Assembly: GCA_018260615.1 (NCBI GenBank)
Contig: JAGWDQ010000037.1
Coordinates: forward strand, 1 to 10,986
DNA from: Candidatus Altarchaeum sp.
GTDB taxonomy: Archaea > Altiarchaeota > Altiarchaeia > Altiarchaeales > Altiarchaeaceae
Direction of reading: 5' to 3'
Length of the DNA stretch: 10,986 nt
Shown here: positions 1 through 10,986 of the stretch, piece after piece
How positions within the stretch are numbered: the stretch's first letter is position 1
Layout: every line of letters starts with the position of its first letter
The notes under the pieces: generated by a model
Told to the model about the DNA's origin: nothing
The model's database searches: none
What the model saw: only the letters and a program-made list of their open reading frames with translations
Program-made: the position numbers and the translations under genes

Positions 1-127
1 TGTGGAATTATCATGTAATAAGTTCTTAATCTCTTATTATAAATTGGTAAATTAGAATAAATAAAAACTGACGATTTATGAGTTTAAGTTATTTCGCAAC
101 AGGTCTAATATAGTTTGTTTTATTTTT

Positions 128-242
128 AAAATATAAATTATTAAAATATAAATATAAACAAATAAAATATAAATTATTAAAATATAAATATAAAAATATA
201 AAAATTAAAATATAAATTATTAATATATAAATATAAACAAAT
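128..242. repeat. Three tandem AT-rich ~36-43 bp units upstream of the secreted protein gene
   Basis: aaaatataaattattaaaatataaatataaacaaat at 128-163; 207-242 matches at 35/36; the 164-206 unit matches for its first 31 nt. 128-267 has only two C and no G. Confidence 0.85.
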
Positions 243-267
243 AAAATTTTAAAATAAAAATTTTAAA

Positions 268-1380
268 ATGGAAGTAAAAAATAAAAATTTTGGGGCAAAT
301 TTTGGAGTTGGAACATTTGGAATATTGGTAGCAATAAGCATGTTTTTTTTATTTATAGGGAGTGCTGTTGCAGATTGTACGGATGTGGGGATTTTTCTAA
401 ATAAAACAGCAAATGCAACAGAGATAAACTATGGAGAAAGTGTAAATTATACATACCTTATAGAAAATTGTGAAGAATGGGATATTGGAAATATATCTTT
501 ATTTGATGATAAATTAGGGGTGATTTTGTGCCCAAAGACAACATTATTTGTCAATGAAATGATGATTTGTTATGCTGATGCTAACTTAACAGAGAATACA
601 ACAAATACTGCAACTGTAACCGGAACTGTTTATGATGACACTGTCAGTGCAAACGATACTGCAACTGTAAGTGTAATAATAAATCCGGCAATAAGTATTG
701 ACAAAAAGGCAAATGCAAGTGTGATTAATTATGGTGATTCCGTTAAATATACTTACAATGTTACAAATATTGGAAATGTTCCTTTAAACAATGTCACTGT
801 CAGCGATGATAAATGTGCTCCCCTTAATTGTCCAAAGAATACTCTTGTTGCAGGAGAATCAATGCTTTGTAATTGCTCAACAACAATAACACAAACAACA
901 ACAAACATTGCTGTTGTTTATGGAACTGCTCCAAATGGTGAAAATGTTAGCGCACAAGACAATGAAACAGTAATTGTTAAGCAAAAGGCTGCAATGAGAA
1001 CGATAGGATTCTGGAAACATCAATTTGCGGTCGCAACCGGAAACAATAAAGGAAAAGCCCAAATAAATTCAGCAATTTTGCAAAGTTATTTACCAATAGA
1101 TGTTTTTGGAAACAAAATAAAAACGCTTGATGATGGATATAAAACATTGTGGATTAGAAAAGCATCAATGAAAGAAAGAGCAATTCAGCAGTGTTTTGCG
1201 ACTTTATTAAATTTTAAAAACGGTGCTGCAACTAATGACTCTCTTGTAGATACAAATTATGATAAAATTGCAGATATGAAATTTAGCGATGCAATAAATA
1301 CGGCTTTATCTGAATTTAATGGGGGAAATTATGAAAAAGCGAAGAATGTATGTGATTCAATAAACAACATGGACGAATAA
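268..1380 (+). CDS. Secreted/cell-surface protein with two DUF11/DUF7507-like Ig-type repeats and a C-terminal TIGFWKH-motif domain
   Basis: Hydrophobic signal-like N-terminus (..FLFIGSAVA-D). Two repeats: LNKTANATEINYGESVNYTYLIEN..NTATVTG and IDKKANASVINYGDSVKYTYNVTNIGNVPL..NIAVVYG. About 14 N-x-S/T sequons. No C-terminal TM segment. Confidence 0.8.
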   Translation: MEVKNKNFGANFGVGTFGILVAISMFFLFIGSAVADCTDVGIFLNKTANATEINYGESVNYTYLIENCEEWDIGNISLFDDKLGVILCPKTTLFVNEMMICYADANLTENTTNTATVTGTVYDDTVSANDTATVSVIINPAISIDKKANASVINYGDSVKYTYNVTNIGNVPLNNVTVSDDKCAPLNCPKNTLVAGESMLCNCSTTITQTTTNIAVVYGTAPNGENVSAQDNETVIVKQKAAMRTIGFWKHQFAVATGNNKGKAQINSAILQSYLPIDVFGNKIKTLDDGYKTLWIRKASMKERAIQQCFATLLNFKNGAATNDSLVDTNYDKIADMKFSDAINTALSEFNGGNYEKAKNVCDSINNMDE

Positions 1381-1398
1381 TTTCTCTTTTATTTTTTT
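1380..1398 (+). terminator. Oligo-T tract, possible archaeal-type terminator
   Basis: tttctcttttatttttttg directly after the TAA of the 268..1380 ORF. Confidence 0.4.
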
Positions 1399-1410
1399 GA
1401 TTGTCGGAAG

Positions 1411-1546
1411 ATTAAAATTTCTTTCGGTGACGGATGGATTTTATTCAGACCTTCATGGACAGAGCCGATTTACAGAATATTTGCAGAACGAAAAAGTGAA
1501 AGCAAAGGAATTGAGCGAATTCGGAGTGAAAATTGCAAAAGAATAA
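1411..1546 (+). pseudogene. Decayed C-terminal (domain IV) fragment of a phosphoglucomutase/phosphomannomutase/GlmM-family gene
   Basis: From 1411 it reads IKISFGDGWILFRPSWTEPIYRIFAE, matching the family motif GW-x-L-x-RPSGTEP-x-x-R-x-x-AE with G->W. After a frameshift it reads AKELSEFGVKIAKE* (1502-1546). No start codon or upstream domains. Confidence 0.8.
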
Positions 1547-1599
1547 TTAAATAAAATTTAATGCCCTCCCCTTTAAATTGAGTTAATTTACGCTCAAAT

Positions 1600-3021
1600 T
1601 TAAAAATCCTCCAAATCAAAAGCAAAGAATTCCTTTAAATTTTCCTTTCCTTCAATCTTTTTTGCAAAAATTCCAAATTTTTCAGTCCTGTTTTCATTAT
1701 TCCACTCCACAAATTTTGCCTTTTCCTTCAGGTTATTAATAATTCCTGTTGCTTCCTGTTCATCTACATCTTTCCATTTGCACTCAAAAAAATAAATTTC
1801 TCTTTTGTTCGCATTTGTGTCCTCATTTATAGCAACAAGGTCAATCTCAACTTCTTTTCTTTGTCCGTTTTCCCGGTAATGTCCCCACCATCTTCCAACT
1901 TCATTAAAATTAATGTTTGTTTCTCTTAATGCTCGTTTTTTGATTAGGACTTCCCTGCAAATTTCTTCATATATTTTACCGACATAAGTGTTAAACTCCA
2001 GCGAAATTTTTTTCATAATATTTTCGGTATTTCCGATTTCCACATCGCTTTTGTTTGGATATACAAATCTAAACCAGAATCTGAAGAAATTATCATCTAT
2101 GAAATACAATGTCTTTTTTGATTGTACTTTTTTTTCTGTTATGGGATACTCTTTTTTAACTAAAGAAAGTCTTTGCAATGTTTCAAGATATTTTGAAAGA
2201 TCTTTTGGATTCATAAATGTTTTATCTGCAATTTCCACAACCCTTGTAGCACCATTTGCTATTGCAAATAAAATTGAAAAATATGTTGAGGGCTCTCTTA
2301 ATTCTTCCTTCAGGCACATCGCAATTTCTTCATTAAGAAAACTACCTTTTTTCAATATCTTTTCCTTAATGTTTTCGTAAACATTTATTGAATCGTCAAA
2401 TTGCAACAAGTAAGCAGGAATATTTCCACAAACAGAAAATGCTTCTATAAAACTTTCACGGTTATATTTCGGAAGAAAATATCCCGAATCAAAAAAGCTT
2501 AAAGGCGTAACTTTCCACTGCCCCGTCCTTCTTCCGTAAAGCGGGGAACTATAACTTAAGACCCCTTTTTCCATCATACTTATTGAAGAACCATTTAAAA
2601 TAAGAAAAATTTCCTCATTTGATATATATTCATCAATAATTTTTTGAAATATTGAAGGGATGGAATCGTCCTTTTCCACTAAATACGAAAATTCATCTAT
2701 TGCTATGACTATTTTTTCCATCCTTCTTTCGTTTATCCTTTTTACTATGTATTTAAACACATTCTCAAAATTTTTTACTTCCGGAGAAATATCATTGAAG
2801 AATTCCGCTGCTTTTGTGGCAAATTCCTTCGCATTTATTAATGTCCCTCGTTTATCCGCAAGAAAATAAATATGCTGCTTATCTTTCATAAATTCTTTTA
2901 TAATTTCTGTTTTTCCAACCCTTCTTCTTCCATATATGACAATAACCTGCAACCCTTCTTCTTTGTACTGTCGCTCTAAAAATTCTGTTTCTTCCTTTCT
3001 ATTTATAAATTTTCTCATCAT
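1600..3021 (-). CDS. Archaeal AAA+ ATPase (COG1672 / ATPase_2 + DUF234) with winged-helix region and C-terminal PD-(D/E)XK-like domain
   Basis: N-terminal KFINRKEE, Walker A GRRRVGKT, Walker B IAIDEF, SPLYGRRT, YFIDDNFFRFWFRFVYPN, and C-terminal GRWW..EIDLVA..FECKW. The start may be the second ATG (3018). Confidence 0.9.
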   Translation of the reverse strand: MMRKFINRKEETEFLERQYKEEGLQVIVIYGRRRVGKTEIIKEFMKDKQHIYFLADKRGTLINAKEFATKAAEFFNDISPEVKNFENVFKYIVKRINERRMEKIVIAIDEFSYLVEKDDSIPSIFQKIIDEYISNEEIFLILNGSSISMMEKGVLSYSSPLYGRRTGQWKVTPLSFFDSGYFLPKYNRESFIEAFSVCGNIPAYLLQFDDSINVYENIKEKILKKGSFLNEEIAMCLKEELREPSTYFSILFAIANGATRVVEIADKTFMNPKDLSKYLETLQRLSLVKKEYPITEKKVQSKKTLYFIDDNFFRFWFRFVYPNKSDVEIGNTENIMKKISLEFNTYVGKIYEEICREVLIKKRALRETNINFNEVGRWWGHYRENGQRKEVEIDLVAINEDTNANKREIYFFECKWKDVDEQEATGIINNLKEKAKFVEWNNENRTEKFGIFAKKIEGKENLKEFFAFDLEDF

Positions 3022-3065
3022 TTTCTGATATTTTAAAACATTCGGAATATAAATATAATAATTAC

Positions 3066-3085
3066 AATCCGAAAATAAAATTTAA
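3066..3085. repeat. 20-bp perfect direct repeat, copy 1
   Basis: aatccgaaaataaaatttaa, identical to 3358-3377. Confidence 0.9.
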
Positions 3086-3163
3086 GTATTTGTTTAGCAC
3101 CACAGAGGCACAGAGAAAATAATTTTAAGTTTGATTTTTGTCTTTATTAGTCCTTTAAAAAAA

Positions 3164-3314
3164 CCTCACACAAAGTCACAGAGCATATATCTCATAGTTC
3201 TTTGTGTCTTTTTCAAAATCAATAGATTTTGAAAATCTCCGAGCATTTCAAACTTGTTTGAAATACACGAACGGAGTGAGCGTAAGAGCGAGGTGACTGT
3301 GTCTCCGTGTGAGG
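3164..3314. mobile_element. Putative MITE/REP-like composite palindromic element
   Basis: Imperfect terminal inverted repeats cctcacacaaagtcacag (3164-3181) and ctgtgtctccgtgtgagg (3297-3314), 15/18. Internal perfect hairpins at 3210-3235 (11-bp stem) and 3245-3264 (9-bp arms). GC-richer than the flanks. Partial copies at 9111-9161 and 10676-10723. The repeats are seen directly; mobility is inferred. Confidence 0.6.
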
Positions 3315-3357
3315 AATTACATTTTAATTATCTAAACAATTACAAATTTAAAATTAA

Positions 3358-3377
3358 AATCCGAAAATAAAATTTAA
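3358..3377. repeat. 20-bp perfect direct repeat, copy 2
   Basis: aatccgaaaataaaatttaa, identical to 3066-3085. Confidence 0.9.
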
Positions 3378-3392
3378 ATTTTTTAATGCCGG

Positions 3393-3419
3393 GAAACATA
3401 AGAAACATAAGAAACATAA
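3393..3419. repeat. (gaaacataa)x3 tandem repeat
   Basis: Perfect 9-mers at 3393, 3402 and 3411, just downstream of the trpA stop. Confidence 0.9.
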
Positions 3420-3444
3420 ATTTAAATAAATTTCAAAATTTCAA

Positions 3445-4233
3445 TCATTTAATTTTTTCTTTTGTTGCCTTCCTTAACTCTTTAACGAAATTTTCCAGCT
3501 CTTTCAAATCATCAGTCCTGTTTATTATTGCACTTCCGACAATTGCACCGTCAACCTTGTCTTTTATCTCATTTATATGATTTGGATTTGAGATTCCGAA
3601 TCCGATTGCCAATGGAACACTCTTTCCCGTATCCTTTAAAACATCCTTTACATTCTCAATAAATTTCGGGTCAATATTTAAATTTTCCCTTGCTCCGGTA
3701 ACCCCCAGCACAGAAATCAAATACAAAAATCCGCCTGCGTTTTTAACGATTTTTTTAAGTCGGTCTTTCGTTGATGTTTGTGCGAGCAGAAATATTAAAT
3801 CGGTCTCATACCTGCTGCATAAATTTAACAATTCATCACTTTCTTCAACAGGCAAATCCGGAATAATAATTCCTTTAATTCCATTCGCTTTACATTTTTC
3901 AACAAATTTTTCAAGCCCGTACTGATAGAGCAAATTATAATAAGTCATACAGACGAGTGGAATATTTTCATCTTTAACTTCGCCGCAAAATTTAAAATAA
4001 ACATCTGTGTTCATTCCGTTCTGTAATGCTCTTTCGCTTGCCTGTTGTATGGTCGGACCATCGGCAATAGGGTCGGAAAACGGCAGTCCGAGTTCAATAA
4101 TATCTGCATTTTTCTTTAAAATTCGGACAATTTCTTTGCTCTTTTCAAAGTTCGGGTCGCCTGCACACACATAAGCAATTAATGCACACCTTCCTTCCTT
4201 CTCTGCTTCTTTAAATTTTTCTGAAATTTTCAT
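3445..4233 (-). CDS. trpA: Tryptophan synthase alpha chain
   Basis: AYVCAGDP, IELGLPFSDPIADGPTIQ (catalytic Glu and Asp), MTYYN, IIPDLP, GVTG, GFGIS, DGAIVGSA. Confidence 0.97.
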   Translation of the reverse strand: MKISEKFKEAEKEGRCALIAYVCAGDPNFEKSKEIVRILKKNADIIELGLPFSDPIADGPTIQQASERALQNGMNTDVYFKFCGEVKDENIPLVCMTYYNLLYQYGLEKFVEKCKANGIKGIIIPDLPVEESDELLNLCSRYETDLIFLLAQTSTKDRLKKIVKNAGGFLYLISVLGVTGARENLNIDPKFIENVKDVLKDTGKSVPLAIGFGISNPNHINEIKDKVDGAIVGSAIINRTDDLKELENFVKELRKATKEKIK

Positions 4234-4403
4234 TGTAATATTTTAAAATTTAATTTAAATTTAAGATTAATTTAACTTTGGCATTAAATAAATTTAGTTA
4301 AAAATTTGGAGTTTTAAATTATTTATTTATCAAATCTTATTTATAAGAATAAATTTTAAATAGATAAAAACAAACAATAAAAAAATAATAAAAACAGACA
4401 AAA
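4234..4403. promoter_or_regulatory. Divergent promoter region for trpA and rps7
   Basis: 170-bp AT-rich spacer between head-to-head genes with several TTTATA/TTTAAA-like hexamers. The exact TATA boxes cannot be assigned. Confidence 0.45.
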
Positions 4404-5015
4404 GTGGAAGCCAGTGCATTAAAGTTATTCGGAAGATGGGATTATGCTGTTGAAGTAAGAGATATGGGATTAAAGAGATATATAAATTTAAACCAGCGGG
4501 ATATTCCAATTACTCACGGGAAATTTGCAAATAAGCAGTTTGGAAAAGCAAATGTAAATGTCGTTGAACGGCTGGCAAACAAGTTAATGCGTTCGGGACA
4601 GGGTGCAAAAAAAATGGCCGGTAAATATTTAAGAGGCAGGGGAAACACGGGAAACAAATTAAATGCTTTAAGGATAGTTGAAAACGCATTTGAGATCATA
4701 GAGAAAAAAACAAAGAAAAATCCGGTACAGGTATTGGTAGATGCATTACAAAATACAGGCCCGTCAGAAGAGACAACATCAATAATTTACGGCGGAATAA
4801 GGTATCATCAGGCAATTGACGCATCCGCATTAAGAAGGTTAGATTTTGCATTAAAAAATCTGGCTTTGGGTGCCTTTGCAAGATCGTTCAATGTAAAGAC
4901 ATCAGTTGAAGAAGCACTTGCCGATGAGATTGTCCTGGCGGCAAATAATGATACAAAGAGTTTTGCAGTTAACCGAAAAGAAGAAACAGAAAGAATTGCA
5001 GCATCGTCAAGATAA
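4404..5015 (+). CDS. rps7: 30S ribosomal protein uS7 (archaeal type), GTG start
   Basis: KLFGRWD, VVERLANKLMR, NPVQVLVDA, YGGIRYH, RKEETERIAASSR; position immediately upstream of EF-2. Confidence 0.96.
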   Translation: MEASALKLFGRWDYAVEVRDMGLKRYINLNQRDIPITHGKFANKQFGKANVNVVERLANKLMRSGQGAKKMAGKYLRGRGNTGNKLNALRIVENAFEIIEKKTKKNPVQVLVDALQNTGPSEETTSIIYGGIRYHQAIDASALRRLDFALKNLALGAFARSFNVKTSVEEALADEIVLAANNDTKSFAVNRKEETERIAASSR

Positions 5016-5073
5016 GAATAATCATAATCAAAATTTAATTGAAATTTCGAAATTTAAAAAAATTTAAAACAAA

Positions 5074-7275
5074 ATGGGTCGTACAGAACAACTTGCTGAA
5101 AAAGCGGTTTCAATGATGCAAACGAGAGAGAATATAAGGAATATGGCAATAGTTGCCCATATAGATCATGGAAAAACAACCTTAACCACAAATTTACTTG
5201 CAGGAGCAGGACTTATTTCCGCAAGTGCCCTTGATAAAGACAAAATTACGGAATTTGCTCCTGATTCCCAGGAAGCGGAACAAAGAGGAATTACCATTGA
5301 TTCCGCTAATGTTTCAATAACACATACTTATGAAGGAAAAGAGTATCTTATAAATTTAATAGACACACCGGGCCATGTTGATTTCGGAGGTAATGTAACA
5401 AGAGCAATGCGGGCAGTTGACTGTTGTATCGTTGTTTGTTGTGCGGTTGAAGGAATAATGCCCCAGACAAAAACGGTCTTAAATCAGGCACTGAATGAAA
5501 GAGTAAGGCCTGTATTGTTTATAAATAAAACAGATCGCCTGATTACGGAATTAAAACTTACCCCTGAAGAACTTCAGAAGAGATTTATAAAAATAATTGG
5601 CAATGTAAATAATATGATAAAATTGCGACAGCCAAAAGGTGTGGACTGGACAGTAGATGTAACAAAAGGCACTGTTGCATTTGGTTCTGCCAAGAAAAAA
5701 TGGGCAATAAATGTCCCGTATATGAAAAAGACAGGGATAACTTTTAAAGACATCATTGATTTATGTAATAATGAAAAACAGGAAGAACTTGCAAAAAAAG
5801 CTCCTATTAGTAAAATTGTTCTTGATATGGTAGTTAATACATTGCCCGCACCGATAGATGCACAAAAAGTCAGGATTGAGAAAATATGGCATGGTGATGC
5901 AGAAAATGAAACAGTGGCAAAAGACATGCAGGCATGTAACCCCAACGGAAAATTAGCAATAATGGTCTTTGATATATATCATGATAAACATGCCGGAGAA
6001 ATATCAATAGGAAGAATATATTCGGGCACTGTGCATCAGGGTGATGAAGTTTATTCTGTCGGAAATAAAATAAAGATGAGGGTACAACAGCTTGGATTAT
6101 TTATGGGCCCTCAAAGAATAAATGTTGATGCAGTTCCATCAGGAAATATAGTTGCATTAAGCGGCGTTTCAAATACTTTTGTAGGAGATACACTCGCAAG
6201 CGAACCGATGACTTCATTTGAAGAAATAAAACATTATTCCGAGCCGGTAGTTACAAAGGCATTTGAACCGAAAAATGTAAAGGATATCGGAAAATTAGTT
6301 GAGGTCTTAAAAGAGATGGAAAAAGAAGATCCGACAATAAAGGTCAAAATAGATGAACAAACAGGTGAAAACCTGGTTGCAGGAATGGGTGAATTACATC
6401 TGGAAATTGTAGAACACCGGCTAAAAGACAGAGGTGTTGAGGTAACAACATCGCCTCCGATTGTTGTTTACAGGGAAACAATTAACGGTGAGCACGGAGA
6501 TATAGAAGGAAAATCACCAAACAAACACAATAAATTTTATCTTGCGGTTGAACCCTTACCCGAAGAGATATATCAAGCAGTTATAAGCGGAGAAATAAAA
6601 GAAGGCAGAAGAAAGAACAGAAGTAAGGACTTAAGACAGTTACTGGTCTCAAAAGGAATGATAAGTGAAGATGCAGCAAGTGTTATAGACATATTCAAAG
6701 GAAATGTGCTTTTTGACAGGACAAAAGGTCTGCAGCACTTAGATGAAACGATGGAACTGATTTTTGATGCTTTTGAACAGGTTATGGAAGGTGGCCCGTT
6801 ATCAAAAGAACCGATGATAAGAATGAGGGTAACTTTGCATGATGCAGTCCTTCACGAAGATGCTATTCACAGAGGTCCTGCACAGATATATCCTGCTGTC
6901 AGGAATCCCATATATGCAGGAATTTTACTTTCAAAACCAACACTTTATGAGCCAATGCAGGACTTAAGTATACAAATTCCGCATGAATATATCGGTTCAA
7001 TGACAAGTGTGCTGCAATCACGAAGGGGGCAAATAATGAATATTTTACAGGAAGAGGAATTAACAACAATTGAAGGAAGAATTCCGATTTCGGAAACATT
7101 TGGAATTACGGGGGATATCAGAGGTGCAACAGAAGGACATGCTTTGTGGGGTTCCCAGAACTCCGGATACGATGAAGTGCCGCGGGAATTACAGGAAAAA
7201 ATAATTGGTTCAATAAGAAAAAGAAAAGGTCTGCCCGAGCCGGTTCCAAAACCTGAGGAATACATTGAGAGATAA
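5074..7275 (+). CDS. fusA: Translation elongation factor aEF-2
   Basis: AHIDHGKTT, RGITI, DTPGHVDF, NKTD, GMGELHLE, and diphthamide motif LHEDAIHRGPAQ (His codon 6868-6870). Confidence 0.98.
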   Translation: MGRTEQLAEKAVSMMQTRENIRNMAIVAHIDHGKTTLTTNLLAGAGLISASALDKDKITEFAPDSQEAEQRGITIDSANVSITHTYEGKEYLINLIDTPGHVDFGGNVTRAMRAVDCCIVVCCAVEGIMPQTKTVLNQALNERVRPVLFINKTDRLITELKLTPEELQKRFIKIIGNVNNMIKLRQPKGVDWTVDVTKGTVAFGSAKKKWAINVPYMKKTGITFKDIIDLCNNEKQEELAKKAPISKIVLDMVVNTLPAPIDAQKVRIEKIWHGDAENETVAKDMQACNPNGKLAIMVFDIYHDKHAGEISIGRIYSGTVHQGDEVYSVGNKIKMRVQQLGLFMGPQRINVDAVPSGNIVALSGVSNTFVGDTLASEPMTSFEEIKHYSEPVVTKAFEPKNVKDIGKLVEVLKEMEKEDPTIKVKIDEQTGENLVAGMGELHLEIVEHRLKDRGVEVTTSPPIVVYRETINGEHGDIEGKSPNKHNKFYLAVEPLPEEIYQAVISGEIKEGRRKNRSKDLRQLLVSKGMISEDAASVIDIFKGNVLFDRTKGLQHLDETMELIFDAFEQVMEGGPLSKEPMIRMRVTLHDAVLHEDAIHRGPAQIYPAVRNPIYAGILLSKPTLYEPMQDLSIQIPHEYIGSMTSVLQSRRGQIMNILQEEELTTIEGRIPISETFGITGDIRGATEGHALWGSQNSGYDEVPRELQEKIIGSIRKRKGLPEPVPKPEEYIER

Positions 7276-7355
7276 CTGATAATTAATAAAAAATTTAATA
7301 CTTAAAAGTTAATTTATAACATTAATTTAAAACAAAATTTATAAATTTTTTTAAA

Positions 7356-8672
7356 ATGGCAGAAAAACCACACATAAATATGGTGTTTGTAGGACATGTA
7401 GATAATGGAAAATCAACATTAGTCGGGAGATTGATGTACGAACTCGGAGAGGTTTCTGAGCAGGCAATGAAAAAACTCAGGGACGAAGCAGCTAAAATCG
7501 GAAAAACCACATTTGAATATGCCTGGGTAATGGATACCTTAAAAGAAGAAAGAACAAGAGGAGTAACCATAGATATTGCACACAAAAAATTTCAGACAGA
7601 TACAAATTATTTTACAATCATAGATGCGCCCGGACACAGGGACTTTATAAAGAACATGATAACCGGAGCAAGCCAGGCAGATGCAGCAGTACTTGTTGTT
7701 TCGGTTTATGATACTGTAAATAACAAAGACGAGAAAGGTATTGTGCAATTGCTTCCGCAAACAAAAGAACATGCATTTTTATGCAAGACATTAGGTATCA
7801 ACCAGTTCGTAATTGCGATGAATAAGATGGATGCGGTAAAGTATGACCAGGAAGCATATAATGCAGTAAAAGACGCTCTGGTTAAATTTTTAAAACCAAT
7901 CGGCTATAAAGTTGATATTGTTCCGTTTATTCCTATTTCTGCATTTACGGGAGACAATTTAAAGACAAAAAGTACAAATACTCCATGGTACACGGGCCCT
8001 ACTTTTTTAGAATCCATAAATAAGCTTGTTGCTCCGCCAAAACCAACGGATAAGCCCTTGCGATTGCCCATTCAGGATGCTTATTCAATTACGGGTGTCG
8101 GAACTGTTCCCGTAGGCAGAATAGAAAGCGGTATCTTAAAACCCGCAACGAAGGTTGTTTTTATGCCGTCTGCAATTGTTGATGAAGTTAAAACAATTGA
8201 AATGCACCATGAGCAAATTCCTGAGGGACTACCCGGAGACAATGTTGGTTTTAACATCAGATCAAGTAAAAAAGACGATATAAAGAAAGGAGATGTTATG
8301 GGAACATTAGATAATCCGCCAAAAGTTGCAGAGGAATTTACCGCACAAATTGTTGTTTTATATCATCCGTCGGCAATAGCAGCGGGATATACTCCGGTTT
8401 TGCACATACACACAGATCAGGTAGCATGTGAGTTTAAAGAATTAATAAGAACAGTTGACCCGAAAACAGGACAAACAAAGGAAGACCATCCGAAAACAAT
8501 AAAAGCAGGAGATGTTGCAGTTGTCCAATTTAAACCAATGAGAAGTACAGTTGTTGAAACAGTTAAGGACTTTCCGCCTTTGGGAAGATTTGCTATCAGA
8601 GATATGGGACAGACAATTGCAGCGGGAATGGTTTTGGAAGTAAAAGCAAAAGAAGTTAAGATAAAGGCATAA
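7356..8672 (+). CDS. tuf: Translation elongation factor aEF-1alpha
   Basis: GHVDNGKST, ERTRGVTID, DAPGHRDFIKNMITGASQAD, NKMD, GRFAIRDMGQT. Confidence 0.98.
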   Translation: MAEKPHINMVFVGHVDNGKSTLVGRLMYELGEVSEQAMKKLRDEAAKIGKTTFEYAWVMDTLKEERTRGVTIDIAHKKFQTDTNYFTIIDAPGHRDFIKNMITGASQADAAVLVVSVYDTVNNKDEKGIVQLLPQTKEHAFLCKTLGINQFVIAMNKMDAVKYDQEAYNAVKDALVKFLKPIGYKVDIVPFIPISAFTGDNLKTKSTNTPWYTGPTFLESINKLVAPPKPTDKPLRLPIQDAYSITGVGTVPVGRIESGILKPATKVVFMPSAIVDEVKTIEMHHEQIPEGLPGDNVGFNIRSSKKDDIKKGDVMGTLDNPPKVAEEFTAQIVVLYHPSAIAAGYTPVLHIHTDQVACEFKELIRTVDPKTGQTKEDHPKTIKAGDVAVVQFKPMRSTVVETVKDFPPLGRFAIRDMGQTIAAGMVLEVKAKEVKIKA

Positions 8673-8687
8673 ATATGCAAATATACG

Positions 8688-8996
8688 ATGGAAAGAGCAA
8701 GAATAATAATATACGGAAATCAGAAGCAAAATGTTGAAGATATGACAAATCAGATTGTCTCTATTGCAAAGAATGATAAGGCAGTTGTCAGAGGTCCGAT
8801 ACCTCTTCCGACTAAAAAGATAAGAGTTGTTGTCAGGAAGAATGTAAGCGGCGAAGGAAATACTGCATGGGACAGATATGAAATGAGGATCTCAAAAAGA
8901 ATTGTAGATATTTACAGAAGTGATAAAGCGATGAGAGATGTAATGAAGATACAGGTACCTGATGATGTGCATATAGAAATAGATGTAACGAGATAA
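8688..8996 (+). CDS. rps10: 30S ribosomal protein uS10
   Basis: GPIPLPTK, GEG..WDRYEMR, IQVPDDVHIEI; canonical position after EF-1alpha. Confidence 0.95.
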   Translation: MERARIIIYGNQKQNVEDMTNQIVSIAKNDKAVVRGPIPLPTKKIRVVVRKNVSGEGNTAWDRYEMRISKRIVDIYRSDKAMRDVMKIQVPDDVHIEIDVTR

Positions 8997-9007
8997 AACA
9001 AATAAAA

Positions 9008-9065
9008 TTTTTTCGTTCTTTTTCTTTTTACTTTATGTTTTTTTGTTTAATTTCTTTTTTATTTC
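9008..9065 (+). terminator. Long T-rich tract, likely terminator of the rps7-rps10 operon
   Basis: Successive oligo-T runs starting 12 nt after the rps10 stop. Confidence 0.6.
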
Positions 9066-9106
9066 TTAAAAATTTTTCCTTGTAATTCCATAATTTTTTA
9101 TCAAAG

Positions 9107-9161
9107 GTGTCATTTTAAACATTTGTTTAAAATACACGAATGAAATGAGCGTAAAAGTAAG
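9107..9161 (+). repeat. Decayed copy of hairpin B plus tail of the 3244-3292 element, overlapping the queE start
   Basis: 41 of 51 aligned columns match 3244-3292. Perfect arms attttaaaca/tgtttaaaat (9112-9133), extendable by gtgt/acac. Confidence 0.8.
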
Positions 9162-9843
9162 AGAAATATTCTCAAGTATTCAGGGAGAAGGAATATATGT
9201 CGGAAGAAGGCAAATTTTTGTGAGGTTTGCAAAATGTAATCTGGACTGTGATTATTGTGATACAGCCCACAAAAGAGATGCAAAATTTTGTATGGTTGCA
9301 GGAAAGAAAAAATTTTTGAAAACCGCCGATGATATTGTAAATGAAATTAAAAATTTGGACACAAAAGATGTTTTTAGCATTTCATTAACCGGAGGAGAAC
9401 CGCTAATTTATACATCTTTAATCAAACAAATTCACAAAAAAACAGGCATCCCTCTTTATCTTGAAACAAATTCAACACTTCCGGAAAAAGCAGACGAAAT
9501 TAAAAATTTAATCACTTATGCTGCCTGCGGGCTCAAATTAAATTATCCGAAATTTTATAATGACTCTTTAAAGACGATAGAAATTTTAAATCACTGCCTG
9601 AAATCCGGAAATTTATTTGTTAAGGTTGTTATAACCAAAAATGTTGATGTCGGTCAAATTGAAGAACTAACAGGGGACTTAAAAAATATCGGTGATTTAC
9701 CTTTGGTTTTACAGCCGCAGACAGGAATAAAATGGGACAATACCTATAAAAACACATTATTAACAATGAGTGAAACAGCAGGTAATTTTTTAAAAGAGGT
9801 TAGAATAATTCCTCAAACACATAAATTTTTGGGCTTTGAATAA
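9145..9843 (+). CDS. queE: 7-carboxy-7-deazaguanine synthase (radical SAM), preQ0/archaeosine pathway
   Basis: EIFSSIQGEG, FVRF, CNLDCDYCDT (CxxxCxxC), LTGGEP, LETN, LQP, PQTHK. Confidence 0.92.
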   Translation: MSVKVREIFSSIQGEGIYVGRRQIFVRFAKCNLDCDYCDTAHKRDAKFCMVAGKKKFLKTADDIVNEIKNLDTKDVFSISLTGGEPLIYTSLIKQIHKKTGIPLYLETNSTLPEKADEIKNLITYAACGLKLNYPKFYNDSLKTIEILNHCLKSGNLFVKVVITKNVDVGQIEELTGDLKNIGDLPLVLQPQTGIKWDNTYKNTLLTMSETAGNFLKEVRIIPQTHKFLGFE

Positions 9844-9861
9844 TGGCAAAATTTTAAAATT

Positions 9862-10908
9862 TTATATAACTTTACATTCCCCTAAAATTTTTTCCGCATC
9901 TTTTTCCAGATTAAATTTATTAAATATTGTATACCTGTCTCTAACTTTAGGTGCAAATTTTAACGCCTCAATTATATATTCCTTATCTATTCCGAGTTCC
10001 TTTGCATTTGTCGGTGCCTCAACATCTTTTAATGCCTCTTTTATTTCTTTCCAGCCTCCTTCGTTTTTATGTGAATAAATTTCATGCAAATAGGCAGAAA
10101 TAATTGTTCCGACACCGCATTGTTCCCCGTGTAACGCATGCTTAAATTTATATTTTTCCGAAAGCACATCTAATGCATGACTGAATAAATGTTCCGAGCC
10201 GGATGAAGGTCTGCTTGACCCGGCAATTGCCATTGCCACACTGCTGCTGAGCAATGCCTCAACCAGAATGCTGATATCAGAAAAAATTTTCTTTGAATTT
10301 TGCATCACAATTTCCGCACTCATATTTGAAAGTGAAGCAGCATAATCGCCAAAGTATTCATTTTTTTCATCCCTTGCCAATTTCCAGTCAAGCACAGCGG
10401 TAAAATTTGAAATCGCATCTCCAAATCCGGAAGCGGTTAAATTTTTCGGAGCATTTGAAATTATTCTAATGTCGGCTATGACTGCGAGAGGAGAATTTGT
10501 TTTAACCGAAACACCTCCCCCGATCGAAGCATAAGGAGATGCAATTCCATCATGAGATGCAGCAGTCGGAATACTTATAAAAGGCAGTTTATTGTTAAAC
10601 GCATAAATTTTTGCTTTGTCTATTGTGCTTCCGCCGCCGATGCCGCAGACAAAACCGAAATTTTGATTTTTAATATTTTCAAAATCAACAGATTTTGAAA
10701 ATCTCCGAACGATAGTGAGGTGAATTTCTTCATCAGGATTTACAAATTCCCCTCCGATTTCACCCTGAATAATATCGGCAAATTTTTTGGTGAAATTTCC
10801 GGAAAAAATCAAAGGACTTTTTAAATTTAACTCATCGCAGACATTCTTGATTTCATAAATTGCTCCTTCTCCGACAATTACCTTGCGGGGTAATTCTATT
10901 TTTTTCAT
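9862..10908 (-). CDS. egsA: sn-glycerol-1-phosphate dehydrogenase (archaeal lipid backbone)
   Basis: GIGGG..ID, PTAASHDGIASP, GFGD..SNFTAVLDW, SSRPSSGSEHLFSHALD, HGEQCGVG. The start is placed at MKKIELPRKV (10908) by family resemblance, not at the ORF-track ATG (10977). Confidence 0.95.
   Translation of the reverse strand: MKKIELPRKVIVGEGAIYEIKNVCDELNLKSPLIFSGNFTKKFADIIQGEIGGEFVNPDEEIHLTIVRRFSKSVDFENIKNQNFGFVCGIGGGSTIDKAKIYAFNNKLPFISIPTAASHDGIASPYASIGGGVSVKTNSPLAVIADIRIISNAPKNLTASGFGDAISNFTAVLDWKLARDEKNEYFGDYAASLSNMSAEIVMQNSKKIFSDISILVEALLSSSVAMAIAGSSRPSSGSEHLFSHALDVLSEKYKFKHALHGEQCGVGTIISAYLHEIYSHKNEGGWKEIKEALKDVEAPTNAKELGIDKEYIIEALKFAPKVRDRYTIFNKFNLEKDAEKILGECKVI
10676..10723 (+). repeat. 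Intragenic copy of hairpin A plus tail of the 3210-3296 element, inside egsA
   Basis: 10676-10710 matches 3210-3244 at 33/35. Perfect stem ttttcaaaatc/gattttgaaaa. The tail cgaacgatagtgaggtga resembles 3268-3296. Confidence 0.9.
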
Positions 10909-10986
10909 AATTTTATTTATAAAGTTTTTCTGTAACTTCTCAATAAGTTGTGGTAAATAAATTTTGTAACTGCTCATTTTATAAAA

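Follow-up and report, generated by a model that had tools for sequence, protein, structure and literature searches.

Introduction

Candidatus Altiarchaeum is an uncultivated archaeon and a dominant carbon fixer of subsurface waters. In one genome of this genus a short palindromic segment lies between an ATPase gene and trpA (positions 3210-3296), and parts of it recur inside egsA and at the start of queE. The question raised by this locus is what kind of sequence would be found in a spacer, in a coding region and on a translation start within so short a distance. The window, by which we mean the whole stretch of DNA that was analysed (10,986 nt), is contig C37 of an archaeal assembly of 2.23 Mb in 148 contigs with 33% G+C (genome G000, 87% complete). 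An initial annotation had described the segment as the full copy of a modular element composed of a hairpin A, the linker ctccgag, a hairpin B and a tail C, with A and C present in egsA and B and C at queE. It had offered two explanations for this arrangement, namely an apparently undescribed REP/MITE-like family, or a chimeric small RNA or protein-binding array related to both genes. Here, we describe a family of two-hairpin units to which all of these sequences belong, together with its distribution, its insertion sites and the explanations that might account for its spread.

In addition to trpA, queE and egsA (Table 1), the window includes genes for a DUF11 protein, an archaeal ATPase and an S7/EF-2/EF-1alpha/S10 cluster, and egsA is single-copy genome-wide. 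No tRNAs were found in the window, and an Rfam scan of its whole length gave no match up to E = 1. The ATPase gene (1600-3021, minus strand) encodes a PF01637 protein with a DUF234 or MJ1010-like C-terminal domain; this family is the largest paralogous group of the genome, with 14 paralogues (for example, G000 C40:8009-9163).

Results

Unit design and copy number

A blastn search of positions 3210-3296 against the whole genome returned well over 100 matches, several of them full 87-nt copies on other contigs, so the family is real and extends far beyond the three copies of the window. When all copies were sorted by their tails, the repeating entity was found to be a unit of about 40-50 nt (range 38-56) made of two adjacent hairpins. 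The first, hairpin 1, is AT-rich with a usually perfect stem of 8-13 bp, the sequence of which varies while pairing is kept. Hairpin 2 is conserved and imperfect. Specifically, it consists of the invariant core C-G-A-R-C, a loop of 3-4 nt and then G-Y-G-A-G. Two base pairs form the inner stem, a tandem G.A / A.G follows, and the outer stem has four positions. The main subtype (A) has a conserved T.T in this outer stem; the B subtype has C-G at the same position and an A.C mismatch at the neighbouring one. The core motif of hairpin 2 identified at least 373 units in the 2.2-Mb genome, compared with 16-24 in shuffled genomes, which excludes a family of only three copies.

Many units are located at contig ends. 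The possibility that one contig-end repeat was the edge of a long autonomous element was rejected, as that repeat ends after approximately 170 nt and is another short composite.

Structural conservation

Both hairpins covary strongly, which bears out the earlier suggestion that the structure of the element matters. At the R-Y position of hairpin 2, 349 of the 373 units have a Watson-Crick pair (A-T in 237, G-C in 112; other in 24), and one outer pair occurs as all four Watson-Crick types (C-G 180, A-T 133, G-C 11, T-A 9), which counts by subtype also bear out. Hairpin 1 is found directly upstream in 321 of the 373 units, with 87 different arm sequences and 248 perfect stems. In an alignment of 42 units with pairwise likeness of at most 80%, 88% of cells pair (72% in shuffles) and both partners vary at 11 of the 16 pairs. 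Its covariation score of 0.358 was reached by none of 500 shuffles, which gave 0.10, and controls with slid partners gave 0.01-0.09. G.T wobble pairs are nearly absent from the same alignment. This near-absence, along with the lack of orientation bias relative to genes that is detailed below, suggests that the units act as DNA rather than RNA. A flipped form of the hairpin-1 loops was looked for among the units, and none was found.

In terms of folding energy, nearest-neighbour models predict that hairpin 1 folds strongly and hairpin 2 weakly, so that the evidence for hairpin 2 comes from covariation. A covariance model built from 42 units other than the window's three copies recovered each of those copies when run on the window, and the same scan also matched the split host unit described in the next section (Table 1).

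Anatomy of the composite at 3210-3297

Sequence comparison upheld the individual repeats that had been reported for the window. Hairpin A recurs at 10676-10701 with one change, at a loop position; hairpin B (3245-3264) recurs at 9112-9133, where a C-G pair has become a compensated T-A at 9116/9129; and all three copies lie on the plus strand. This shared orientation carries no meaning, since distant units genome-wide agree in 72 cases and differ in 81. The scheme of A, linker, B and tail C as separate modules did not hold and is replaced here by the nesting of whole two-hairpin units. On this comparison, the "full copy" comprises a pair of units from the same family, a B-type inside an A-type. 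The B-type unit, of 39 nt (3245-3283 or 3246-3284), occupies the hairpin 2 loop of a 48-nt A-type unit. The linker ctccgag corresponds to the outer unit's hairpin 2, of which it forms the 5' arm, and "tail C" is two tails joined, the hairpin 2 of the inner unit being followed by the 3' arm of the outer hairpin 2.

The A-type unit occurs uninterrupted on contigs C13 and C97, with a 4-nt loop at the nesting point, and the empty-site paralogue at C97:1649 indicates a 1-nt overlap for the inner insertion. The inner B-type unit is also found alone many times in genome G001. Moreover, the 88-nt composite (3210-3297) is itself inserted in a larger repeat, which is present without the insertion on C60 and C26, each with one TGTGTCT (at 49952-49958 and 10369-10375, respectively) rather than the two seen in the window. 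Energy folding of the composite pairs the outer 5' arm with the inner loop instead; this fold was set aside, as covariation backs the unit model.

The GC-richer cassette that hosts the composite is bracketed as a whole by direct repeats at 3060-3091 and 3352-3383 (29 of 32 positions identical) and sits between the ATPase gene and trpA. The bracketing repeats look like a long target duplication or the mark of a site-specific cassette insertion.

Table 1. Coordinates of units, associated repeats and neighbouring genes in the 10,986-nt window
Feature	Position	Strand	Basis
Host repeat cassette, GC-richer, mosaic of other repeat families	3074-3359	.	blastn of 2901-3500 against the genome
Direct repeat TGTGTCT (7 nt), left copy; right copy at 3298-3304	3203-3209	+	single copy at empty sites on C60 and C26
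Hairpin 1 of outer A-type unit; perfect AT-rich 11-bp stem, 4-nt loop	3210-3235	+	sequence; predicted DNA hairpin; model match 3208-3243
Outer hairpin 2, 5' arm and first loop base; inner unit inserted here	3236-3245	+	uninterrupted copies on C13 and C97
Inner B-type unit, 39 nt; boundary ambiguous by one A	3246-3284	+	model match 3244-3285, 49.5 bits; empty-site paralogue C97:1649
Outer hairpin 2, remaining loop and 3' arm	3285-3297	+	continues the interrupted outer unit
trpA	3445-4233	-	window gene
B-type unit at queE start	9111-9154	+	model match 9111-9154, 56.7 bits; alignment of queE upstream regions
queE	9145-9843	+	window gene
egsA	9862-10977	-	window gene
Plain A-type unit in egsA, in frame, about 16 extra residues (HLTIVRRFSKSVDFEN)	10675-10724	+ (gene -)	model match 10674-10724, 67.7 bits; absent from congeners

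Units in egsA, queE and other genes

At the unit, egsA carries 45-51 extra nucleotides in frame, and all three congeneric orthologues (84-85% identical by tblastn) are without them. In the AlphaFold model of this protein, residues 83-100 have pLDDT values below 50 and the flanks are at approximately 90, a low-confidence stretch between confident flanks that marks the insert as a loop added to an intact fold. The longest egsA open reading frame also begins with 23 codons that have no counterpart in orthologues and are of low confidence in the model; the true start is probably the methionine at residue 24.

With respect to queE, the unit was inserted just after the old GTG start codon, the frame of which is now closed by a stop codon. 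The 3' arm of hairpin 2 opens with the ATG at 9145, such that the unit now supplies the start codon. The start region is uninterrupted in G001; in G002, a unit tail is kept at the same place and the start is GTG. The pair that closes the hairpin 2 loop at queE (9141/9145) is T-A, the family norm being C-G. As the A of the ATG is the 3' partner of the T at 9141, the change that created the ATG is compensated in this single case.

Among long open reading frames genome-wide, at least 14 genuine units are read in frame: those in egsA and in one tnpB copy, and at least 12 in further long open reading frames. With few exceptions these units lie in the orientation whose three frames are all open, and they are read in two frames. 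Coding copies that are exclusively in frame are what purifying selection on random insertions would leave.

Genomic location and orientation

The range of sites first proposed for the family, namely intergenic, promoter and coding, proved accurate: 84% of units lie in the non-coding 17% of the genome (outside long open reading frames), one sits on the queE start, and the in-frame copies just described lie within genes. In spacers between co-directional genes, 89 units are co-oriented with the genes and 77 opposed. Unit density per kb is 0.74 in convergent, 0.72 in tandem and 0.54 in divergent spacers. Units that are no more than 300 nt apart have the same orientation in 100 cases and differ in 25, and head-to-tail arrays with periods of 47-48 nt are found on C111, C15, C124 and C23. 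Arrays of five or six units were noted at G000 C111:5970-6206, C15:4902-5144 and C124:1490-1780, and the 48-nt arrays are open in one frame and resemble open reading frames.

Mobility and insertion sites

Comparison of filled and empty sites shows that units have reached new positions, both in this genome and across species. A paralogous empty site was identified for 96 units at 69 distinct sites; the insertion events are not all independent, as many of these empty sites are paralogous repeats. For example, one of the six copies of a tnpB element has a clean 48-nt unit in frame, flanked by a repeated 5-mer. In unambiguous cases the flank overlap at empty sites is 0-7 nt, mostly 1-5, with no single mode, and the overlapping bases frequently form an AT-rich match with the start of the unit itself. 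Such variable overlaps are unlike the fixed duplication made by a DDE transposase, and short AT-rich overlaps could equally reflect microhomology-driven, enzyme-free insertion.

Loops of other units contain 17 of the 69 sites (nine in hairpin 2 and eight in hairpin 1), and unit loops constitute well under 1% of non-coding DNA. Most of the other insertion sites are inside other repeat families. Perfect stems surround 17-36% of insertion points, compared with 21-39% in shifted controls, which is no enrichment. We therefore claim a loop preference for recognised units only, as it is seen when the host units are recognised by their motif.

Distribution among genomes

A DNA search detected the family in each of the four Altiarchaeum genomes, and 27 further genomes of the class gave no match. 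Counts of the A-type hairpin-2 motif were 269, 152, 77 and 56 within the genus; across 37 additional members of the class they were 0-14, near the level of a reversed-pattern control. Consistent with these counts, covariance model R1 reached its scoring cap in the four genus genomes and gave no match in 55 of the 56 other genomes searched. The REP/MITE-like family that had been supposed from the window's three copies is thus borne out, with hundreds of copies in four congeneric genomes.

The lone outside-genus R1 match is one perfect unit in Altiarchaeales WOR_SM1_SCG, a genome of another family of the class (L154:4992-5036, the same as L077:1501-1545); it could have arrived by transfer, be a relic or stem from contamination of the bin. 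A 17-mer of hairpin 2 also occurs in many bacterial public genomes, where the model indicates chance matches, real units being confined to Altiarchaeales records. Separately, a viral contig of 47% G+C (IMG/VR IMGVR_UViG_3300046780_000453; L176:9958-9989) contains a perfect 23-nt A-type hairpin 2 inside an open reading frame and without hairpin 1. An identity of 23 nt is unlikely by chance, and the contig may be a virus or mobile element of Altiarchaeum.

Search for a mobilising enzyme

A Y1/HUH or DDE transposase had been suggested as the partner acting in trans, and none came to light in Y1, Y2 and IS66 searches. The Y1 family PF01797, which covers RAYTs and IS200 TnpA, had no match in the four genus genomes, and control genomes were matched; because the genus genomes are 65-87% complete, the absence of Y1 is not proven. 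A Y2 search of this genome gave no match, a result of little weight as the control genomes also gave none. No IS66 transposase was found in this genome. Multi-copy open reading frames of the genome were likewise screened for transposases and none was found, these frames encoding ATPases, STAND NTPases, Bro-N and similar proteins.

The genome contains nine TnpB open reading frames, and no TnpA was found. Its only multi-copy insertion sequence is a tnpB-only element of 1.35 kb with 14-nt inverted-repeat ends, present in six copies of 91-96% identity (G000 contigs C13, C24, C42, C69, C70 and C119). The tnpB elements were considered as parents of the units and rejected: the ends of the multi-copy element are unrelated to the units, and the single-copy tnpB genes have no definable ends. 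One IS110-type gene, on C73, has no link to the units.

Discussion

Overall, we consider it likely that the units are selfish, non-autonomous mobile mini-elements of DNA, each made of two hairpins, which are abundant in one genus and, among the genomes of the class that were searched, almost confined to it. With respect to how they move, hairpin 2 would be what a trans-acting enzyme recognises, and folded single-stranded DNA is probably the form in which the unit moves or is recognised, in a manner comparable to REP/RAYT or IS200/IS605. The filled and empty sites show that units insert with no target duplication of fixed length and often within or next to the hairpins of other repeats, of which 3210-3297 is a nested example, and within genes only frame-keeping copies are seen, as in egsA. 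Orientation and spacer-density counts gave no sign of service to neighbouring genes.

A more specific version of this proposal, which we regard as doubtful, is that a structure-specific enzyme outside the Y1-HUH group reads the tandem-G.A/T.T hairpin and places folded single strands of 40-50 nt at exposed hairpins with no staggered cut. If such a system exists, the units would be among the smallest mobile elements known.

A different possibility is that the units spread with no enzyme of their own, as hairpin DNA that escapes flap processing or prompts template switching at replication forks, and so generates tandem copies and, occasionally, copies at distant sites of microhomology. The junction overlaps of 0-7 nt with their AT-rich matches to the unit 5' end, the head-to-tail arrays on C111, C15, C124 and C23 and the failure to find a transposase all fit this explanation. 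We nonetheless judge it unlikely, as whole units with sharp, reproducible ends are found at many unrelated sites that include unique coding DNA, and near-confinement to one genus is not expected of a general replication error. Moreover, the mismatches of hairpin 2 are kept beside pairs that covary, which suggests recognition by a protein.

Selfish mobile elements must also be weighed against sequences that serve the host, whether as sites for nucleoid or regulatory proteins, as hairpins that end or stabilise transcripts, or as movable ribosome-binding cassettes. REP/BIME elements of E. coli have acquired such host roles, and in the present family the conserved structure, a 3' arm that ends in a Shine-Dalgarno-like heptamer and the queE start codon supplied by one copy are all compatible with a similar function. 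However, the units show no orientation bias with respect to flanking genes (89 versus 77) and have similar density across spacer types, and G.T pairs are not favoured. Insertion into genes and into each other, together with presence or absence between close species, is the behaviour of selfish DNA, and a host-serving role is accordingly quite improbable as the explanation for the family.

Finally, a functional tie of 3210-3296 to egsA and queE, as a chimeric small RNA or an array of protein-binding sites, is exceedingly improbable. The idea was prompted by the sequence in common with egsA (33 nt) and with the start of queE (about 40 nt). It is rejected by the genome-wide census, given that the same modules stand hundreds of times beside unrelated genes, that the egsA and queE copies are lineage-specific insertions and that the Rfam scan gave no match.

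In terms of significance, Altiarchaeum genomes are unusually rich in small repeats, and the likely mobile family described here shows how a genome can be reshaped by very short hairpin elements. Units lengthen essential enzymes by a peptide segment, the product of the single-copy egsA being one example, and can replace a translation start, as at queE. They also break assemblies, as reflected in the many units at contig ends, and regions that contain them will be misread by gene callers and binning tools; the covariance model can be used to mask them. How small, transposase-free mobile repeats move is a question that dates from the 2011 work on Haloquadratum. The units are a good case in which to pursue it, because they depart from MITEs, REPINs and PATEs on the comparisons given below and the searches brought no transposase to light.

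Comparison with known systems

The closest analogues of the units are REP/BIME sequences, the PATE and SMR elements of Haloquadratum, and the palindromic elements of Rickettsia, and among these PATE and SMR come nearest. The broader class of MITEs resembles the units in being small, non-coding, multi-copy, taxon-specific and mostly intergenic. In contrast to MITEs, however, the ends of the unit are not complementary, an AT-rich arm facing the GC-richer 3' arm of hairpin 2, and there are thus no terminal inverted repeats. In addition, no fixed target-site duplication was seen in the 69 comparisons of filled and empty sites, and no parent transposon with matching ends was found in this 87%-complete genome. 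A census published in 2024 reported that Ca. Altiarchaeum hamiconexum has the top MITE density among archaea, at 146 per Mb, and gives no anatomy of the elements (PMC11602168). The initial description of the family as undescribed therefore stands with respect to its anatomy, of which we found no description, and is qualified by the very high MITE density already on record (PMC11602168). Of particular interest in the family are the very small unit without a visible transposase, its conserved mismatched hairpin, its loop-directed nesting and its in-frame and start-codon insertions in housekeeping genes.

REP/BIME sequences and the REPIN-RAYT systems of E. coli and Pseudomonas resemble the units as short palindromes of imperfect pairing that number in the hundreds, lie mostly between genes and form mosaics. 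As in the units, compensatory changes keep the structure of REP/BIME sequences, which are thought to be handled as single-stranded hairpins. Unlike REP/REPIN systems, the units have no accompanying RAYT or Y1 gene in the four genomes (65-87% complete) and no conserved 5' GTAG. Unit clusters are arranged head to tail (100 same versus 25 differing) rather than as the inverted doublets of REPINs. Further differences from REP/REPIN sequences are that each unit consists of two unlike hairpins, that units nest in loops and that in-frame copies are found in genes.

The palindromic elements of Rickettsia are about 100-150 nt long, against 48 nt for the unit, and palindromic coding repeats of Methanocaldococcus jannaschii were reportedly described by Suyama et al. 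in 2005. Both resemble the units in that an in-frame peptide segment is added and the gene is left intact. They differ in that the units contribute 16 codons against about 30-50, are probably unrelated in sequence and are mostly intergenic, and the insert in egsA, set against these coding repeats, is predicted to be disordered. The Rickettsia elements, which lie in frame in protein genes, are those of Ogata et al. 2000 and Claverie and Ogata 2003 (cited in PMC11602168).

The PATE and SMR-A elements of Haloquadratum walsbyi are transposase-free and without target duplications, and their mobilisation has been called "enigmatic" (PMC3119063). A PATE reduced to its termini can be as short as 52 bp, and PATE palindromes match the ends of resident IS605-type elements (PMC3119063). 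The units likewise lack inverted terminal repeats and a fixed target duplication and have near-terminal palindromes. They differ from PATEs in that the multi-copy tnpB element of this genome has unrelated ends and that no TnpA was found. SMR-A elements, of about 110 bp with terminal inverted repeats, insert in palindromes of other mobile elements (PMC3119063). The units differ from these in size (38-56 nt) and in having no terminal inverted repeats, and share with them insertion into the palindromes of other elements (17 of 69 sites in unit loops) with no target duplication of fixed length.

Follow-up and report, generated by a model that had tools for sequence, protein, structure and literature searches.

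The queE-like gene in the 10,986-nt stretch of Altiarchaeum DNA analyzed here (hereafter, the window) very likely owes its start codon to a small dispersed repeat. In the explanation that best accounts for the evidence, the repeat inserted into the 5′ end of the gene and its core now provides the predicted start; a further step, in which the repeat would also have brought a TATA box and given rise to a leaderless mRNA, stands at about even odds within that explanation.

The window comes from a contig (C37) of a 2.23-Mb metagenome-assembled genome (MAG) with 33% GC, and its relatives belong to Candidatus Altiarchaeum and the Altiarchaeales. Candidatus Altiarchaeum is an uncultivated groundwater archaeon, and all genomes compared here are draft MAGs. 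Around queE, the window encodes rps7, EF-2, EF-1alpha, rps10, the QueE-like radical SAM gene and a convergent Fe-ADH/EgsA-like gene, and the order EF-1alpha, rps10, queE and Fe-ADH (minus strand) is conserved in three further Altiarchaeum species. The rps10 gene (8688–8996, plus strand; Pfam Ribosomal_S10, E 1e-21) is the last of the rps7–EF-2–EF-1alpha–rps10 operon and is separated from queE by a 148-nt spacer. Archaeal transcription is terminated by oligo-T tracts, and the spacer contains five oligo-T runs of T5 to T7 (9013–9066, plus strand) that are likely the terminator of the rps10 operon, as read from their sequence. The corresponding spacer measures 148–325 nt in other species and about 975 nt in Altarchaeum sp. 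CG2_30_32 (L033:528–1500), where ORFs of at least 80 codons are absent.

The queE frame (9145–9843, plus strand) is intact over 232 codons, and its translation contains the radical SAM CxxxCxxC motif and the N-terminal EIFSSIQGEG motif. Its product matches Pfam Radical_SAM (E 1e-14), and all five of its top NCBIfam matches (E 1e-14 to 1e-20) are QueE models, scoring 52–74 bits, below the equivalog cut-offs of 200–300 bits. An ortholog at 80% identity carries the NCBI name QueE. By these matches, the gene is best called QueE-like, QueE being the 7-carboxy-7-deazaguanine synthase of tRNA modification.

The 5′ end of this gene resembles an intergenic repeat elsewhere in the window. A sequence-only reading of the DNA had aligned 9111–9161 with 3244–3292, and our global alignment reproduces that similarity exactly, with 41 identities and 2 gap columns over 51 columns; all eight substitutions are indeed transitions, with C or G in the intergenic copy and T or A at queE. 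The alignment had been drawn too long at one end, however: homology runs from 9111/9112 to about 9154, and 9155–9161 are not part of the element, as orthologs without it have these bases too. Five or six of the eight transitions fall inside the homologous stretch. The 21-nt core of the repeat family, ACACGAACGAAGTGAGCGTAA, matches 9134–9154 with two mismatches, and blastn and nhmmer searches with 9095–9175 recovered dozens of further copies with E values down to 8e-8. The intergenic reference copy, comprising hairpin and core (3244–3286, plus strand), lies in a nested repeat cluster at about 3150–3320, and copies 98–100% identical to it are present on at least nine other contigs.

In the 2.2-Mb genome as a whole, the core occurs 20 times exactly, 68 times with up to two mismatches and 100 times with up to four. 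More than 45 copies found by nhmmer with 9095–9175 each carry a variable but perfect A/T-rich palindrome immediately 5′ of the core, defining a module of A/T palindrome plus 21-nt core, and the queE copy shows the canonical spacing between the two. Its palindrome, hairpin 1 (9112–9133, plus strand), forms a 9-bp A/T stem (9112–9120 with 9125–9133) closed by a 4-nt loop, with a predicted RNA folding energy of −12.1 kcal/mol (z −2.7). Its core (9134–9154, plus strand) contains a mini-hairpin at 9140–9146. In the family, this mini-hairpin reads A-C-[GAA]-G-T flanked by tandem G-A pairs, with a loop of the form G(A/G)A. Among 138 copies, the tandem pairs are well preserved (G-A in 127, A-G in 134), and core positions 8 and 12 form a C-G pair in 129, T-A in two, T-G in two and C-A in none. 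The two T-A copies are queE, where the closing pair is T9141–A9145, and one at about 18342–18387 (minus strand) of contig C138; the latter, the only other T...A copy, likewise has an ATG in its core, identically placed, and no long ORF follows it.

Each of the four Altiarchaeum species genomes searched contains the family, with 68, 55, 22 and 96 core copies (a reversed-pattern control gave 0); 12 further genomes from the same class yielded no copy. An Rfam scan of the whole window gave no match at E values up to 1. That the likeness between queE and the repeat arose by chance in AT-rich sequence has virtually no probability: the region is AT-rich and 9155–9161 of the original alignment are truly coincidental, but 200 dinucleotide-shuffled versions of the window yielded no core match at three or fewer mismatches, independent bases predict 0.001 matches at two or fewer mismatches in the whole genome against the 68 observed, the hairpin is in its canonical position, and sister lineages retain an empty site.

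A second member of the family lies within a coding sequence in the window. The Fe-ADH/EgsA-like gene (9862–10977, minus strand) contains an in-frame module at 10676–10723 (minus strand) that is 97% identical to 3210–3242 and encodes 16 extra residues (HLTIVRRFSKSVDFEN) directly before the GIGGG motif. These residues are absent from the L031 and L033 orthologs, and the L032 ortholog has a different 7-residue segment in that place.

To compare queE 5′ ends among relatives, we placed the insertion by pairwise alignment with cheap gap extension, together with inspection of a shared 11-mer, and discarded the placement given by MAFFT. The 11-mer is the left flank of the insertion in the window (9100–9110, plus strand) and includes a relic of the ancestral GTG start (9107–9109). 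It is identical in L032 and has one mismatch in L072, two loci whose products are 83–84% identical to the window QueE, and in both it joins directly to the codons that the window has from 9155. The GTG within the 11-mer is in frame there, giving the N-terminus M-S-E-V-R-E-I-F. L084 (73% identical) is likewise empty, with ATG TCC GAA in the same place, as are L033 and its twins (80%; M-L-K-V-R-E) and L075 (70%; M-E-I-R-E). Two protein records, P0008 (the L084 product) and P0006 (compared as protein), begin M-S-E-[VI]-R-E and not with an element-type N-terminus. An M-S-E-[VI]-R-E N-terminus is present in three lineages, and S-V-K is confined to carriers of the element. The comparison proposed by the sequence-only reading, of queE 5′ ends in relatives without the element, thus turned up the empty site, with its flanks joined directly and the start in frame.

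The filled site occurs in the window and in L082 and L083 (96% identical; two independent assemblies), which have ATG in the core and an M-S-V-K-V-R-E N-terminus, and in Altiarchaeales archaeon A3 (L031; 86%), which has GTG in the core and reads V-S-V-K-V-R-E. Because two independent assemblies of the 96% lineage share the structure, it is not a misassembly. Both junctions in A3 are as in the window: on the left, a 9-bp hairpin comes after AGGTGNC, and on the right, ancestral codons come after the 3′ end of the core. The insert measures 43–44 nt, with a right boundary that is ambiguous by 2–3 nt, where the empty site has CG and the filled site has element sequence. The A3 element has itself been invaded: about 180 nt of extra repeat modules, some of them reversed, are nested in its core (L031:1313–1495), splitting hairpin 1 from the 3′ half of the core, and a partial core in tandem immediately precedes the GTG start.

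A tree of 1.4 kb of DNA places L075 and then L033 outside a trichotomy of the window, A3 and the pair L032–L072; a tree of QueE proteins gave no resolved branching order. Given the empty outgroups and shared junctions, the economical interpretation is that the element was gained once, before the window lineage and A3 separated. It is extremely improbable that the traffic ran the other way, with queE as the source from which the repeat family arose or captured its sequence. Only the similarity itself would suggest this, along with the speculation that REP2 of Neisseria came from the 5′ region of a gene (PMC3184786); against it, at least five ortholog lineages have no module at queE, although the L032 and L033 genomes hold 55 and 96 core copies, respectively, and the queE copy is diverged and AT-shifted, not consensus.

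Overall, these comparisons support a model in which a transposase-less mobile element of about 43–44 nt landed within the opening codons of queE in an ancestor shared by this species, the 96%-identical lineage and A3. The insertion point would have been directly after the ancestral start, at (A/G)TG TC, so that a stop codon came to lie behind the old start; the GTG at 9107 now reads GTG TCA TTT TAA, with the in-frame TAA at 9116–9118. In this model, queE survived because the core brought a GTG, 10 nt from the 3′ end of the element, that is in the reading frame of the remaining gene. The core GTG would then have become the new start, retained as GTG in A3 and changed to ATG in the window lineage, and the N-terminus of the protein would have changed from M-S-E-V-R-E to M-S-V-K-V-R-E.

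The present frame is consistent with this history. No canonical start precedes ATG 9145 in the open frame, and the next in-frame start is codon 26, beyond the invariant EIFSSIQGEG; for annotation purposes, the ATG here and the GTG in A3 are the only viable queE starts. Codons 1–3 (ATG AGC GTA, starting with the ATG at 9145–9147) lie inside the element core, and ancestral sequence resumes at about 9155. The claim that the element supplied the start and the first residues, aligned as MSVKVRE, therefore survives for M, S and V and fails for the following K-V-R-E, which belong to ancestral queE: the codons after the core, AAGTAAGAGAA, are also found in orthologs without the element. Since K-V-R-E is ancestral, the alignment of GCG AGG TGA in the repeat with GTA AGA GAA in queE is coincidental.

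The gene has remained under purifying selection since the insertion. The most diverged pair of element carriers, the window and A3, gives dS 0.55, dN 0.072 and dN/dS 0.13, and the window and L082 give dN/dS 0.20; these low ratios between element carriers imply purifying selection throughout the time that queE has depended on the element start. That the insertion instead killed queE and left the open frame as a relic is very improbable. The old start was severed, and the new one has an atypical G at −3 that is seen in 5% of genes, but the 232-codon frame is unbroken with both motifs in place, and dN/dS is 0.13–0.20 in three element carriers with dS reaching 0.55. We regard it as shown that the element inserted, in which direction the site changed, that the old start was lost and a new start codon gained, and that purifying selection continued; we infer that ATG 9145 is the start actually used.

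Both hairpins of the queE copy have changed in a compensated manner. The G>A change that produced the ATG at 9145 is accompanied by C>T four bases upstream, at 9141, so that the mini-hairpin pair is kept; A3 has C and G at these positions. Hairpin 1 of the window departs from that of A3 at loop positions and at two stem pairs, both of which are altered in both arms; no stem change is left uncompensated. L082 shows one further A>G that yields a T-G wobble. Selection on structure at queE would explain these changes, as would template-switch correction of quasi-palindromes. In the window, the target-derived GTGT (9107–9110) can also pair with the ACAC that opens the core (9134–9137), adding four pairs to hairpin 1 in the predicted fold.

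At the insertion junctions in queE (9110/9111 and about 9154/9155), we found no target-site duplication, and the ends of the element are not inverted repeats. From these features, the element appears MITE-like in its working and is not classed as a classical MITE. Several other copies are preceded by GGTG(A/T), which hints at a target preference. The sequence-only reading had described the queE copy as a domesticated element, and as a general property of the family this receives no support: 47 copies point toward gene starts and 45 toward gene ends, and the queE copy is the only one of 138 to overlap a real gene start, with gene starts for all genome-wide statistics here defined by crude ORF rules. 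The only other long frame that starts in a core copy has 153 codons and lies on contig C104; by eye, it looks to be a low-complexity, non-coding frame, and we did not accept it as a gene. A second proposed role, that the palindrome is operator-like, likewise finds nothing in its support.

Whether the element also supplies a promoter is more finely balanced. An archaeal leaderless promoter is recognized by a TATA-like box about 22–27 nt upstream of the transcription start. The 5′ arm of hairpin 1 contains TTTAAA (9114–9119, plus strand), and the earlier proposal that a C-to-T change in the arm created this hexamer holds: A3 and the family consensus have C, so the T is derived. The hexamer ends 25 nt before the ATG. 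In the upstream regions of 38 tRNA genes of genome G000, the commonest bases form a T4-A5 box between −31 and −21, counted from the mature 5′ end, and this is probably the TATA box of the organism. The position of TTTAAA at queE matches that of the tRNA-derived box; the sequence 5′ of it is unlike the A-rich stretch that precedes the box at several tRNA genes.

Orthologs bear on this point as well. TTTAAA ends 25 nt before the queE start in the window and L082, 26 nt in A3, 26 nt in L072, 30 nt in L032 and 23 nt in L033, and these boxes at 23–30 nt come from three unrelated sequence contexts; in the window and L082 the hexamer derives from the hairpin arm, and in A3 it derives from different, nested sequence. 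L075 and L084 have no TTTAAA 22–30 nt before the queE start. In the window, TTTAAAAT recurs in the 3′ arm, at a spacing that would place the transcription start within the gene, and L082 has lost the 3′-arm TTTAAA and retained the one in the 5′ arm. The genome-wide background of TTTAAA at 22–30 nt is 10.3% of genes, a figure to be read with the fact that this distance window was picked partly after the data were seen. Profiles of TATA-like motifs upstream of 565–961 protein-gene starts showed no peak near 25 nt, a result that speaks neither for nor against leaderless expression. A 3-nt periodicity in TTTAAA distances proved to be an artefact, as the motif holds an in-frame TAA and the ORFs were defined from stop codons. 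Overall, we consider the comparative support for a TATA box at queE suggestive, and that the 5′ arm serves as a TATA box for a leaderless queE mRNA has about an even chance of being correct. Such an mRNA would follow the oligo-T terminator of the rps10 operon.

Translation initiation in this organism forms part of the same question. Upstream of confident starts in genome G000, we detected no Shine-Dalgarno (SD) signal, with G making up only 6–8% of bases at −20 to −5; A occupies −3 to −1 in 75–86% of genes, and TTTAAA directly abuts the start codon in 93 of 961. By these statistics, the initiation context of the genome looks unusual.

An account with the same insertion and the same start, in which the element contributes no promoter, has a probability that we put somewhat short of even. 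Here queE would be transcribed from an ancestral A/T box that precedes the old GTG (about 9064–9078) or by read-through from rps10, and both hairpins and a three-codon relic uORF would lie in a 5′ leader at least about 45 nt long. The ancestral upstream region is in fact retained and can be aligned with that of empty-site relatives; the lack of an SD signal and the A/T-rich regions before starts suggest that leadered initiation without SD is the norm; the genome as a whole shows no TATA peak of the leaderless kind; and the preservation of both stems by compensated changes makes sense if the hairpins are in RNA. This account has to contend with the insertion having shifted the ancestral box from about 26–30 nt to more than 60 nt before the start, with the return of TTTAAA to 25–26 nt in both element lineages from different sequences, and with the five oligo-T runs that separate rps10 from queE.

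The reading with an element-borne promoter can be extended to the family, and in that wider form it is a tentative and rather unlikely proposal: the element would be a latent, portable gene-start module, with a palindrome arm acting as TATA box about 25 nt before the core GTG in an archaeon without SD signals. If true, one insertion could bring the promoter, the transcription start and the start codon of a leaderless mRNA at once, and the queE hairpins would be kept for expression and not merely by a mutational mechanism.

With the insertion and its element-derived start, the locus offers a cleanly polarized natural experiment, in which the empty, filled-GTG and filled-ATG states are all preserved in related lineages. 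It shows how a housekeeping gene can outlive the loss of its start codon to a mobile element by taking over a start that the element carries, and it gives a concrete place to study promoters and translation starts of Altiarchaeum, whose genome lacks an SD signal. The case also adds an archaeal example to a phenomenon documented mainly in bacteria, through REP2, RPE and Correia elements.

The closest known counterparts are REP2 of Neisseria and an inverted repeat (IR) on Borrelia plasmids, dispersed stem-loop repeats that fuse their own initiation codon to host ORFs (Delihas 2011, PMC3184786). The queE element shares with both the fusion of a repeat start codon to an ORF, possibly along with a promoter. 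REP2 differs in being a larger cassette with promoter, RBS and ATG that lies upstream of many co-regulated genes, whereas the queE case is archaeal, has no RBS, involves one of about 138 copies and shows no orientation bias in the family; it is a one-off rescue and not a regulon. The Rickettsia RPE is palindromic mobile DNA translated within a conserved functional protein (Ogata et al. 2000, cited in PMC3184786). In-frame translation of palindromic DNA is common to RPEs and the queE element, and the 16-residue copy in the EgsA-like protein of the window is similar; RPEs are 100–150 bp long and insert internally, whereas the queE element replaces a start codon and contributes only three codons. 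Correia elements and the outward promoters of IS elements illustrate that mobile DNA lying on the 5′ side may bring promoter elements to a gene (PMC3184786). Those promoters are bacterial, of the sigma-70 type and demonstrated by assay, in contrast to the archaeal TATA-like arm proposed at queE.

Among archaeal repeats, the family resembles the Haloquadratum MITEs, PATEs and small mobile repeats (SMRs) in being short, non-coding, hairpin-forming, multi-copy, genus-specific, nested and without a transposase. It differs from them in lacking terminal inverted repeats and a target duplication at the queE insertion, and in conserving an asymmetric core that has a mini-hairpin of the C-GAA-G type. 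Ca. Altiarchaeum hamiconexum, with 146 MITEs per Mb, had the highest archaeal density in a published census (PMC11602168). Set beside these systems, queE offers a clear case from the archaea of a familiar process, the reshaping of genes by selfish DNA.

Follow-up and report, generated by a model that had tools for sequence, protein, structure and literature searches.

Introduction

Palindromic repeats residing within protein-coding genes have been described in Rickettsia (the Rickettsia palindromic elements, RPEs), in Wolbachia and in Methanocaldococcus jannaschii (PMC2996958; PMC10969869). The RPEs (Ogata et al. 2000, 2002) and the Wolbachia coding palindromes are dispersed, with both intergenic and intragenic copies. 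The coding RPEs are in frame, free of stop codons, located in housekeeping genes and missing from the orthologues of relatives, and, by prediction, the segments that they encode are not part of the structured core of the host protein (PMC10969869; PMC2996958). The hosts of the RPEs are obligate intracellular bacteria; the elements measure about 100-150 bp, and nearly half of the copies in some RPE families are coding. The archaeal precedent is M. jannaschii, for which a citing paper describes palindromic repeats in frame in housekeeping genes (PMC2996958).

The REP/BIME elements and the PATEs, which derive from IS200/IS605, are short hairpins with a conserved asymmetric flank that form composite chains and have neither terminal inverted repeats nor a clear target duplication; the REP/RAYT and IS200/IS605 elements have a Y1 transposase (RAYT/TnpA). 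REPs are classically extragenic. The MITEs of prokaryotes are small, non-autonomous elements of high density, defined by terminal inverted repeats and a target-site duplication, and the QMITEs of Coxiella fuse to ORFs. Among archaea, Candidatus Altiarchaeum hamiconexum is reported to have the top MITE density, with 146 per Mb (PMC11602168).

Here, we analysed contig C37 of a metagenome-assembled genome (MAG) of Candidatus Altiarchaeum, a groundwater archaeon (genome G000; 2.2 Mb, 148 contigs, 33% G+C, 87% complete). This whole stretch of 10,986 nucleotides, hereafter called the window, contains the egsA gene, which carries a copy of a palindromic repeat. Like the RPEs and the Wolbachia palindromes, the Altiarchaeum units are dispersed in intergenic and intragenic copies, and those in coding sequences are, like the coding RPEs, in frame, stop-free, missing from the orthologues of relatives and found in housekeeping genes; the segment in EgsA is modelled as a low-confidence coil. 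The unit differs from the RPEs in its size (48 nt, below the RPE length range), in its architecture of one hairpin with an asymmetric tail, in its host, a free-living subsurface archaeon, and in its coding share, which is about 4% of the copies. The resemblance to the RPEs noted here is one of behaviour, not of ancestry. The M. jannaschii elements, to which the unit can be likened through their description in the citing paper, belong to another phylum. With the REP/BIME elements and the PATEs, the units share the short hairpin, the asymmetric flank, the composite chains and the lack of terminal inverted repeats and of a clear target duplication, while, unlike in the REP/RAYT or IS200/IS605 elements, no Y1 (RAYT/TnpA) transposase was detected for the family in the 87%-complete genome. 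The small size, the non-autonomous nature and the high density recall the MITEs, of which the unit lacks the two defining terminal features. The precedents in Rickettsia and M. jannaschii to which a preliminary description of this DNA had appealed are real (PMC2996958; PMC10969869), and our literature search returned no paper on coding insertions in Altiarchaeum. The Altiarchaeum repeat is a new family, and Altiarchaeum a new host, for RPE-like coding repeats, a phenomenon that is itself known.

Results

EgsA is the enzyme that fixes the stereochemistry of archaeal lipid backbones. The EgsA protein encoded in the window matches the Pfam family Fe-ADH_2 (E 1.8e-26) and aligns end to end with the NCBIfam family NF002022 (383 bits, E 1.2e-114), a score that lies 30 bits under the equivalog cut-off of 413 bits; the second-best NCBIfam family reaches just 81 bits. 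The GGGS glycine-rich loop and the conserved Asp and His columns are present, and G91-G93, D97, D146, H240, H244 and H260 are invariant in an alignment of 34 sequences. A search for egsA across the 87%-complete genome gave a single match and no other copy. Since the genome is a MAG of this completeness, copy numbers, like the missing transposase, are provisional.

Table 1. Features of the egsA locus and related repeat copies in the window
Feature	Position	Strand	Remarks
egsA	9862..10908	minus	NAD(P)-dependent glycerol-1-phosphate dehydrogenase; 348 aa + stop; host of the insertion
Repeat unit in egsA	10675..10723	plus (element orientation)	12-bp hairpin + 21-nt tail; net insertion of 48 nt = EgsA codons 63-78
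Intergenic two-hairpin copy, 87 nt	3210..3296	plus	Same repeat family; within a composite cassette; reference copy of the preliminary description
Partial copy (second hairpin + long tail)	9110..9160	plus	Abuts queE; gives its start codon (ATG 9145) and first codons

The repeat unit is antisense to egsA. Its hairpin is a perfect, A/T-rich stem of 12 bp (left arm, 10675-10686; right arm, 10691-10702) closed by the loop AACA (10687-10690), and its tail, CTCCGAACGATAGTGAGGTGA, occupies the 21 nt from 10703 to 10723. Read on the minus strand from 10722 down to 10675, the inserted codons encode HLTIVRRFSKSVDFEN, in which HLTIVRR comes from the complement of the tail and FSKSVDFEN from the palindrome. 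The hairpin and the tail both lie within the open frame, and the GIGGG motif of EgsA follows 12 residues after the insert; the preliminary description was right in placing an in-frame palindromic repeat of 48 nt before this motif. The coordinates that it gave, 10676-10723, define the same empty site but lie one base off the codon boundaries (10675-10722); both placements yield the same empty site because T flanks both junctions.

Over 38 nt, the segment in egsA has 100% identity with one of the dispersed intergenic copies (C44:63628-63665; blastn-short). As had been described, it also matches the 87-nt intergenic copy of the window at 33 of 35 positions (10676-10710 against 3210-3244), and that copy has, in the same frame, a TGA within its second hairpin, hairpin B. 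The proposal that two deletions and one added nucleotide turned the 87-nt copy into the egsA unit holds as arithmetic (87-28-12+1 = 48), but it is unneeded, because short-tailed, one-hairpin units of 48 nt occur naturally and often in the family; a single internal deletion of a two-hairpin copy of the C44 type would also yield the egsA unit.

How widespread is this repeat? With a 96-nt intergenic copy as the query, BLAST returned 94 matches in the genome, and a profile of the one-hairpin unit (nhmmer) returned 348 at E<0.01. With these numbers in 2.2 Mb, the repeat likeness of the egsA segment is far beyond chance. Each unit of the family has a variable, A/T-rich hairpin and, after it, the conserved tail CTCCGAACG..AGYGAGGTGA. 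In 250 of 278 units, as compared to 34 of 278 controls made by shuffling, the tail is adjoined by a perfectly paired stem no shorter than 6 bp, mostly 10-12 bp; the pairing of the hairpin is kept while its sequence varies, and it is the tail whose sequence is conserved. Units occur singly, in chains, or as two hairpins with a longer tail, and their lengths, measured family-wide, are mainly 46-50 nt. The one-hairpin, short-tail units are common: allowing up to 3 mismatches in the tail gave 38 matches. All three congeneric genomes contain the family (at least 50 matches each), and it was not found in two genomes from other families of the class.

Some units stand in more complex surroundings. 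The 87-nt copy lies in a cassette (3066-3377), where it is flanked by another repeat family, whose arms read CACAAAG-CACAGAG and GTCTCCGTGTGAGG, and by A/T-rich direct repeats that are almost identical (approximately 3060-3091 and 3352-3383). Tandem arrays of units with a period of 47-48 nt occur in the source genome (C111:5942-6173 and C114:1347-2143) and in the congener G003 (C101:4834-5111); the C114 array holds one unit in each copy of a 373-nt tandem repeat. At the partial copy that abuts queE, the start codon and the first four codons of this gene lie inside the element. The queE gene of the congener G002 shares this start, likewise derived from the tail (GTG AGC GTA AAA), while in G001 and G003 the upstream sequence is unrelated and the first codons differ. 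Apparently, the element took the place of the 5' end of queE at a GTAAGAG microhomology.

In a DNA alignment with three other genomes of the genus (87-89% protein identity), the egsA genes of G002 and G003 have a clean gap of 48 nt at the insert site. The egsA gene of G001 (L033) contains a different insert of 21 nt at the same place, which is duplication-like and encodes NEINAEI. The same two states recur among six further metagenomic Altiarchaeum alleles, three with the 48-nt gap and three (L113-L115) of the G001 type. Length variation thus recurs at this loop in the EgsA of Altiarchaeum. The segment is present in none of the 33 other EgsAs of an alignment covering the class and a Nitrososphaeraceae outgroup, and the extra length of the longer Nitrososphaeraceae proteins falls in other columns, which excludes replacement, the case that the preliminary description had left to be excluded. 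Judged from these alignments, the 48 nt in egsA are an insertion and not a replacement.

Among the 19 closest EgsAs of a collection of 5.8 billion proteins, the segment is missing from 18 other proteins of the Altiarchaeum clade. The sole carrier, P0002 (349 aa, 96% identical), has the identical peptide and comes from an independent assembly of other sources. A metagenome scan for egsA returned no insert-bearing allele; the alleles that it returned were insert-free and more distant.

An in-ORF unit was defined as one in an ORF with at least 40 codons on either side of the unit. Only 13 of the 348 units (3.7%) lie in such long ORFs, though ORFs of at least 100 aa span approximately 86% of the genome, and 12 of the 13 are antisense to the host ORF. 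Reading frames through the unit are open in 50-62% of the units in the antisense direction and in 19-42% in the sense direction. We considered stop codons as the whole cause of the antisense bias and set this explanation aside; they predict approximately 61% antisense, which the observed 12/13 exceeds only modestly. A sense GAGGTGA in mRNA, being strongly complementary to 16S rRNA, may be selected against.

The peptides encoded by the in-ORF units have the motif xLTxVRRFSKSxDFEN in common, and the RRFSKS-like peptides whose search had been suggested are indeed present in three unrelated proteins. The archaeosine tRNA-guanine transglycosylase TgtA and a 405-aa protein of unassigned function each contain one in-frame unit of 48 nt, and an MqnA-like protein contains two perfect tandem copies of 48 nt in frame; the congeners have none of these insertions. 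Five coding copies have a cleanly empty counterpart in a congener (EgsA, TgtA, the 405-aa protein and the two in the MqnA-like protein), and all five are stop-free in the host frame and exactly 48 nt long. This filter is expected if the ribosome reads the copies and unexpected if they are spliced out, and from the frame and the filtering of stop codons we infer that the coding units are probably translated.

The congener G001 has insertions of its own. One is located in a variable loop of a 479-aa protein, with a difference of 54 nt from the source genome, and the orthologues in G000, G002 and G003 are without it; another lies close to the N-terminus of a second protein. Weak in-ORF matches in aconitase, PolD DP2, RadC and a DNA methylase were left out of the count of confirmed insertions.

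The AlphaFold2 model of EgsA, built with the 34-sequence alignment, has a mean pLDDT of 90.5, and values below 50 occur solely at residues 62-78, in the insert. This is partly because homologous columns are missing from the alignment. The insert is modelled as a coil between a short helix (58-61) and another helix (76-80), after which come the strand 86-91 and the GGGS loop. The top Foldseek matches are the M. jannaschii G1PDH structures 4RGQ, 4RGV and 4RFL (TM 0.88-0.94, 44% identity), with TM scores of 0.90/0.94 for 4RGQ. Since the model superposes on 4RGQ, the dehydrogenase fold appears undisturbed in the prediction.

At the level of the mRNA, the minimum free energy (MFE) fold of the region around the unit is the perfect 12-bp A/U stem with its 4-nt loop, plus a short, weak 5' helix. 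The hairpin is locally stable, and the fold energy of the insert region is unexceptional (z = -1.5).

We also compared the filled and empty sites for traces of a known mobility system. Neither terminal inverted repeats nor a clear target-site duplication was seen at the junctions: TTTTCAAA... at one end and ...GAGGTGA at the other are not inverted copies of each other, and the A/T ambiguity amounts to just 1-4 nt. A search of the 87%-complete genome for the Y1 transposase (PF01797) gave no match, while the controls responded. Nine TnpB-like ORFs with a Cas12f1-like zinc-ribbon domain (367-540 aa) are present, on contigs C109, C50, C13, C24, C119, C69, C70, C42 and C84. A link to IS200/IS605 was rejected: besides the missing Y1, the units nearest to the TnpB-like ORFs lie 0.04-2.8 kb away, in no fixed position or orientation, and these distances are as expected because the density is one unit per 6 kb. 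The idea that the GAGGTGA of the tail donates a Shine-Dalgarno sequence was likewise dropped, as 4 of 290 units lie 2-14 nt before an ORF of at least 80 aa, against 6.8% of random positions.

Discussion

Insertion: Very probably, a 48-nt unit of a repeat family found throughout the genus Altiarchaeum has inserted in egsA, is read through by the ribosome, and adds a loop of 16 residues to the enzyme. The unit would have entered between codons 62 and 63, in the antisense orientation. This agrees with the earlier proposal of a selfish palindromic repeat inserted in a core enzyme, which is now backed by the orthologues with empty sites, the genome-wide family and the peptide in unrelated proteins.

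Probable read-through: In the orientation and frame of egsA, the unit is stop-free and 16 codons long, so that the ribosome would read through it.

Probable accommodation: According to the model, the 16 added residues would form a flexible excursion in the connection that precedes the strand leading to the GGGS NAD(P)H loop. The dehydrogenase fold would be kept, and the insertion is presumably tolerated with retained activity.

Could the 16 residues instead be ancestral in EgsA and lost in the relatives, or be an equal-length replacement whose repeat likeness is coincidental? The site is certainly variable in length, as the G001-type alleles with their different insert of 21 nt illustrate, and the other Altiarchaeia are about 5 residues longer in this helix than G002 and G003. 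The complete DNA identity with a dispersed intergenic copy over 38 nt, the absence of the segment from every other EgsA examined except the allele P0002, and the insertion of the same peptide in unrelated proteins make this explanation barely credible. Nor is it at all likely that the insertion is an assembly artefact arising from the collapse of repeat k-mers, even in a MAG that is divided into 148 contigs and rich in the repeat: the sequence on either side of the insert is in-frame gene sequence, equally clean insertions of 48 nt occur in several other genes, and the same insert in P0002, a distinct allele from other sources, argues against such an error.

A further alternative accepts the insertion and holds that intron-like excision or ribosomal bypass eliminates the element ahead of translation or in its course, leaving the mature EgsA without the peptide. 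A few archaeal mRNAs are spliced at bulge-helix-bulge motifs, and the unit does make a 12-bp hairpin in the mRNA. Removal would not constrain stop codons or length, yet the five copies with congener empty sites respect both, and the MFE fold offers only the simple A/U stem with its loop and weak 5' helix; we consider removal very unlikely. Finally, the unit may have been co-opted, with the EgsA loop or the DNA or RNA hairpin serving in regulation, as an interaction surface or in translational pausing. The insert is unchanged across two alleles that differ at 4% of their residues, and the peptide recurs with a conserved motif; the former is uninformative because 16 residues at 4% divergence predict less than one change, and the latter follows from recent common DNA ancestry. 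The congeners do well without the insert, and co-option is unlikely.

A broader proposal can be put forward only with considerable doubt. The family might be a transposase-independent hairpin element, selected for its structure, whose unit has taken on a translatable form, 16 codons long and open in its antisense frames. Throughout the genus, it could then settle even in essential genes that exist as a single copy and would continually supply new surface loops. The asymmetric tail, being partly complementary to the 16S rRNA 3' end, would account for the strong antisense bias within genes.

With 16 repeat-derived residues a dozen positions ahead of the cofactor loop, EgsA, a hallmark enzyme of archaea, would represent a natural experiment in insertion tolerance. 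The insertion in egsA, the parallel ones in TgtA, the MqnA-like protein and further proteins, and the lineage-specific ones in the sister species jointly extend the RPE phenomenon to the free-living phylum Altiarchaeota. The filled and empty alleles provide material for testing selfish DNA as a maker of protein loops, and annotators may find that length outliers among Altiarchaeum proteins are repeat insertions.

Two further features of the window were observed. Upstream of a gene for a DUF11/DUF7507 surface protein (268-1380), positions 111-267 consist of A/T-rich tandem and interleaved repeats with periods of approximately 8-21 nt. EgsA itself has a second segment of restricted distribution: residues 276-285 or so (columns 316-322 of alignment A1 and 312-340 of alignment A2), located after a conserved LH, form the stretch EIYSHKN..., which is specific to the genus Altiarchaeum, absent from the rest of the class, and 10-17 residues longer in the metagenomic alleles P0009, P0016, P0018 and P0019.
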